NCBI GenBank assembly: GCA_040220235.1
Contig: JAVJTO010000059.1
From: Coleofasciculus sp. B1-GNL1-01
Lineage (GTDB): Bacteria; Cyanobacteriota; Cyanobacteriia; Cyanobacteriales; Coleofasciculaceae
Length of the DNA: 64,000 bases
Reading direction: 5' to 3' (one strand)
Part shown: positions 1 to 64,000 of the stretch, in pieces
Position numbering within the stretch: the first letter of the stretch is position 1
How the letters are laid out: the number at the start of each line of letters is the position of its first letter
Position numbers and translations under genes: made by a program
Notes under the pieces: generated by a model
The model's database searches: none
What the model saw: only the letters and a program-made list of their open reading frames with translations
What the model was told of the DNA's origin: nothing

Positions 1-144
1 GCTTACAGTGAACCCAAACTGGGGAAGTATTTGGGGGTGTGTATCAGTTAGCGGCTCAATGGTCTATTCAACTCTTACGTTGCCAGCCCTGTCTCTGGCA
101 ATCCCTAACCTAAGCGTGATAGCTAGGTTAGGGTTGTTGAAGCC
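1..144 (-). ncRNA. Probable 5' part of an omega/HEARO RNA of an IS200/IS605 IscB/IsrB element (element continues off the left edge)
   Basis: Minus strand reads GGCTTCAACAACCCTAACCT...AGGTTAGGGATTGCCAGAG..CTGGCAAC..GAGTTGAATAG...ACACACCCCCAAATACTTCCCCAGTTTGGG..CTGTAAG. The nested hairpins and the ATACTTCxCxAGT stem resemble leaders of cyanobacterial RRXRR (IscB/IsrB) genes, from recall. Confidence 0.6.
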
Positions 145-366
145 TTACCTCAACCTATAAAGCATAACCCTAACTCAGTGTGGATAGCTAATAATCGTTA
201 GATTAGCTTAGCTTCTGTTAACTAACCAGTGTGGATTTCCCGGTATTCTGTTTCGGGAGACAAGAGAGATGAGGAAGCAAACACATCGAGATCTGAGTCA
301 ACTCAACACTCAACACTCAACACTCAACACTTTCTTTTCCTCATCTCCCTAGTCATTAATCAAAAC

Positions 367-1656
367 CTAAATGACTGTTCCATCGGGAATTACGGCATTT
401 TTGAGGACAACGACAATGCCATTGCGGATCAAAAAGCCTTGTTTTTCACGTTCAGCTTCCTCGACGTGATCTTTGTTCACAATTTGAACATCGTGACCAA
501 TCCGAGCATTTTTGTCAACGATGGCACGGCGAACTGTGGTTCCTGCACCAATCCCTAAGGGCACACGTCCGGTTTCTACATTAGATTGACGTTCGGCAAA
601 GGGTTCATAGAAGTCACATCCCATAATCAACGTGTCTTCAATCACACAACCCGCTTCAATGCGAGAGCGAATTCCCAATACCGAGTGATGGATACGACAA
701 TCTTTGAGAATACAACCTTCTCCAACAATCGATTGCGTCACATGACTATCCAAAAGTTTAGTCGGAGGCAAATAACGGGCGCGAGTATAAATCGGTGCCT
801 CTTTGTCGTAGAAACTAAACGGCGGCTGGGGTTGGCGAGTTAACGCTAAATTAGCCTCATAGAACGCTTCAATGGTACCAATGTCTTCCCAGTAGTCGTT
901 GAACAAGTAGGCTTGAACGTTATGATCTCCTGATGCCCCTGGGATGATTTCTTTACCGAAATCGGTTTGTTCGGGGTTGGCTTGCAACAACTTAATCAAC
1001 GCCTCTTTACTAAAGACGTAAATTCCCATCGAGGCAATATAGGGTTTTTCCTTTGCCTCATCAGGCTTCAACCCTAAAACCGTCGTATCCACATGCATTT
1101 GCTTCAGCGCATCCCCTTTGGGCTTTTCACTGAAATCAATTACCCTGCCCGTGTGATCAATTTTCATCAAACCAAAACTGGTTGCCAGTTTTTCACCGAT
1201 AGGCACCACAGAAAGGGTGATATCAGCTTTCGTTTCACGGTGGTGTTCCACGAAATGGCGATAGTCCATCCGATAGAGATGGTCGCCGGACAGAATGATA
1301 TATTCATCAACATCCCACTCCTCTAGGAGCCATAAATATTGACGAACCGCGTCTGCTGTGCCCTGAAACCAGCTAGGATTTTCAGCAGTTTGCTGGGCAG
1401 CTAGAACTTCAACAAATCCGTCGGTAAAGCCAGCAAAGTTATAGGCACGGGCAATGTGCCGATTCAAGGACGCTGAGTTAAATTGGGTAAGAACGTAAAT
1501 CTGATAGATCTCGGAGTTGATGCAGTTACTGACCGGAATGTCAATCAGGCGGTACTTACCTGCCAAAGGAACAGCCGGTTTAGCCCGCAACTTGGTTAAT
1601 GGATAAAGGCGGGTGCCCGCGCCACCTCCGAGAATGATACCTAATACTCTTTTCAC
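367..1656 (-). CDS. glgC: Glucose-1-phosphate adenylyltransferase
   Basis: [48 protein letters not shown] start at 1656 gives 429 aa. Confidence 0.97.
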
Positions 1657-1930
1657 GAAACACCTCTGGAATGCCGATAGACTCTCAAGTCTTAGTGTCC
1701 GCTTGTGTGGAACTCTTTTCAAGAGGGTAAGGGAGAAAGTTGACTCTCTCCAAAGAAAGAAAAACTCAAAAAACGGCGGGAATAGAGGCACGAAGAGAGA
1801 CTTCTACCCCAACTAGAGTAATGATTTGAGCTGGGTGTCCCCCTCAACGCTGGGGTTGAACTTGTGAGTTCTACGCCGTTATTATAAATTTCCACTACAT
1901 TAGGATAAAGAATGGCAAAGGAAGTGAGAG

Positions 1931-2620
1931 ATGTCAGCACAACTGTTACTGGTCGATGACGAACCGGGCGTTCGGGTGGCGGTCAAAGAGTATTTAGAAG
2001 AGGTGGGGGGGTTTAGCGTCGATGTGGCTAGTAATGCCAATGATGCGTGGCAAATGTTGCAACAAAAAACCCCCGATCTGGTGATTACCGATATTATGAT
2101 GCCTCAGGTCGATGGGTATCAGTTTCTCAAGAAGTTGCGAGAAGACCCGCGTTTCAAATCACTGCCAGTGGTTTTTCTCACGGCTAGAGGTATGACTACA
2201 GACCGGATTCAAGGGTATCAAGCAGGTTGTGATGCTTATCTGTCCAAACCATTTGATACGGATGAATTAGTCGCCATTGTCGAGAATTTACTGGAACGTC
2301 GTGCCGCTACTGCACAGGAAACGGCGGGTACGGCGGATTTAGGAAACATTGAGAAAGAACTAACCGCGATTCGGGAAATGTTGGCTCAACGGGGTAATAT
2401 TTCTCAAACTCCCCCACCCATTCGCATTGACTTTACGCCGCGAGAGCAAAGTGTTCTGGATTTGGTTGCCCAAGGGCTGATGAATAAAGAAATTGCCCGC
2501 CGCCTAGAAACCAGCGTCCGCAATGTGGAGAAATATGTCAGTCGCTTGTTTAGCAAAACTGGAACCAATAGCCGCACCGAGTTAGTCCGTTATGCCCTTG
2601 AACATGGCTTGACTCAGTAA
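1931..2620 (+). CDS. ycf29: NarL/LuxR-family response regulator (Ycf29/Rre1-like)
   Basis: Receiver (LLVDD, DIMMP, FLTA, KPF) plus LuxR HTH (TPREQSVL..GLMNKEIA..SVRNVEKYV). Confidence 0.8.
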   Translation: MSAQLLLVDDEPGVRVAVKEYLEEVGGFSVDVASNANDAWQMLQQKTPDLVITDIMMPQVDGYQFLKKLREDPRFKSLPVVFLTARGMTTDRIQGYQAGCDAYLSKPFDTDELVAIVENLLERRAATAQETAGTADLGNIEKELTAIREMLAQRGNISQTPPPIRIDFTPREQSVLDLVAQGLMNKEIARRLETSVRNVEKYVSRLFSKTGTNSRTELVRYALEHGLTQ

Positions 2621-2846
2621 TATAGCACTACGGGGTACGGAAAGGACATCAGTTAGCCCAAGAGGGAACAGGGAACAGGGAACAGTAAAGAATGTCTTAA
2701 CCTGTCTTAGTAAGCTGTTCGGCATTTAAACCTTAATATCAATAATGGCGAAATCCTTGTAGTGCGTTTAGCGAAGCCATGCCGCAGGCTTTGCATCTTG
2801 CTCGCTACCCATTCCCAATTTAAATGCATGACAGCGTACTGCTATA
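2621..2846. mobile_element. Nested MITE-like elements
   Basis: Outer TATAGCACTA..TACTGCTATA inverted ends. Inner AGCTGTTCGGCATTTAAA..TTTAAATGCATGACAGC (~2713-2836) is homologous to ~25590-25670. Innermost ~25-bp insert at ~2767-2791. Confidence 0.6.
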
Positions 2847-3053
2847 TCATGTCCGGTTGAATACTTAATACTATTGGTGGAAACCAAGCTCCAGGGAAAG
2901 AAGAAGGTTGCAAGGTAAAAGGCAATGATGGATTTCTAGTGTTAATCTAGGTAAATGTCACTAACTTAGAGGTTTATGGCGCTAAAACGCAACTACAAAC
3001 CTAGCTTAAGCAGCGTGACTTGCCTTGCTATTCCCCTGCGTATCTAGAAACAG

Positions 3054-3962
3054 ATGGCAACCTTAGTTGTAACGACTGACACGGTTTTCAAAACTAAGCC
3101 TGTTCAGTCTTCAGAACTCCCCGACTCCGAGAAGCACCCTGTCTCCCAGGGAGAATTCGGACTCAAAAGTTATCAGGAGGAGAAGGATCATTTCAAAGTC
3201 ACCTTAGCCAATCCCCTTAGCGATCGCACAGAATGGTATGTGTTTCAAGGACACGCTGAAGTCCTTAACACCTCCACCTTAGTCGTCACCCAAGATACCA
3301 TCTTCAAGACTAAACCCCTACAAGCCAAAGACCTACCTGACTCCGATAAATTCCCCGTTTCCCGACGAGAACTCGCGGTCAAAACCTTCGAGGAACGAGG
3401 CGTTCATCTGCTGGTGAAATTAATTAATCCAATTGACAGTGATTCTAACCGCCTGGACTGGTATGTGTACGAAGGTCACATCGATTTGCTCAAAATCGCC
3501 ACCTACTCCCCGCCAATGGACGAACCCGAACCCGTGAATCGGGGTATTTTGTTCCGATTACCAGGACGCGGACAAGTTGGAACAGACGACTCGATTATAC
3601 CTAATGGCAACTTTACCTGGGGTGAAGCAACCAAAAATGGGACTCGTATACCCGTTAATGAACTGATTGTGAATAACATCATCGCCATGGCGCGACGGAT
3701 GGAAGAGGTGAGAGAACGGTTGGGAAATCGCTCCACGATTATTACCAGTTGGTATCGACCCCCGCGTGTGAATCGTGCTGTTGGTGGTGCGACGCGTTCC
3801 ACTCACTTACAAGGACATGGGGTTGACTTCGTGGTCAGTGGACTAACACCGCGAGACGTGCAGCGACAACTTGATTCCTGGTGGCCCGGTGGATTGGGAT
3901 ATGGTCGGACGTTTACCCATCTGGATAATCGAGGGTATCGAGCGAGGTGGAATTACAATTAG
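3054..3962 (+). CDS. Peptidase M15A-type (D-Ala-D-Ala carboxypeptidase family) with two N-terminal repeat domains
   Basis: C-terminal ITSWYRP..N..VGGA..STH..G.GVD..THLD. Two copies of TLVVT.DT.FKTKP.Q...LPDS.K..WYV..GH. Confidence 0.85.
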   Translation: MATLVVTTDTVFKTKPVQSSELPDSEKHPVSQGEFGLKSYQEEKDHFKVTLANPLSDRTEWYVFQGHAEVLNTSTLVVTQDTIFKTKPLQAKDLPDSDKFPVSRRELAVKTFEERGVHLLVKLINPIDSDSNRLDWYVYEGHIDLLKIATYSPPMDEPEPVNRGILFRLPGRGQVGTDDSIIPNGNFTWGEATKNGTRIPVNELIVNNIIAMARRMEEVRERLGNRSTIITSWYRPPRVNRAVGGATRSTHLQGHGVDFVVSGLTPRDVQRQLDSWWPGGLGYGRTFTHLDNRGYRARWNYN

Positions 3963-3992
3963 GGGCTGCTGAATAAGTCTTGTGGTGGGGTA

Positions 3993-4156
3993 GAGAGCAG
4001 GGGAAGCAGGGGAAGCAGGGGGAGATGGGGGAGATGGGGGAGATGGGGGAGATGGGGGAGATGGGGGAGATGGGGGAGATGAGGGAGATGGGGAAGTTAA
4101 CTCAAAACTCTACCTTACCTTGTTCCCTATTTCCTGTTCCCTGTTTCCTGTTCCCT
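3993..4156. repeat. Composite dispersed repeat: 9-mer array + 38-bp core + 7-mer (TGTTCCC) array
   Basis: GGGGGAGAT tandem units, then core GGGAAGTTAACTCAAAACTCTACCTTACCTTGTTCCCT; inverted copy at ~10861-11070. Confidence 0.85.
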
Positions 4157-4158
4157 AC

Positions 4159-6018
4159 TTAAATAAATTGCCAAACTTTAATCGTTTTATCTTGAGCCGC
4201 ACTCGCCAAGGTTGAACTATCTGGACTAATTGCCACAGACATGACACCAGCGGAATGATCCGATAATGTCTGGAGCAGTTTTCCACGACCCGGATGCCAA
4301 AGTTTAACCGTTCCATCAGCACTACCACTGATTAATAGGCGACCTTTAGCGCTGATTGCAACAGAATGAACCGCATCTGTATGTCCAGTCAGCGTCAATA
4401 AAATATCACCTGTCCTCAAGTTCCAGACTTGAATCGTCGCATCCGCACTACCACTGATTAAAAGTTGACCACTAGGACTAAAGGCAAGTGAATTGACGGC
4501 ATCGGTATGTCCATGTAGGGTTAGTTGAATCTCACCTGTGGCTAAATTCCACAATTTAATCGTGCGATCTGCACTACCACTTGCCAAGGTTTTTTTATCT
4601 GGACTAATGACAATCGTATTAATCATGCTGGAATGACCATCAAAAGTTTTCTGTATGTCTTGTATGTTTAAATTCCAAATGTTAATTGTTTTATCAGCAC
4701 TTCCGCTGGCGAGAATCTGACCATCTGGACTAAAAGCAACTGATTTAATCCAACCTGAATGTTGCTTCAGGGTATGCTTTAAAGTTTGGGTCGTTAATTC
4801 CCAAACTTTAATCGTGTGATCCCAACTACCACTGACTAAAAACTGTCCATCTGGACTAAAAGCAATGGTATCAATTAGACTAGAATGCCCAGAAAATGTA
4901 CAACTGGATATACCACTATCCAGATGCCAGAGTTTGACGCTACGATCCGCACCCCCACTAGCCAGAATCTGTCCGTCTGGATGAAAGGCGATCGCATGAA
5001 TCGAACTCGAATGACCCCGCAACGTCCGTACACATTGCCACGTCGGTGTTAGCGTGTTTGGTTTAACCGATGGATTTGGGGAAGCGACTGACAAGGATTG
5101 GGCTAACGTCTGGGTTAGATGCAAATCCTGGAGAATCTGGGCGGCTGACTGATAGCGCAGTTTTACCGCCCCCTCTAGCATTTTATTCAAGGTTTGCTTG
5201 AGGCGATCGCTAATCGGTTCAACCAGGTAGTCTTGCCACACCCAAATTCCTTCTAAACTGTTGAATAAATCAAAAGGATGAATGCTAGTCAATAAATGAA
5301 TACAAGTTACCCCTAAACTATACAAATCACTACTCGTACTCGCTTTACCCATTAGCTGTTCTGGGGCAGCGTAAGCCGCAGAACCAATCGTCGTTCCGGT
5401 TCGGGCTAATGCAGTTTTCGTCGTCAGTTTGGCGGCACTAAAATCAACGAGAACCAGTGTCTCGGCTTCTGTCTCGATTCCTGGACTGGCAGAACAAATA
5501 ATATTGGCTGGGTTAATATCGCGGTGAATAACCTGATGAGCATGAATATACTGTAATACAGGCAATAGTTGTGCCAAGACATGGCGAATCTGGGTTTCCT
5601 TAAATGATCCGGATTGGGCTAATTGTTGGGCTAAACTCTCTCCCTCCACTAAGCGTTGCACGATCGCACCCGTTGTTCCCGTTTGCGGATTAGGTTCAAA
5701 ATAAGCCAGCAGTCGGGGAATCTGGGGATGTTCACCTAGAGTTTGTAATCGGGCGGCTTCTTGACGAAAAGATGCCGCCGCTTTCTCAATATTGGTTGTC
5801 CCTTGATTGGTGGGTGAAAACTGCTTGATAATACAAGTGGGTAATCCCGACTCCGATTCGTCAATTGCCCGAAAGGTACGACCAATACCCCCTTGACTAA
5901 TCAACTCCATCGCCCGGTAGCGATCGCCTAAAAGTAATCTTGACCCACAAGTGGAGCAAAATCTGGCATGATCAGGGTTGTCGGGTTTGGGGCAAGTTAG
6001 GTTAAGGCAGTAACTCAT
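4159..6018 (-). CDS. Ser/Thr kinase-like protein with N-terminal 4-Cys motif and seven WD40 repeats
   Basis: MSYCLN..C..FC..CG, IIKQF, HRDINPANI, YAAPEQ, SDLYSLG; seven GH...LASGS.D.TIK.W repeats. Confidence 0.92.
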   Translation of the reverse strand: MSYCLNLTCPKPDNPDHARFCSTCGSRLLLGDRYRAMELISQGGIGRTFRAIDESESGLPTCIIKQFSPTNQGTTNIEKAAASFRQEAARLQTLGEHPQIPRLLAYFEPNPQTGTTGAIVQRLVEGESLAQQLAQSGSFKETQIRHVLAQLLPVLQYIHAHQVIHRDINPANIICSASPGIETEAETLVLVDFSAAKLTTKTALARTGTTIGSAAYAAPEQLMGKASTSSDLYSLGVTCIHLLTSIHPFDLFNSLEGIWVWQDYLVEPISDRLKQTLNKMLEGAVKLRYQSAAQILQDLHLTQTLAQSLSVASPNPSVKPNTLTPTWQCVRTLRGHSSSIHAIAFHPDGQILASGGADRSVKLWHLDSGISSCTFSGHSSLIDTIAFSPDGQFLVSGSWDHTIKVWELTTQTLKHTLKQHSGWIKSVAFSPDGQILASGSADKTINIWNLNIQDIQKTFDGHSSMINTIVISPDKKTLASGSADRTIKLWNLATGEIQLTLHGHTDAVNSLAFSPSGQLLISGSADATIQVWNLRTGDILLTLTGHTDAVHSVAISAKGRLLISGSADGTVKLWHPGRGKLLQTLSDHSAGVMSVAISPDSSTLASAAQDKTIKVWQFI

Positions 6019-6100
6019 TCGCGAATTTTTAGAGTCAAGAGTTGATCCTATTGTGGCTTGTATCCAGCCTCCCCTGCTCCCCTTCACCCCATCTCCGAAA

Positions 6101-6496
6101 TCATGCTTCCTGTATCCGGCGAATAGACGGCTGGCGTATCATCAAATCCTCAGTCGTTGACACAAAACCATGTCTGCTGTACCAGGCGCGTAAATTTTCT
6201 ATGCCAAAAGGACTACCCTTGTCCAATTCTAGAGTAATCGGTTTATCATTCAACATTTGGCAAAGCATCTTCAGGATTTTAGACCCATACCCTTTGCCAC
6301 GATTACCAGGCATGACATTTAAGAAATGAATAAAATAGGAGGTTTCATCCTCACAGACAGATACCACTCCGACTAAGTCATCTGCCTGAGTAAACTCATA
6401 CCTCATTTCCCCTTGATATCCAAAAGTTCTGGGAAAGACTCGTACCGATAGATTCACGGTTAACTCATCCTCTCGTCCATTCAACGTATACACCAA
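6101..6496 (-). CDS. GNAT-family N-acetyltransferase
   Basis: V.PGNRGKGYGS acetyl-CoA motif A and WY..HGF; start uncertain. Confidence 0.75.
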   Translation of the reverse strand: MVYTLNGREDELTVNLSVRVFPRTFGYQGEMRYEFTQADDLVGVVSVCEDETSYFIHFLNVMPGNRGKGYGSKILKMLCQMLNDKPITLELDKGSPFGIENLRAWYSRHGFVSTTEDLMIRQPSIRRIQEA

Positions 6497-6908
6497 CCTA
6501 TTGTCAAAGTCCGGTTAGTGCGTCGGCAGATGTAACCCCAGTTAATATGACATGCGTCATTTGTCATTTGTTTGCTCCCTCTACACACCTAGAAGGGCAG
6601 GTTTAGTCATGTTATCGGACATCGACAGAACCTTAGCGGTAAAACCCGCCCCTACAGCCCCTCTCCCAAACGTGCCATGGCAACGTCTGTGCTTCCTCAG
6701 CTTCAGTAGACACCGATGGGACGTGGTAAGCGGCGCGATCGCGTCTGGGTTAAACATAGAGTACAGATGATTAAACTACAGCTTCTGAAGAAAAATCTAT
6801 CTTCTTGCAGATACTTCTTTGTCAATTATCGTTTCCTCTGATAGAGGTAAACCGGACTCAAGTTAAAAATAATAAAAATGTAACAAACTCTCATGGGAGA
6901 GAACGCCA

Positions 6909-7292
6909 ATGCGATATAAAAATCTTACAGCCATCGGAATCCTAACCGCCATTTTCGGCTTAGCGAACCCTGTCTCGGCTCAATCACCAGTCATGACCAA
7001 AGCCGACGACGTTACTCTATCGGGTGAATCCTTAAGGGGCATTGAACAGAGAAATCTCGGTGATGATTTTGACCAGTTCTTTTTAGACGATCCAGCCCTA
7101 GCATGGAGAGGAACAGGTGGTAGCCAGATTAATTTTAACAACCAAGCTGGTACTGACTTCCAGTTAATAGAAGATGTGGAAATCTCAGTGAACGAACCCT
7201 TATCTCCACCGATCAGTCCGATCAATTTCCGCAGACACGAGAATTTAAGCAGCGGTCTCGATCGGGTGGAAGTGCAAGTTGAACTTGATTAA
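6909..7292 (+). CDS. Hypothetical secreted protein
   Basis: Signal peptide ending V-S-A|Q; GGAG upstream. Confidence 0.65.
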   Translation: MRYKNLTAIGILTAIFGLANPVSAQSPVMTKADDVTLSGESLRGIEQRNLGDDFDQFFLDDPALAWRGTGGSQINFNNQAGTDFQLIEDVEISVNEPLSPPISPINFRRHENLSSGLDRVEVQVELD

Positions 7293-7451
7293 TAGTTATA
7301 TGTTTTTCCGAAAGTAGGGGCGGGTTTAGGGCTTTCATTTTGCTATTGATGATCAAGTTTATTCAAAACCCGCCCTGACAGAGTGGCAGAGTTTGGGCTG
7401 AGACAGTGGAGAGTGATTATCTAGCACTATTGTCACCAACCCTATAAGCAC

Positions 7452-8429
7452 CTATTTCAACATAATCATTTGATTGGTTTGGGCTGATTGGCAAGCGGCG
7501 TCTCCAACCTGAAGCGCATATAAACTGGATTCACTCGACACATACAGAGATTTTCCATCCACTAGATGATCCAATACCATTTGCGTATCTTGAACAAATA
7601 AACCGCGACGCCCTGCAACAGGGATGGGGTGTTCTTCCTCGCCGCGAATTAATTTACCTTGATCGCCCTCAAATACCAGCGTCCCGCGATCGCCGTGGAC
7701 TTCAAATATCCGCAATCTCTGCCAAAATACGTCTCCTTTACCATAGGTGACGTGGGCAATTAAACCTTGGGCAAACTGTAATTGAGCCGTACATAGACAG
7801 GCACTATAATAGTTTGAGTGCTGCCAAAACTGAGCATTACAGCTAACGGTTGCGACGTTGCCAAATAAATGGGTAAATCGATGGATGTGAGGTAATGCGG
7901 CTTTAAAGGGAAAGCCAAATAAATCCCGATGGTATGTCCAGCGCTGCGGTGCTGGCTGTTTCGGCACAATAGTGACATACCGGGCATAAACAGGAGTACC
8001 AATCTCTGGTAATGATTGCTGTAAGGCTTGATGTAAACCGCCTAATAACTCAATATGTTCCACATGTAGGAGTTTGCCTTGAGCTTGGGCAAGGGCAATT
8101 AGGGATTCGGCTTCTGTCGGATCAAGGGAAATCGGATATTCGACGACCACATGCTTCCCTGCGGTTAAAGCCGCCCTAACAATCGCACCATGATCACGAT
8201 TAATCGTACAAACAAAGACTAAATCCACATCCGGATGTGCCACCACTTGTTGCCAAGACTCGACGGCGCTAGTTTGGTGACGTTGTACAAAGTCTTGCAC
8301 AGTTTCCGGGGTATGCCCACTGACAACCACAAGCTGCGATCGCGCATCCGCCTGTAGTGTTTGCGCCCGTTGGTTGGCGGCATATCCAGTCCCGACGATA
8401 CCAGCCCGAATGGGCAGTTTATCAAACAT
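7452..8429 (-). CDS. bvdR: Biliverdin reductase (Gfo/Idh/MocA family)
   Basis: GIVGTGYAA, GKHVVVEYP, HVEHIELLGGLH. Confidence 0.85.
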   Translation of the reverse strand: MFDKLPIRAGIVGTGYAANQRAQTLQADARSQLVVVSGHTPETVQDFVQRHQTSAVESWQQVVAHPDVDLVFVCTINRDHGAIVRAALTAGKHVVVEYPISLDPTEAESLIALAQAQGKLLHVEHIELLGGLHQALQQSLPEIGTPVYARYVTIVPKQPAPQRWTYHRDLFGFPFKAALPHIHRFTHLFGNVATVSCNAQFWQHSNYYSACLCTAQLQFAQGLIAHVTYGKGDVFWQRLRIFEVHGDRGTLVFEGDQGKLIRGEEEHPIPVAGRRGLFVQDTQMVLDHLVDGKSLYVSSESSLYALQVGDAACQSAQTNQMIMLK

Positions 8430-8473
8430 TTGTGATTAATCCTCTCTTAAAAATCCCCCTATTCTAGAGTAAC

Positions 8474-8791
8474 TAAGTAGTTGAACACAGACAAACGCAA
8501 CAAAAAACCTAACGCCCAACCCCCTTCTATGAATAAAAATCTTAGTCCTTAGTCATCTCCCGGAGAACAAAAAGCGAAGTATCCTTTGGTCTCCCCGTGC
8601 AAAAAAAGCTCCCGCCTCCTCTGGCTTCCCCATGGAACAAAAAGCGAAGCATCCTTTGGTCTCTTTTTGAAGGGGGACGGAAGGGAGATCTAATTGGGGA
8701 GAATGAGAGGGGTGAGAAGTTATAGTTTTACACCCCTCTCCTTGCAGGAGAGGGGCTGGGGGAGAGGTCATAATTTTATCCACCTAACTTA
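8474..8791. mobile_element. MITE-like element of the TAAGTAG-end family carrying REP-like repeats
   Basis: TAAGTAGTTGAAC...TATCCACCTAACTTA imperfect inverted ends; internal CCCCTCTCCTTGCAGGAGAGGGG palindrome. Confidence 0.45.
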
Positions 8792-8874
8792 CAAAGAGAG
8801 TGGGTAAAATCACAGTAACTTCAAGTATTCTTTCAGCACGTTTTGCTTCATGGTAAAAAGCAATTGCGTCCTGG

Positions 8875-9633
8875 TTATTTTACCTTATTTTGCTTTCTGG
8901 AAGACTCTTTTTTCAACAATGCACCAAACCCGAGCGCTAAACCAGAACCAAGGATAGTCAAGGGTTCAGGAACAGGTTCGCTTGTGCCTACTTTGATTTG
9001 ATACGCCAGGTTAGAGCCAGTCGGTTGAGTTCCAGTCCAACTGAGGTTTGCTCTGCCAGTAAGAGTAAAAGGCTGGGAGATGTTTTCTATTAGCAAATAG
9101 TCCTCATCATCTGTACCGGAATTGCTTGGTGTTGAAATAGCAGGGTCAGATGTACCCTCTAAAACCAAATCCATACCGTTTAACTGCAACATATCAACCT
9201 GAATATTGCTGTTAGACGTTTTTGTGTCTCGTCGGGTGCGTAGGTATATGGTATCCGCTAGACCGCTGAAATTGGCAGTCAAATCTATACCTGCCACTGT
9301 ATATGTGACTTCTGTGCCATCGTATGTCAGTGTAAAGTTTACTGGTTGATTACTTCCCCATGCATACTGACCTTCGGCAACAGGATCACCATTTGGCTGG
9401 TTAATCCCAAACTCTCTATCTCCACTCGTTCCGCTTCTACCAATTCGCCCTTCAGCAACGAAGACTTCGGTAAAGTTTAACGCATTGAACTGCTCTTTGG
9501 TCAAGTTAGGTAGACTCGTGACTGTAGCGGCACTGGCAACACCCGACACCAGAGACATACCCACAGTGGCTAAACCAACGCCTAAAGCAACTCTAGCTGC
9601 TCTGAACGAAAAATTTGAGTAGATGCTATTCAT
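8875..9633 (-). CDS. PEP-CTERM surface protein (choice-of-anchor W-like domain)
   Basis: Signal peptide; C-terminal VPEPLTILG..TM..KK. Confidence 0.88.
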   Translation of the reverse strand: MNSIYSNFSFRAARVALGVGLATVGMSLVSGVASAATVTSLPNLTKEQFNALNFTEVFVAEGRIGRSGTSGDREFGINQPNGDPVAEGQYAWGSNQPVNFTLTYDGTEVTYTVAGIDLTANFSGLADTIYLRTRRDTKTSNSNIQVDMLQLNGMDLVLEGTSDPAISTPSNSGTDDEDYLLIENISQPFTLTGRANLSWTGTQPTGSNLAYQIKVGTSEPVPEPLTILGSGLALGFGALLKKESSRKQNKVK

Positions 9634-10145
9634 AGTTACACCCCGTATATGTACTTACCTAACAGTATAATTCTCTCTTGAGAGAATTTCTATGAAGTGT
9701 TGATGAAGTAAGATCCAAATCCTAGCGCAAAATCCCTAGTTATGTTATGTCAACAAAAATTGTCAATATTTTTTAAGTAGGGCAGCATTTCCATACCAGC
9801 CAACGGGGAACAAATTGAGCCTTGTCTATAGTTATTCTCAATTAGCTAGACGGATGCTAGCTGAATATTCCAGACTCAACCCAATAGGGGCTGTTGGGGA
9901 AAAAGCATTAGGAGAGTTGATATCTAAGTGGGTTCTTGTGGTTTAACTTAACTCTAATGGCACTGAAAATTCGTATTTTTAGCTCGCCGAAACTCTTGAT
10001 ATAGCGTAGGGGCTTGGCAAGGTTAAAACGGTGGTCAAGTATTTTCAAGGAACCCTTATGAGAGTAGCGATCCAGAAAAATTTTACCCACGACTTTAAGC
10101 TTGCCAGCCTAATGCCCACGAACATACCAGTCAATACCATTCAAC

Positions 10146-10829
10146 TCAACTCCCCTCGCCAAACCGATATCCCTTCCCGTATACCGTGTGAATCAGAGGC
10201 GCTTCACCAGGAGCCTCTATTTTGCGGCGTAACAAGCGCACTAAAGCCGCTAAGACATTACTACTCGGTTGTTCCTCATCCTGCCACAATTGCTGATAAA
10301 TTTCCCCATGAGTCAACAGTTGACCCGAATGACGCATAAAATAGTCCAGAAGCTGGGTTTCTTTTTCCGAGAGTTCAATTAATCGTCCATTGCGGTAGGC
10401 GAGCTGATTGTCCACATCCAGTTCTAAAGAAGCGACACGCAACCGAACAGGCGCATTGGTTTCCGTCGCGGTTGAACGCCGCAGCAAGGCGCGAACCCTA
10501 GCCAGTAATTCTCGCAATTCAAAGGGTTTGACGAGATAATCATCCGCCCCTGCATCCAATCCCATCACCCGATCATCCAGGGTATCTTTAGCGGTAAGGA
10601 AGAGAACAGGTGTCGTTTTCCCTTGCGATCGCAACTGTTGGCAAAGCTCTAACCCAGACTGATGCGGTAACATCCAATCTAGTATAAGTAAGTCGTAGTC
10701 GCTTTGCATCGCTAACTGGCGTCCCGACTGTCCCTCATACGCCACATCAACCTCGTATCCCTCCCGTTTCAGGACTCGGCTTAAGGGATCAGTGAGTTCA
10801 ACTTCATCATCAACCAACAGAATACGCAT
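10146..10829 (-). CDS. rppA: OmpR-family response regulator, RppA-like
   Basis: Receiver (LDWMLP, FLTAKD, KPF) plus winged helix (SNVLAALVRLLRRKIE..TVYGKGYRF). Confidence 0.75.
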   Translation of the reverse strand: MRILLVDDEVELTDPLSRVLKREGYEVDVAYEGQSGRQLAMQSDYDLLILDWMLPHQSGLELCQQLRSQGKTTPVLFLTAKDTLDDRVMGLDAGADDYLVKPFELRELLARVRALLRRSTATETNAPVRLRVASLELDVDNQLAYRNGRLIELSEKETQLLDYFMRHSGQLLTHGEIYQQLWQDEEQPSSNVLAALVRLLRRKIEAPGEAPLIHTVYGKGYRFGEGS

Positions 10830-10834
10830 TATTT

Positions 10835-11070
10835 GTCATTCGTCATTTGTCATTCGTCAGGAATAACAGGGAACAGGGAACAGGGAACAGGGAACAGGGA
10901 ACAAGGTAAGGTAGAGTTTTGAGTTAACTTCCCCAGCTTCCCCAGCTTCCCCAGCTCCCCCAGCTCCCCCAGCTCCCCCAGCTCCCCCAGCTCCCCCAGC
11001 TCCCCCAGCTCCCAGACGCGCCATGGCACGTCTCTACATTGCTCCCCCAGCTCTCCCAGCTCCCCCAACC
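10835..11070. repeat. Composite repeat (7-mer arrays, 38-bp core, CCCCAGCTC 9-mer array)
   Basis: Inverted copy of the element at 3993-4156. Confidence 0.85.
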
Positions 11071-11123
11071 GAAAACTTTTGCCGCCACACGCTATATCAT
11101 GGTGAATATTGCTGCGCTTAACG

Positions 11124-13187
11124 ATGCCCATGTCTGTATCCCGGCTCAATGTAACCGAAGGCTGGCTAGAAGCCAATCAGCAGTATCTGATGGGAGAGAT
11201 TGCGCGAGTGCGTCAAGCCTTGGAACGCAAGAGTGATCAAATTATGACAGGGATCTCTCTCACCTTAACTAATGGCTTCTATCCCAATGGAAATGGTTCC
11301 TACCATCAACCCGATACATCGCTTTCACCGCCTCCCTTATTAGATCAGCTTTGCCAAATGTTTGGGCTTTCATCGTTTGAGCGAGATTTGCTGTTGTTAT
11401 GTGCGGGGATGGAATTTGACGCCTCTTGGGGGTTGCTCTGCGGCATCGCTCAAAGTAATGATGAATTCAATTATCCCACATTTGCTCTAGCGTTGAATAT
11501 ATTGCCCCATGGACATTGGGGGGCGCTGACGCCAGATGCACCGTTGCGCCGTTGGCGGTTGATTGACGTGGGTGAAGGGTTTACGTTAACCAATAGTTCG
11601 CTACGGATTGATGAGCGGATTTTGCATTACCTGCGCGGGGTGCAATATATTGATGAGCGCTTGGCGAGTATGGAGGAACCGATGCCTTTACCGGGTATTT
11701 TGGTATCCTCTCATCAGCAAAGTGTCCAACAAATTGCTACAACCTGGTTACAGGTGGGCGAGGGTACATTTCCGGTAGTGCAGCTATGTGGAGAAGATGT
11801 CACCAGTAAACGAGCGATCGCGCGAGCGGTATGCGATCATTTAGGGATTAATCTCCATGCCCTTTCTGCTGAATCTTTACCCACGAATACCAGTCAACTG
11901 AATATCGTTAAGATACTCTATGAACGGGAATGGGCATTAAGTAGCACGGTTCTAATGCTCAACTGTGATCATCTCGAAACCAATGATCCAGCCAGAGAAA
12001 GCGCGATCGCCCGTTTCATTGAAAGCCTGAACACACCCCTGATTGTAACGAGTCGCGATCGACGCCGCCAACGCCAGCGTCCCATTATTACTATTGATGT
12101 CCATCATCCCACCAGTGATGAGCAGCGTTTAATTTGGCAAGACGCTTTAGCCGATAAAGCGGAAAAACTTGAGCCTGCAATCAACTTATTAGTCTCCACA
12201 TTTAACCTCAGCGCCCCCAATATTCATACCGCTTGCTTAACCATCAAAGGAATGGACATTGAGACGCCAGAAGAAGATGAACAACCTATAGACGAAGAAA
12301 GCTACAACCCATCTGCCCTCCCACCCCTTACCACTAAATTGTGGGACGTTTGCTGTATTCAAGCCCGTCCCCGCATGGAAGAATTAGCCCAACGAATTGA
12401 CACAGCCGCTACTTGGGACGATTTAATTTTGCCGGACAGAGAACGCACGGTTTTGGCAGAAATTGTCACCCATGTGCGCCACCGGATGAAAGTGTATGAA
12501 AGTTGGGGATTTGCCGGAAAAAGTAGACGCGGGCTGGGAATTAGCGCTTTATTTGCTGGTGCCAGTGGAACCGGGAAAACCATGGCTGTAGAGGTGATCG
12601 GCAAAGAGTTACGATTAGATGTCTATCGGATTGACCTCAGTTCCGTTATTAGTAAATATATTGGTGAAACTGAGAAGAACTTGCGCCGGGTTTTTGATGC
12701 CGCAGAAGGAGGCGGATCAATCCTGTTATTCGATGAAGCCGACGCCCTATTCGGTAAACGTTCTGAAGTTAAAGACTCCCATGATCGCCATGCAAACATT
12801 GAGGTCAGTTATCTATTGCAGCGCATGGAATCCTATCGAGGATTGGCAATTTTAACCAGCAACATTAAAAGTGCCTTAGACCAAGCCTTTCTGCGCCGGA
12901 TTCGCTTTATTGCTCAATTTCCTTTCCCCGACGCGGAGCAACGCCAAGAAATTTGGAAACGGATTTTTCCGAAACAGACACCAACCGAGAAACTGGATTA
13001 TCGGAAATTGGCAAAACTGAATGTAGCAGGGGGTAATATTCGGAGTATTGCCATGAATGCGGCATTTCTAGCGGCAGATGCTGGGGAAGCCGTACAGATG
13101 AAACATATTTTACAAGCCACTAAGAGTGAATATATCAAACTAGAGCGACCCTTAACCGATGTAGAAATCAGGGGATGGGTTAAATAA
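11124..13187 (+). CDS. eCIS-associated AAA+ ATPase (Afp15/Pvc15-like)
   Basis: N-terminal FGLS.FERDLLLLCAG..L...APLRRWRLI; Walker A GASGTGKT; SKYIGETEKNL; Walker B LLFDEAD; AFLRR. Start could be 11124 or 11130. Confidence 0.88.
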   Translation: MPMSVSRLNVTEGWLEANQQYLMGEIARVRQALERKSDQIMTGISLTLTNGFYPNGNGSYHQPDTSLSPPPLLDQLCQMFGLSSFERDLLLLCAGMEFDASWGLLCGIAQSNDEFNYPTFALALNILPHGHWGALTPDAPLRRWRLIDVGEGFTLTNSSLRIDERILHYLRGVQYIDERLASMEEPMPLPGILVSSHQQSVQQIATTWLQVGEGTFPVVQLCGEDVTSKRAIARAVCDHLGINLHALSAESLPTNTSQLNIVKILYEREWALSSTVLMLNCDHLETNDPARESAIARFIESLNTPLIVTSRDRRRQRQRPIITIDVHHPTSDEQRLIWQDALADKAEKLEPAINLLVSTFNLSAPNIHTACLTIKGMDIETPEEDEQPIDEESYNPSALPPLTTKLWDVCCIQARPRMEELAQRIDTAATWDDLILPDRERTVLAEIVTHVRHRMKVYESWGFAGKSRRGLGISALFAGASGTGKTMAVEVIGKELRLDVYRIDLSSVISKYIGETEKNLRRVFDAAEGGGSILLFDEADALFGKRSEVKDSHDRHANIEVSYLLQRMESYRGLAILTSNIKSALDQAFLRRIRFIAQFPFPDAEQRQEIWKRIFPKQTPTEKLDYRKLAKLNVAGGNIRSIAMNAAFLAADAGEAVQMKHILQATKSEYIKLERPLTDVEIRGWVK

Positions 13188-13234
13188 GAGGTTTAGGGAT
13201 GGTAAAAATTAATGTAGAGACGTGCCGTGGCACG

Positions 13235-13430
13235 TCTGCAAATTGTATGTAGGGGCGGGTTCAGCCATAATTGTAGGGGCGGGTTTAGGGACAATTGTAG
13301 GGGCGGGTTTAGGGACTAAATTCAGATATCCACCACTAACGGAACAACAAAACCCGCCCTCCCTCACCACTAACGGAACAACAAAACCCGCCCTCCCTCA
13401 CCACTAACGGAACAGCAAAACCCGCCCTGC
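13235..13430. repeat. REP-like GTAGGGGCGGGTT / AAACCCGCCC composite repeat
   Basis: Tandem units; close inverted copy at ~18850-19137. Confidence 0.85.
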
Positions 13431-13546
13431 CTTGGTAAGGCTATATTTTCTAAAGTTCCGTAACAATTTGAGCGATCGCGAATTGCAAAAAGGACTTGTG
13501 CAGGATAATATTAAGTATCCAATAAGTTGAGTTGGGAAGACTGGTC

Positions 13547-16177
13547 ATGGGTAGCAAACGGCGTCTTAACAAAAAAACATCCTGGCAACCAACCTCTTTA
13601 CCAGTGCGGAATCCTTTGCAGACCCGTCCCTTCGGTAAAGGTATCCAGGCAAGACGAGCCGAATTACCAAAGACCAATGTGCTGCAAACTCGTCCCTTCG
13701 GTACTCCCAAGCAGGCATCTACACCTAAACAAGAGATGCCAGATCTCCAAGCTCAACTCAAACAAGCAGAGAGCTTTGGCTATAATGCGGCTAATATTCC
13801 AACGTCAGCTCCGAGTAGCGCTACACCGATTCAGGCAAAGCTGACGATAGGAGAACCGAATGATAAGTATGAGCAGGAAGCGGATCAAGTAGCGTCTCAA
13901 GTCGTCAATCAAATTAATTCGCCTCAAACTCAATCGGTTCAGGGTAAAACAGTACAACGAGAAGCCTTACCCGAAGAAGAGAAAGAGGAAACTCCCGTTA
14001 ACCCCAAACTTGAATCAGGAACAGTGCAACGAGAAGCCTTACCCGAAGAAGAGGAAGAAGAAGAGGAAGAGGAAACTCCCGTTAGTGCCAAACTTGAATC
14101 AGGGACAGTACAACGGGAAGAATTTCCTGAAGAAGAGAAAGAGGAAACTCCCGTTAACCCCAAACTTGAATCTGACACTATCCAACGTCAAGGTATTCCT
14201 CCTGAAGAGGAAGAGAAAAAAAAAATTAGCCCAAAGTTAATGAGGAAATCCCAATCGGGAACAGGGAGTACAAATTCCTCGGTTAACTTAGAAGAATCGA
14301 TTCAACAAAAGCGGGGTCAGGGACAATCCCTCTCAGAGGATATCCGCGAACCGATGGAGCAAACATTGGGGGCTGATTTCAGTGGGGTAAAAGTACACAC
14401 TGATAGTCAATCTGACCAGCTTAATCGCTCAATTCAGGCGCGTGCTTTCACAACAGGACAAGATGTTTTCTTCAAACAGGGCGAATACAACCCTGGAAGT
14501 AAGAATGGACAGGAATTGCTTGCCCATGAGTTAACTCATGTTGTTCAGCAGACAGGTACTGTTCAGCGCGATGATGATCCGGCAAAAAAAGACCAAAAAA
14601 AGTCGAAGAGTACCATTGAGGAACTCAGAGACGCATTAAGCGGTTGGGGGGCAGATTCAGCCAAGATTTTGCAGTTGCTAGGTAAAGCGTCTGCTTCCGA
14701 GAAGAAGCAGATATTAGCTGACTCTAAACTGATGGGTCAACTCCAAAGGAAACTGAGTCGCCGTGAGATGCTTCAAGCCCTCAATGCTCTGGAGGCTCCC
14801 CTTAAACAAAAGCTGAATGCAGCAATGAAGGGTTGGGGTTGTGATGCTCAGGTGATTAAGGATCTGACAGCCAGTGCCAAAGACGCAGAGAAGAAAGCCG
14901 TTTTAGCTGACACAGCGTTGGTTGCTCGACTCTCAAGCGAGTTGAGTCGAGCCGATATGTTGACGGTTTTAGGCAACCTTAATGCGCCTGTGAAAGACAA
15001 ACTAAATGCGGCGATGGATGGTTGGGGAGTCGATGCTGAGGCGATTAAGGCTCTGACCAAAGGGGCATCAGATACAGAAAAGCAGGCAGTTTTGAATGAC
15101 CCGGCACTGGGATCGAGGCTTTCGAGTGAGTTGAGTCAAGCCGATATGTTGACGGTTTTAGGCAACCTTAATGCGCCTGTGAAAGACAAACTAAATGCGG
15201 CAATAGATGGTTGGGGGACAGATGAGCAGGCTATCCGTGAACTTATGGTGAACGCGACAGGGGCTGAGCGCAATAAAGCGTTAAGTGATACGGTGCTAGT
15301 GTCCAGACTTGCATCTGAACTTTCTCTGTCTGAAATGATGAGCATTCTTGCGGATGCAGGCGTTCCCTTTAAAACCCGATTTGAACTGGCGCTCAACCCT
15401 TGGTCAGCAGGACTTAGCCAACTTCAACCTCTGGTGGAAAATGCCACTGACGCTGAACGCCAAACCGTTTGGTCAGATGCTGCACTTATGACCCAAGCTA
15501 ATACAGCTCTGGGCGAACAAGATTACCTCACCTTAGTGACTACCTTGGGCATGTTCCAGCCGGGAACCACCGCAGAAGATGGGAAGAGTCATACCTCGGC
15601 AGGTGATGCAGATACTTATATCCAAACCCACATTGCTACTTATGTGGCTGAAGCGCTAAAGAATGGTCGGCAAATTGCTGGACTCGTAGCCGTAGTGGAT
15701 AATGCCGACTGGGATCGAGCCGGGATTGCCCATTATGGAGCCTCAACTTGGAATGGAGGCAAGAAAACTCAAATTAATGGCTTTGTGGATAGTCAAGGTC
15801 GAGTCTGGATTCACAAGGATCGAGGAAATGCGGGTACGATGATTCACGAGGCAGTTCACAAATATTCTGATAATGGGTTAATTGGGATTAGTCAACCTCT
15901 GAATGAAGGGGTGACAGAATATTTCACCCGTAAAGTTTGTGCGGCGGTTACGCCTCCAATTACCGGACGTCTCAACTACCAAAATAACTACGACTGCGTA
16001 GTCGTCTTGGTGAGTCTGGTCACAGAATCTACCATAGCCAGTGCCTATTTTGACGGCAAGACAGATGAGTTAAAGAACGCTTTCATCAAAGCCAAGAGCG
16101 AAACAGACTGGGATGACTTCATTCATGAAACTAAGCAAAATCGGTGGGCAAATGCAACTAGATTATGTACCCCATAA
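13547..16177 (+). CDS. DUF4157 (eCIS core) protein with annexin-like repeats and a C-terminal gluzincin metallopeptidase; putative effector
   Basis: QAKLTIGEPNDKYEQEAD; GADFSGVKVHTD..ARAFTTGQDVFF..LLAHELTHVVQQ; four 63-aa A..GWG.D repeats; HEAVH..NEGVTEYF. Confidence 0.88.
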   Translation: MGSKRRLNKKTSWQPTSLPVRNPLQTRPFGKGIQARRAELPKTNVLQTRPFGTPKQASTPKQEMPDLQAQLKQAESFGYNAANIPTSAPSSATPIQAKLTIGEPNDKYEQEADQVASQVVNQINSPQTQSVQGKTVQREALPEEEKEETPVNPKLESGTVQREALPEEEEEEEEEETPVSAKLESGTVQREEFPEEEKEETPVNPKLESDTIQRQGIPPEEEEKKKISPKLMRKSQSGTGSTNSSVNLEESIQQKRGQGQSLSEDIREPMEQTLGADFSGVKVHTDSQSDQLNRSIQARAFTTGQDVFFKQGEYNPGSKNGQELLAHELTHVVQQTGTVQRDDDPAKKDQKKSKSTIEELRDALSGWGADSAKILQLLGKASASEKKQILADSKLMGQLQRKLSRREMLQALNALEAPLKQKLNAAMKGWGCDAQVIKDLTASAKDAEKKAVLADTALVARLSSELSRADMLTVLGNLNAPVKDKLNAAMDGWGVDAEAIKALTKGASDTEKQAVLNDPALGSRLSSELSQADMLTVLGNLNAPVKDKLNAAIDGWGTDEQAIRELMVNATGAERNKALSDTVLVSRLASELSLSEMMSILADAGVPFKTRFELALNPWSAGLSQLQPLVENATDAERQTVWSDAALMTQANTALGEQDYLTLVTTLGMFQPGTTAEDGKSHTSAGDADTYIQTHIATYVAEALKNGRQIAGLVAVVDNADWDRAGIAHYGASTWNGGKKTQINGFVDSQGRVWIHKDRGNAGTMIHEAVHKYSDNGLIGISQPLNEGVTEYFTRKVCAAVTPPITGRLNYQNNYDCVVVLVSLVTESTIASAYFDGKTDELKNAFIKAKSETDWDDFIHETKQNRWANATRLCTP

Positions 16178-16715
16178 ACGCCTATTCATTTCAGTTCTGG
16201 TAGGCATGGTTATCGTGAATGTAGGTACAGCTTGCAATGAAACGGCAAGTAGTACTCCTAAAGCTGACTCGGAAATAGAAAATCAATCATTTGATTCTCC
16301 GAGAAAACAGTCTAATGCCCAATCCCAAGACATGAAAAGGAGAAATTCCATGACAACAGAAATGCTGGGGCAAGAACTGCAAAGAGCGCGTGTTCTGCTG
16401 AGTCAAGCAAATGAACCACTCCAGGAAGTAGACCCAGAACTCCCACCTGAAAATATCGGTGCTTTGGGCGGTATTGGTTTCGAGGTGAAAAACCCTGATG
16501 TTAAACTGAGTATCTATGTCTTCGAGTATCAAAACCAGCACGCTGATGCTGTAGAAAAACTGATGGCTCAAGTTCCTCAGGAGGGAACCCGAATTCTTCA
16601 CGGTTCAAATGGTTCTCTACTGTTTTTTGGGCATACACGAACTGATGGTTCAGATGGTATAGACGCAAAGTTTCGCTTGGGTGGTCTAGCTTCCGCTTTT
16701 GCTGGTCAGGAATAG
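16152..16715 (+). CDS. Putative lipoprotein, candidate immunity/accessory protein
   Basis: Overlaps the end of the effector gene; hydrophobic stretch then VGTA-C lipobox; start uncertain. Confidence 0.55.
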   Translation: MQLDYVPHKRLFISVLVGMVIVNVGTACNETASSTPKADSEIENQSFDSPRKQSNAQSQDMKRRNSMTTEMLGQELQRARVLLSQANEPLQEVDPELPPENIGALGGIGFEVKNPDVKLSIYVFEYQNQHADAVEKLMAQVPQEGTRILHGSNGSLLFFGHTRTDGSDGIDAKFRLGGLASAFAGQE

Positions 16716-16717
16716 TA

Positions 16718-17596
16718 ATGGATATTGAACGGCTAAGACAACTCTGTTCACTTCAGAGTCTTGAGGTTACCCAAGATATCGACGAAGTGTTACACAGACT
16801 CAGGAATCCTCTAGCTGAATATGCAGAGTTGGAGTTGCGGTCTGATGGGAAGCACGTTGATCTAATCACCTTAAGCGAAGACCCCAACGCGGTGGATGAG
16901 TTTTTGGCAATATTAAAAGACCGAGGAACTCCTGAGGCAGATTGTGCCATAATGATTGCCCTGGCTAATTTTGGAGCGGGTTGTGTTGTGGGAATGAAGC
17001 TGCCAATCGCTGGGTCAGTTTCCGGAGGAGAGATGTACATTCGAGGTGCAATTCCGCTGTCGGAAGTTGAGTACTTTCTGGCACAACGGGGTGTGGGTTC
17101 AGAAGCGATCGCGCAGATTTCAGGATTAGCTCAAATCTTTGACAAGGACTACACTCATATTCTGGCAGCCGATGCCACTTCTCCTCCCAGTTTTAGCGTA
17201 TTTTTCACCACCTATCTCGTTCCCGGTGAAGAAGAACGTGACCGCGATCGCTTGCAGCAGGCGCTTGAGAAAACGGGTGTCACGGAAGATGGTATTGAAA
17301 AGTTTCTGCCCTTACATCGTTTGCTGGGTGCCTCACGACCCGAAACTCTCTACTTTTCTTGGAGGATCAAGGATGGTAAACCGACAATTGGAGCTAAGAT
17401 CGACTACGCGGGTGTTCGGCTTGGGCTTGTTTCAGAGATGCTCACAGGGATCGGTGTAGCTAATCAAGCTAGACTCCCGATCAAATGGGGTACACAGCTT
17501 AATGTACGACAAGCTAACTATGCGGGTCTTGTCATTGGCTCTCACCAACCATCAGGTGTTCGCGCCTACTTTACCATTCCTAGTACAACACACTGA
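16718..17596 (+). CDS. Hypothetical protein, possible ABBA (PT-barrel) fold
   Basis: Starts 2 nt after the previous stop; five apparent helix-helix-hairpin units ending VRAYF. Confidence 0.55.
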   Translation: MDIERLRQLCSLQSLEVTQDIDEVLHRLRNPLAEYAELELRSDGKHVDLITLSEDPNAVDEFLAILKDRGTPEADCAIMIALANFGAGCVVGMKLPIAGSVSGGEMYIRGAIPLSEVEYFLAQRGVGSEAIAQISGLAQIFDKDYTHILAADATSPPSFSVFFTTYLVPGEEERDRDRLQQALEKTGVTEDGIEKFLPLHRLLGASRPETLYFSWRIKDGKPTIGAKIDYAGVRLGLVSEMLTGIGVANQARLPIKWGTQLNVRQANYAGLVIGSHQPSGVRAYFTIPSTTH

Positions 17597-17665
17597 AGAA
17601 TTGGAGAACCTAATGCTCAGTGTTTCATAAGTAGGTGGACACAATAAAAGTCTGAGAAGAAGTAA

Positions 17666-17755
17666 TATCATGTCCTAACGATTGCCCATAATTGCAATGC
17701 TGCAATAACAGGGGTTTCAGGCGTTTTTATTAGGGGTGTTTGACCGGACATGATA
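17666..17755. mobile_element. 90-bp MITE with TAA target duplication
   Basis: TIRs TATCATGTCC/GGACATGATA with TAA on both sides; homologous (inverted) to 20691-20780. Confidence 0.85.
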
Positions 17756-17841
17756 TAACTTTAACTTGGCGATAAAAATTGACATAATCACAAAATGATG
17801 CTATATGTCAACTATATCTCCACCTAAATTTGGAGGGGGCT

Positions 17842-18672
17842 ATGGGTATCCGACGACGAATTCGCAAAAAACGGTCTGGGGAAGATGGGCTTATCCCAGC
17901 ACCAAGTTCGCTACAGACGCGCTCCTTAGGGGAGGGTATCCAAGCCAGACAAGCCAAGTTACCTGCAACGAATCTCTTGGAAACACGCCCTTTTGGTTCT
18001 CCCAAAAAGGCATCCACTTCATCTCAGGAAACCGCAGATATCCAGATGCAACTGAAACAGACGGAACGTTTTGGGTATAACGCAGCAAATATTCCTGTGT
18101 TTCCACCCAAGAAATCGAAAAAGAAACCGAAAAAATCAAAAGGGAAAGCGTCTGATACAAATCAAATCGTCACCCATAACCATCCTGGTGGAACGCCTCT
18201 GAATCAGGGTGATATCTTATCCGCGATCGCAAAAGACGCCAAAGAGGTACAAGCCGTAGGTCATTATGGTAAATTTAGCCTACGGCGTCAGCAGGATACT
18301 TGGCAAATCAGTCAAGAGCAAGTCGCAAGGGCTTATGCTCAAGGGGTTGAGCAGTGGTTGCGAGAATGTCCCAAGGAATTAACCGAACATTATCCGGCGA
18401 AAAAGGATATCCCACAAGCGGGAGCAACGTTTAAACAGGATCAGTTTATGGCAAACTATTTTGCCTGTAAAATTTTGGCACAACAAAGTCGAGGTGCTGT
18501 AGTTTATGAACACCCTGATGAAAAGGGATTGATCCAAAAACGAGCGAATCTGTACCGCGAGAGAATTGTTGTACCGCTTAAGCGCACCTCCCCTGTCAAC
18601 CCTAATCCGGCGGGTACGAGTGGGGGGACAAAGCTGCAAACTCCCAAACTGATTAGCGATCGCATGGAATAG
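17842..18672 (+). CDS. Putative second eCIS cargo: shared N-terminal leader plus JAB/MPN-like HNHP..D domain
   Basis: GGAGG RBS; first ~85 aa paralogous to the 13547 protein; THNHPGGTPLNQGD. Confidence 0.65.
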   Translation: MGIRRRIRKKRSGEDGLIPAPSSLQTRSLGEGIQARQAKLPATNLLETRPFGSPKKASTSSQETADIQMQLKQTERFGYNAANIPVFPPKKSKKKPKKSKGKASDTNQIVTHNHPGGTPLNQGDILSAIAKDAKEVQAVGHYGKFSLRRQQDTWQISQEQVARAYAQGVEQWLRECPKELTEHYPAKKDIPQAGATFKQDQFMANYFACKILAQQSRGAVVYEHPDEKGLIQKRANLYRERIVVPLKRTSPVNPNPAGTSGGTKLQTPKLISDRME

Positions 18673-18849
18673 TCGTTTGGTTGCGATCGGGTATTATTTA
18701 TCCTGTTTTAGGCGCAGTGGCGTGGTGATGAATTAAAATTACATCCAGAAACCGTAGGGGCGCATGGTGTGCGCCCATAAAATTGACAAGTCTAATCCAT
18801 CACTTTAGCTGTGTTAGTCCAGTAGTCTACAATATCTCTACAATCGATC

Positions 18850-19137
18850 AAGGGGGAGGGCGGGTTTTGCTGTTCCGTTATTGGTGGGGAGGGCAGGTTT
18901 TGTTTGTCATTTATCGGTGGGGAGGGCGGGTTTTGTTGTTCCGTTATTGGTGGATATCTGAATTGATTCCCTAAACCCGCCCCTACAATTGTCCCTAAAC
19001 CCGCCCCTAGAATCATCCCTAAACCCGCCCCTAGAATCATCCCTAAACCCGCCCCTAGAATTATGGCTAAATTCGCCCCTAGAATTATGGCTAAATTCGC
19101 CCCTACAATTGTGGCTAAACCCGCCTCTACAATTTGT
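18850..19137. repeat. REP-like composite repeat, inverted relative to 13235-13430
   Basis: 21-bp CTAAACCCGCCCCTAGAATCA-type tandem units plus ACGGAACAACAAAACCCGCCC units (minus strand). Confidence 0.85.
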
Positions 19138-19172
19138 AATTCCTGCCTAAATCACTCTATTCTATTCCAATT

Positions 19173-21047
19173 GTGAAACGTTTTCAGCAAAGCATAAAAA
19201 TACTCACGATCCGAAATTATCGCTTTTCTCGCTATCCGAAACAAATCCTGATTTTCCTGGCTACAGTCAGTCTGATTTGTACTCAAGTTGTCGCTCAAGA
19301 TGTCCCTATTTATAGCCCCAGGGATATCTTTCATCCGGTTATCGCCGAAAATGGCATGGTTTCTTCTCAAGAACGCTATGCCACAGAAGCAGGGTTGGCT
19401 GTGTTAAAAGAGGGCGGAAATGCCATTGATGCTGCCGTTACTATGGGATTTACGATGGCGGTTACTTTACCCAGTGCGGGAAATATTGGTGGCGGTGGAT
19501 TTATGCTGGTTCATTTAGCTGATGACAATCAAACCTTTGCCATTGATTATCGGGAAAAAGCCCCAAAAGCTGCCACTCGTGATATGTTTCTGGATGAAAC
19601 GGGTGATGTTGATTCTGAAAAATCCCGCTATAGTCATGCAGCCGTTGGTGTTCCGGGAACCGTTGCTGGGTTAAGTTTAGCACTAGAAAAATATGGGACA
19701 ATTTCGTTGGAACGGGCGTTACAACCTGCGATTGAATTAGCCGAAAATGGCTTCCCCGTTTCCGAATATGTGCATCGTTCCTTAGTGGCTGTGAAAGAAC
19801 GAATGCAAGCTTATCCTGCAAGTATGACAATCTTTTATAAACTAGGGGGAGAACCGTATCAGATTGGCGAAACTCTGGTGCAAAGGGATTTAGCGCAGAG
19901 TTTGAGATTGATTGCTAGTGAGGGTGCAAAGGCATTTTACCAGGGTGCGATCGCAGATGCGATTGTGACAGAGATGGAAGCTAATGATGGCTTGATTTCT
20001 CAGGCGGATTTAGCCGAGTATCAACCTGTTATCCGAGAACCGATTCGGGGGAATTATCGTGGCTATGAGATTTATTCCATGCCACCGCCTAGTTCTGGGG
20101 GAATTCATCTGGTACAATTATTGAATATTTTGGAAACATTTCCTCTGAGTGAACTGGGACAGAATACGGCTCAAACTATTCATTTGATGACTGAAAGCAT
20201 GAAGCTAGCTTATGCGGATCGGTCTAAATATTTAGGGGATACTGATTTTGTGTCGGTCCCGATTTCCGGATTAATCTCTAAATCCTATGCCGAACAGCTA
20301 CGCCGCAAAATAAATTTAGATCAAGCAACGCCGAGTCAAGATATTACTCCGGGTAATCCTAATCCGTTTATTGAAAGTAACAATACCACTCATTATTCAG
20401 TCATGGATAATCAGGGTAATGCTGTGGCAAATACGTATACCCTAAACTTTAGTTATGGCAGTAAAATAACGGTTCCGGAAACAGGAATTCTACTGAACAA
20501 TGAAATGAACGACTTTTCCGCCAAGCCAGGAGTCCCCAATGCGTTTGGCTTAATTGGTGGAGAATTTAACGCCATTGAACCGGAAAAACGGATGCTCAGT
20601 TCTATGACACCAACCATTATCTTAAAAGATGAGCAGCCGTTTCTGGTGACGGGAAGTCCGGGAGGGAGTCGGATTATCACGACGGTATTATATCAAATCC
20701 GGTTAAATAACCTCACTAAAAATGGCTGAAACCCTCATTCTGACGTGATTGCATTTGTGTGCAATCAACAGGATTCGATATTACAGGTTATTTTAAATGT
20801 AATTGATCATGACATGAATATTGCTGAAGCAACGAATGCCGTTCGGGTGCATCATCAATGGCTTCCGGATCAGTTGATGATTGAACAAGGATTAAATAAA
20901 GACACTAGACGTCTTTTAGAGGAAAAAGGACATCAGATTACGGTTACTAATGTCATGGGAAGTACCCAAAGTATTATGTTAGTTGATCAAACTTTAAACG
21001 GTGCATCTGACCCCCGACGTCCCGGTGCTTTAACCTTGGGATATTAA
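19173..21047 (+). pseudogene. ggt: Gamma-glutamyltransferase interrupted by a MITE near the 3' end
   Basis: GGNAIDAAV, GGGGF, NTTHYSV, RMLSSM, GSPGGSRIITTVL|QVILN, ASDPR; the insert at 20691-20780 adds an in-frame TGA. Confidence 0.9.
20691..20780. mobile_element. 90-bp MITE with TTA target duplication
   Basis: TATCAAATCCGGTT..AACAGGATTCGATA (12/14 inverted match), TTA on both sides; removal restores acg gta tta cag gtt (TVLQV). Confidence 0.92.
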
Positions 21048-21055
21048 AGACAGTT

Positions 21056-21607
21056 CTATTCATTTTTAGTAATGACCAAAAGTTCGCGGGAAATTTTTGG
21101 CTGTACCTCATAAAAAATGAGCGTATACTGACGGTTTTTATCCACAATTTTTCTGAATGTATATTCTCCGGTATCGGAGAGTCCTAACAACCAAGAGTTT
21201 TTTCGCTTCCAGGTATTCCCTTGCATATCATTATCCATTTGAATCATTGAGAACTCTACCAACCATGTTGGTATACTTAATCCGAAAACAATAGGAATAA
21301 TGATGGCATAGCGAAACGTTGGATCAAATTCAAATTTATAGGTTACCTTCGCGAAATTAACAAAATTAAGTAACTGACGCCCTTGTTCGGAAACCTGAAA
21401 TGTCCATTGAAATGGAGCAAATACAGGAAGAAATAACGTTCGGCTATTCGCGTTCCATTGTCCACCTTCCAATGTACAGCAATCATCAGCAAGAGGATTT
21501 CCATCCATAAAGAACACTCCTTGAAGAATGTCTGGTAAATCAGTTTCCCTGTCTTGTCTCATCCAAGTGGCAATATCATTCAATTGTCGAGTTTCACTAG
21601 TTACCAT
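21056..21607 (-). CDS. Hypothetical protein co-oriented with the P450
   Basis: 183-aa ORF 54 nt downstream of the P450; beta-rich and aromatic-rich. Confidence 0.7.
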   Translation of the reverse strand: MVTSETRQLNDIATWMRQDRETDLPDILQGVFFMDGNPLADDCCTLEGGQWNANSRTLFLPVFAPFQWTFQVSEQGRQLLNFVNFAKVTYKFEFDPTFRYAIIIPIVFGLSIPTWLVEFSMIQMDNDMQGNTWKRKNSWLLGLSDTGEYTFRKIVDKNRQYTLIFYEVQPKISRELLVITKNE

Positions 21608-21661
21608 GAGTTGTTATTTGTGTTCTTAATTAAAACGACGTTTCCGACCAAAGCGATACAA

Positions 21662-23008
21662 TTAATCCGTTTGCTGTGCAAAGCCATTCAATACTAGATT
21701 GGGCTTAAATGGAGCAAACTTTTTCATATCCCATTCTACACCCGAAACAGAATGCCATTGATAGTGCTTAAACGCATATAAACAGAACAGTTTTACGATG
21801 GCAATCGATAAGGATCTGCCTGGACAGTTGCGTTCCTGATTCGAGCCATTCCAGGACAAAATATCGCTATAATCTCGTGTGGTTTTAAATGTGTCTGGCT
21901 CTTCATATTTGTCAGGATCGCGATTTGCCGTAAATAGGGAAGCGACTAGACGAGTCCCCTTTTGGAACGGACATCGCTGACCCCCAATTTCTACTTCCAT
22001 CGATTCGGTAGACATTTGATTGACAAAGCGAACGGGCGGATAAAGACGGGCTGTTTCAAAAATCACCTTTTCGGTTAATTCCAGTTGGGCTAATGTTTGG
22101 GCATTTAGGGGAGTTTGACCATCCCAAACGGCATCAATCTCAGCATTAATATTTGTTCTCAAGGCTTCATCTTGACATAAAACACCGAACACCGAAGCAA
22201 GGAGATCACTGGTTCCAGCAGTTCCAGCAACGTGGATCATATCAAACAGATTGTTGGCAACCTGTTGTTCATTTAACTGATACGACGCCCCGAACGCCAG
22301 ATACTCTTGATACTTGGAAGATTTTTTGTACGCCTCGACTAACTGTTGGCGATGCTGAATATGCGATCGCGTCTTATTCCTCAACAGTGTATTATGAAGA
22401 AGATTGGGAACAGTCGCTAATCCCAGCCCTCCAATATAGCCCACTGACCCAGCAATTTCTTCCTCAGATAATTTGAGGTTAAGAACCAGTTCGTGTAATA
22501 GAGCGACAATCATTTTGGGCAGGTCAGTTTTGACATTTAGGGTTCCCTGCTTCGTCGCCGTAGCTAGTCCTTCATCGACTAGCTTGGCTAATACCTCTGT
22601 TGTTTCTTCGGGTTTTGGTAAGGCGTGAAAAAATAACGCTCGAATTCCGGCATGTTTATCACCATTGGTTCCTAAACATAAGGGATGACCGAGAAAATAA
22701 CTGCGAGCATTGATCTTCAAGGGTCCCAAATAATTATCCCGTTTCTGGGGTATAGTTTCAACCAGTCTTTTGGCATCAGCGTAGGTGGTATGGATGATCG
22801 CCTGATCCAAACCCAGAAATTTATCGGAGATTCGTTCCTTCCGCACATACAGATAATCTCGCCATTGCTTGGTTAGTACCGGAAGGTCTAAAAAATAAGC
22901 CATTAAACGAATGACTTTGCCAATGGGATTGTTCTGTCCAATTTTTGCCAAGAGGCGCGAGAACTTAAGTTGACGCTCATGGACTTCGAGTATTTTTTGA
23001 TGTTCCAT
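21662..23008 (-). CDS. Cytochrome P450, CYP74-clan-like (hydroperoxide-metabolising candidate)
   Basis: ETARLYPPV (ExxR), ANRDP, heme loop SWNGSNQERNCPG; I-helix AGTAGT lacks the acid residue. Confidence 0.85.
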   Translation of the reverse strand: MEHQKILEVHERQLKFSRLLAKIGQNNPIGKVIRLMAYFLDLPVLTKQWRDYLYVRKERISDKFLGLDQAIIHTTYADAKRLVETIPQKRDNYLGPLKINARSYFLGHPLCLGTNGDKHAGIRALFFHALPKPEETTEVLAKLVDEGLATATKQGTLNVKTDLPKMIVALLHELVLNLKLSEEEIAGSVGYIGGLGLATVPNLLHNTLLRNKTRSHIQHRQQLVEAYKKSSKYQEYLAFGASYQLNEQQVANNLFDMIHVAGTAGTSDLLASVFGVLCQDEALRTNINAEIDAVWDGQTPLNAQTLAQLELTEKVIFETARLYPPVRFVNQMSTESMEVEIGGQRCPFQKGTRLVASLFTANRDPDKYEEPDTFKTTRDYSDILSWNGSNQERNCPGRSLSIAIVKLFCLYAFKHYQWHSVSGVEWDMKKFAPFKPNLVLNGFAQQTD

Positions 23009-23512
23009 CCTAATTCTTCTGGGTTTTGCTTGCTGGAAAGGGTTAATTTATAACTTTATCATCATACGGATTGAACTTTATGGCATTCAGCTCAACTTTG
23101 GCAAAAATACTCAACATTTCTTAATCAAATGACATCGATCCTAACCAACTTGAAAGATGAATAAAAATAGTATACAGTATGAATCTGTCCCAAAATGGAG
23201 CCAGTCGAGCCAGTTTAAATGAGTCGTGAACACCAATAGGGCTGAAAGTCTTGCCCAGCAAGGATCGCTATTTCACAACTGATTTATACTCATAATTATT
23301 TAGTTTTTTCGGGTTCATGCATTGACAAATCTATTGCTATTTGCTACTAAAGCCGATTGTTGGTTATTTGCCAATTGCTGATGGGTCAACGAATCGTCGC
23401 CCTGATCCGGCTTCAGCCTTTAGGCTATTTCATGAATGATTAGGGATTCCGGCATCATCCGGAAAAGGGCATCAATAAACCTGTAACGTTTTTTTAACAA
23501 AAGGACATCAAC

Positions 23513-25477
23513 ATGACCAAGTCGCAAACGATTGTTCAAGAACTATTACAAGTTTTAAAGCTCAGGCTAATTAACAGGTCTGCCATTCAGCAAAAACTCA
23601 AGGAAAAAGCGGCAAAACAACGGTCTCAATTAAGTCAAGTTGTCGGTCAGCTTGTCTTCAGTGACACCCAAAACCCCTTACATAATATGGAAGTGGAGTT
23701 ATGGGATCGAGACATTGGTACGCCGGAAGAGTATCTAGGTAAAGGTGTCACGGATCGCAATGGGTATTTTCAGATTTACTATGATCCGGAACAAGCGGGG
23801 TTTAAAGATACGCCAGATTTAGAATTGAGAGTCATCGAAATTCGCAGCAGCTTCGATACCAACAATGAATTGGTGCTTGCCAAACGTCTTGCCTACACGA
23901 TTAAAGGACCCGATAATGTCACGCAAAAGGAGTATGACTTTGGCACTTGCACTGTTCCCTACTGGCTTTATAATCCCACCAATCCCTTCCCCCGCATTCT
24001 GTTTACCGAGTTAGAGGGAACACCGGACGAAGATGCGATTGGTCGCAAACTGCAAGGTTATGAAGCCGCTAATCGTTTAACCCCAATTAAAGCCAAGCAT
24101 GTTATCGAAAATACGCTCAATCCGAATCAACCGTCTCTCCAGGAGATTCAAGGGGATTATCCGCCCAATTCCACAATTGAGCTAGAGCGAAAAAATCCGG
24201 GCTACACCCGAAGTGATGAATTTTTTGGGCTACGGGTTCTCAATGGGATGAATCCCTGCTTACCGAAAAAAAATAAGAGTAAGCCGAATGAGTACAAGGT
24301 TACGTTTAACTGGGATGCTTACGAAAAAGATCAGATTCATGACCTGCACAATGTCGATGCGACGTTTGAGGTAAAAGATGGCAAATTTTTACCCACCTCG
24401 ATTACTATTCAAAGCCGACAGCCTGATTCCTACGCTCCCTTTTCTGCCTTAAAAGAACCGATTACCTATACTCCCAATGACGGCGATCAATGGTTGCAGG
24501 CAAAGCGAATTTTCCGCACCAACACTTTCTTCGCAGCTGAACTGATTGAACATTATATTAAAGCTCATTTACAGATGGAGCAATATACAGTTGCGGCTTT
24601 CCGTAACTTGAGAAAAAATCCTCTCCGTCTGATGTTAATTCCTCATCTCAAGAGCTTGATTAATATCAATCGACGAGCGGATACAGTATTAGTAGACCCA
24701 AATGAGGGCTATGTTGTTACCGCTGGACCCTTGACGCCAGAGAGTGTGGTGCAGATTTGTCATGAGAGCATGTCGCAGTTGGATTGGAAAGGTTGGCAAC
24801 CACGTCAGCCTTTATGTGAGACGCATACCTTTGCCAAGATAGCCAATCTCTATTGGCAGCTTTTGACGGAATATATTGAGGTCTTTTTCCAAACCTATCA
24901 GGATGAGATTGAACGCGAATGGATTGAAATTCATCGGTTATCGGATGACTTGGTTAACCATAGTGTGGCGTATGAACCGGGAAAAGATAGTGGTAGCGAC
25001 GATGGGTATGAATGGTATGATACGAATGAACTGACTCAACCGAATAATTCTCGACGCACCATCAATGGCAGTTTGAAAGTGGTTAGTCCGGTGACGCTAT
25101 CGGATAAACCCGATGCCAATGATATGGACAACTTAAAACAGTTCTGTCGGTTTGTAATTTTCCACGTAACCCTGTGGCATTCCTGGGTGAATGATTCCCA
25201 AACGGATGCTGGGGGGGAAGTCTTGTATAGTTCTCTCGGACTGCGGAATGGTAGTTTTGGGAATGAGGATGATCCAACCATTGCTCCTGATTCAGGAGAA
25301 GCAACGCAACTTCTCTATTTGGTGAATGTGTTAACGGCGATTAAGTATGGATATATCATCAAGAATGAAGATGGGGATATTCCCGCCGAATTCCGCAAAA
25401 TTTTGTTAAATCACAAGCAAGATTTTGCCCAACTGGATTTTGATGTGAATAACATTAGAGCGTTGATCAATGTTTGA
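23513..25477 (+). CDS. Lipoxygenase with an N-terminal beta-sandwich domain
   Basis: LNGMNP, W..AK, EHYIKAHL (HxxxxH), NP...L.PH, ININRRA, HSWVN, C-terminal INV. Confidence 0.9.
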   Translation: MTKSQTIVQELLQVLKLRLINRSAIQQKLKEKAAKQRSQLSQVVGQLVFSDTQNPLHNMEVELWDRDIGTPEEYLGKGVTDRNGYFQIYYDPEQAGFKDTPDLELRVIEIRSSFDTNNELVLAKRLAYTIKGPDNVTQKEYDFGTCTVPYWLYNPTNPFPRILFTELEGTPDEDAIGRKLQGYEAANRLTPIKAKHVIENTLNPNQPSLQEIQGDYPPNSTIELERKNPGYTRSDEFFGLRVLNGMNPCLPKKNKSKPNEYKVTFNWDAYEKDQIHDLHNVDATFEVKDGKFLPTSITIQSRQPDSYAPFSALKEPITYTPNDGDQWLQAKRIFRTNTFFAAELIEHYIKAHLQMEQYTVAAFRNLRKNPLRLMLIPHLKSLININRRADTVLVDPNEGYVVTAGPLTPESVVQICHESMSQLDWKGWQPRQPLCETHTFAKIANLYWQLLTEYIEVFFQTYQDEIEREWIEIHRLSDDLVNHSVAYEPGKDSGSDDGYEWYDTNELTQPNNSRRTINGSLKVVSPVTLSDKPDANDMDNLKQFCRFVIFHVTLWHSWVNDSQTDAGGEVLYSSLGLRNGSFGNEDDPTIAPDSGEATQLLYLVNVLTAIKYGYIIKNEDGDIPAEFRKILLNHKQDFAQLDFDVNNIRALINV

Positions 25478-25762
25478 TCGATAGTGTATCCCATCCGTAG
25501 GGGCGCAAGGCATTGCGCCCTTTATTTAATGGCGTCTTTGACCCCAGCTAGTAGTTTAGTCAATCTCAAACCATGCCCAACACGAATAAGCCGTGATGCA
25601 TTTAAATTGGGTATTAGTGGCGAGCAAGATGTTCGCACTACAGCGATTTCGTCATTATTATCCAGATTTCATTCTCATCATGGGAAAAAATTTAACAAAA
25701 TGTCTGCGAAGATATATATTTATGTGATACTTGCATGACAAAACTCCAAGTTGAGCAATACT

Positions 25763-27241
25763 ATGAGTTCTCGAATAGGCGTGGCTTTGAGCCTGTTAAC
25801 AAGTGTGAGTTTTTTGGCTGACCCGACCCTAGTTGCAGCTCAGGAGGAGAAGTTTAGCTCGCCTCCAGCCGTGATAGCAAAGCGGGGAGAAGGGGAGAAT
25901 GCTAAACCAATCATTGTTGCCGAGTTAGTTGAACAACTGCGTACCGCCGATGTTGGCAAACGTCGGGAAATTATTCAACAACTTAGTGATACCCAACAAG
26001 ATATTGTTCCAGCATTGCTCAGTGCAATGGACGATCCTGATCCTCTGGTTAAAAGTGGTGTAGCAGAAGCATTAGGCAATCTCACTGATGATGCTGCACC
26101 AGCAGTTCCTAGATTGATTGAGATGATGAATGATGGACGTCGGGCGATCGTACCCATGCCATCAAGTCCTCGATATCCCAGTCAAAGTATTTTTATTGCT
26201 CCTGTTCCTACTCTTCGTACTCGTCTTCCTCTTACTCCCGCTCCTATTCGTCTTCCTGCTCGTCGTCCTCCTGCTCGTCCTCTTCCTTTTCCTCCTATTG
26301 CTTCTCCTCCTCCTCGTCTTACTACAACAACAGAGGAGGAGACGGATAACGAACGACGCCTTCCACCTACCCCGCCTGGAAACCCCGAAAACCGACTGCG
26401 GATTACAGCAATCATCGCGCTGGGAAAAATTGGTTTGCCAGCCAGATCATTAGCGACACCTCCCTTAACCGAAGCCTTGCAAGACCCTGATCCGTGGGTC
26501 AAGCTGAATGCAACATGGGCGCTCTCCCAAATCGGAGCTTCTGTCCCCCTTCTATCTCATTGGTTAGAAGCTTTACAGCATTCTGATCCTAACTTGCGTC
26601 GCAGTGCAGCAACAGTTTTTGAAGATTCCGGATCACTGCTACCTAAAATCTTAGGAGCGGAAGCGGATAATAACACGGCGAGGTCTTTAGTTACCGTACT
26701 TAACGATGACGATTCCCTGGTTCGCAGTGCTGCCGAAAAAGCATTAAACTTGTTGGGGACAGATGCATTACCCGGCTTAATCGAAGCGTTGAAAGCACCA
26801 GAGCCAATTGTCCGCTTGCAAGCAGCAGAACTGTTGGGAAATCTAGGAGAATCAGCACAGTCGGCGGTTCCTGACCTGTTGCCACTACTGAAGGATACAG
26901 GGCGTTATGTTCCACCCTCCTCGAATGGATTATTCACTGCACTACCCCTTTTTTCTAATCGAGTTCCACCCAGTCCGCAATACATTTCTGTTCCTGCTAA
27001 CCCTCAAAAATTGGTGCGAGTCAATGCCGCGATTGCCTTGGGCAAGCTAGGCGATCGCCCTGATCCTTGCTCCACATCACAGCCGCGATCGCACTCTTTC
27101 CCAAATTCAATGGTTATCCCTCCATTAAAGTCCCGCCTCACCCACCCTACTCTTTTAGATATGGCGTATTTGCCAGGATTTAGTTATTTAATGTTACGCG
27201 GGCAAACAACTGAGTCCCAGGTCATGTACGGTTATAGATGA
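25763..27241 (+). CDS. Secreted HEAT-repeat protein, probably 3'-truncated
   Basis: Signal peptide; repeated AL.D.D..VR..AA..LG units; HEAT pattern stops at the HIP1 site at 27051. Confidence 0.75.
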   Translation: MSSRIGVALSLLTSVSFLADPTLVAAQEEKFSSPPAVIAKRGEGENAKPIIVAELVEQLRTADVGKRREIIQQLSDTQQDIVPALLSAMDDPDPLVKSGVAEALGNLTDDAAPAVPRLIEMMNDGRRAIVPMPSSPRYPSQSIFIAPVPTLRTRLPLTPAPIRLPARRPPARPLPFPPIASPPPRLTTTTEEETDNERRLPPTPPGNPENRLRITAIIALGKIGLPARSLATPPLTEALQDPDPWVKLNATWALSQIGASVPLLSHWLEALQHSDPNLRRSAATVFEDSGSLLPKILGAEADNNTARSLVTVLNDDDSLVRSAAEKALNLLGTDALPGLIEALKAPEPIVRLQAAELLGNLGESAQSAVPDLLPLLKDTGRYVPPSSNGLFTALPLFSNRVPPSPQYISVPANPQKLVRVNAAIALGKLGDRPDPCSTSQPRSHSFPNSMVIPPLKSRLTHPTLLDMAYLPGFSYLMLRGQTTESQVMYGYR

Positions 27242-27266
27242 ACCCCTACTCAGTTGGTGTTCGGTA

Positions 27267-28031
27267 ATGCCTTCCTCGATTTCTCCTTTATCTCAGCCAG
27301 AACCGGAAAATAAATGTCCGGATTGCCTGTACATGACATTGGCAGGAATTCCGGTGCAACCTGTAGAACATCCTGACTATCTGGAGTTTCTACAACCGTT
27401 CCCAATGCCACAAATTGACCTGTACTTAACCCTTCAGTTTAGCCAACAGTGGGAATCTTTACCTCAAGGGCGGGTTCAGTTTGGACTCAAAGGAGGAGCA
27501 TTAAGACTGAGGGTAGAGGGGGGTGAGATTCCTTACGAATCCCGGATTATGGGTTCTATGGAATTGGTTGTGCCAACGGTTGAAACGGATTCTTCTGCCA
27601 ATCGTCCAATCCGCGATCGCTTTTCTGGGGAGTTGGATGAATCCACCCTTAACCCTCAGGCAGATGGAGCAACCAGACAACCCTCACCAAAGGGGAAACT
27701 TAATCATCATTCTATTTGTCACATTACAACAAAAGTCACCGAAGAAAACCCCGCCTGGATTTTTGAAGAAGAACGGGGACAGCCCGTCTTAAATGGTTGG
27801 CTCAATCAGGTCAAACTCGGCACATTGCGTGTCTCTGCCCTTCCCTGTCGCGTAGACGCCACATTTGAAGTATCGCGACGAGATATTTGTTTGACCCATG
27901 TAGACCGATTGTGGAGTCCAGAGATTAGTCGCAATAAACAGGCGGTGCTGGACAGACTGATTATTCAGCAGTTGCTGGAACGTAAGTTTAAGCCCTATCT
28001 CAGTCGAGTCGAGTTGCATTATGATGGATGA
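27267..28031 (+). CDS. Conserved cyanobacterial hypothetical protein
   Basis: 254-aa ORF overlapping the pentapeptide gene start; QWE..GRVQFGLKGG.L.L motif. Confidence 0.7.
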   Translation: MPSSISPLSQPEPENKCPDCLYMTLAGIPVQPVEHPDYLEFLQPFPMPQIDLYLTLQFSQQWESLPQGRVQFGLKGGALRLRVEGGEIPYESRIMGSMELVVPTVETDSSANRPIRDRFSGELDESTLNPQADGATRQPSPKGKLNHHSICHITTKVTEENPAWIFEEERGQPVLNGWLNQVKLGTLRVSALPCRVDATFEVSRRDICLTHVDRLWSPEISRNKQAVLDRLIIQQLLERKFKPYLSRVELHYDG

Positions 28032-29103
28032 ACGTTTTTTTACCCAACTCCAAGCCCTGATTCAGAAGGTTGTCGCGGCGGATACAGATAATTTAGCTCA
28101 ACTGGCGGCAATGGTGGGTCTGAATTTGGCACGGGATTTCGCCGAGTCTAATCTCAGAGATACGAATCTCAGGGGTGCTAACTTGGTGAAAGCCAATCTT
28201 AGAGGAACGGATTTGCACGGCGCTAACCTGATGAAGGCGAGGCTGTGCGGGGCGGATTTGCGTGGGGCGGATTTGATTCAGGCAAATCTGTGTGGGGCGG
28301 ATTTGAGACAGGCAAATCTGCGCGGCGCGGTGCTGTGGAATGCGGATCTGACTCAGGCAAACCTGGAGGGGGCGAACCTCACTGATGCTAATTTAGGCGG
28401 GACAACCTTAAATTACGCCAATCTGAAAATGGTTGATTTTAGAGGCGCTCATCTCTACCAGGCTCACCTCTATGGGGCTAATTTGAATGAAGCGAAACTT
28501 AGAGGGGCAAATCTAGGAAAAACTGACCTGAGAGAGGCAAACCTGAAAGACGCCTATATTATTCGCGCCTATTTGGGACAGGCAAATCTGCAAGGTGCGG
28601 ATTTCGACGGCGCGAATCTGAGTGAGTCGGATATGAGTCAGGCGAAACTAAACCGTGCCAAATTGCGGAATACTCAGCTACGGAATACGGATTTCAGCCT
28701 CAGTGATTTGACTCAGGCGACGCTGATTCGTGCCAATGCTAGCCGCGCCCACCTGATTCGCGCCAACCTGCGAGGGGCAGATTTAATTCGCACGAACCTC
28801 ACCGGGGCGGATTTACAGGGGGCGGATTTGAGTTTGGCGGATTTGAGTCTGGCTAACCTGTATTTAGCCAACTTAGGCAATGCTAACTTAATTCGCGCCA
28901 ATCTGAGCATTGCTGAACTCGGCGGCGCTAATCTGAGTCGAGCCAACTTGAATCAGGCAGATTTGAGAGGAGCAAATGTGGAAAATGCTGAGTTTGATCG
29001 CAATCCAGGATTGTCTGACGAGATGAAACGGGTGTTGAAACGGCGCGGCGCTATCTTGGCAGAGGTGAAGCGCGATCGCGTGGGGGTGTTGGTGTCTCGG
29101 TAA
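28021..29103 (+). CDS. Pentapeptide repeat protein
   Basis: Long A(N/D)LxG repeat run. Confidence 0.95.
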   Translation: MMDERFFTQLQALIQKVVAADTDNLAQLAAMVGLNLARDFAESNLRDTNLRGANLVKANLRGTDLHGANLMKARLCGADLRGADLIQANLCGADLRQANLRGAVLWNADLTQANLEGANLTDANLGGTTLNYANLKMVDFRGAHLYQAHLYGANLNEAKLRGANLGKTDLREANLKDAYIIRAYLGQANLQGADFDGANLSESDMSQAKLNRAKLRNTQLRNTDFSLSDLTQATLIRANASRAHLIRANLRGADLIRTNLTGADLQGADLSLADLSLANLYLANLGNANLIRANLSIAELGGANLSRANLNQADLRGANVENAEFDRNPGLSDEMKRVLKRRGAILAEVKRDRVGVLVSR

Positions 29104-29410
29104 CTGGATGCGATGGCTTTTTATCCCAGGTTGAGCGATCGCGAAATTACTGGGAAGTCCCCCTTGTCCCTACTGTTCTAGAGGGTCTATAGGAGCGCAC
29201 ATTTTCCCATGGTAAAAAATTACCTCAAACAACAAAAAAAGTCAATGACTACGGGATTTAAATCATCGAGGCAATATAGTCAGGATATAATCCTATCCGG
29301 TTGAACCTTCATCGGTGGATCTGTTGTCACATAACTAAACCTTTTCGATTTATCCGCGCTTACAATAACGGAATATTCATGCATCTGAGAAATCTAGTTA
29401 AACTGAGTTC

Positions 29411-30751
29411 ATGTGGCAGCGGCTCATTTCCATTAAAGGCGAAGATACATCGCTCTGGCAGCGATTGACAAAAAATTTTTCTATCAGCTTGGGTGGATCG
29501 GTGGCTACGATATGCATCAGGTTGCTACAGACTGCTCTTTTGAGCAAATCTTTAGCGATCTCTGACTACGGAAAAGTGCTGATTGTCATTCACCTGTTTA
29601 GCTTCTTGGAAAATTTTTTGGGTGTACGTGTAAATGATATAATATACAGGTTTTATCCTCAGTTCCGTCAGCATCAGGATACCAGTGCCTTAGGGGGACT
29701 GCTTTTTCTCTGCCTCGCTCTGAGCCTAGTCGTTGGTTTCGCGATCGCAGGTGGAATATTTATTCTATCTCCATGGATTGCCCAACACTTCTACGCAGAT
29801 GCTGATCTGGCTTTGCCTTTTCGTATCTATGCTAGTACAGCTTTGATTGCCGCTTTTAGCGGATTTTACACTTCGATCCTCAGGCTGCATGACGATTTCG
29901 CCGCTATTGTCATTCCCCAAACTCTAGGTGCTGCAATGATGCTTGCGGTGTTAGGTATTTATTTGTATAGTACAGACAACTATCGCCTGGAATTTGTGGT
30001 AACTGCTTGTGCATTGGGTGTCTTCATCCAGACAGTGCTTCCTTTCGTTAAAGCCATGGGGGTTGTTCGTCCCTACCTATTCTCAATCTCCCCCATGACA
30101 CTTTTCCGTGCCTTGCAACCCTATCGCCGTGAACTAGTCTCGACGCTTTTTCAAACTAACTTGATTGGATATCTCAAACTGGCATCGGACTCGGGTGGTC
30201 TTTTTCTACTGGGAATTTTGGCATCACCCCAGCAGGTAGCCCTTTATGGTATCGCTCAACAGTTGACCAAACCGTTATTGATACTCCAAAACAATATTCA
30301 AACGGCGATCACACCCGAAGTGACCTCACTTTTAGCAAAAGGGAAGGTTGAACAACTCTATAGGTTGGTCAAGGGTTTTGTCTCCTTAGCACTAATCATA
30401 GGCGGTATAGCTGTGATATTTGCTCTTTTACTAAGTCAGTCTGTTATTCTGTGGATTACCCAGCCCCAATACTTAGAAGCACTTCCTACGTTTTCTGTTC
30501 TGATCATTGCTGTATATCTCACTTGTATATCGTTAATTTTTTATCCCCTTGCAGTAAGTCTTGACCAATTGCAAAAACGCAACCTGGTAGTCGCGATGAA
30601 ATTGCTGTATCTGGGGGTTGCTGTTAGTATAGGTTTGAATGCTGTTCGTCTTAGTTTTGTGCAACTAATTGGCGCATTAAGCACGAGATTACTGGTTGAT
30701 ATCCCCTTACTCATAAGGTTAAGAAAAATGACCAAAATTTCTCATAATTAG
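29411..30751 (+). CDS. Wzx-type polysaccharide flippase
   Basis: About 12 TM segments; L...DYG and VALYGIA motifs; first gene of the GT cluster. Confidence 0.85.
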   Translation: MWQRLISIKGEDTSLWQRLTKNFSISLGGSVATICIRLLQTALLSKSLAISDYGKVLIVIHLFSFLENFLGVRVNDIIYRFYPQFRQHQDTSALGGLLFLCLALSLVVGFAIAGGIFILSPWIAQHFYADADLALPFRIYASTALIAAFSGFYTSILRLHDDFAAIVIPQTLGAAMMLAVLGIYLYSTDNYRLEFVVTACALGVFIQTVLPFVKAMGVVRPYLFSISPMTLFRALQPYRRELVSTLFQTNLIGYLKLASDSGGLFLLGILASPQQVALYGIAQQLTKPLLILQNNIQTAITPEVTSLLAKGKVEQLYRLVKGFVSLALIIGGIAVIFALLLSQSVILWITQPQYLEALPTFSVLIIAVYLTCISLIFYPLAVSLDQLQKRNLVVAMKLLYLGVAVSIGLNAVRLSFVQLIGALSTRLLVDIPLLIRLRKMTKISHN

Positions 30752-30777
30752 ATTTTTAAACTTAAACAATTTAACTT

Positions 30778-31647
30778 ATGGTTTTAGATAAAATAGCTCT
30801 CAAATACTTAACGTTGCAAAGACGGTTGGCAATAAGGAAAATGAATAATGATACCGATAAACCTATTCAATTAATAAATGAGTACCTAAACCTAACTACA
30901 AACAACCCTGAATATATCAATCAAGTTGTATTAGAGGTTTTAGAACATTCAACTAAAGAGTTGAGTAATAACTTAATTTATAAATCAGACTATAACGATT
31001 TCAAAAAGGAAATAAACACAAAATTAAAAATATTCACAAACAAACCTTATCAGCTAGGAGCTATAGACATAGAGATAGATGCAATAGCTCATTCTCTGGC
31101 TCAATTCGAGCAACCAGATGTTCTTGAAATCGGAGTGGCTAATGGATATTCATCAGCATTTTTATACTATGTATTGGACAAAATTGGTGGAAGTATAACA
31201 TCCCTTGACTTGCCTCGTTTTTCTTCTTCCTTATCTCGACCTAGGGACTGGATTCGTACAGGCTTAGCCAGTAAAGGAAAAATTAAGAACACCGGTACTC
31301 TGGGGGATCTCAATCCAGGAGGAGTCATTCCAGCGGAAAAGTATGGGGGTTGGCTGATACCGATGCACCTGCGGACAAGTGTCAAGAATACGACAATTTA
31401 TGGTGATGCTTTGATAATTCTGAAAAATTTACCTGGAGAGCGATTTGATTTTGCCGTTCTAGATGCCATGAAAGGCTATGAGTCGCGGATGAAAATCATG
31501 GAAATGATTTGGGAGCGTTTGCGTGCAAATAGTCTAGCTTTTGTTGATGGTTATTGGGTTAATTCCGCTTTTGAAGATTTTTGTAACTTACATCATTTAC
31601 CTTCATGCAAATTGGGGCGTGTTGGTGTTTTTGTAAAAACGATTTAA
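30778..31647 (+). CDS. Class I SAM-dependent methyltransferase
   Basis: VLEIGVANGYSS, SLDLP, FDFAVLDA. Confidence 0.8.
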   Translation: MVLDKIALKYLTLQRRLAIRKMNNDTDKPIQLINEYLNLTTNNPEYINQVVLEVLEHSTKELSNNLIYKSDYNDFKKEINTKLKIFTNKPYQLGAIDIEIDAIAHSLAQFEQPDVLEIGVANGYSSAFLYYVLDKIGGSITSLDLPRFSSSLSRPRDWIRTGLASKGKIKNTGTLGDLNPGGVIPAEKYGGWLIPMHLRTSVKNTTIYGDALIILKNLPGERFDFAVLDAMKGYESRMKIMEMIWERLRANSLAFVDGYWVNSAFEDFCNLHHLPSCKLGRVGVFVKTI

Positions 31648-31680
31648 TTAAAAATATATTTATAAAAGGAGGATATAAAC

Positions 31681-33129
31681 ATGAAAATGCTAGTTGTTGG
31701 TATTGATGGGGGCGATCAAAAAATTTTAAAATCAATGAATATGCCAAGTTTAAAGGCGATTTTAAATGAGCAAATATGTTTAGAACTAGAAGAAGATTTA
31801 TGGAGTCGAGGTTGGGCTGAGATTTTGAGTGGTATACATGGAAGAGAAACGGGCGCATTCTATTCTAAGCCTAAACTGGATGGTTCTCATGACTTTACCA
31901 AAAGTTTTAGCACAAACGATTACAATAATAACGATTTAATAGTACCATTATGGACGAAGCTGTTAAAGTTTGGTCACAAAGTAGGTTTTATGAATGTGCC
32001 AACAACAATGCCAGCCCCAGATGTAGACGGTTTTTTCATTGCTGGGGCTAGTGGTGGTTCTAAGGTGAGTGGTGCTTCTAAGATTCCCGCAGGTGTATGT
32101 TTTCCTCCAGAAAGTTTGGATGATTTAATCCAACATCAATATATATTAGATACACGATTTATATCATCTGGGATTCGAGACGTAGAAACCTTTTTCAATC
32201 GTCTTGCCGCCATGCAGACAAATAGAACGAATGCCTTCATACAATTATCCCAAAAATACCAGCCTGAATTTGGTTTTCTCGCCTATAGAGCCACTACTGT
32301 AGTTCAATATATAGTCATGAGTGAGATTGAATCCCTGATGGCAAACCCAGATTCACCTCAGACCAAAATTCAAAAAAGAATACATGAACTCTACCAAGAT
32401 CTCGATCAGTGCATCTACAATTTACTAGACCAACTACAGCCAGAGTATATTATAGTGGTATCTGATCACGGCGCTTCTCCTCGCTTTGCAACAGTGAATA
32501 TGAATGTATTTCTACAAGAAATGGATATGCAGAAACCGCTGCCTAGTTCAGTTAAAACGACTCGCCGCCTGGTGAAACAGTTGGCTCAGCTAGTTCCTCG
32601 TCAAGTTCGGCGAAATATTACTCAGTCTGTTCCCCAAGTGCGAAGTATTTCCCAGCCAGCCATTGATTGGAGCCAAACACGAGCGTTTGGAGCTCGCTAC
32701 GTTAGCGGAGTTTATATCAATGATAGGGAAAGATTTGCAGGTACAGTGGGTGACAGCGAGGTTAATCAAGTCACTCAACAGATAATCGAAGCGTTCAACG
32801 CAACTGAAGCAGCGACAAAGCATAGACTCTATGCACGTCCCTATCGCCAAAATTATCGCTCAGCTAAGTTTGCCGACTTACTTCCCGACATCTGGATTGA
32901 CCATCCTGATTCAATTTTCTTTGAAGAAAAAGGTCAATTTGTGGAAACCAACGAAGACTATAAACCCATCGAAACTCTCCGTCAAGTAACTCGCGACCAA
33001 TATACAGGAGCTAAGGGAAGACATCCGCTTCTGTGTATTAATCCAGAACTTTACCGCTATGTGGAAGACGGCGATCCTTGGGATCTAACCCTAGTCTATA
33101 AAATAATCGAGAGAGCAATGGCGCAGTGA
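31681..33129 (+). CDS. Alkaline-phosphatase-superfamily protein (nucleotide pyrophosphatase/phosphodiesterase-like)
   Basis: VVGIDG, W..I.SG, NVPTT.P, VVSDHG; AGGAGG RBS. Confidence 0.82.
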   Translation: MKMLVVGIDGGDQKILKSMNMPSLKAILNEQICLELEEDLWSRGWAEILSGIHGRETGAFYSKPKLDGSHDFTKSFSTNDYNNNDLIVPLWTKLLKFGHKVGFMNVPTTMPAPDVDGFFIAGASGGSKVSGASKIPAGVCFPPESLDDLIQHQYILDTRFISSGIRDVETFFNRLAAMQTNRTNAFIQLSQKYQPEFGFLAYRATTVVQYIVMSEIESLMANPDSPQTKIQKRIHELYQDLDQCIYNLLDQLQPEYIIVVSDHGASPRFATVNMNVFLQEMDMQKPLPSSVKTTRRLVKQLAQLVPRQVRRNITQSVPQVRSISQPAIDWSQTRAFGARYVSGVYINDRERFAGTVGDSEVNQVTQQIIEAFNATEAATKHRLYARPYRQNYRSAKFADLLPDIWIDHPDSIFFEEKGQFVETNEDYKPIETLRQVTRDQYTGAKGRHPLLCINPELYRYVEDGDPWDLTLVYKIIERAMAQ

Positions 33130-34268
33130 AAATAGGCATTCTTACGTTTCATAGATCAGTCAATGATGGTGCAGTCTTACAGGCGTATTGTCTTCAGCAA
33201 TTATTACAGGCGCAGTTTCCCCAAGCCAGCGTCGAACTGATCGATTATCGTCCTTGGACGTTAGAGAGAATTGAGTACCGTAAACTTTTTAGGCGACGCT
33301 TTCCATTCATCAATCGGTATAAATGGGCTCAACGCAGGAGTTTGCAGGAATTTTTGCACCAATACTGCACTTTATCACTAGCATCTTGTACGACCAATAC
33401 TCTACAAAAGGTACAGAATTTTATTCTAAACCAAGAGTATGATGGGATTGTGGTGGGAAGTGATGTGGTCTGGCAAATTCGAGATCAGGGGCTAATTCCG
33501 CCAGTTCCTAATATTTTTTGGCTAACGGGCTTACAGGGGATGAAAAAATTAGCCTTTGCTGTGTCTGCTGATAAATCCGAAAAATTATCTTGGCAGCTAA
33601 AACATAATCAGGAACAGTTACTCTCAAGTCTGGAGGATTTCCATTGGATATCTGTCAGAGACGAGGCAACACGACAGATGCTTTTGAAGCTAGGGTTGGC
33701 GGAAACACAAGTTTCATATATGCCTGATCCAACAATTTTGTGGGACTTTTCATCTATTGTTGATACACCTCAAGAATTTGAACAATTTCCGGGACAATTA
33801 GCTGGTGTTGCTGTTGGCTCAAGTTTTATCAGGAAAAAGCTAACTCAGATAATCCTGGCAAAAGGTTATCACGTCATCAATCTCTTAGGAGCTAGAGTCA
33901 AAGGGCAAATCTCACTGCCTCTTCACTATTCTTTAAATCAGAGATTGGGGATTTATTCGTTACTTGACTTGATGGTGACCGATCGATTTCATGGTAGTAT
34001 CTTTACCCTTAAACTGGGACATGCTCCTTTAATTTTTCTGGAAGTTGCCGAAAAGTATCCTGATTGTTATAGCAAAGGTCGCGATTTACTTCGCCGGATC
34101 GGGGGTGAAGCAATGGTTTGGCGAACTGAGAGTCGAGATATTGGCGATAATCTAGATTATTATTTAGCTAGATGGCATGAATTATTCCCTGATATTAAAA
34201 GCGGCTTGGGTGCGATTAGCCAGTCAAATTTCAAAGATCTTGAGCAAATCAGCAAAATTTTAGATTGA
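33126..34268 (+). CDS. Polysaccharide pyruvyl transferase
   Basis: IGILTFH..N.GA.LQAY, VGSDVVW, ISVRD, PDPT, TDRFHG. Confidence 0.9.
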   Translation: MKIGILTFHRSVNDGAVLQAYCLQQLLQAQFPQASVELIDYRPWTLERIEYRKLFRRRFPFINRYKWAQRRSLQEFLHQYCTLSLASCTTNTLQKVQNFILNQEYDGIVVGSDVVWQIRDQGLIPPVPNIFWLTGLQGMKKLAFAVSADKSEKLSWQLKHNQEQLLSSLEDFHWISVRDEATRQMLLKLGLAETQVSYMPDPTILWDFSSIVDTPQEFEQFPGQLAGVAVGSSFIRKKLTQIILAKGYHVINLLGARVKGQISLPLHYSLNQRLGIYSLLDLMVTDRFHGSIFTLKLGHAPLIFLEVAEKYPDCYSKGRDLLRRIGGEAMVWRTESRDIGDNLDYYLARWHELFPDIKSGLGAISQSNFKDLEQISKILD

Positions 34269-34284
34269 GGTTATTTCAATTTAT

Positions 34285-34992
34285 ATGGATAATTTTTTTA
34301 ATTTAGTCGTTCCTGATTGTGCTGTTAAATATATTCTGTTACAACGCACAGAATTACAGATATATTTTAGGATTTTAAAAAAATTTAGGTTCCTGTACTA
34401 TACATATTTTATTCCTATAGAAGCCTATTTAATGCGTCAACAAATTAAGGAAAAGTTTGCTTTAAAATTATTAGAAGAGTATCAAATTATGAAGCCATAC
34501 CTACCTACCCAGGCATTAAGAATAGTAGACATCGGTAGTGGGATCGCTGGCATTGATGTTTTTCTTTACCATCATTATCGCCATTCTATACCGAAACTAG
34601 ATTTGTTTTTATTAGATCAAACAGAAACGAATAAAAATATTTACTATGGTTTCCATCAGCAAGCGTCTTATTATAATTCACTTGAGGTAGCAAAATTAAT
34701 GCTGATGTCAAATAAAATTAACGAAAAAAACATTCGTCTCATCAGCGTAAATTCTTACTATGAGATTGAGTGCAGCAGTGCTGATTTAATCATTTCGCTT
34801 ATTTCTTGGGGATATCATTACCCTGTTTCTACCTATCTTGAACAAGTGTATCAATGGTTAAAACCGGGTGGAATACTCATCTTAGATGTAAGAAAAGGTT
34901 CAGACGGAGAAAACGAACTAAAACAAAAATTCCCAGAAAAATACTTAATTATGCAGGACAAAAAAAGGCGTAGATTATTACTCATTAAATAA
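34285..34992 (+). CDS. Class I SAM-dependent methyltransferase
   Basis: IVDIGSGIAG, SWGYHYP, LKPGG. Confidence 0.8.
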   Translation: MDNFFNLVVPDCAVKYILLQRTELQIYFRILKKFRFLYYTYFIPIEAYLMRQQIKEKFALKLLEEYQIMKPYLPTQALRIVDIGSGIAGIDVFLYHHYRHSIPKLDLFLLDQTETNKNIYYGFHQQASYYNSLEVAKLMLMSNKINEKNIRLISVNSYYEIECSSADLIISLISWGYHYPVSTYLEQVYQWLKPGGILILDVRKGSDGENELKQKFPEKYLIMQDKKRRRLLLIK

Positions 34993-35000
34993 TAAAAATT

Positions 35001-36158
35001 ATGAAGAAGCAGGGATCGGGGCTTGTGCAGACGAGTGACGGGCAAGATGAAGTTTTTTTTCATCAAGGGAAAATAGCCATCTTTCTCCCTTCTCTCCGGG
35101 GTGGTGGCGTGGAAAGAGCCATGTTGACCTTAGCAAAGGGTTTAGCCGAACGAGGCTTAAATATAGATTTAGTCTTAGCTCAAGCGGAAGGACCTTATCT
35201 GGCTCAAGTGCCACCAGAGTTAAATATAGTCAACCTTCAGGCTCCGCGAGTGCTGTCTAGCCTTCCTAACTTGATTCACTACTTACGGCAAGAACGCCCA
35301 ATAGTGCTTCTTTCTGCAATGGATCATGCCAATATAGTGGCTCTTTGGGCAAGATATTTATCTGGAGTATCTAAAAGATTGGTCGTAACCACACACAATA
35401 CCCTGTCGCTTTCCATCAAGAATAGTTCTAACCGCACAAGTCAATTGATGCCCTTCTTAATACGCCACTTCTATCCGTGGGCTGATGAAATTGTTGCCGT
35501 ATCGAAAGGAGTAGCGGATGACTTAACATTGACTACAGGCTTGCCTCGTGAAAAGATACAGGTAATTTATAACCCAGTCGTAACGCCGGACATGTTGAAG
35601 GAAGCCCAAACCCCTTTGGCTCATCCTTGGTTTGCATCTGGAGAGCCTCCAGTCATTCTGGCAGTAGGGAGACTGACAAAGCAAAAAGATTTTCCCACCT
35701 TGATCAGAGCCTTTTCGTTGGTGCAACAGCAGTACAAAGCGCGGCTCATGATTTTGGGTGAAGGGGAAGAACGCCCCCTATTAAACCGATTGATCCAAGA
35801 GCTGGGCTTGGAGAATGGAGTCATTATGCCAGGGTTTGTGAGCAACCCTTATGCTTATATGTCCAGAGCAGCCGTATTTGTCCTGTCTTCAGCTTGGGAA
35901 GGGTTAGGTATAGTTTTAATTGAAGCCTTAGCTGTAGGAACTCCTGTAGTCTCTACGAATTGCCAAAGTGGACCATCAGAGATTTTAGATAATGGTAAGT
36001 ACGGGCGATTAATACCAGTTGGAGATATACAGGCAATGGCAAAAGCCATTTTAAATACTTTACAAAATCTCCCACCGCCTGATTTTTTGCAAAATAGAGC
36101 CAATGAATTTTCTTTAGAAAATAGTTTGAGGAAATATTTTGAATTAATCAAAAATTAG
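35001..36158 (+). CDS. GT4 glycosyltransferase
   Basis: GGGVER, IYNP, GRL..QKDF, EG.G.VLIEA. Confidence 0.92.
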   Translation: MKKQGSGLVQTSDGQDEVFFHQGKIAIFLPSLRGGGVERAMLTLAKGLAERGLNIDLVLAQAEGPYLAQVPPELNIVNLQAPRVLSSLPNLIHYLRQERPIVLLSAMDHANIVALWARYLSGVSKRLVVTTHNTLSLSIKNSSNRTSQLMPFLIRHFYPWADEIVAVSKGVADDLTLTTGLPREKIQVIYNPVVTPDMLKEAQTPLAHPWFASGEPPVILAVGRLTKQKDFPTLIRAFSLVQQQYKARLMILGEGEERPLLNRLIQELGLENGVIMPGFVSNPYAYMSRAAVFVLSSAWEGLGIVLIEALAVGTPVVSTNCQSGPSEILDNGKYGRLIPVGDIQAMAKAILNTLQNLPPPDFLQNRANEFSLENSLRKYFELIKN

Positions 36159-36250
36159 TTTATTTTTACGCTAGAGACAATTAGGTTTTTCTGTCAATCA
36201 TATAAATAAATAATTTACCGACAATTGGTCTATCTTATTTATCAGTATCA

Positions 36251-38842
36251 ATGTTAGACACAATGGGATGCTTCAGCTTAATTTTTGTAGCCATTACCAC
36301 AGTATTCATTTCATACAGATTCACCAAAATTAAAGTCCCGTTACTTGTTGGATTTTTGACTCGTGCATCACTTGCATTGGTTATCGTATACTTGTCGTTT
36401 CAGGGGAACAACTTTTTGGAAGACGATGGATTTCAACGGTTAGCTGAATTTTGGTCAATTTCAGGTTTTCCAGGTGTTTTAGAGTATTTCCGAACCGGAG
36501 CATTTATGTATGCTTGGTTCATGGCTACTTTATATATAATTACTGATAGCACCAGTTCTTTAATGATTCAGGCAATTAATGTATTGCTGGGAACTTTATT
36601 AATTCTTAATGTCTACCTGATTACTAAAATTGTTTGGAGTGAACGTCCTGCCATCTGGGCAGCATGGGTTTGTGCCTTATTTCCTACTTTATCACTTTAT
36701 TCGGCATGGAGAGTTCGAGAAGCTCTTTTAACTTACTTGTTCACATTAAGTATCTACCACTTTTTAGTCTGGCTAAAGCGGGGTAAGGCTCAATCATTTG
36801 TTATCGGTTTCTCTGTCATGGTTCTGGCTTCAGTGCTACATACAGCCTTCTTTGCTGGAATCGTTCTTTACGCTGGCTTTCCCATTTTTTATTCTGCCAA
36901 AGCTTTTCTCAAAAAGAGGGGAGGTCGTCTTATCGGCAATACCCTGATTGCTTTAATTGCGATAGGAGGTCTGGGATTAGTGATATGGTCAGGAGTAGCA
37001 TTTGGGAAAATACAGGATTTAATTCAGTCGGGAGATTTAGCTATAATAGCTCACAAACAAGAATCTAGAGCCTTAGCTGGTCGGGCAGGTTATCTGCCCG
37101 ATTTAGTTATTCGCTCACCCACAGATTTTTTCTGGCAAGTTCCCCTGCGACTTGTTTATTTAATTCTTACTCCTTTTCCCTGGATGGTGAGTAATACAAA
37201 AGATATTATTGGGCTAATTGATGTTGGGATTTATACCTGCTTTATTTTATTAATTGTTAAAAATGGCAATCGATTAAAACGAAGCAATCTGGCTTGGTGT
37301 GTACTCATTTTCTGTTTAGGCATAGCTTGTGTATTTGCTTTGGGAACGTCTAACTACGGGACAGCAATGCGTCATCGCTCTAAGGTTGCGCCTTTATTGA
37401 TTGTATTAAGTGCTGGTTTTATATCTCAAAAAGAGGCAACCCAGCAGCCGTCTCCCTACAATAATTTAACTTCTTGGTCAATGACCCCAGGATTCTATGT
37501 TCAGGATCAACTCCCCTCTGTTTCTACGCAAGGTAACTACAGTGGGGTTCAGACTAATCTTCCTTCTCAACAGACAGCTTATCAGGTAGTCTTAACCCAG
37601 ATCCATCAGTTGCTTACCCCTGCGGTCTTTAACCAACACGCTTACTATTACTCACTAGGAGGAAAAGGACGAATTCTAACCCTGCCTCTGATGACGGCAG
37701 CCGGATTATTTTTATTATGGCGAAATGTTTATTCCGTACAGAAACTGGTTAAGTTTTTAGCCCAAAACGATTTACTCTGGTGTCGAGAATTTAGCCTATC
37801 TCAAAGAGAACGTATAAACCGAATTTTATTGATGCCTGCTGAACTATTGCAGCGTGTATTTAAAGATATATCGCCTCAGTTAATCCAGCGATGCTATAAA
37901 CGAAAAAAACGTCCTTTACCGCCGACAATTTCTCTGGGTCGTCAGCATTTTGCACGAATTTGGTCAGTTGATCGCTCTACCTTAGAATTCTTGGGATCTA
38001 AACTCAATACTACTCAGCCTCGGTCTAATATGCAATCATCAGAAACTATCTGCACGGTGGTCGATCTACCCACTCGAATACCCATTAAAGTATGGTTTTC
38101 TCCCACAATTAAAGTTGACGACACCAATCTTACTCAAAAATTGCTCAATCTAGTTCCAGCAAAAACCTTACTGATTCTTGATCGAGGTTTTAATCATGTC
38201 CAGGTTTTGAGTGGTTTAATGGCGAAACAGATAAATTTTATTACTAGGCTTAGATCTCATAAATTATTTCAGGTCGAACAAGTTTTGACTTCAACCTATC
38301 GCGTGAAAGATCAAATCATTTCTATTAAAAGTAGTCAAACGCTGACGTCTCACCTCAAACTGCGCCTAGTACAAATCCGCCATAACCAGCATTGGTATAC
38401 TTTTCTCACGTCTGTATTAGACCCGACTATCTTACCCCCCTATGTTGTCGCTGATCTTCATCGACGAAGATGGCGACTGGAGAATGTGTTGCAAATCGTT
38501 CAACAGCTATTAGGATTGAATTACTTGTGGACAGGTACAATGAATGGTATACAAGTACAAATCTGGGCGAGTTGGTTGTTTTACTCAGTACTAGCGGACT
38601 TAGGAGATGCCATTGCTAATGAATTAGGGATTCCGTTTGAGCGTATTTCTCTGAAAAAAGTTTTTTGGGGACTTAACCGCTTTAACCAAGCTTATGCCGA
38701 AGGTAAGACCATTAACCCCGTTGTATATTTTGTGACTGATATCCATCCAGATTTCACTGTTGTTAAGCCGATGAGCCAGCCGACTCCCATTATTGATTTA
38801 TCTCCTTACCCTACGAGCTTTACGAGACGACAATCTTCTTGA
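36251..38842 (+). CDS. Wzy-like multi-pass membrane protein fused in frame to a degenerate IS4-family transposase
   Basis: aa ~1-392: ~10 TM segments with SNYGTAMRHR. aa ~445-855: LLTPA..RILTLPLM, IWSVD, LILDRGF, FITRL, LTSVLDP..LPPYVVADL..RW..E, LGL.YLWTG. Confidence 0.85.
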   Translation: MLDTMGCFSLIFVAITTVFISYRFTKIKVPLLVGFLTRASLALVIVYLSFQGNNFLEDDGFQRLAEFWSISGFPGVLEYFRTGAFMYAWFMATLYIITDSTSSLMIQAINVLLGTLLILNVYLITKIVWSERPAIWAAWVCALFPTLSLYSAWRVREALLTYLFTLSIYHFLVWLKRGKAQSFVIGFSVMVLASVLHTAFFAGIVLYAGFPIFYSAKAFLKKRGGRLIGNTLIALIAIGGLGLVIWSGVAFGKIQDLIQSGDLAIIAHKQESRALAGRAGYLPDLVIRSPTDFFWQVPLRLVYLILTPFPWMVSNTKDIIGLIDVGIYTCFILLIVKNGNRLKRSNLAWCVLIFCLGIACVFALGTSNYGTAMRHRSKVAPLLIVLSAGFISQKEATQQPSPYNNLTSWSMTPGFYVQDQLPSVSTQGNYSGVQTNLPSQQTAYQVVLTQIHQLLTPAVFNQHAYYYSLGGKGRILTLPLMTAAGLFLLWRNVYSVQKLVKFLAQNDLLWCREFSLSQRERINRILLMPAELLQRVFKDISPQLIQRCYKRKKRPLPPTISLGRQHFARIWSVDRSTLEFLGSKLNTTQPRSNMQSSETICTVVDLPTRIPIKVWFSPTIKVDDTNLTQKLLNLVPAKTLLILDRGFNHVQVLSGLMAKQINFITRLRSHKLFQVEQVLTSTYRVKDQIISIKSSQTLTSHLKLRLVQIRHNQHWYTFLTSVLDPTILPPYVVADLHRRRWRLENVLQIVQQLLGLNYLWTGTMNGIQVQIWASWLFYSVLADLGDAIANELGIPFERISLKKVFWGLNRFNQAYAEGKTINPVVYFVTDIHPDFTVVKPMSQPTPIIDLSPYPTSFTRRQSS

Positions 38843-38877
38843 ATGATCACCTTTACCCTTTATTTTAAAATGAACAG

Positions 38878-39711
38878 ATGAATTCATCCAACCTCAGTGT
38901 AGTCACAACCGTCTATAATGGTGAAATCTACTTCAATCGCGCTGTGCCTAGTATTTTACAGCAAACTTATACCAATTTTGAATTTATTATTGCCGATGAT
39001 GGCTCAACTGACTGTACCGCCCAACAACTTAGAGAACTCACTCAAAACGATCAACGTGTGCGTGTCCTGAGTCCTGGACGATTAGGACGCAGCCAAGCCC
39101 TTAACTATGCAATTGAACAGACTCAAGCAGACTATATTGCTATTCAAGACTTTGATGATATCAGTTATCCTGAACGTTTACGTTTACAGGTCGAGTTTTT
39201 AGAGGCGCATCCTGATGTCGGGTTAGTCGCTTGTCACTACGTTTTAGTAGATGATAATCGCCAAGAACAGTATATCCGAATGCCCGCTACAGAACATCAG
39301 CAACTGGTTAGGACAATGGCTAAGTGTGTTCCCTTTGCTCATACCCTGGTTACCTATAGAAGAAAAGCCTGGATGCAAGCTGGAGGATATCCAGATGTAG
39401 ATAGTATGGTTGATCTTCACTTATGGATTGCCTTTGTCCGTCTGGGTTGGCGACTCGCAACTATTCCTCAAGTCCTCGGTGAACATTGGGTACATCCCAA
39501 CAGTTTTTGGCATCAACAGTTTAACTATATAAAACAGCAACAAAAATTAGCCCAAATCCAATGGCAGGCTATTCAAGACCTTAGTTTACCATTATGGATG
39601 GGAGTGTATCCTCTTGGTCGATACTTATATTCCTATATGCCCAAAACCCTCAAGCGATATGTTCGACGTACTTTGGCTCAATCTAAAGAAGAAGATATGG
39701 CAAAGCGATAG
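38878..39711 (+). CDS. GT2 glycosyltransferase
   Basis: YNGE, DDGSTD, DFDD..PERL. Confidence 0.92.
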   Translation: MNSSNLSVVTTVYNGEIYFNRAVPSILQQTYTNFEFIIADDGSTDCTAQQLRELTQNDQRVRVLSPGRLGRSQALNYAIEQTQADYIAIQDFDDISYPERLRLQVEFLEAHPDVGLVACHYVLVDDNRQEQYIRMPATEHQQLVRTMAKCVPFAHTLVTYRRKAWMQAGGYPDVDSMVDLHLWIAFVRLGWRLATIPQVLGEHWVHPNSFWHQQFNYIKQQQKLAQIQWQAIQDLSLPLWMGVYPLGRYLYSYMPKTLKRYVRRTLAQSKEEDMAKR

Positions 39712-39753
39712 AGTGCTATTGACCCGATTAATCCACGAATTACTGCTGCAAAA

Positions 39754-40473
39754 ATGCCAGATATTATTCCTCACCTGAACTACGAACTCAAAACGTATCA
39801 GTCTCAGCGCATTCATCAGGCGATGCTTCAGGCAATATGTTCCTTAGTTCGTCTAGTTTTAGAACAAACAAATCAGCCGTCTATGAGTATCCTAGATGTA
39901 GGATGTGGACGGGGAGAACTATTACAATCTCTTGTTCAAATTCCCCAGGTTTCAGCTCAAGGCATTGATCTCGATCCTACCTGTATTGAACTATCCCGTC
40001 AATTTGCATCTTGTCGTGTAGGTTCAGTTGAAGCGTTAGATCAATATTACTCTCCGGACAGCTTCGATCTCGTCATTGCCTCTCATGTTCTAGAACACGT
40101 CCCTAACCCCACTCTCGCACTTTTACAGCTAGCTTCAGTGAGTCGGAATTGGGTATTAATTGCTCTTCCTAATCCTGTTAGACCCTCTAGACTGCTTCAA
40201 TACTTAAAGGGTAAACTTTATGCCGATCATCCGACTCATTGTCAAGTTTGGGACCCTGGTCATCTCGCGAACTTTATTGAGACATTTGGTCATTTAAAAG
40301 TTTATCAGTGGCAGCCCGATATTGTAACTGTCATTCCCGGACAATTGTTGTCTGTGCCATTATTACGTTTTATTCTAAAACCTTTCAGTATCGCAGAAAC
40401 GACACTGTTAACTGGGTTATTCCCTTTATTTTCATCAAGTCTAATTGTGCTAGCAACCAAACACCGTGATTAG
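39754..40473 (+). CDS. Class I SAM-dependent methyltransferase
   Basis: ILDVGCGRG, FDLV..HVLEHV. Confidence 0.88.
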   Translation: MPDIIPHLNYELKTYQSQRIHQAMLQAICSLVRLVLEQTNQPSMSILDVGCGRGELLQSLVQIPQVSAQGIDLDPTCIELSRQFASCRVGSVEALDQYYSPDSFDLVIASHVLEHVPNPTLALLQLASVSRNWVLIALPNPVRPSRLLQYLKGKLYADHPTHCQVWDPGHLANFIETFGHLKVYQWQPDIVTVIPGQLLSVPLLRFILKPFSIAETTLLTGLFPLFSSSLIVLATKHRD

Positions 40474-41611
40474 GGTTAAACAACGAATTTTAATGTTGTC
40501 CACTTGTATGGGACTCGGTGGTGCAGATCAACAGATTTTGTACCTTGTTCGTACTTTACTCAAGCGGGGATACGAGATTCAAATTGTGTCGATGACACCG
40601 TTGGGTGCCATGGGGAAAGAAGCTCAATCAGAGGGTTTACCCATTCAAAGCCTTAATATGCAAAGGGGTGTACCCGACCCCAAAGCAATTTTCAAACTTG
40701 CCAGAATACTACATCAATGGCAGCCTGATATTCTCCACAGTCACATGGTACATGCTAATTTTCTGGCACGGGTGAGTCGGTTATTTTCTCATTTGCCTGT
40801 GCTAGTTTGTACAACATCCAACATTAACGAGGGAGGTCGATGGCGAGAATGCGTCTATCAATTGACTGACTTTCTCTGCGACATCACGACTCAAAAGAGT
40901 CATGCTGGAGCTGAGCGATATGTGAGCATAAAAGCTGTACCAAGAACAAAACTTAGGGTGCTTCCCAACGGCATAGATATTCAAAAATTTAAACCCAATC
41001 GAGAAGCCAAGCAACGCCTACGACAGGAGTTAAGTTTAGAGGAGCAATTTATTGGCTTAGCTGTAGGGCGATTTCGTCCACCCAAGGATTATCCGAATTT
41101 ACTCCAAGCCTTTAGTCGAATTAAAGCAAATTCTATTAATACAGTGTTAACTCTTGTTGGCGAGGGAAGTCTTAAGCCAGAGATGAAAGCATTAGCTAAA
41201 ACTCTTGGCATTCATGAGCAAGTCAAATTTTTGGAACCGAGACGAGATATTCCTGATTTAATGAATATTGCCGATTTCTATATCATGTCTTCGGCGTGGG
41301 AAGGAATGCCAATGGTACTTTTAGAAGCAGCATCGGTTGGACTACCTATTGTGGCGACTGATGTAGGTGGTAATGGGGAAATTGTCTTGGATGGCAAAAA
41401 CGGTTTCTTGGTTCCCCCTCGCCATCCAGACGCTTTAGCGCAAGCGCTGGAACGGATGATGAATTTATCTCCACAAGAGCGTCAACAAATGGGGCAGTTT
41501 AGTCGAAAGCATGTAGAGCTTAATTACAGCATTGAGCGAGTTGTAGATAGGTGGGAAGCACTCTACCAGCAGTTGCTAGACAAAACCAGCTCACAGGATC
41601 AGGGGGTATAG
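40466..41611 (+). CDS. GT4 glycosyltransferase
   Basis: GGA, PNGID, EGMPMVLLEA. Confidence 0.92.
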   Translation: MIRVKQRILMLSTCMGLGGADQQILYLVRTLLKRGYEIQIVSMTPLGAMGKEAQSEGLPIQSLNMQRGVPDPKAIFKLARILHQWQPDILHSHMVHANFLARVSRLFSHLPVLVCTTSNINEGGRWRECVYQLTDFLCDITTQKSHAGAERYVSIKAVPRTKLRVLPNGIDIQKFKPNREAKQRLRQELSLEEQFIGLAVGRFRPPKDYPNLLQAFSRIKANSINTVLTLVGEGSLKPEMKALAKTLGIHEQVKFLEPRRDIPDLMNIADFYIMSSAWEGMPMVLLEAASVGLPIVATDVGGNGEIVLDGKNGFLVPPRHPDALAQALERMMNLSPQERQQMGQFSRKHVELNYSIERVVDRWEALYQQLLDKTSSQDQGV

Positions 41612-41864
41612 CTGGGCGCCCCGAAAAATAATCTATGTTACAGCCAAAATGATATCTGCGAGTCTCAAGGAAAATAATCTTTAGTTAAAATTTTTATCGG
41701 AGCCTGTCAACCGTGAAAACCCCTAGATAGGCTAGTTGAGTAGGGAGATTATTTCCGGAATTTGACTGACGACTTCTGGTGTATCTATCAAATAGTATGA
41801 AGTTGATCAGGCGACTTTTTAATCTTAAAGGCATGTAACGTTCAATCACGAATTATAAATAAAA

Positions 41865-42536
41865 ATGAAAAAAATATTACTTTTTAGTGCTGAAGTGATA
41901 CTTCTTTGCAGTACTGCTGTTCCAGCCCAAGCTACTATACTTAACGTGAGCCAGGGTGGACAGATTATTACTGCCCCCAGTTCCGTCTCCTACAATTTTC
42001 CAGGATATGAACATCCAAATTTCATGCTCGGCTTCTCCGAAAAGCAAAACGTTAAGCTCTCTTCCAATCTCGCCATTGATGGTGGCTTCATCGCCGCAGG
42101 GCAGCTAGTGAGTAGCCACATGATCTTCCTGAATACTCCAGGTTCTCGGCGGTTAGCGTTATCGAATATTAACTGGACTTTTGACAGCACAATTCTGGGC
42201 GTAATGTCGGATGGTAACGGTTTATTAGAAGCAGCGAGTAATACTCTGTTGGGTGTTCCTCATACGTTCTATCCTGGTAGCTTTACGCAACGGGGTTTAG
42301 AATGGAGCCGCCAAGAAAATTACTCTGAAGTTGGTTCTAATGTGTTGATCGTATCAATGAAGACAACTACACCAGGCGACTGGATTAGAGTCGTCACCCA
42401 AGCAAAGCCGATACCTGAACCGACATCTACTTTGGGTTTATTGACAATATCTTTGGTGGCTAAGGCAGTCCTGAAGCGTACACGTAAGCCCAGTGATCTT
42501 ACATCGCTCCCCCAAAACAGTCCTGACATGCGTTAG
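41865..42536 (+). CDS. PEP-CTERM surface protein
   Basis: Signal peptide (AQA); C-terminal IPEPTSTLGLL..LKR. Confidence 0.8.
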   Translation: MKKILLFSAEVILLCSTAVPAQATILNVSQGGQIITAPSSVSYNFPGYEHPNFMLGFSEKQNVKLSSNLAIDGGFIAAGQLVSSHMIFLNTPGSRRLALSNINWTFDSTILGVMSDGNGLLEAASNTLLGVPHTFYPGSFTQRGLEWSRQENYSEVGSNVLIVSMKTTTPGDWIRVVTQAKPIPEPTSTLGLLTISLVAKAVLKRTRKPSDLTSLPQNSPDMR

Positions 42537-42841
42537 CGGCTCATCTTCCTGTGGAGATGAGAATACGACGGTTGAGCAGCTTACCTTATCGGACTAAAAC
42601 TATCCTCCTGTAGATAGAGTTCTTTTTACAAACCCTTATGCCACATTTCGATCATTGAGTCGCAAGACTTGACTAGCCGTCACCCAATCCAAAATACTGA
42701 TGCCTGATGGAGGCAAGCGCTATATACATCACCCAGATAGTTGTATTTCTTCCAAGCTCTTCACCAAACCCAGGCAAATGCTTATACTGGAAGATAACTT
42801 AGCGATGCCATTCACCTATCCATATTAGTAGGATATGTCGT

Positions 42842-44080
42842 GTGAAGTTCAAGCATCGCCCCAAAATTTTGCTGGTCGCTAACACGGGTTGGAATCTTTA
42901 CAACTTCCGCTTACCCTTGGCTCGATTTCTCCGTCTACGAGGAATCGAGGTTATTTTTGTTTCTCCCCCAGATCCCTACGTATACCGACTGCAAGCCGAA
43001 GGATTTCGCTGGATTCCCTTGCGCCTCTGTCGGCGCAGTATCAATCCCCTGGTCGAACTCTTGACTATTGGTCATTTAACCCGGATTTACTGGCAAGAAA
43101 AGCCCGCTGCTGTCCATCACTTTACGCTCAAATGTGTTCTTGTGGGAACGATCGCGGCTAAGCTAAGTGGTACAACTGGGGTGGTGAATGCGATTACGGG
43201 ATTAGGCTACATTTTTAGTAGCAGTGAGTGGAAGGCTCGGATCTTGAAACTCATCTTCATTATCGTCGGTAGATGGGTATTGAGAGCTCGCAGGGCAATG
43301 GTTGTGTTTCAGAATCAGGATGATCGGCAAGTTTTCACCACCCTGAAGCTGACTAATCCCTACCGAACTGTACTGATCAGAAGTTCGGGTATCGATTTGC
43401 AGCGCTTTTCACCGCCGCTTCATCCACCAGATGTTCCGTTGACGCCAGTCGTCCTGCTTGCTGCCCGCCTGATTACAGAAAAAGGTGTTATAGAATACGT
43501 AGAGGCTGCTCATATTCTCAAAGCTCGTGGCGTTCGGGCAACGTTTCAGATCGCGGGTGAGCCAGACTTGGGTAATCCTGCTTCCATTTCTCCGACCACT
43601 TTACAACACTGGCAACGGGAAGGAATCGTTGACCTGCTGGGTCATCTGGAGAACATTGAACAGTTCATTGCTCATTCAACCCTTGTCGTGTTACCTTCCC
43701 ACGGTGGGGAGGGTGTTCCTCGTATTTTACTAGAAGCGGCGGCGATGGAAAAACCCTTGGTCGCCACTGATGTCCCTGGCTGTCGAGAGGCAATTGACCC
43801 AGGGAAAAATGGCGTTTTGGTTCCGGTAAAGAATGCGGCGCGGTTGGCTGATGCGATTGAGATCCTCTTAAACGACGCCAATTTGTGCCAAGCCATGGGA
43901 GTCGCTGGACGAGAAAAAGTCTTGCGAGAGTTTGATGATCGCAGCGTGATTCAAAAAACAGCCAAGGTTTACCAAGCGATAGGTATACCACTACTGCACG
44001 TTCAACAAACTTGTGACTCGAGTTTTCTCAGGGCTGACAAAAGCGGATTGGGTATCGCTCAAACTGGAGAAGAGGGTTGA
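42842..44080 (+). CDS. GT4 glycosyltransferase (CapM-like)
   Basis: NFRLPL, ITGLG, EKGV.EY.EAA, EGVPRILLEA, TDVPGCRE. Confidence 0.92.
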   Translation: MKFKHRPKILLVANTGWNLYNFRLPLARFLRLRGIEVIFVSPPDPYVYRLQAEGFRWIPLRLCRRSINPLVELLTIGHLTRIYWQEKPAAVHHFTLKCVLVGTIAAKLSGTTGVVNAITGLGYIFSSSEWKARILKLIFIIVGRWVLRARRAMVVFQNQDDRQVFTTLKLTNPYRTVLIRSSGIDLQRFSPPLHPPDVPLTPVVLLAARLITEKGVIEYVEAAHILKARGVRATFQIAGEPDLGNPASISPTTLQHWQREGIVDLLGHLENIEQFIAHSTLVVLPSHGGEGVPRILLEAAAMEKPLVATDVPGCREAIDPGKNGVLVPVKNAARLADAIEILLNDANLCQAMGVAGREKVLREFDDRSVIQKTAKVYQAIGIPLLHVQQTCDSSFLRADKSGLGIAQTGEEG

Positions 44081-46557
44081 CAACTCAGGGCAGCTTTTGG
44101 ATAAGCAATCCGCTGGTGATTGCACTGTTGCCAAACTTTGACAAAGACTTCCGCCGTAATCAATAATTCTTCTTTGGTTAACCCCGAATCAACTAACTGG
44201 TTATCTTCCCATCGGGCTTTGAGAATTTTCTTAACCGTGATTAAGGCGGTGTCCGGGGTAACATCTTTAAGCGATCGCAGCGCCGCTTCACAGGCATCGG
44301 CTAACATGACAATTCCGGTTTCTCGCGACTGAGGAATCGGTCCATCATAGCGAAAGTCTGCTTCTTTCACCGAATTTTCCCCCTCTTCCTGAGCGCGTTG
44401 TTTGGCTTGAAAGTAAAAATAGGAAATCAGCAGTTTACCTTGGTGTTCGGGAATAAAATCCCGAATCGCTTTCGGTAACTGATGTTTGCGAGCCATGACC
44501 AACCCTTCAGAGACATGCTTTTTAATAATCTCGGCACTCTTACGGGGGTCGTTAATTTGATCATGTTTATTGGGACCGCCCATTTGATTTTCAATAAATC
44601 CCAACGGATCATGCATTTTACCAATATCGTGATACAAAGTACCTGCCCGAACCAGTTCCACATTACAGTGAAGTTCACGAGCGGCGGCTTCGGCTAACGA
44701 GGCAACAAACAAGGTATGTTGGAATGTTCCTGGCGCTTCGGTGGCTAACCGTTTGAGCAATGAACGGTTCGGATTGGACAACTCCGCTAACCGAATTGGC
44801 GTCACCAAATCAAACAAGCGTTCTAGATAAGGAGAGAGTCCCAATGCCACAATACTCCAGGCTAACCCCGATAGCCCGTAGAGAGCCGCACCCGGTAGCA
44901 CCGCGTACCAAATTGTGCCAGCACTGGCACTCATAATCAGATTCAGGACGAGATGAACGCTGCCCTGGGTCAATCCCACGATACCGCCTAATAACGCCAA
45001 TTCCTCCCGCGATCGCATCCGTCCGGCAATTAACGCTCCCACCAAACCCCCGGCACCCCCCGCAATTAAAAATTCCCAGCTCACCTCCATGCTAAATGTG
45101 ACCAACCCGGTCAACAGTGTCACCACAGTCGCACCCAAGCTTGACCCATAAAAACTCCCCACTAACAACCCAATCGCGGGCAGGCTATTATATTGCCCCC
45201 CCAAGAGTGCCAAGACGGGCGTACTTAAACTCAACAGCAGCACCAAAATATGGTCACGTCGCCGCAGGGGGGGATGGACTCGACGTTCGACCAACCAAAA
45301 AATACCAACTCCCCCGGTAACCAAACCGCCAAATCCAATCAGCCCGAGCCAGTTAATTTCGCGACGACTCAAGCCGTAGTAATCCAGCAGGACAAAATCC
45401 GCCTGGGTAATTTCCTCGCCCGCTTCGACAATAACTTCTCCTTCTTGAGCCGTCACCATCACAGGATCTACAGATCGAGCGGCTTGTTCTGCCCGGCGCT
45501 TGGTTTGTTCTGTATCTTCGATTAGATTGGGCTTTAAGTTAGAGGTCAGGAATTCCACGGCTAAGGGTTGTGCCTCAGCCGGAACCAGTGTACTCACCTG
45601 CACCGCTACCGCATTGTCTAATAGATCCGAGGGCAATCCCGGCGGAATTCCTTGGGTCAGAATGTGGCGAGTGGCATCCTGAATTCCCTGTCGAGTTTTC
45701 TGCCAAGCCGAATCAGACAGATCGAGTACGGATGCATCATAGGCAGGAGTTGATTCCGGGGTTACACTTGATGACAGTTGAGCCACTGCCTTTTGGTAAC
45801 CCTGACGAGCTTTACTGGCTGTCTGCATCAACTCAGAGAAGGCTGGAGTAGATGCTACTTGACGGTAACTTTGCAATTCGCTTACTGCTTGGACAAACTC
45901 CCGAGTCAACGGTTTTTTCTCTCGGTTCGGGATAACCACGCCAGGCTCAAAGGGGTTAACCGGAGCATTATCTTCGACGAAAGCAACAATAGCTTGCCAT
46001 TCCCAGGCTTCACTCTGGCGCAGATACTGCTGGGTGGCGGCGGACAGCACGGAGGTTGGGACAAACGGAAACGAACCACTAATTTCTCGCCATTGGTCTA
46101 TTTTGTCCAATGATTGTTGTAGGCTTTGATCAATCTCTTGGTTCACAGATTTGTCAATCTTTAAAACCGGGAACGAACCCGTCCGAGCCTCTTTGCGTTT
46201 TTCTTCTGTGGTTTTTGTGTCCTCAACACTGGCGTCAAAGCGAGCGCGAATGGTATAGGGGGCGTCCCTACCCACATCGAGGGTTGGTTGATTGTAAAAG
46301 CGGTTGCCCATCACGCTGGTGAGAGAAACGACGGCTAAGATAAACATGACGGGTGAACGTCCTTGCCGCTTTGCTGATGGTGGTGGATTGCCTTTTGTCC
46401 CCAGGAAAGAAAGGGTTTGTTTTAACGGATGACCTGGCTTTTTTTGCTCAGGGGAAAGATGACCATCAGATCCGACGAATGGAAGGATGGTACGAAATTG
46501 CTCAGATTTTTGCCGCAGGTGGTTTAGCTGTTGCGTCAACGAGTGGAGCGTTTTCAT
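44059..46557 (-). CDS. 7TM-HD phosphohydrolase (PgpH-like cyclic dinucleotide phosphodiesterase family)
   Basis: Extracellular domain, 7 TM, EAPGTFQH, YHDIGK, F.ENQ, FRY.GP.P, MLAD..EA. Confidence 0.9.
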   Translation of the reverse strand: MKTLHSLTQQLNHLRQKSEQFRTILPFVGSDGHLSPEQKKPGHPLKQTLSFLGTKGNPPPSAKRQGRSPVMFILAVVSLTSVMGNRFYNQPTLDVGRDAPYTIRARFDASVEDTKTTEEKRKEARTGSFPVLKIDKSVNQEIDQSLQQSLDKIDQWREISGSFPFVPTSVLSAATQQYLRQSEAWEWQAIVAFVEDNAPVNPFEPGVVIPNREKKPLTREFVQAVSELQSYRQVASTPAFSELMQTASKARQGYQKAVAQLSSSVTPESTPAYDASVLDLSDSAWQKTRQGIQDATRHILTQGIPPGLPSDLLDNAVAVQVSTLVPAEAQPLAVEFLTSNLKPNLIEDTEQTKRRAEQAARSVDPVMVTAQEGEVIVEAGEEITQADFVLLDYYGLSRREINWLGLIGFGGLVTGGVGIFWLVERRVHPPLRRRDHILVLLLSLSTPVLALLGGQYNSLPAIGLLVGSFYGSSLGATVVTLLTGLVTFSMEVSWEFLIAGGAGGLVGALIAGRMRSREELALLGGIVGLTQGSVHLVLNLIMSASAGTIWYAVLPGAALYGLSGLAWSIVALGLSPYLERLFDLVTPIRLAELSNPNRSLLKRLATEAPGTFQHTLFVASLAEAAARELHCNVELVRAGTLYHDIGKMHDPLGFIENQMGGPNKHDQINDPRKSAEIIKKHVSEGLVMARKHQLPKAIRDFIPEHQGKLLISYFYFQAKQRAQEEGENSVKEADFRYDGPIPQSRETGIVMLADACEAALRSLKDVTPDTALITVKKILKARWEDNQLVDSGLTKEELLITAEVFVKVWQQCNHQRIAYPKAALSCQPSSPV

Positions 46558-46719
46558 AGCAGAAGAGTTGCCTTTTTAGGTGAGCGGTAGCGGTGAAACC
46601 GCGAGGCAGACAGGTGGGGGAATTGGCGGTTAGTTCATTGGGTTTCAGTTAGTCGGCTGTAATGTTTGAGTTTAGCTCTTTTTAGCTGACAAAACATGGT
46701 TTACCCACCTATCTATAAC

Positions 46720-47700
46720 TTATAAACGACGTTGAATGATACCCGGTGCAGCAACGGCTGCTTGTTTGTACCGACCATTGATTTGGTTTTGATCATAAAC
46801 CCCTAGCCAAACCGCTAGTAATTGGTCTGTTAATTGTCGCCTCTTTTTGAAGACCGGAATTTTTAGGGCAGCAACTCGCCAGCTTACTGGAATACCGTTG
46901 ATACCGTTATAAACACCCGCTAATGCCCCTGTCAAAGCTGCCGTAATTGGGTTTTGGTAACCGCTACGAACGGCACGGATGACACAGAGACGAAAATCTT
47001 CGGGTGTATAGAGGAAACAATAAAAGGCTAAAGCAATCGCCATATCTGAGGCATCCCCCCTATTACCTAATTTTGCGGCTAGACGGCGCACCTTCCTCGT
47101 GGTGGTTTCTAAATCTGTACCTGCTTCTATGAGGGTTTGGATCTGTTGTAATTGGTAGGTTAAGATGGTTTCTTCTGTCCCCAAGCCCCTAAGGATGTGG
47201 GGAATCAGGGTTGTTCGGTTAAGGGTTTCGGTGAGAGTCAGAGCCATGGCGGTAGCGATTGCCAACACCCCAGCCGAGGCGTCGGTTTCGAGTTGCCAAA
47301 TTGCTGCCGCCTGAACCAGGTGTTGCCGTAACCACTCTTGATTTTCGTGAAAAAAAAGCGCCATTTGCAGAGTTGCCACTGCTGCTTCACTGCTTTGTGC
47401 TTTCCCTTTCAATTCTAGGAGTGAGGGTTGAGTTTGGCGACAGCGAATCAGCCAATCGTCTAGATTCAGTCTGCCTGTGTCAATTAAACTCTCGAGTCCA
47501 CAAGTGGCGATTTGACTCCAAGCGGAGAGTTTGGGGATACAGGGGTGGGACTGACTCGGTTTGGGTTGGCGTTTGGTGAACTGAAGCGATTGTCTGCCAC
47601 CTGGATCACCGAGTCCTTGATCAAGGTGATGGCTGACCAGCTCACCAATTAAGCTACCCAGTAATGCTCCTTGAAATCGGCACAGAAGAGAATGCTGCAT
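46720..47700 (-). CDS. ADP-ribosylglycohydrolase-family protein (degenerate active site)
   Basis: RFQGALLG...GE; AALTGALAG.Y.G..GIP..W. Confidence 0.8.
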   Translation of the reverse strand: MQHSLLCRFQGALLGSLIGELVSHHLDQGLGDPGGRQSLQFTKRQPKPSQSHPCIPKLSAWSQIATCGLESLIDTGRLNLDDWLIRCRQTQPSLLELKGKAQSSEAAVATLQMALFFHENQEWLRQHLVQAAAIWQLETDASAGVLAIATAMALTLTETLNRTTLIPHILRGLGTEETILTYQLQQIQTLIEAGTDLETTTRKVRRLAAKLGNRGDASDMAIALAFYCFLYTPEDFRLCVIRAVRSGYQNPITAALTGALAGVYNGINGIPVSWRVAALKIPVFKKRRQLTDQLLAVWLGVYDQNQINGRYKQAAVAAPGIIQRRL

Positions 47701-48173
47701 TAATTTGCTCTTGCCCCTGTTTTCAGGGTATGGACGAGAGCTAAGAGTCCCAAGCGATAACTTTCGGCACCAAAACCGCTGATCTGACCGACAGCTACGG
47801 GGGCGATGAAGGAGTGATGTCGAAATGGTTCGCGCTGATAGATATTACTCAGATGGACTTCCACTACAGGCAGGGCTACGGCGGCTAAGGCATCGCGTAG
47901 GGCTACACTGGTATGAGTGTAAGCACCAGCATTGATTAATATCCCATGATGCTGTGTTCTCGCTGCTTGTATGGCATCAACTAAAACGCCTTCATGGTTG
48001 GACTGTAATGTCACAACTTGGCAGGATAATGAACTCGCCTCCTGTTGCAGGAGTTGGTCAATTTCCGCCAAGGTCACAGATCCATAAATACCAGGCTCTC
48101 GGAGTCCTAGAAGATTCAAGTTTGGACCATGCAGGACGAGAATACTCAAAGAACTCCGAGCTTCATTCGGCAC
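47700..48173 (-). CDS. aroQ: Type II 3-dehydroquinate dehydratase
   Basis: [32 protein letters not shown]. Confidence 0.97.
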
Positions 48174-48182
48174 GTTAACTAA

Positions 48183-48323
48183 TTACCGAGAACGACGGCG
48201 TGGATTATTAACTGGAATGGGGATGGGTTCGGGTTCCGGCTGAGGTTCAGGACCCAAGAGGGTTCCAACCAGCTTGCGTGCCCATTCTTTCAGTTTTTCC
48301 AACACCTTTTCTATATAATCCAT
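48183..48323 (-). CDS. 46-aa small protein (not in the ORF track)
   Basis: MDYIEKVLEKLKEWARKLVGTLLGPEPQPEPEPIPIPVNNPRRRSR; AGGAG RBS; stop 9 nt before the aroQ start. Confidence 0.8.
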   Translation of the reverse strand: MDYIEKVLEKLKEWARKLVGTLLGPEPQPEPEPIPIPVNNPRRRSR

Positions 48324-48675
48324 TAAACTGAATGCTCCTGTGAGACAACTTAATAGGTTTTTGACCGTCTTAACAACAGGACGAGTGCTAGAAGCCTTTC
48401 ACAGCACTACTTGGGGAACTCTTGGGCGCTTTATTGGGCGCTTTGGTGAAAACCTTACCCAAGTTAAGACTATGACGCTGATATTAAACTGAGCGGTTTT
48501 CCTATTCCTATGCACCGTCTGGATCGTTTTAACCCATCTGTTGCATTTCTTAACGTTCAGCATAACACAGAACCCCAAAGCCTAGCTATCCCCTAAATGG
48601 AATATGGAGTCGATCCTGCGATCGCAACGGTTTTGGCTTCTCTACCTTTAGTTATAACTCAAGTTAGATGTGAGC

Positions 48676-49932
48676 CTAATGGTATTGCTCCAATAGTCGG
48701 CGTCGCAGTTGGTCGAGGGCATAACAGGCACTCCAATGACGAACCGAAGCCCGATCGCGATCGCGACCAAAGTTATATTTAAAACACTCAACTCTATCAT
48801 CTGGCGTCGCCAGACCGATATACACCAACCCCACGGGCTTAGATTCATTCCCACCGCCGGGTCCAGCAATGCCAGTAATACTCACACCCCAATCCGTCGT
48901 CAGCCGCGATCGCACACCCAATGCCATCTGCTGGGCAACAGGTTTACTCACCGCCCCCCATTTATCCAGATCTGATGACTTAACGCCAAGTAAGGAGACT
49001 TTTACGTCATTGCTATAAGAAATTATCCCACCCTTAAAATAGTCAGAACTTCCGGGAATAGCTGTCAACATGCTGCCTAAACCGCCTCCCGTACAGGATT
49101 CGGCTACACTCACCGTTTGATTCACGTCCTGTAACAGCTGACCCACAACCGAGGCTAGGGTATCTGTATCCACACCAAAATAGTCAGCCCCAGCAATTTG
49201 CCGCAGTTGCTTGACAACAGGCTCAATTACCTGTAAAGCTTCCCCTTGAGACGGCGCACGGGCGCTAACCCGTAACCGGACTTCTCCCTGAGAGGCGTAG
49301 GGGGCGACAGTGGGGTTGGTTAAGTCAAAAAATGACGCGACTTTTTCGGCTAACGCGGATTCCCCAATCCCCCAGAATCGTAAGGTTTGACTATAGATAA
49401 TTTGTTGTCCCCAACCTTGACCTTTGAGATAGGGAACCGCCGTTTCTCGCCACATCCGCTGCATTTCACTGGGAACACCGGGAAAGGTAAGAATGGTTAA
49501 ACCGGGGCGTGGATGCCAGATTATACCCGGTGCGGTTCCCTTGGGGTTTGGTAAAACCTTCGCCCCTTCCGGAATCAGGGCTTGCTTATGATTATTGGGG
49601 GTCATTTGACGCCCCCGTTGAGCAAATTTGCGAGCAATATCCTCAATGATGTCAAATTGCTCAATCAGGGGAACACCGAAAAAATCCGCTAAGGTTTCCG
49701 TCGTCAAGTCATCGGGTGTCGGTCCCAATCCTCCCGTAAAAATCAGAATCGCCGAGCGATCGCACGCCATTGCCAAGACTTGCTTTAACCGAGAGGGATT
49801 ATCTCCCACAACGGTTTGATAGTAGTGAGGAATACCCAGATCTGCCAGTTCGAGGGCTAAAAACTGGGCATTCGTATTCAGAATATCCCCCAGTAGTAAC
49901 TCTGTACCAACACAAATGATTTCTGCGCTCAT
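48676..49932 (-). CDS. cinA: Competence/damage-inducible protein A
   Basis: VGTELLLG..NTNA, GGLGPT.DD.T, AESCTGG, ITGIAGPGGG. Confidence 0.95.
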   Translation of the reverse strand: MSAEIICVGTELLLGDILNTNAQFLALELADLGIPHYYQTVVGDNPSRLKQVLAMACDRSAILIFTGGLGPTPDDLTTETLADFFGVPLIEQFDIIEDIARKFAQRGRQMTPNNHKQALIPEGAKVLPNPKGTAPGIIWHPRPGLTILTFPGVPSEMQRMWRETAVPYLKGQGWGQQIIYSQTLRFWGIGESALAEKVASFFDLTNPTVAPYASQGEVRLRVSARAPSQGEALQVIEPVVKQLRQIAGADYFGVDTDTLASVVGQLLQDVNQTVSVAESCTGGGLGSMLTAIPGSSDYFKGGIISYSNDVKVSLLGVKSSDLDKWGAVSKPVAQQMALGVRSRLTTDWGVSITGIAGPGGGNESKPVGLVYIGLATPDDRVECFKYNFGRDRDRASVRHWSACYALDQLRRRLLEQYH

Positions 49933-50088
49933 TGGTTTGTCCTTTGTCCTTGGTCATTTGTCCTTGGGCAAAATAAATAGAGAATAGCAAACAGCCGACT
50001 TGACGCTCCCTTATATGACGAATGACGTAGCTTGCTTCTCGCTTAGCGAGTATGACGAATGACAAATGACGAATGACGAATGACAAAA

Positions 50089-51372
50089 TTACACCATTGT
50101 GGGTACAGGAATATTGAGATGGGGATATAAGGGGAAGCGATCGCACAATTGAGCCACGCGACGCCGACAATCAACGGCGATGGTTTCATCCTCTGGATTG
50201 AGTAAGCGATCGGCAATAATATCACCAATCTCGGTAAATTCAGCCACGCCCATCCCTCGTGTCGTCATTGCGGGAGACCCAAGACGTAAGCCACTGGTGA
50301 CAAAGGGAGACTCTGGATCAAAGGGAACCGTATTTTTATTCGCGGTAATGTTCACACCACTCACCAGTTGATCCGCCCGCTTCCCGGTCATGGAAATACA
50401 GCGTAAATCCACCAGCATTAAATGATTATCCGTCCCGCCAGAGACAATTTTCAAACCCCGTTTTTGCAGTTGACTGGCGAGGGCTTGGGCATTTTCAATC
50501 ACATTCGCCGAATACTCTTTGAACGCAGGTTGTAACGCTTCACCAAACGCCACAGCTTTCGCCGCGATCGCATGTTCTAATGGACCGCCCTGACTTCCTG
50601 GGAACACCGCTTTATCCAGCTTTTTGCCGATGTCAGGATCACGGGTGAGAATTAAGCCGCCTCGGGTTCCCCGCAGGGTTTTGTGCGTGGTGGTGGTGAC
50701 TACATCACAATGAGAAATTGGGTTGGGATGATGACCTGTCGCCACTAAACCCGCGATGTGAGCAATATCCGCCACCAGGTAAGCGCCCACTTCATCCGCA
50801 ATGCTGCGGAATTTTTCAAAGTCAATAATACGCGGATAAGCCGAATAGCCACAAATCAGCATCTGGGGGCGTTCTTTGATGGCAAGTTCGCGCACCTGAT
50901 CATAATCCAGTTGCTCGGTGTCAGCGTTAACGCCATAGTGACAAACCTTAAACCACTTCCCGGACACATTTACAGGCGAACCATGAGTGAGGTGTCCCCC
51001 ATGGGATAAATCCATCCCCATAATCGTGTCTCCTGGCTTGAGCAGCGCTAGGAATACCGCAAAATTGGCTTGAGCGCCGGAATGGGGTTGGACATTGGCA
51101 TGAGCCGCCCCAAAGAGCCGTTTAGCCCGGTCAATAGCAAGTTGTTCTACTTTATCGATGAATTCACAACCGCCATAGTAACGCTTTCCAGGTAAGCCTT
51201 CGGCGTATTTATTGGTTAAGACTGATCCTTGAGCCGCCAGTACGGCTGGGGAGGTAAAGTTTTCACTGGCAATCAGTTCCAGATGGTCACGCTGGCGCTG
51301 AAGTTCAAGGCTTATCCCCTCAGAGACTTCTGGGTCAGTTTGGGCGAGAAAATCTAAGTTCGTTTGAGTCAC
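50089..51372 (-). CDS. glyA: Serine hydroxymethyltransferase
   Basis: [29 protein letters not shown]. Confidence 0.98.
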
Positions 51373-51603
51373 GTCCGTCTATACCTTACGATGCTTTGCC
51401 GTCCAGTTGGGTTCATAACAAGTTTTACCACATTCGACCTGTTACCGTTGCTTGGCTCAAACGATGACCTATCTGCCCCGCTTTTTGAAGATGTCGAGTA
51501 TCGAGGGGATGAAAGTTAAGCTCTGTGTTGATCGAGAGCCTCTAGCTATAGACGTAAATTAACATGGGATCAGCGGTCTAGTGGATTTGACCGGAGGTGT
51601 TCT

Positions 51604-51801
51604 ATGTTAGTTATTCTTACCGAAGAGCAAATTTTGTCACCGACTCAAGTTTGCCAAAGCTGTTTGCTGGCTGACAGCAAGGGTCAACCGCGTTGGCGTC
51701 GGGGTAAGCTGGGATGTGGTCATGCTATTCGCAAACTTACACCCCATCAGCCGGAGCAATATGAGTGCGAAATGGGTTTCCGTATCGCTAACCTTGAATA
51801 G
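51604..51801 (+). CDS. Conserved small Cys-containing cyanobacterial protein
   Basis: GGAGG RBS; CQSC..C..C.MGF. Confidence 0.75.
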   Translation: MLVILTEEQILSPTQVCQSCLLADSKGQPRWRRGKLGCGHAIRKLTPHQPEQYECEMGFRIANLE

Positions 51802-51967
51802 TTTATCATCTGGGACAATAAACTGAACTACTGTCCGAGTCGGAAATAGTCCTTAAATCCTGACATAAGACCCATGGCAGATGACAGCGTTCATCGAAAT
51901 GGGTCACCTACGTTATCCTGAAAATAGTTAGATAGCGATTTGAACCACCCGAAAAGGAGAAGCAACG

Positions 51968-52444
51968 ATGACTTGGCGCGGCTCAACAACAGTTAAAGAT
52001 CGAATTTTTGCAGCGCTGCCCTATCTGCTGCCTTTATTGTACGCACTGCCCTTTGGTGTTTTTCTACTCAGACAGTTTCCTGTCCTAAATATTATTCTTA
52101 TACCGCTCTCTCCTTTAATTTTCATTAAAAGCACAATTCCATTGGCGGGACTGATTCTTTTCTTTGTCTTATTTTTAGCCGTTGTGCGGAATGAAAGGAT
52201 TGCCCACTTTATTCGTTTTAATACGATGCAGGCGATTCTTTTAGATATTCTACTGGTTCTATGTAGTTTTGCCATGAGCATTCTCGGACGAGGATTGGGA
52301 GCGAACTTTTTCCTAGAAACCCTATCCAACGTGATCTTTTTAGGTACGCTTGCGGCTTGCGGCTACGGGATAGTTCAGTCATTGCTGGGGCGCTACGCCG
52401 AAATTCCCACACTTTCGGAAGCGGTTTACGCCCAAGTTCGATGA
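51968..52444 (+). CDS. Tic20/Ycf60-family membrane protein
   Basis: DRIFAALPYLLPL, VVRN..I.HFIRFN.MQA, YAEIP.LSEA. Confidence 0.9.
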   Translation: MTWRGSTTVKDRIFAALPYLLPLLYALPFGVFLLRQFPVLNIILIPLSPLIFIKSTIPLAGLILFFVLFLAVVRNERIAHFIRFNTMQAILLDILLVLCSFAMSILGRGLGANFFLETLSNVIFLGTLAACGYGIVQSLLGRYAEIPTLSEAVYAQVR

Positions 52445-52522
52445 TTGGTCATTGGTCATTGGTCATTGGTCATTGGTCATTCGTTTATGTAAGGGTTTGA
52501 GGAATATTTACCAAAAAACTGG

Positions 52523-53314
52523 TTAAAGAGTGACGGGTGCAGGACGGGGGACGACAGTGTTTTCTAAATGACCAATTCCCTCAATTTCCACACGGACGCG
52601 ATCGCCGATTTGCATTGGACCAATCCCTCGTGGCGTACCGGTAAGGATTACGTCCCCAGGAAGCAGGGTCATAATCTGAGAAATATAGGAGACTAAGACG
52701 TCCGGGGCAAATACCATTTGATCAATGGATGTCGATTGTACAGGTTCTGGCGCATCGTTTAAAAACGTCTGCAACTTCGCCCCAGCACTCAACTCCCGCA
52801 CAATCCAAGGTCCTAGGGGACAAAAGGTATTAAAACCCTTTGCCCTCGTCCATTGACCGTCTTGTTTTTGTAAGTCGCGAGCGGTGACATCGTTGGCGAT
52901 GGTGTACCCCCAAATTTTTCCTTGGGCTTGTTCGGGCGTACAGTCTACACAGAGTTCACCAATAACCAGCGCCAACTCTCCCTCATAGTCCACCCGTTCT
53001 GACTGAGGCGGAAACTGGATGTCTCGATCCGCCGCCGTTATGGTTGTCGGTGGTTTGAGAAACAACAAGGGTTCCTGGGGAACAGGTGTTCCCATTTCAA
53101 CGGCGTGATCCATATAGTTTTTGCCCACGGCGACAATCTTGGATGGCGCACAGGGAGCTAATAGGGTATAACTATCCGGCGCTAACTCCAGATCAGTGGG
53201 TTGACCCTGTAGCCAAGGTGGTGCATCCAAAACCTGGATACTGCGGTTGAGTTGCAGCAAGCCATAGTAGGTTTGCCCTTGAGCCGTTTTAATTCGGACG
53301 TAGCGCTGCGCCAT
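52523..53314 (-). CDS. Fumarylacetoacetate hydrolase family protein
   Basis: VGKNY..H, FLKP, DYEGEL, NDVTARD, LPGDVILTGTP. Confidence 0.93.
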   Translation of the reverse strand: MAQRYVRIKTAQGQTYYGLLQLNRSIQVLDAPPWLQGQPTDLELAPDSYTLLAPCAPSKIVAVGKNYMDHAVEMGTPVPQEPLLFLKPPTTITAADRDIQFPPQSERVDYEGELALVIGELCVDCTPEQAQGKIWGYTIANDVTARDLQKQDGQWTRAKGFNTFCPLGPWIVRELSAGAKLQTFLNDAPEPVQSTSIDQMVFAPDVLVSYISQIMTLLPGDVILTGTPRGIGPMQIGDRVRVEIEGIGHLENTVVPRPAPVTL

Positions 53315-53376
53315 GATATTAGAGATTCCTTGGTAATTGAATGAGAGCATTCTACTGATATGGGATTTTGATTGAC

Positions 53377-53939
53377 CGGAAATAATGGGTCACAATCCGC
53401 GTCCTTGTCTTGTAGGATGGCTTTTAAAATTTTTCGGATAGTCTATACTGCTGTAGTATAAGAAACAAGCAGTTAACGAAAACCGAGTGCTGCCTAAGTC
53501 GCGGGAGGGCATTCCGAGACTATAATAAGACCCCAAGAGGGGCTGTTTTCAACGCAGCGTCAACCCCACTCAGCGACCACCCCGAAAAAGGTGGCGCGGT
53601 AAGGAGATCAACCTGGCAGCTAGCTAGAATTAACGTAATCGCGGAAGTCCTCACTATTCAGAAAAGAATAGCGCAAGAGGTTCCTTTGGCATTATTCGGT
53701 TGGAACTCCAACCCTAAACCGCTCTAACCAAGCGGACTAACAAAATATCAATGCCTGCGGGAGGCGGGCGACTGCCTGTGGACGCTGAATAAGACCAATA
53801 GAGGGCAACTTCGACTTCGCTCAGTTAACTTTGGAGGCATCGGCGGATGAAGCGGGAAATTCCAAAGACGAATAACACCGTCCTTGTTTTTAAGAGGTTG
53901 GAAGCTCCAACTTCAGCGAAGCAAGTTGGGATACTTCAC
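53377..53939 (+). mobile_element. Non-autonomous IS200/IS605 (TnpB-type) derivative keeping both ends and the omega-RNA region
   Basis: Left-end hairpin (GTCCT..TAGGATGGCTTTT); TnpB C-terminal relic NINACGRRATACG* at 53744-53788; GATGAAGCGGGAA; right-end GAAGCTCCAACT..AGTTGGGA.ACTTCAC. Confidence 0.65.
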
Positions 53940-54153
53940 TACCAAAAAATAGTAAAATTGCAAGAGTATAATCTGGGCGGATTGTTTGCACTCAAGCCTA
54001 GAGGTAGGAAAGAACCCAGATTTGCCATAGAGTAAAGCAGTCAAATCTGCTCCTATCCTTGCTTCTTTGAGCGGGATAGCTTCTTGGTGAAAACGCTGTG
54101 GCTATCCCGAATCAGCAAAAGAAGCCCAATTGTCCATAAGGAGAAGACCATTT

Positions 54154-54483
54154 GTGAGCGATAGTTACGAAATGATGTACATCCTGCGTCCTGATATGTC
54201 AGAGGAGCAGGTTAACCAAGCGGTGACCAAGTATAAAGATCTCCTGCAAGAGCAAGGCGGTGAGGAGATTGACATCCAACATCGCGGTAAGCGTCGTTTG
54301 GCTTATCCCATCGACAGACACCGCGAAGGCGTCTATATCCAAATGAACTATAAAGCGCCCCCGACTCATGTGGCTCAGATTCAGCGAGCGATGCGCTATG
54401 GAGATGAGGTTATTCGTTATCTGACGCTGAAACAGGAACTTCCCCCCGAACCCCAACCCGAACCGGTTGAGGTAGAAGCTTAG
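54154..54483 (+). CDS. rpsF: 30S ribosomal protein S6
   Basis: YEMMYILRPD, GKRRLAYPI, VIRYL; AGGAG RBS before the GTG at 54154. Confidence 0.97.
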   Translation: MSDSYEMMYILRPDMSEEQVNQAVTKYKDLLQEQGGEEIDIQHRGKRRLAYPIDRHREGVYIQMNYKAPPTHVAQIQRAMRYGDEVIRYLTLKQELPPEPQPEPVEVEA

Positions 54484-54696
54484 GGATAGGGAGCGGCGTA
54501 AAAATAAAGTACCAGTGAGGAAAGCTGAAATTCATGAACTCAGCCAAGTCTCCTTGGTAAATTATTAAGTCGCAAGCAACCGCAAAGGCGGTTAGGACAC
54601 ATCATTTATGTAGAGACGCGCCATGGCGCGTCTCTAGCACTATCGAGGCTAACCATCTGATTAGAATTGGGATGACATCAAAAGGACAAGCCGCCC

Positions 54697-55302
54697 GTGC
54701 CAAAGACCAAAATTCTCCAAGAAGGACAATCCTATACCTTCCGATCTTATTTCCAGATGCCCTACGAGGCAGAGGATATTCTTGCCGAGTTTGATTACAC
54801 CCTTCACAAGTCACGTCTATCTTTACCCCTGTCTCAAAAGCAACTTGACCAACTCCCAGCATTGCAGCAGCGGCTAGAGGACACTCTCCTATTAACCAGC
54901 TTGAGTAACGAAGCGGCGCGACGGGAAGCTTTGGTCTTTCCTGTACTGCTGGAAGTTGCCCGGTTATGCCAGTGCCAAATTCGTATTGAATACCCTCTAA
55001 CTGTGAATCATTGGCTCAAAGGTAACCTGGACTACCTTGTGCGGGGGAAGACAGGTCTGATTGTGGTTGAGGCGAAACATGATGACTTGACCAGAGGTTT
55101 TACACAGTTAGCCGTGGAACTGATAGCATTAACCCAAGTTGAAGAACAAAACATTCTCTACGGTGCTGTCACGATTGGAGATGCTTGGCGATTTGGCAAA
55201 ATAGAGAGAACCGAACATCGCATCACCCAAGACATTACGTTATATCGGGTGCCCGACGACCTAGAACAGCTCACCCAAATTCTCATCGGACTTTTTGATT
55301 AA
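54697..55302 (+). CDS. Conserved hypothetical protein, PD-(D/E)xK-like fold
   Basis: E.ARRE, G.LDY..VVEAK, QL..ELIA, YGAVT.G..W.F. Confidence 0.7.
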   Translation: MPKTKILQEGQSYTFRSYFQMPYEAEDILAEFDYTLHKSRLSLPLSQKQLDQLPALQQRLEDTLLLTSLSNEAARREALVFPVLLEVARLCQCQIRIEYPLTVNHWLKGNLDYLVRGKTGLIVVEAKHDDLTRGFTQLAVELIALTQVEEQNILYGAVTIGDAWRFGKIERTEHRITQDITLYRVPDDLEQLTQILIGLFD

Positions 55303-55624
55303 ATCTCTTGTTGAGAAACGGCTCGATTAGAATCTGCTGTCAATAATCAGGCAACCCTTCAACCAATAAGTCCTGACTTAGGCAACAATAGTAGGAAGAG
55401 TCATAGTAAGATTACTCTCAACTACTGATTATGCAACGAGTAGGTAGATAGAACTAAACATCCTCTAAAATTGCGATTTTCTTATTGTTCATCATTCAGG
55501 TTTTATCGCGATTCTGCCCAATTCGCGATCGCTCGGTACTCGTTGTTACGATCACGTTGTTACGATCAAGTCTTTCCCTTAAATCTCGTCCTCTTGTTGC
55601 CCGACGCTCCTAGACCCTACCAGC

Positions 55625-57718
55625 ATGACTGTAACGGATACTGTTGCCCATAAAATTTCGAGCTGGAATCGGCAAATCTATAAACGCTTGAAACTTGCTC
55701 TCAGTCTCGGACTACGGCGTCAAATTTTTGTGGCGATTTGTGATGATCTGAGTCTGCGGAATCGTCTGGCGGGCAAACTTCATGGAGAGTTGGGGACAAC
55801 TTCTGCGATCGCGCCTGCTAATGGTTCAAGCTCTACTAATTTAGTCAGCCTGAACATTAATGTCAATGATCCCCATCCCTTTGCCCAAATAGCTACCTGG
55901 TTAGCTCAAAATCGCCATTCTCCTATCGCGACATCCCCTCCCAGTTTCCAATTCCTGGGTGTTGAACGCTTAACCCGTCAATCCCCAACAGTACAGCAAC
56001 TGTTTCTCCGGCGTTTACAGTCGATTGAGCGCTATTTGCCCCAGTTAGACGCCAATGTGATACTCTGGCTACCCCGCCCTTGGTTCCATTCCATTGTTCA
56101 GTCTGTACCGGAATTTTGGCGGTGGCATACTGGGGTATTCGAGTTTGAAGGGGAACCCACCCCACTCCCCCCGGTTGGCGCGACTCAACCCGAAGCCTCT
56201 CCCACGGCGGTGATGACTCAGGAGACAGAGGAGACAGAGGAGACGACGGCTTCGTTCCAAGAAACCTTGCAGACGGTGCTAACCCAGGAGGTGGACGAAA
56301 ATCTGGATTTGCAGTTGTTCCAAAATAGTGTGGGCAACAATGGACATTCTAGCGAGGAGACTGAACCCCTTATTGCCCCGACTAACGGCAAGTCTGGTGC
56401 TAATTTGAATGGCAAAGGGATGCTGGGGGCTGTGGACTTTGAGATGGAAGAAACACCATTACCGCCGCAAAATCCGCCTACATCCCAACATCCTGCGGAT
56501 ACCTCAACGGAATCCCCAGATCTCCCCCAAGCCGCGTCACCCGCTGAGGCGTATTTACAACTGGGGAATCATTACCGTCATGCGATTGAACAAGGAGACA
56601 CCTCAGAAGAAAATTTAGCGATCGCGATTCAGGCGTATGAGCAGGCGTTGCAGTGGTTAGATGATACCTCGCCCTACGTGGCGGATGTTCTTAATGATTT
56701 GGGAAATCTCTATTGGATGCTTTCCCGATGTCCCCAGGATACAGGGGTGCGTCTATCGTATCTGGAACAGGGGATTCAAGCTTATCAGTTGGCATTAACC
56801 AAATTAACGGCTCAAGACGCGCCCCACACCTATGCCATGATCCAAAATAATTTAGGGGCAGCCTATGGGGATTTGGCTCGCTATCATGATGTCGCGGATA
56901 ACTTAGAACTCTCGATTCGAGCCTACGAAGAGGCATTACACTATCGTAATCCAGAAAATGACCCGCTCAAATATGCCTCTACCCAAAATAACTTAGGCAC
57001 AGCCTATTGGCATCTAGCACAACATCACTCTCCTGTCAATAACTTACAGGCAGCAATTGGGGCGTATGCGGAAGCCCTGTGTTATTACAACAGTCGCTCG
57101 AATGCTACGAATTGGGCGATGATTCAAAATAATTTAGGTACAGCTTACTGGAATCTGGCACAGTATGAACAACCGGAAACCTGGCTGGAGTTAGCGGTGA
57201 TAGCCTATAAAGATGCGTTAACCTATCGTACCCCAGAGGTGTCTCCGGCTGCCTGTGCCGCGACTCAGAATAATTTGGGTACGGCGTATTGGCATCTGGC
57301 GGATCGCTGTGTGGAAGACCATCAGAGACGAGCAGACTATTTACGCCATTGTATCGCGGCTTACGAGGTCGCGATCGCGTTAGCCGAGGAATTGGCACAG
57401 ACTCAGCCGCCGACATCGGTTAATTTTGATGTTATCGCCACTCGGAATAATTTGGGACTTGCCCATTATCAGTTTGCCACTGAACCGTCTTTGGGTGCGG
57501 GAAAAGAGGATCAATCCCACCATCTACAAACCGCCCTCCATCAGCATGTTCAAGCTTGTAGGGGAGTCGCGGCGCGATCGGATGTTTACCAAACCTCTTT
57601 GGACTATATCATTAAAACTATTCGCACGTTCTACCAGGAACAAGGGATTAGTGGGCAAAATCTGGCACTGTCTAAGGTACCGGGTCAGCTTTTACCGGAA
57701 ATTTTGCCACGGCTGTAG
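55625..57718 (+). CDS. TPR-repeat protein
   Basis: Repeated A..QNNLG.AY..AI.AY..AL units. Confidence 0.9.
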   Translation: MTVTDTVAHKISSWNRQIYKRLKLALSLGLRRQIFVAICDDLSLRNRLAGKLHGELGTTSAIAPANGSSSTNLVSLNINVNDPHPFAQIATWLAQNRHSPIATSPPSFQFLGVERLTRQSPTVQQLFLRRLQSIERYLPQLDANVILWLPRPWFHSIVQSVPEFWRWHTGVFEFEGEPTPLPPVGATQPEASPTAVMTQETEETEETTASFQETLQTVLTQEVDENLDLQLFQNSVGNNGHSSEETEPLIAPTNGKSGANLNGKGMLGAVDFEMEETPLPPQNPPTSQHPADTSTESPDLPQAASPAEAYLQLGNHYRHAIEQGDTSEENLAIAIQAYEQALQWLDDTSPYVADVLNDLGNLYWMLSRCPQDTGVRLSYLEQGIQAYQLALTKLTAQDAPHTYAMIQNNLGAAYGDLARYHDVADNLELSIRAYEEALHYRNPENDPLKYASTQNNLGTAYWHLAQHHSPVNNLQAAIGAYAEALCYYNSRSNATNWAMIQNNLGTAYWNLAQYEQPETWLELAVIAYKDALTYRTPEVSPAACAATQNNLGTAYWHLADRCVEDHQRRADYLRHCIAAYEVAIALAEELAQTQPPTSVNFDVIATRNNLGLAHYQFATEPSLGAGKEDQSHHLQTALHQHVQACRGVAARSDVYQTSLDYIIKTIRTFYQEQGISGQNLALSKVPGQLLPEILPRL

Positions 57719-58137
57719 AGGGGGGTGTCGGGGTGTCGGGTGTCAGGTGTCGGGTGTCGGGTTTCGGGGTGTTTCTTGAACTCAGTCAGGACGGGTTTTG
57801 TACAAACGTTACCATTAATAGCCAAACGAAAATTCCTAAACCCGCCCCTACAAACCCGCTTCTATTAGCAAGCGTGTTGGTTGAATACTTCCCCAATCAC
57901 CAATCAACAAATGACCTGACTTTTCACGGGATCTGGAAAACCTCTCTCCAAACCTCTCTCCTGCAAGGAGAGAGGCTTTGAATTCTCCTCCTTCCGTGCA
58001 CCTCATGGAACAAAAGCGAAGCATCCTCTGGCTTTCCCCTTTTGAAGGGAAGAGGGGGATGTGATGGGGGGGAACGACGGGGGTTAGGTTTGATATCGAT
58101 TTTTCTAGATGGCGTGAAAAGTCAGAACAAATGACAA

Positions 58138-59100
58138 CTACCGAGACATTGACTCGATTTTGATTATCTGTCCATCGTCTACCATGACTTGAGTACCGGG
58201 GACGATTTGTCCTTGTTGGGATCTCGATAAACCAATGTTGACGGTATTCCCATTTTTCAGTTCCACGCTGGCGATGTTACCAGTGATACTGGCAATTCGT
58301 CCTTGCATGGGGGCGTCGTATTCAATCACCGTTAAGTCCGGTTCCATGGAATTCTCACTCATGGGATTGATATCGACAATACGCCCATCGTCTACCATGA
58401 CTTGAGTACCGGGGACGATTTGTCCTTGTTGAGATCTAGATAAACCAATGCTGACAGTATCCCCATTTTTCAGTTCCACGCTAGCGATGTTACCTGTAAT
58501 GCTGGCAATTCGACCTTGCATGGGGGCGTCGTATTCAATCACCATTAAGTCCGGTTCCATGGAATTCTCACTCATGGGATTGATATCGACAATACGCCCA
58601 TCGTCTACCATGACTTGAGTACCGGGGACGATTCGTCCTTGTTGGGATCTAGATAAACCGACACTGACACTCTCCCCATTTTTCAGTTCCACGCTAGCGA
58701 TGTTACCCGTGATACTGGCAACTCGACCTTGCATGGGTATAGCATAATCGGCGTCGGCTACGATATGACCTTTGAGGCGTTTATCTTGAGAATCAATGGC
58801 GACAATTCGACCATAAGCCACCCACACGTCGGTTCCAGCTTCTAATCGACCCAGTTTCCAACGGGCGACGGGAATGGTTTGGCGTTCACCATTGTCCATC
58901 TCAATCGTGGCAAAGTTAGAGGCGCGGCTGACAACTTCCCCATGTTTGGGTTGCACGGGTTCAGCTTCTGTTGTATTAGGAGTATTGGGATTGAGTGAAC
59001 CTTCGCCCAGGGGACGTGCGATCGCGGAGGTTCCGGCAACAGCACAAAGTACGGCACTTAACATTGTACCTGTTAGGAGTTTGGGTGTGGAAATTCGCAT
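58138..59100 (-). CDS. Secreted protein with tandem 71-aa OB-fold-like repeats
   Basis: Signal peptide; 213-bp period (58172/58385/58598) encoding MQGRIASITGNIASVELKNG..IVPGTQVMV. Confidence 0.8.
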   Translation of the reverse strand: MRISTPKLLTGTMLSAVLCAVAGTSAIARPLGEGSLNPNTPNTTEAEPVQPKHGEVVSRASNFATIEMDNGERQTIPVARWKLGRLEAGTDVWVAYGRIVAIDSQDKRLKGHIVADADYAIPMQGRVASITGNIASVELKNGESVSVGLSRSQQGRIVPGTQVMVDDGRIVDINPMSENSMEPDLMVIEYDAPMQGRIASITGNIASVELKNGDTVSIGLSRSQQGQIVPGTQVMVDDGRIVDINPMSENSMEPDLTVIEYDAPMQGRIASITGNIASVELKNGNTVNIGLSRSQQGQIVPGTQVMVDDGQIIKIESMSR

Positions 59101-59329
59101 ATAAACCTTTGTTAATTCAGCAACGGATTAATTTTTTCTGGAATTAAACCTATCTTTTAGCTTAGAAATTAAAAGGTAATGAAATCATGACTCGAAGGAT
59201 AGATGTTTGCTCTGATGCGTAAGTTGGAGAGAAAAGAGACGGATATCTATCTTTTGGGGGTTTACTCTATCAAATAGGGTTTTGAAGCAACGGCTCTGCT
59301 TAAATATTTCAATTGACTGGATGTAATAA

Positions 59330-59824
59330 TTAGCTACGTTCATACCTAATAATATTGAATCGTTCTGTATCTTTTGGAGGCTGAAAGTATTTTGTTATCG
59401 CCTCAAATTCTGCATCGCTGGTAAATGCGGCTCCGTCTGGTTTATTCTGGCTGCGTTTCTTTAGCTGTTGTTTACACAGATTGTTAGTTGCATCGATAAA
59501 ATGAAGTTCATGAGCAACATTAGTTCTCTCGATAAGCTGACGGAACCACTGACGTTGATTTTGGGTATTGGCGGGAAAATCGAGAACAACTGAGATTCCA
59601 TTTAATAAAAGCGTACAAATGTGATTAGCAATGGCATTTTTGAGACGCCAAGAATATTTAACGTAACTGGGAATATCAATAATTTCTTCGGGATAGAGTT
59701 GGCAGAGTAGGTCATCTTCAACTAGCAGAATGGCATTATGATCATTGGCTAGCTGTTTGGCTAAGGTTGATTTTCCGGCTGCCATTTTTCCACAAAAGAA
59801 ATAGAGGGTGGCTTGGTTGTTCAT
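59330..59824 (-). CDS. P-loop kinase/ATPase (AAA_33-like)
   Basis: GKMAAGKST, VVLDF. Confidence 0.82.
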   Translation of the reverse strand: MNNQATLYFFCGKMAAGKSTLAKQLANDHNAILLVEDDLLCQLYPEEIIDIPSYVKYSWRLKNAIANHICTLLLNGISVVLDFPANTQNQRQWFRQLIERTNVAHELHFIDATNNLCKQQLKKRSQNKPDGAAFTSDAEFEAITKYFQPPKDTERFNIIRYERS

Positions 59825-59850
59825 TTAGGAGTATCTCTCTATTCAGGTAC

Positions 59851-60612
59851 TTATTGGTTGACGTAGGGTGAAACAGTTTTCGCCCAGTTGAGGTATCCTT
59901 TGCCGTTTAAATGCACGCCGTCAATGGTATATACGGGGTCAAGTTGTTTCTGTTCGTTGGTAAATTGTTGATGTAAATCAATGTAGGTATAGGAAAATTC
60001 ACTGGCTAGGTTTTGCAGGTGGCGATTGACGGCGATAATCTCAGAGTTGTTGACTGTAATGGAATAGTTGATGGTGTTCATGGGTAAGAGGCTTTGAATA
60101 AAGACTTGGGTTTCTGGGGTTTGGCGTTTAATTTGTTCCAGGATGAGGCGATAGTTTGCGGCGATTTCGCTGGCGGGTTTCTTTTCATTCCAGAGGTCGT
60201 TTGCACCAATCATTAGAAAGAGTTTTTGGGGTTGGGATGCGGTGATTTCATTGAGGCGATTGAGAACGCCGTCGGTGGTGTCTCCAGAGATGCCGCGATT
60301 GCGGATATTGGCGTTTCCGAGGAGTTCTGCCCATTCGCCTTGATCGGTGAGACTATCACCAATGAAGATAATTTCGGTTTCGGAGTTTGGCATTTGCTCA
60401 AACATTTGTTTTCGCATTTGGTGATAGGTGGATTGATAGGTGTTGCGACGACGGGCTATGGTTACGGTTTGTTCGATTTGTTGATTAAAGGGGAGTTTGC
60501 TGACGAGGTAGGGGATGCCGCCTCTGCGAATGATTAGGATACTGAAGAGGATGATAAAGAGTAGGTTTAGGCTGAGTGATATCCAAAGGATTAGGGGGTT
60601 TTTGGTCGTCAT
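59851..60612 (-). CDS. GDSL/SGNH hydrolase with an N-terminal membrane anchor
   Basis: IGDSLT, NRGISGD, GAND, DGVH. Confidence 0.92.
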   Translation of the reverse strand: MTTKNPLILWISLSLNLLFIILFSILIIRRGGIPYLVSKLPFNQQIEQTVTIARRRNTYQSTYHQMRKQMFEQMPNSETEIIFIGDSLTDQGEWAELLGNANIRNRGISGDTTDGVLNRLNEITASQPQKLFLMIGANDLWNEKKPASEIAANYRLILEQIKRQTPETQVFIQSLLPMNTINYSITVNNSEIIAVNRHLQNLASEFSYTYIDLHQQFTNEQKQLDPVYTIDGVHLNGKGYLNWAKTVSPYVNQ

Positions 60613-60679
60613 GGGGAATCGGTAGATGGGTTTGGGAATAATTGTAGTGGTGTGGCACACCTTAATTGGTGGATTAGAA

Positions 60680-60965
60680 TTGTAGGGGCGGGTTTAGGGA
60701 CTAAATTTGGCTAGTTAGAACTAACTGAACAACGAAACCCGCCCTGCATCACCGATAACTAAACCAGGAAATATGTCATATTTTACCAATAAATAAACAA
60801 CGAAACTCGTCCTGCATCACCGATAACTGAACCAGGAAATATGCTATATTTTGCCAACAAATGAACAACGAAACCCGTCCTACATTACCGATAATTGAAC
60901 CAGGAAATATGCTGTATTTTATCAAAATGAATAACGAAACCTGCTTTATGTTAACCAATAACTGA
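60680..60965. repeat. REP-like element followed by ~68-bp tandem repeats (about 4 copies)
   Basis: AACGAAAC..ACCGATAA..ACCAGGAAATATG units at 60731, 60799, 60867, 60933. Confidence 0.8.
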
Positions 60966-61105
60966 GCAATAAAATCTGCCCTTTTTCTGTAGGGATGGGT
61001 TTTATTGATAAGGTGGTGTTGATGTTCTGATCATTGGATAGGCTAAAGCCCTTACTACAAACTACGGACGAGGATATAATATTTTAGGTGCTTTGAGGGG
61101 GAAAG

Positions 61106-62422
61106 TTGATGAGTGTGATTCCATCAAAACCATGCTATTGGCTGAAAAATGCCCGTGTGCCAATCTCAATGTTACAGGTTGAGGATAGATCGATTTTGGA
61201 GAGTCGAACCTCTGAGGGATTGTGTTTGGTGGATATTCAGGTGGCTGGGGGAAAGGTGGCGCAAGTTGTGCGGGCGAATTCTCAGTCGATCGCAGATACG
61301 GCGGTGGTGGATCTGCAGGGGGGACAGGTTTGGGCGGGGTTTGTGGATGTGCATACTCATCTGGATAAGGGGCATATTTGGCAACGCACGCCGAATCCGG
61401 AGGGGACGTTTGATCTGGCGTTGGAGAGGGTAAAACAGGATAGTTTACAGTATTGGCAAGCGGAGGATGTTTATCGCCGCATGGCGTTTGGGTTGAGGTG
61501 TAGTTATGCCCATGGTACTCAGGCGATTCGCACCCATATTGATGCGTTTGGGGAACAGGCGCGGATTAGTTTTGGCGTGTTTCAGCAGTTACAGCAGGAA
61601 TGGGCGAATCGATTGGTGTTACAGGCGGTTTCTTTGGTGTCGCTGGATTATTATTTGACGCCGGAAGGGGTGAAGTTGGCGGATTTGGTGGCGGAAGTGG
61701 GGGGAGTTTTGGGGGGGGTGGCGTATATGAATCCGGATATTGAGGCGCAGTTGAATCGGGTGTTTCGGCTGGCGCAGGAACGGGATTTGGCGCTGGATTT
61801 TCATACGGATGAGAATGATAATCCGGAGTCGATTTGTTTGAGGAAGGTGGCGGAGGCGGCGCTGCGGTTTCAGTTTGGGCGACAGGTGGTTTGTGGACAT
61901 TGTTGTAGTTTGGCGGTACAGTCGCCGGAGGTGGTGGCGGAAACCTTGGCGCTGGTGAAGGAGGCGGGGATTGGGGTGGTGAGTTTACCGTTATCGAATC
62001 TATTTTTACAGGATCGGACGTTGGGGAGAACACCGCGTTGGCGGGGGGTGACGGTGATTCAAGAGTTACAGGAGTCTGGAATTCCGGTGACGTTGGCGAG
62101 TGATAATTGCCGTGATCCGTTTTTTGGGTTTGGGGATCATGATGTGTTGGAGGTGTTTAATCAAGGGGTGAGAGTTGCCCATTTGGATGGGGTGTATGAG
62201 GAGTCTCCGGCGATGGTGACGAAAACGGCGGCGGATTTGATGGGGTTGGCGGATGTGGGGCGAATTGGTGTGGGGTTGGCGGCGAATCTGGTTTGGTTTA
62301 AGGGACGTAGTTATAGTGAATTGTTATCACGTCCGCAGTGCGATCGCGTGGTGATTCGTGATGGAGTGGCGATTGATACGACGTTACCGGATTACCGGGA
62401 GTTGGATGGGTTGAGTTCGTAG
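61106..62422 (+). CDS. codA: Cytosine deaminase (amidohydrolase family)
   Basis: DVHTHLDK, IRTH.D, DFHTDE, GHCCSL, ASDNCRD. Confidence 0.88.
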   Translation: MMSVIPSKPCYWLKNARVPISMLQVEDRSILESRTSEGLCLVDIQVAGGKVAQVVRANSQSIADTAVVDLQGGQVWAGFVDVHTHLDKGHIWQRTPNPEGTFDLALERVKQDSLQYWQAEDVYRRMAFGLRCSYAHGTQAIRTHIDAFGEQARISFGVFQQLQQEWANRLVLQAVSLVSLDYYLTPEGVKLADLVAEVGGVLGGVAYMNPDIEAQLNRVFRLAQERDLALDFHTDENDNPESICLRKVAEAALRFQFGRQVVCGHCCSLAVQSPEVVAETLALVKEAGIGVVSLPLSNLFLQDRTLGRTPRWRGVTVIQELQESGIPVTLASDNCRDPFFGFGDHDVLEVFNQGVRVAHLDGVYEESPAMVTKTAADLMGLADVGRIGVGLAANLVWFKGRSYSELLSRPQCDRVVIRDGVAIDTTLPDYRELDGLSS

Positions 62423-62588
62423 TTAGGGAACTTTAGCCCTTGAAAAGTGGTATTTCTTGACTTGTGTTAATCGGGGCGGGTTTATTGATTTAAGGGAATT
62501 GTGGCATCGGTTAACAGTCAAACCCGCCCCTACAGAATACCTTTTTTATCCAAAGGTTTAACGGTGGTAGGGCTTGGGAACCAAGCCC

Positions 62589-63419
62589 CTACGAATTCAT
62601 CCGTCGCACCATCCCCATTCCCATCGTGGTTTTCCGCCCGACGCCAGAATAGAGGGCAAAATCGGCTAAAGCATTAATTTGCTGAATCGCTTCTGCTTCA
62701 GGTTTCCCCATAATCCGAAAATTGAGTGCGCCAACACAGCCAATAAATTTACTGCGAGAATCGGCAACTAATTCGGTGTGAATTTCAAAGAAACTGGGAA
62801 ACATAAGCTCGACTAATGTTTTCGGGAATTCTATGCCACTGTATTGATTCCAGCGCTTAATTAAACTATTGAAGACTAATTCCCTTGTGGGTAAGGCACA
62901 ATCATATTTACTCTGACGAAATGCGGTGGGGGTAGAAAAGGCAAAATTCAGAGTGCGATCGCGCGTCGAGGCTTGGTCATATAATTGTTGATAACTGAGA
63001 GCATTTGCCCAACATCCCGGTATTCCTGGTTGGGGTGTTCCCAGAATACTGGTAATCTGTAAGTTGGCTGGACCTAAATGCCAGGGGTGTTCGGGATTCA
63101 GATTTAACCACAGGTGGGTTAATTGACTGAATAAAGTATCATCGAGTAGGGAAATTCGCCACCAACAGGGAGTTCCTGTGGGAATTGGTTTATGATGTTG
63201 CCAGTACAGATTAGCCGATGCTGAATCACTGCGATGCTGAATTTGTAGGGGACTCAGGGTAAAGGCTTTATCGGATTTGGCTTCGTGGAGATAATCGCCT
63301 AGGTTTCTATCGACAGAACTGACTAGGTTAAGAAATAGGGCGTGTAAATGGCGTCCACTGAGAAACTGTGGCGGAATTGGCGATTGGGGAAGCAGGTTTA
63401 GAATTAGGCTATGGGGCAT
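62589..63419 (-). CDS. cas6: CRISPR endoribonuclease Cas6 (cyanobacterial I-D-associated type)
   Basis: MPHSL, GRHLHALF, FTLSPL, TPTAFRQ, GVGRKTTMGMG. Confidence 0.95.
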   Translation of the reverse strand: MPHSLILNLLPQSPIPPQFLSGRHLHALFLNLVSSVDRNLGDYLHEAKSDKAFTLSPLQIQHRSDSASANLYWQHHKPIPTGTPCWWRISLLDDTLFSQLTHLWLNLNPEHPWHLGPANLQITSILGTPQPGIPGCWANALSYQQLYDQASTRDRTLNFAFSTPTAFRQSKYDCALPTRELVFNSLIKRWNQYSGIEFPKTLVELMFPSFFEIHTELVADSRSKFIGCVGALNFRIMGKPEAEAIQQINALADFALYSGVGRKTTMGMGMVRRMNS

Positions 63420-63420
63420 A

Positions 63421-63879
63421 GTTTCAATCCCTGATAGGGATTATAAGTAGGTGGACACAATAAAAGAAGAGCGGTGGAGATCGTCATTCGTCATTTGTCA
63501 TTCGTCCTTTGTAAGGGTTTGAGGCTTGTTTACAAAACTTAGTACAGTGCCGTTTTCTTTTGTCCGAATACTTAGAGGATTTTGACTTGCGGAGGTATGC
63601 ACCGAATAGACACTTTGAATTGATTTTTGTTTCAATCCCTGATAGGGATTATAGAGGATTTCGACATGGATCATGAATCAGCGTCTTTGCACTGGCTAAG
63701 TTTCAATCCCTGATAGGGATTATAGAGGATTTCGACCTAGCTGGGGGATGTAGTCTTTGCTGTATTGACAAGTTTCAATCCCTGATAGGGATTATAGAGG
63801 ATTTCGACTAACATCAACGAACCCCTTTGATTTAAGCAATTTGTTTCAATCCCTGATAGGGATTATAGAGGATTTCGAC
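63421..63879 (-). CRISPR. CRISPR array, 5 repeats / 4 spacers; repeat (minus strand) GTCGAAATCCTCTATAATCCCTATCAGGGATTGAAAC
   Basis: 37-bp repeats at 63629, 63700, 63772, 63843 plus a split repeat at 63421-63586; unique spacers of 42, 34, 35 and 34 nt; the ATTGAAAC end defines orientation, so the leader lies to the right. Confidence 0.95.
63446..63572. mobile_element. 127-bp MITE inserted in the terminal CRISPR repeat, TA duplication
   Basis: Imperfect TIRs AGTAGGTGGACA/TGTCCGAATACT; removal rebuilds the repeat; the 23 bp at 63444-63466 are identical to 17628-17650. Confidence 0.88.
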
Positions 63880-64000
63880 CAGGGATTCTTATAGGCGTAT
63901 TACGTAATCCTAAATGTTTCATAGGGTCGAAGGAAAGATTTATCTTTCTCAGCTCCCATTCAAAACCGAACGAGCAAGTTTCCAAGCATTCGGCTCCTAG

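Follow-up and report, generated by a model that had tools for sequence, protein, structure and literature searches.

A probably domesticated IS4-family transposase fused to a GT-C membrane protein in a cyanobacterial polysaccharide cassette

In the window, the 64,000-nucleotide stretch of Coleofasciculus sp. B1-GNL1-01 that we analysed, a single gene in an accessory polysaccharide cassette joins a GT-C membrane glycosyltransferase to an IS4-derived domain (Table 1). Judging from sequence comparison, this domain is very probably a domesticated transposase. A preliminary description of the same DNA had named three results that would speak against domestication, namely near-identical free copies of the element, a neutral dN/dS and frameshifted transposase parts in relatives. 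Domestication is supported because none of the three occurred: the closest transposase in the same genome was 45% identical and broken, and the best plasmid match to the domain reached 47%; dN/dS was below 1; and no broken orthologue was found among nine genomes of the genus, searched with stop codons read through. Since the domain is inherited with the cassette under purifying selection, it would serve either the host or the cassette.

Table 1. Coordinates of the fusion gene, its parts and its surroundings in the window.
Feature	Position	Strand	Basis
Accessory polysaccharide cassette	29356..44014	+	Pfam
Wzx-type flippase	29411..30751	+	PF01943, E 2.2e-10
Fusion gene, 863 aa: GT-C membrane glycosyltransferase + IS4-derived domain	36251..38842	+	Pfam, NF033592, orthologues
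Recombination breakpoint in 5' end of fusion gene	36264..36326	+	Comparison of genomes and run contigs
Membrane domain, residues 1–392, GT-CA fold (predicted)	36251..37426	+	Model pLDDT 94; VIA Z 21.2 to Pmt; conservation
Remodelled first outer loop, residues 51–59	36401..36427	+	Alignment, 139 relatives; pLDDT
True linker, residues about 393–422	37427..37516	+	omega 1.27
IS4-derived domain, residues about 423–863	37517..38839	+	Collinear with free transposases; fold; omega 0.40
D574, first acidic residue of DDE triad	37970..37972	+	14/14 fused, 23/23 free
D644, second acidic residue	38180..38182	+	14/14 fused, 22/23 free
R666	38246..38248	+	14/14 fused, 23/23 free
Altered YREK motif: H737, R740, W741, E744, Q751	38459..38503	+	14 fused rows
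Eroded right terminal inverted repeat over stop codon	38838..38855	+	11/18 bases match free-element end
GT2, methyltransferase, GT4 genes	38878..41611	+	Downstream of fusion in all 4 carrier genomes

The single unbroken frame and the start of the next gene 35 nt further on, both noted before, were borne out. The fusion is old. In this group of mat-forming cyanobacteria it is intact and syntenic in four of the nine genomes (84–94% identity), and each of the four carriers has a single copy, always at the same locus. The whole frame is present in the separately assembled genomes G004 and G005, G007 holds residues 194–863 in a single frame, and contigs of runs X4, X11 and X13, from three further studies, bridge the junction; hence, the fusion did not arise in assembly. 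Because protein clusters are built from long intact frames, broken alleles would be under-counted among their members. The orthologues are annotated as 'IS4 family transposase'. A search of proteins of 521–2000 aa found no new long fusion of this transposase lineage among 8000 scored candidates; its six matches were three copies of the present fusion and three IS4-like proteins (571–577 aa) with no membrane domain evident in their sequence. Two scans of metagenome contigs and one of viral contigs found no relative, and literature searches, in which subscription journals were poorly covered, showed no description of such a protein among the papers listed. Expression of a separate transposase from a conserved internal start was rejected, because the ATG in the linker reads ATT in G005. 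A 31-nt direct repeat shared by the linker and the 3' end (74%) was taken as chance.

The cassette comprises, in order, a wzx flippase gene, methyltransferase genes, phosphodiesterase-like and pyruvyltransferase-like genes, a GT4 gene, the fusion, a GT2 gene, a methyltransferase gene, a GT4 gene, a 223-aa ORF and another GT4 gene. It is present in five of the nine genomes and was not found in G001, G002, G003 and G006, whose flanks join; the empty sites differ between genomes. The cassette borders showed no IS4-type ends and no evident target duplication, and mobilisation of the cassette by the fused enzyme finds no support there. At the breakpoint in the 5' end of the fusion gene, two different upstream half-cassettes are joined to the same gene, and in G004 wzx and GT4 genes lie upstream of it. 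The same cassette slot is occupied in G008 and G016 by unfused members of the membrane family.

In line with the preliminary description, residues 1–392 are hydrophobic and were modelled as an all-helical membrane domain, with about 11 membrane helices on our reading of the predicted model. In that model, the membrane half is a GT-CA fold of the PMT/ArnT/OST type. VIA aligned it to Pmt over 325 residues with an rmsd of 3.9, the first 20 VIA ranks were all GT-C proteins or GPI-transamidase subunits, and Foldseek agreed, with matches that include Pmt, AglB and ArnT. The earlier label 'Wzy-like' therefore holds in part: clustering with wzx and glycosyltransferase genes, with no other polymerase candidate in the window, fits a polymerase role, but the fold is GT-CA, so that the polymerase role rests on gene context. 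PF04932 (Wzy_C) was not matched at E <= 0.01, and the locus lies outside the six Wzy_C matches of the genome. Neither WaaL nor RodA was among the 50 matches listed per fold search of the membrane half, an absence that does not amount to exclusion.

The membrane half keeps the family residues R38, R156, E157, H197, R300, N368, G370, R374, H375, R376 and K378, and its omega was 0.14 (residues 194–392). Its first outer loop is remodelled. The family Asp of this loop, present in 138 of 139 relatives, aligns to E57, which adjoins D58 and D59; all 12 fused proteins examined retain this acidic triplet, and residues 51–57 were modelled with pLDDT <50. Because the family Asp aligns to Glu in the fusion, the membrane half's own activity is not certain.

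The surrounding PMT_2-like bacterial family is unnamed and comprises 1348 clusters at E <= 1e-30. NCBIfam gave no family for the window protein and weak matches in 3 of 15 members of a small alignment, and a sequence search of solved structures returned nothing useful for either half of the fusion. Most family members have no tail. Of the 150 best family representatives, only the fusion has a transposase tail; the four other proteins longer than 700 aa each have a GT4 domain at the C-terminus. We found no unfused parent of the membrane half; the tail-less proteins of G008 and G016 are not its sister group, and the fused membrane half sits on a long stem (1.44 versus a median end branch of 0.79 in a FastTree run). 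P0017, a free relative of the membrane half, had no plasmid match.

The linker is shorter than the ~50 residues first proposed, since residues 423–443 align with a decayed transposase N-terminus. Its omega is not different from 1, which suggests nearly neutral amino acids, and its frame is kept; G004, X1 and X4 share a 6-nt in-frame deletion here. The tail itself is, as previously suggested, an almost complete IS4-type transposase. Residues 452–782 match the NCBIfam IS4 transposase model NF033592, barely above its cut-off (115.3 versus 115 bits), residues 600–773 match Pfam DDE_Tnp_1 (E 1.4e-12), and one residue is inserted and none deleted relative to free transposases over residues 444–855. 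Tn5 transposase was the top fold match of the domain (Foldseek E 3.2e-8; VIA Z 15.3, rmsd 4.8 over 277 residues). A homodimer prediction for the domain scored 0.00, from which no verdict was drawn.

Residues were counted in an alignment of 14 fused and 23 free rows. The DDE residues D574, D644 and E744 (at 37970, 38180 and 38480), already described as kept, are present in all fused rows. R666 is presumably the counterpart of Tn5 R210, judging from its spacing and from Tn5 numbering with D188. The Tyr of the YREK motif, present in 23 of 23 free copies, is His in 14 of 14 fused rows, as had been reported from the window; the accompanying change of Lys to Gln is not fixed, as it occurs in two fused rows while 12 keep Lys. 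The remaining motif positions read R (9) or K (5), W (14) and E (14). The reported change of DG to DR proved less distinctive: fused copies have R, H or Y directly after D574, but this position is variable among free ones as well (G 14, C 4, S 2, A 2, N 1). All fused rows have lost 24 of the 98 residues that are invariant in free copies, including the YREK Tyr and 13 of 40 polar ones. These losses are not enriched among Arg and Lys (5/15 versus 10/43 for hydrophobic residues, p 0.50) and occur in every region; the idea that basic DNA-contact residues were lost selectively is thus not supported.

Selection on the transposase-derived part was estimated from the DNA of only four genomes, three of them close kin. 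Omega was 0.40 for residues 423–863 (p 2.7e-9) and 0.19 for residues 701–863 (p 2.3e-8), equal to that of neighbouring enzymes, whereas for residues 423–570 it was 0.69 and not different from 1 (p 0.17). Hence, constraint was tightest in the C-terminal third and weakest in the N-terminal third. Free copies, with an omega of 0.02–0.18, are also tightest in the C-terminal third (0.02–0.09 versus 0.06–0.18), and the regional pattern of the fused domain is in part inherited. In every region the fused domain was about 2–12 times less constrained than two free clades. The domain has a dS of 0.25 between G000 and G005, compared with 0.15–0.33 for five other genes in or beside the cassette. The view that the frame reflects selection rather than decay is further supported by neutral simulation, in which a mean of 18.6 stops was expected and none of 3000 runs was stop-free, while the fused domain has no stop. 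Among indels in four runs from four studies, one lies in the ORF and is in frame; indels of 4–5 nt occur at three places within 30 nt after the stop codon.

Of the element's two ends, the left one is gone and the right one largely so. The preliminary description saw no terminal inverted repeats, which is correct for the left end, where none was recognisable in fused copies, but an eroded remnant of the right end lies on the stop codon. Free relatives have 18-bp terminal inverted repeats, of which 9–12 bases match across the fused copies; of 4594 other stop codons in the genome, 1.0% scored at least as high as the remnant (0.3–7.4% for the three orthologues). Between 37300 and 39000 we found only short repeats with no evident significance as a target-site duplication, for which about 10 bp is expected, and the left border could not be placed. 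The fused copies form one clade on a stem of 1.37 substitutions per site (support 100/100), and the nearest full-length free copies are 44–48% identical. About 55% of the transposase residues have changed, and its length is kept. Retention because of a promoter supplied by the element was rejected: promoter-like sites occur at chance level (7 versus 8.2), and synonymous sites diverge like those of neighbouring genes, which also contradicts it.

These features suggest the following history and role. An IS4-family element of a cyanobacterial lineage may have landed at the 3' end of a GT-CA-fold glycosyltransferase gene, after which the two frames would have been joined by read-through; an unfused parent allele of the fusion was not found. 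From fold and context, the membrane half is most likely an enzyme that polymerises or transfers the lipid-linked repeat units supplied by Wzx. Its last membrane helix should end in the cytoplasm, given the predicted topology and the GT4 domains fused at the same place in relatives. The transposase half could then be a folded, non-catalytic assembly domain in the cytoplasm, which either makes the enzyme oligomerise or docks and regulates the soluble transferases of the cassette. We consider this whole mechanism, with a non-transposing assembly domain, the most likely one, although we propose it tentatively. It agrees with the signs of immobility, namely a single copy, eroded ends, the Tyr-to-His change, the loss of invariant residues and the long stem.

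Alternatively, the domain might still bind nucleic acid or metal and perhaps nick DNA or RNA, which is possible though rather unlikely. The protein would then be tethered to the membrane as a sensor, a DNA tether or a nuclease and be coupled to the synthesis of surface polysaccharide, acting for instance against DNA that enters at the polysaccharide receptor. All 14 fused rows retain D574, D644, E744, R666 and W741, and 12 of them K751; the predicted core folds like Tn5 transposase, and three fused rows have a net charge (K+R minus D+E) of +24 to +28 versus +10 to +21 in six free rows. The kept residues and a domain at least as basic as free transposases count against a pure scaffold, which would need neither. 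Moreover, according to the accessible part of PMC2566895, Tn5 Y319A is nearly dead for strand transfer, yet still forms complexes, nicks and makes hairpins and fails at later steps, so that the change of Tyr to His need not kill cleavage. Conversely, the triad would be retained by chance with a probability of 0.11–0.20, given the number of other invariant residues kept, and together with R666 and W741 with a probability of 0.05–0.07. The lost polar residues, the Lys at position 740 in 5 of 14 fused rows and the nearly neutral N-terminal third also argue against this explanation. That the transposase was exapted specifically as a metal-dependent nucleic-acid-binding or nicking module, tethered to the membrane and coupled to a surface-polysaccharide enzyme, seems unlikely on the sequence evidence. 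If true, it would tie envelope synthesis to the sensing of DNA, whether phage or mobile DNA coming in or the cassette of the cell itself, and a prokaryote would have domesticated a full-length DDE transposase for a job outside recombination or CRISPR.

It is quite unlikely that the tail is useless in itself and persists because the membrane enzyme now needs it to be stable, with the result that unfolding or truncating mutations are purged. The weaker constraint in every region, with no targeted pattern, is consistent with such dependence, as is the long stem of the membrane half, which co-adaptation would give. However, a stop codon in the linker would remove the tail cleanly. The four-genome tree should have produced about three of these (probability of none 0.05); including the stem, with its distance set to a lower bound of 0.6, raises the expectation to at least 8.5 (P 2e-4). 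In addition, the last third is as constrained as the neighbouring enzymes, and most members of the membrane family work without a tail.

By analogy with Tn5 Inh, which inhibits by dimerising with the transposase (accessible part of PMC4265352), the domain might form inactive heterodimers with related IS4 transposases as a membrane-anchored inhibitor. In the genome there are 126 end motifs of the IS4 type and 23 left-right pairs, mostly spaced by 88–388 bp, and the C-terminal part is the most constrained. Yet the closest genomic transposase is broken and diverged, free copies of the lineage are rare or partial in the genus, and the tie to a polysaccharide enzyme would be unexplained, which makes this reading very unlikely. 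A transposase that still moves itself or the cassette is extremely improbable: the intact triad and the patchy presence of the cassette are outweighed by the single copy, the missing left and eroded right ends, the 24 lost invariant residues, the cassette borders and the differing empty sites. A recent chance insertion in frame that decays neutrally, or an assembly artefact, is largely refuted by the intact frame in four of nine genomes, the overall omega, the absence of stops and the 1.37 stem, even though the linker and residues 423–570 do not differ from neutrality and broken alleles are under-counted among protein clusters.

The steps of this history can be traced from active free relatives with intact ends to a fixed copy with an eroded end, a long burst of change and subsequent purifying selection, and the fusion offers a testable model of how new bacterial domain architectures arise from IS elements. 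It also carries a warning, as the label 'IS4 family transposase' may conceal the key membrane enzyme of a polysaccharide cluster.

Eukaryotes are well known to have domesticated whole DDE transposases, whereas bacterial insertion sequences are generally thought to be purged fast once immobile. Domesticated DDE transposases include RAG1, PiggyMac, PGBD5, SETMAR and the Harbinger-derived ALP1, and the prokaryotic cases are Cas1 and TnpB/IscB derivatives. The present fusion shares with them immobility, vertical inheritance and purifying selection on a transposase fold. They are, however, soluble nucleic-acid enzymes, regulators or chromatin partners, and we know of no domesticated transposase tethered to a membrane biosynthetic enzyme. 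The accessible part of PMC8700633 contained no prokaryotic domestication cases.

The membrane half has the same fold as Pmt/GT39, ArnT/GT83 and OST/GT66 (Z 18–21), with conserved outer-face residues, but it lacks a solved relative by sequence and its first outer loop is remodelled. Wzy proteins of clan GT-C3 (GT122–GT124) are described as sharing a long loop close to the N-terminus and a conserved set of Arg, Arg, Asp and His (PMC10920833); the membrane family has such residues and lies with wzx, which would make it a candidate relative.

The transposase half shares its DDE triad, the R/E and mostly the K of YREK, its length and its fold with cyanobacterial IS4-family elements (NF033592). Its free relatives have ends that agree with the patterns given for the IS231/ISH8 subgroup in Table 1 of PMC2266710. 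A complete YREK motif is a criterion of the IS4 family (PMC2266710), and the fused copies depart from it in having His for Tyr. They further differ from free copies in lying behind a membrane enzyme as a single copy, in their missing left and eroded right ends, in the lost invariant residues and in a higher omega. Tn5 transposase and Inh (PDB 1MUH, 1MM8, 1B7E) are the top structural matches of the C-terminal domain, at 11–13% identity. Unlike the fused domain, Inh is a product of the element itself with no host enzyme attached, but it sets a precedent for a derivative that does not transpose and works through dimerisation (accessible part of PMC4265352).

The uninterrupted 863-codon frame of the preliminary description was recovered with the frame open throughout, among consecutive polysaccharide genes, and the three acidic DDE residues lie where it had placed them. 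The fusion is real and its range narrow, and the transposase half has in all likelihood been domesticated, for which the support is good. The gene went through fusion, loss of mobility and accelerated change, and then came under purifying selection. The second half barely passes the NCBIfam model for IS4 transposases, at 115.3 bits where the cut-off is 115, and the first half has only a weak Pfam match (PMT_2, E 0.008).

The preliminary description had proposed searching other genomes for the same fusion, and it recurs in four of the nine genomes of the genus: the window's own (G000), G004 (94% identity to the window's fusion), G005 (84%) and G007 (94% and 91%), where the copy is interrupted solely by a contig end. 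Three protein clusters with 9, 2 and 5 members hold the fusion, which public annotation simply calls transposase. The gene is also covered by contigs from four other studies, of which three span the junction. Outside the genus, matches from 52 family genomes and 401 phylum genomes included no long fused frame, and no other membrane fusion of the transposase lineage was found among longer proteins (8000 candidates scored). The gene start differs among carriers, with 863 aa in the window, 888 aa in the relative P0009 and 884–886 aa with an unrelated N-terminus in others. An in-frame TAA lies 16 codons upstream of the window's ATG, and hence the window product may be without a short N-terminal segment.

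The fused transposase is no longer a mobile element. Its free relatives are widespread in cyanobacteria, at times with several equal-scoring copies per genome (four in G120), and have 18-bp inverted repeats that frequently overlap the stop codon and match the patterns which Table 1 of PMC2266710 gives for IS231/ISH8. A near-identical free copy, named earlier as an argument against domestication, was not found: full-length free copies share 30–48% identity with the fused domain, the best in 66 plasmid records 47%, and that of the window's genome, a broken copy, 45%. The claim that terminal inverted repeats are absent holds for the left end, of which nothing is recognisable in the fused copies. 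It does not hold for the right end, where a remnant on the stop codon keeps 9–12 of 18 bases; 0.3–7.4% of 4594 other stops score as well. Across the whole G000 genome we counted 126 IS4-type end motifs, with 23 left-right pairs among them (e.g., C9:5346-5522, C93:521-2329 and C113:11694-13775 on its contigs). Of these pairs, 21 are spaced 88–388 bp and resemble a MITE family; one of the others surrounds the broken free relative, and the last a frame of 476 aa, IS50-like by eye.

The tree comprised 38 rows, 24 of them free and 14 fused (13 distinct). All fused rows group together with 100/100 support inside the free copies, whose end branches reach at most 0.59; the stem of the fused group measures 1.37 substitutions per site. 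Of the 98 positions that do not vary among 23 free rows (L024, a free transposase with an aberrant N-terminus, was omitted), every fused row retains 57 and every one has lost 24, whereas the other 17 differ between fused rows. The fused domain is nevertheless collinear with the free ones, with one inserted residue and zero deletions over residues 444–855. Every fused row has His in place of the YREK Tyr, as had been noted for the window. The Tn5 mutant Y319A can still nick and make hairpins while barely performing strand transfer (PMC2566895). Strand transfer is probably lost in the fused transposase. The AlphaFold model of the domain (pLDDT 71) has Tn5 transposase as its best structural match, and partly reflects free transposases, which dominate its 17 input sequences.

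The transposase half is under selection. In a GY94 codon model of four genomes, three of them close kin, omega was 0.14 for membrane residues 194–392, 1.27 for the linker and 0.40 for residues 423–863 (p 2.7e-9 versus 1), so that the dN/dS suggested earlier as a check lies below neutrality. From the N- to the C-terminal third of the IS4-derived domain omega fell from 0.69 (not significant) to 0.39 and 0.19; pairwise Nei-Gojobori estimates (0.23–0.37, upper bounds <0.6) are consistent with this. Two clades of free relatives gave 0.02–0.18 over the same regions, and hence the fused domain is relaxed; this, like the close kinship of three genomes, speaks against taking the selection as strongly demonstrated. 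The synonymous distance between G000 and G005 (0.25, versus 0.15–0.33 for nearby genes) fits inheritance in place. Neutral simulation (star tree, summed length 0.325, substitutions only) gave 18.6 stops on average, and every one of the 3000 runs contained at least one. In four sequencing runs the sole indel within the frame was a 6-base deletion, and 4–5-base indels occurred at three places immediately 3' of the stop; the 40 of 179 rows of substitutions covered leave room for a stop allele.

The cassette is accessory and was not found in G001, G002, G003 or G006, where its flanks are joined. Its composition is mosaic as well. The wzx-led upstream half shared by G004, G005 and G007 is unrelated to the window's, which is 94–95% identical to that of G008. 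This difference amounts to a serotype-like swap of one half of the cluster. Since different upstream halves join the same fusion, the fusion was kept through the exchange of its upstream neighbours. Downstream of it comes, without exception, one set of genes: GT2, methyltransferase and GT4. In G008 this downstream part contains a sulfotransferase and a family member that is not fused (34% identity).

Features of the fusion locus and its surroundings
Feature	Position	Remark
Lipoxygenase-like protein, 654 aa	23513-25477	N-terminal transthyretin-like segment
HEAT-repeat-like protein	25751-27241	proline-rich insert; last ~60 residues seem out of register by eye; possibly a frameshift near 27070
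Short repeat, cassette left edge	29179-29251	many matches in genus genomes; second copy within empty sites of G002 and G006
Cassette	~29356-44014	
Upstream half-cassette	29356-36130	
Variable start of the fusion gene	36190-36326	
Fusion	36251-38842	863 codons
Breakpoint of the upstream exchange	near 36264-36326	
223-aa ORF	41865-42536	without Pfam match; signal-like start and PEP-CTERM-like end by eye; swapped for unrelated 233-aa ORF in G005

The membrane half is a member of a large family that has no name and counts 1348 clusters at E <= 1e-30; within the order it is rare, with 4 of 301 genomes carrying it. This half had been called Wzy-like. Its model (pLDDT 94) adopts the GT-CA fold known from Pmt, AglB and ArnT (Z 19.7–21.2), and a polymerase role is suggested by wzx and the absence of another candidate in the cassette. 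Family-invariant residues are nearly all retained except in the first outer loop, where the Asp of 138 of 139 relatives aligns to E57, adjoining D58 and D59, a triplet fixed among fused proteins. This half likewise sits on a long stem, and the unfused proteins of G008 and G016 are not its sister group. Among the best 150 family representatives, 145 are shorter than 530 aa; the five long ones are the window's fusion and P0099, P0112, P0169 and P0171, which carry a C-terminal GT4 glycosyltransferase and would unite repeat-unit synthesis and membrane transfer in a single chain. Read from model and hydropathy, conserved residues occupy one face and Lys/Arg-rich loops the opposite, and the last membrane helix runs from the conserved to the basic face. 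As such enzymes have conserved residues at the outer face (PMC10920833), the tail is predicted to lie in the cytoplasm, which the GT4 fusions suggest as well.

Any function of the tail is inferred. We tentatively favour a non-catalytic assembly or regulatory domain: in relatives a soluble transferase occupies the corresponding position, constraint is weakest in the N-terminal, end-binding third, and the capacity for strand transfer has probably gone. Residual nucleic-acid activity is a serious, though less likely, rival: the DDE triad, R666 and W741 are all kept, but such retention has chance odds of 0.05–0.20. Entrenchment of the tail seems improbable, and an Inh-like trap (compare PMC4265352) very much so. 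Passive retention is unlikely, as the linker would be expected to have acquired a harmless stop by now (probability of none 0.05 on the four-genome tree, 2e-4 with the stem at its lower bound).

No description of this architecture appeared among the literature listed in the searches. Transposase domestication itself is a known kind of event. The membrane half has its fold in common with Pmt, AglB and ArnT, and the polymerases of clan GT-C3 are a plausible candidate for its known counterpart.

What the first reader, a model, noticed from the sequence alone, without database searches (positions are those of the whole stretch)
62589..63879. cas6 start codon 1 nt downstream of the last CRISPR repeat: the repeat may serve as a self-cleavable translation-initiation region
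Seen: the minus strand reads ...ATCCCT-ATC-AGGGAT-TGAAAC-T-ATG(cas6). The only SD-like sequence (AGGGA, 8 nt before ATG) is the 3' arm of the repeat hairpin. No cas4/cas1/cas2 follows cas6; it converges on codA. Known: in I-D loci cas6 normally sits in the cas operon upstream of the array, and Cas6 cuts at the hairpin base leaving an 8-nt AUUGAAAC handle. Inference: cas6 occupies the position of a giant final spacer on the pre-crRNA. Cas6 binding or cleavage would mask or remove its own RBS and leave a 9-nt leader, giving a negative-feedback array-cas6 module that may process arrays in trans.
Basis: partly seen in the sequence, partly recalled or inferred. Interest (0 to 1): 0.85.

Follow-up and report, generated by a model that had tools for sequence, protein, structure and literature searches.

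The report
cas6 gene fused to last CRISPR repeat
In a group of mat-forming cyanobacteria, the gene for the enzyme that cuts CRISPR RNA has moved to the very end of its own CRISPR array, so that the last repeat, which is that enzyme's own cutting site, sits one base before the gene's start; in this genome the rest of that immune system is gone but the gene is kept intact.

Summary
On the minus strand, cas6 (63419..62589) starts 1 nt after ...ATCCCTATCAGGGATTGAAAC. That terminal repeat is split by a 127-nt MITE, so only its 3' 23-25 nt (TATAAT, hairpin, handle) abut cas6.

The junction is not a strain oddity. It occurs in 8 Coleofasciculus-type genome records and 8 metagenome contigs, with 13 different last spacers.

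A sister species keeps the canonical type I-D order (csc1-cas6-cas4-cas1-cas2-leader-array). Leftover fragments in relatives (a cas6 5' stub, a truncated cas4) point to tandem duplication of cas6..array followed by reciprocal loss.

The relocated cas6 is under purifying selection (dN/dS 0.06-0.16 in most pairs).

Only repeat sequence is conserved upstream. Expression must therefore come from the pre-crRNA transcript or from the repeat's own TATAAT. Either way, Cas6's cutting site lies in or beside its own leader.

Self-cleavage and feedback remain untested; the public RNA runs were uninformative.

In this genome cas10d, csc2, csc1 and cas3' were not found, cas2 is a wreck, and a group II intron interrupts an upstream repeat. 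cas6 itself shows no decay.

This is a new variant of a known system and is readily testable.

The parts
63921..64000 (-). 3' end (domains V-VI) of a group II intron inserted in a CRISPR repeat 5 nt before the repeat's end. It continues beyond the window and contig end.
   Evidence: Rfam RF00029, 51.1 bits (gathering score 40), E 2.4e-8, at L163 1619..1542 = window 63998..63921. The same 145 nt is 99% identical in G019:C8, again followed by GAAAC + spacer + repeat-like unit.
63916..63920 (-). GAAAC: the last 5 nt of the intron-interrupted repeat (the 3' exon start).
   Evidence: Read directly from the sequence.
63880..63915 (-). 36-nt spacer between the interrupted repeat and the first whole repeat.
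   Evidence: Spacer-sized, and not shared with the G019 copy of the intron flank.
63629..63879 (-). Four perfect 37-nt repeats GTCGAAATCCTCTATAATCCCTATCAGGGATTGAAAC (63879-63843, 63808-63772, 63736-63700, 63665-63629) with three spacers of 34, 35 and 34 nt.
   Evidence: Rfam CRISPR-DR5, 46.3 bits each.
63587..63628 (-). Last spacer, 42 nt.
   Evidence: No self-target beyond chance 14-15-mers.
63573..63586 (-). 5' part of the terminal repeat (GTCAAAATCCTCTA, G4A).
63446..63572 (-). 127-nt MITE inserted at a TA inside the terminal repeat. The TA is duplicated at 63574-63573 and 63445-63444. Imperfect terminal inverted repeats AGTA..GGAC.
   Evidence: 15 copies of >=110 nt (72-92% identity) in the genome. 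Most are flanked by TA on both sides as printed.
63421..63445 (-). 3' part of the terminal repeat: TATAAT (63445-63440), hairpin ATCCCT-ATC-AGGGAT (63441-63427), 8-nt handle ATTGAAAC (63428-63421). The expected Cas6 cut lies between 63429 and 63428.
   Evidence: Sequence. Hairpin -5.8 kcal/mol alone and -8.0 in the whole repeat. The cut position is inferred from type I-D literature.
63420..63420 (-). Single nucleotide (T) between repeat and start codon. It is C in L080, and C is the native -1 base of cas6 in the canonical locus.
62589..63419 (-). cas6 (type I-D Cas6d), 276 aa, intact.
   Evidence: Pfam. TIGR01877 on the orthologues. 96-98% identical to 6 congeners. The only G000-specific residue is 275N. 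dN/dS 0.08-0.16 against the relocated copies and 0.10 against G018.
62423..62588 (-). Remnant of the native cas6-cas4 intergenic region between cas6 and the convergent gene.
   Evidence: Homologous to the G018 cas6-cas4 spacer.
61106..62422 (+). Convergent cytosine-deaminase-type amidohydrolase. It is the conserved right-hand neighbour of the I-D locus in both gene orders.

Best explanation
This is the type I-D crRNA endonuclease gene cas6 in a derived gene order found in a Coleofasciculus clade.

Origin (shown by comparison). The ancestral locus was cas3'-cas10d-csc2-csc1-cas6-cas4-cas1-cas2-leader-array. The segment from cas6 to the array end was duplicated in tandem, which joined the last repeat to base -1 of cas6. 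The first cas6 and the second cas4..array were then lost. This left leader-array-cas6, with the terminal repeat as the gene's entire conserved 5' flank.

Expression (inferred). cas6 is the 3'-terminal cistron of the pre-crRNA transcript. Cas6 binds the terminal-repeat hairpin and cuts 8 nt from the repeat end. The hairpin goes to the last crRNA, and a cas6 mRNA is released with a 9-nt 5'-OH leader (AUUGAAACU). Cas6 synthesis is thereby tied to array transcription and to Cas6's own activity. The sign of any feedback is unknown.

This genome. The cognate effector and adaptation genes are gone, a MITE splits the terminal repeat but regenerates its TATAAT and leaves the hairpin intact, and a group II intron interrupts an upstream repeat. 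cas6 itself is undecayed. It most likely still matures crRNAs from the two small I-D-type arrays (C59 and C26), possibly for the resident type III system.
For: Conservation of the junction. An intact repeat ending 1 nt before the ATG is seen in 7 of the 30 cas6 loci printed from the family (G000 and 6 of its 7 congeners with an orthologue). 22 loci have other upstream sequence and 1 is partial. One further record, L080, was found among 79 loci examined. There are also 8 metagenome contigs.

Origin.
- G018 has the canonical order at the same codA locus.
- The relocated copy is homologous from exactly the ATG into the cas6-cas4 spacer.
- G022 keeps a cas6 stub (aa 1-38) between csc1 and cas4.
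- G017 and G020 keep a cas4 stub (aa 179-215) behind the relocated cas6.

Function.
- dN/dS is 0.06-0.16 among relocated copies, apart from the G016-G019 and G016-G020 pairs, with dS up to 0.34.
- Relatives carry arrays of 6-28 repeats (G023's contig shows only 2), and no spacer is shared between any two of 10 arrays. Four relatives keep cognate I-D effector genes: cas10d, csc2 and csc1 in G022, G017 and G019, and cas10d in G020.
- The last spacer differs in all 13 distinct arrays, so only repeat sequence is conserved upstream of cas6.
- There is no room for a terminator (1 nt), and none was predicted in 62300-64000.

Cas6d biochemistry. Cas6d cuts after the stem-loop and leaves an 8-nt 5' handle (passages of PMC10212523, and of the Reimann preprint).

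This genome. cas10d, csc2, csc1, cas3', cas1d and cas4d were not found by tblastn, and the Csc2 family was not found. cas2 is a 60-70% identical fragment in two pieces. Cas6 has a single private substitution.
Against: - There is no transcript evidence. The public runs that hold the sequence are contigs, and the RNA-labelled and DNA libraries look alike.
- The repeat carries a perfect TATAAT 20 nt upstream of the ATG. It could start a separate mRNA inside the hairpin, so that Cas6 never sees its own message.
- In 4 of 8 genome records the terminal repeat is mutated just 3' of the expected cut (ATTCAAAC, ATGGAAAC, ATGCAAAC, CTCGAAAC). This may weaken cleavage and shows that part is not constrained.
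- In this genome read-through would have to cross a structured MITE and, further up, an intron whose 5' side is unassembled.
- The tandem-duplication origin is a reconstruction. No genome with both full copies was found.
- Absence of effector genes is absence from a 172-contig assembly.
Confidence: 0.55

Rival explanations
1. A repeat-borne promoter drives cas6. The perfect -10 hexamer TATAAT inside the terminal repeat fires a separate cas6 mRNA that starts within the hairpin, giving a leader of roughly 15-20 nt. The message never carries a complete Cas6 site and there is no self-processing or feedback. The junction is then just a compact promoter plus leader.
For: TATAAT lies 20 nt upstream of the ATG and is invariant in all 8 genome records and 8 metagenome contigs. 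The MITE's TA duplication regenerates it in G000. Such a transcript would free AGGGA from the hairpin. That cyanobacterial promoters often lack a -35 element is recalled knowledge, not tested here.
Against: No sigma-70-type promoter with both hexamers is predicted on the minus strand. The same TATAAT is in every repeat, including those of canonical G018, so it is not special to cas6. Its conservation is equally explained by the repeat's role in crRNA biogenesis. There is no TSS data.
Confidence: 0.25
2. One reading: negative feedback. Cas6 binding to or cutting the terminal repeat masks or removes the only ribosome-binding site (AGGGA), so Cas6 represses its own translation.
For: AGGGA is the 3' arm of the hairpin and is predicted to be paired (unpaired probability 0.04). 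The cut would leave a 9-nt leader. The geometry is conserved.
Against: AGGGA is a weak match to the anti-SD (my own pairing, not a tool result). Canonical cas6 orthologues have no consistent SD-like motif upstream, so translation probably does not depend on one. In L080 the motif is AGGGC. Cleavage could just as well activate translation by removing the hairpin: the cut product folds at only -1.6 to -3.6 kcal/mol. Nothing was measured.
Confidence: 0.25
3. In this genome the array-cas6 unit is a non-functional relic awaiting decay. The junction has no present role.
For: The cognate I-D effector and adaptation genes are missing and cas2 is degraded. The array is down to a few units and is hit by a MITE and a group II intron.
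Against: cas6 is intact with one private substitution. dN/dS against its nearest relative G023 is 0.08 (5 non-synonymous and 18 synonymous differences). In G023 cas10d was not found, and only a divergent Csc2 was found. By contrast, cas2 in the same genome has fallen to 60-70% identity in two pieces.
Confidence: 0.15
4. Integrase-mediated origin. Cas1-Cas2 joined a long fragment of the cas locus (from cas6 base -1 onwards) to the spacer-side edge of a repeat, so cas6 entered the array as an oversized 'spacer' and not by random tandem duplication.
For: The left breakpoint falls exactly at the repeat's 3' boundary. In L080 the single intervening base is C, which is the native -1 base of cas6 in G018 and in the G022 stub. 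That boundary is where spacer-side integration occurs (recalled knowledge).
Against: No repeat follows the inserted segment in any genome. The segment is over 1 kb, far beyond the prespacer length ruler. Tandem duplication explains the same stubs without special chemistry.
Confidence: 0.08

Closest known systems
Canonical cyanobacterial type I-D loci (Synechocystis CRISPR1 with Cas6-1; Anabaena 7120 with Alr1566)
   Same: Same Cas6 family, 37-nt repeat with a short hairpin and an 8-nt ...GAAAC handle, and the same cas10d/csc2/csc1/cas4/cas1/cas2 set in the relatives.
   Different: There cas6 lies inside the operon, upstream of cas4 and separated from the array by cas4-cas1-cas2 and the leader. 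Here it follows the array and starts 1 nt after the terminal repeat. The I-D review notes that the cas6 position varies between groups, but the passages I read do not mention a repeat-start-codon fusion (its Supplementary Figure S1 was not seen).
CreR / cr-like RNA mini-arrays that autoregulate cas genes (Shmakov et al. 2023 preprint; Liu et al. 2023 preprint)
   Same: A CRISPR repeat outside its usual role lies next to a cas gene, with a proposed link between repeat RNA and Cas dosage.
   Different: Those elements act through an effector complex guided by a degenerate spacer to a promoter. Here no spacer matches the genome beyond chance 14-15-mers. The proposed actor is Cas6 cutting its own leader. 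The Shmakov preprint has no occurrence of 'start codon', 'UTR' or 'translation'. For Liu et al. only the search listing and abstract start were seen.
Stand-alone cas6 genes and orphan arrays serving other effectors (Anabaena 7120 orphan arrays; Thermus thermophilus Cas6 cross-talk, PMC12102369)
   Same: A Cas6 and arrays without adjacent effector genes in a genome with several CRISPR systems. G000 also has a type III locus (handle ATGGAAAC), a I-MYXAN-type locus and an Alr1482-like 374-aa Cas6.
   Different: In those cases cas6 has its own intergenic region. No repeat-ATG fusion is described in what I read (passages of the Reimann preprint; abstract of PMC12102369).
Engineered Csy4/Cas6-processed polycistronic transcripts (recalled, no call)
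   Same: A Cas6-family hairpin placed directly upstream of a coding region, so that cleavage defines the mRNA's 5' end.
   Different: That is synthetic, and the nuclease is supplied separately. Here the arrangement is natural and the processed message would encode the nuclease itself.
Earlier scan note e1-6621943 (another genome)
   Same: Genes that start 4-5 bases after worn CRISPR repeats, with the repeat read as the gene's leader.
   Different: Those are tiny unknown genes, not cas6. It is an unchecked AI note that I did not test.

Membership tests
Cas6 endoribonuclease, type I-D (Cas6d) | Cas6 N-terminal and C-terminal RAMP domains with a glycine-rich loop | tested here: met
   PF19308 at 3e-75 (residues 1-148 over 1-147 of 147) and PF10040 at 9e-22. 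TIGR01877 above cut-off on the orthologues scanned. The C-terminal GVGRKTTMGMG motif is read from the ORF.
Cas6 endoribonuclease, type I-D (Cas6d) | Orthology to a cas6 embedded in a cas10d-csc2-csc1 operon | tested here: met
   90% identical to the G018 cas6, which lies between csc1 and cas4. 96-97% identical to cas6 of G022 and G019, which carry cas10d, csc2 and csc1.
Cas6 endoribonuclease, type I-D (Cas6d) | Cleaves its repeat leaving an 8-nt 5' handle | not testable with these tools
   Known for Synechocystis and Anabaena enzymes. Not measured for this protein.
CRISPR array | Regularly spaced identical repeats with unique spacers | tested here: met
   4 perfect 37-nt repeats plus 1 split and 1 intron-interrupted repeat; spacers of 34-42 nt. 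Rfam CRISPR-DR5 at 46.3 bits against a gathering score of 40.
[quoted passage not shown] | Signature gene cas10d with csc2 and csc1 | tested here: not met
   No tblastn hit for Cas10d, Csc2, Csc1 or Cas3' at E<=1e-3. The TIGR03157 family was not found in G000 but was found in 3 of 3 congeners searched. This is absence from a 172-contig assembly.
CreR/CreA-type regulatory mini-array | Spacer partially complementary to a promoter in the same genome | tested here: not met
   The 9 spacers or spacer-like stretches of the C59 and C26 arrays gave only 14-17-nt matches at E>=0.13. PAM and seed were not analysed.
MITE (TA-targeting, Tc1/mariner-IS630-like) | Short non-coding multicopy element with terminal inverted repeats and a TA target duplication | tested here: met
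   127 nt. 15 copies of >=110 nt. Most are flanked by TA as printed. Termini AGTAGTCGGAC / GTCCACCTACT. The family assignment is by analogy (recalled).
Group II intron | Domains V and VI with a catalytic AGC hairpin and a bulged A | tested here: met
   RF00029 at 51.1 bits against gathering 40, full model 1-77.
Group II intron | Complete six-domain RNA, an intron-encoded protein, and exon-binding pairings | not testable with these tools
   The contig ends about 140 nt into the intron's 3' end. The 5' exon junction is not in the assembly.
Autoregulatory translational operator | A protein binds or cuts its own mRNA leader and changes its translation | not testable with these tools
   Only geometry and folding are available.

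The most novel reading that the evidence does not exclude
Cas6 makes its own message. cas6 has no promoter or leader of its own and is translated only from the 3' tail of the pre-crRNA. Cas6 frees that tail by cutting the terminal repeat, leaving a 9-nt 5'-OH leader. This would make a self-contained 'array plus processing enzyme' cassette whose enzyme output is set by array transcription and by free Cas6. The cassette has outlived its own type I-D effector in at least this genome, probably also in G023, and in G016 its cognate one. It may now supply crRNAs with a near-identical handle (ATTGAAAC against ATGGAAAC) to a type III complex. The exact repeat-edge junction may itself record a Cas1-Cas2-catalysed capture of the gene.
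Probability: 0.22. Interest if true: 0.8.

Novelty: new variant of a known kind. Interest (0 to 1): 0.6.

Why it matters
How Cas6 dosage is matched to crRNA supply is poorly understood. Cas6d co-purifies with the I-D complex and is thought to stay on the crRNA's 3' stem, although the review lists this as an open question. If it does, it is needed in amounts proportional to crRNA number.

A natural locus in which the cas6 coding region begins one base after a Cas6 site gives a ready-made test case. It has been conserved through dS of about 0.3 and through complete spacer turnover. It can be used to test coupling of nuclease synthesis to pre-crRNA transcription and self-processing.

The locus also documents, with intermediate stubs still visible, how a cas operon is reordered by duplication and reciprocal loss. 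It shows that an array-cas6 unit can be retained under purifying selection after its effector is lost.

Tried and rejected
- Public sequencing runs. 20 runs held part of the stretch, none more than 0.39 of its words. The four runs laid (three labelled RNA, one DNA) are contigs with near-identical patterns. They show that the MITE-split junction exists in those data sets but say nothing about transcription, 5' ends or strand. One joint (62592 to 63483) is seen only in the RNA-labelled runs, with a 23-nt side, and was not interpreted.
- Phylum-wide pattern scan for GAAAC-N(0-20)-ATGCCNYAYAGYYT in 401 genomes. 9 genomes matched. On inspection only G000 is a repeat-cas6 junction. G238 is a cas6 without a recognisable repeat upstream, and the rest are unrelated ORFs. 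That sample held only 3 genomes of the family besides G000.
- Sigma-70 and terminator scan of 62300-64000. Nothing on the minus strand; 2 plus-strand promoter-like sites against 4.2 expected.
- Self-targeting by the spacers. Chance-level matches only.
- A search for a repeat remnant downstream of cas6, which the 'giant spacer' idea would need. None seen by eye; no formal alignment was run.
- The small CUAUG-CCC-CAUAG hairpin that pairs the start codon (unpaired probability 0.02-0.10 in 6 of 7 relocated contexts against 0.56-0.79 in canonical ones). It is worth only about -2.3 kcal/mol and is absent in L080, so I give it no weight.
- My early guess that the family was Nostocaceae was wrong. Record titles of the relatives name Coleofasciculus.
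- Literature searches. No paper in the held library describes a cas6 start codon abutting a terminal repeat. 'cas6' + 'downstream of the CRISPR' + 'co-transcribed' gave 0 papers.
- Scan notes near this place: none.
Full report
**1. What is in the sequence**

Read on the minus strand, the end of the window holds a small CRISPR array followed at once by cas6. There are four perfect copies of the 37-nt repeat GTCGAAATCCTCTATAATCCCTATCAGGGATTGAAAC, at 63879-63843, 63808-63772, 63736-63700 and 63665-63629. The 21-nt core occurs 5 times against 0 in 100 shuffles.

The fifth core copy ends at 63421. A single T follows, then the ATG of a 276-aa ORF (63419..62589). This ORF is a Cas6: PF19308 at 3e-75 aligns from residue 1, and PF10040 scores 9e-22. 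It converges on a cytosine-deaminase-type gene at 61106..62422.

**2.

*A MITE splits the terminal repeat.* The repeat's first 14 nt (63586..63573, with G4A) are separated from the rest by a 127-nt insert flanked by a TA/TA duplication. The insert has 15 copies of at least 110 nt in the genome (72-92% identity). These have imperfect inverted termini, and TA flanks most of them. The insert is therefore a MITE. Because the target TA is duplicated, the repeat's TATAAT, hairpin and handle are all intact on the cas6 side.

*A group II intron interrupts an upstream repeat.* The array does not begin at 63879. Upstream lie a 36-nt spacer (63915..63880), the five bases GAAAC (63920..63916), and then the 3' end of a group II intron. 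The intron matches RF00029 at 51.1 bits against a gathering score of 40, with E 2.4e-8, at window 63998..63921. It runs off the contig 60 nt beyond the window. So the intron sits in a repeat, 5 nt before that repeat's end and one base after the hairpin. The same 145 nt, 99% identical, occur in congener G019, again followed by GAAAC, a spacer-sized stretch and a repeat-like unit. The 5' exon side is not in the assembly.

**3. The junction is conserved**

The Cas6 protein was searched in 52 genomes of the family, and 36 matched. Upstream sequences were printed for 30 loci.
- G000 and 6 of its 7 congeners with an orthologue (Cas6 96-98% identical) have a whole repeat ending 1 nt before the ATG.
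- G018 (90% identical) and all 21 full-length orthologues from other genera follow another gene instead.
- One locus is partial.

A scan of named public genomes identifies the relatives as Coleofasciculus. Among 79 loci examined it adds one further record, L080 (93% identical). That record reads cas2 - leader - 6 repeats - cas6 with the junction ...GGGCTCGAAAC-C-ATG.

An exact-pattern scan of metagenome contigs found 8 more contigs, all reading ...ATTGAAAC-T-ATG.

Across these records there are 13 different last spacers. No spacer is shared between any two of 10 arrays compared. The only sequence conserved upstream of cas6 is therefore the repeat itself.

**4. How the junction arose**

NCBIfam annotation shows a type I-D system.
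- G018 has the canonical order cas3'-cas10d-csc2-csc1-cas6-cas4-cas1-cas2-leader-array (17 repeats), ending against codA.
- G022 has cas10d-csc2-csc1-cas4-cas1-cas2-leader-array (13 repeats)-cas6, ending against the same codA.

Several observations fit one model.
- The relocated cas6 is homologous to the G018 gene from exactly the ATG, through the stop, and into the native cas6-cas4 spacer.
- G022 still carries the first 38 codons of cas6 between csc1 and cas4.
- G017 and G020 carry an internally deleted cas4 (aa 179-215) behind the relocated cas6, about 20 nt from codA.

Together these fit a tandem duplication of the segment from cas6 to the array end, which created the repeat|cas6 junction. 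The first cas6 and the second cas4..array were then lost.

The single base between repeat and ATG is C in L080. C is also the native -1 base of cas6 in G018 and in the G022 stub. The breakpoint therefore lies exactly at the repeat's edge. That exactness keeps alive a minor alternative, an integrase-type capture, but no downstream repeat supports it.

**5. Is the relocated gene used?**

Pairwise dN/dS among the relocated copies is 0.06-0.16, with dS up to 0.34. The exception is G016, which scores 0.23-0.34 against its nearest relatives and has an altered C-terminus.

Cognate effector genes accompany large, fully turned-over arrays in four relatives. G022, G017 and G019 carry cas10d, csc2 and csc1, and G020 carries cas10d. 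A type I-D system needs Cas6, so the gene must be expressed from its new position.

With 1 nt between repeat and ATG, and with variable last spacers, the signals can only be of two kinds:
- the array's own transcript reading through, or
- the perfect TATAAT inside the repeat, 20 nt upstream of the ATG.

No terminator-like site is predicted.

If the transcript reads through, the known activity of Cas6d applies: it cuts after the stem-loop and leaves an 8-nt 5' handle (passages read). That would leave a cas6 mRNA with the 9-nt leader AUUGAAACU.

Folding gives the following.
- The repeat hairpin folds at -8.0 kcal/mol.
- The AGGGA arm is almost always paired (unpaired probability 0.04).
- The cut product is nearly unstructured (-1.6 to -3.6 kcal/mol).

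Whether cutting raises or lowers translation cannot be told from sequence.

In 4 of 8 genome records the terminal repeat is mutated in the first four handle positions only: ATTCAAAC, ATGGAAAC, ATGCAAAC and CTCGAAAC. The hairpin is unchanged apart from L080's stem-base A-to-C, and TATAAT and the last AAAC are unchanged. This shows relaxed or altered constraint just 3' of the cut. I do not over-read it.

**6. This genome in particular**

Searches of the 172-contig assembly (100% complete by markers) gave the following.
- tblastn with Cas10d, Csc2, Csc1, Cas3', Cas1d and Cas4d found nothing cognate.
- The Csc2 family was not found either, although 3 of 3 congeners searched have it.
- cas2 survives as a 60-70% identical fragment in two pieces.

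That cas2 fragment lies next to a recognisable I-D leader and a second four-repeat array on contig C26. A third leader with one degenerate repeat lies on C21.

Cas6, in contrast, differs from the clade consensus at a single residue. Its dN/dS against its nearest relative G023 is 0.08. In G023, cas10d was not found and only a divergent Csc2 was found; that assembly is 96% complete in 1440 contigs.

The array-cas6 unit thus appears to have been kept after its effector was lost.

G000 also encodes:
- a type III locus whose arrays have the handle ATGGAAAC, one base different from ATTGAAAC;
- a I-MYXAN-type locus;
- an Alr1482-like 374-aa Cas6.

Supply of crRNAs to the type III complex is a reasonable but untested role.

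**7. Comparison with what is known**

The parts are all known: Cas6d, the I-D repeat, a MITE and a group II intron. The arrangement is a variant.

- The I-D review notes that the position of cas6 differs between groups (its supplementary figure was not seen).
- Surveys of repeat-like regulatory elements describe mini-arrays that act through guided transcriptional repression. The preprint I read does not contain the terms 'start codon', 'UTR' or 'translation'.
- None of this genome's spacers has a self-target.
- Six library searches found no description of a cas6 start abutting a terminal repeat.
It is unchecked.

**8. Verdict**

- The structural and evolutionary account is well supported.
- Expression from array-borne signals is a strong inference.
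- Self-cleavage is likely if read-through occurs.
- Feedback is open.

No transcript-level evidence could be obtained.

Noticed in passing
window 63916-64000 (minus strand) and L164 (G019:C8) 397-612: A group II intron (Rfam RF00029, 51.1 bits) is inserted in a type I-D CRISPR repeat one base after the repeat hairpin and 5 nt before its end. The same 3' end (99% identical) sits at the same position of a repeat-like unit in another species. This suggests an intron lineage that lands behind the CRISPR hairpin, as class IIC introns do behind terminators (the class is recalled, not tested). The 5' side is unassembled.
   Followed up: partly
window 63446-63572; 14 other copies, e.g. G000 C132:15042-15168 and C102:239993-240114: A 127-nt TA-duplicating MITE family with termini AGTAGTCGGAC/GTCCACCTACT and an internal GACGAAT/GACAAAT heptamer run. 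One copy also lies upstream of the C26 array.
   Followed up: partly
G000 C26:64344-65062 (L001/L057): A second I-D remnant: a cas2 pseudogene in two pieces, a conserved leader, four perfect repeats, and a degenerate fifth unit interrupted by short palindromic elements.
   Followed up: partly
G000 C21:45560-45754: A third I-D-type leader followed by a single degenerate repeat (CCCCTGAATCCCTACCAGGGATTGAAAC). A similar unit follows the intron in G019:C8. It could be a regulatory solo repeat.
   Followed up: no
G000 C85:46800-56000 (L056 10030-16685): A 374-aa Cas6 (TIGR01877, 1.5e-26; the length of Anabaena Alr1482) lies next to three unannotated ORFs and an 898-aa protein with a weak IS481/rve-type transposase match. 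This may be a CRISPR-associated transposon or a type III-D remnant.
   Followed up: no
L045 (G017) 7190-8278 and 10319-11641: In G017 a TnpB gene has replaced cas1 and an IscB gene is inserted between the relocated cas6 and the cas4 stub. RNA-guided transposon nucleases are sitting inside a CRISPR locus.
   Followed up: no
L046 (G019) array, between repeats 26 and 27: One 'spacer' of 502 nt, presumably an insertion into the array.
   Followed up: no
L080 (contig CAZHRQ010000327.1): A 1.7-kb contig with a Coleofasciculus-type cas2-leader-array-cas6 is filed in a MAG labelled Rhodobacterales. This is probably a binning error.
   Followed up: no
G022:C50, G023:C925, G016:C85 and G016:C47, G021:C366: Congeners carry additional divergent I-D-like genes: Csc2 at about 225 bits against 370 for the cognate one, and Cas10d at 51% identity. 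The genus therefore holds at least two I-D lineages.
   Followed up: no
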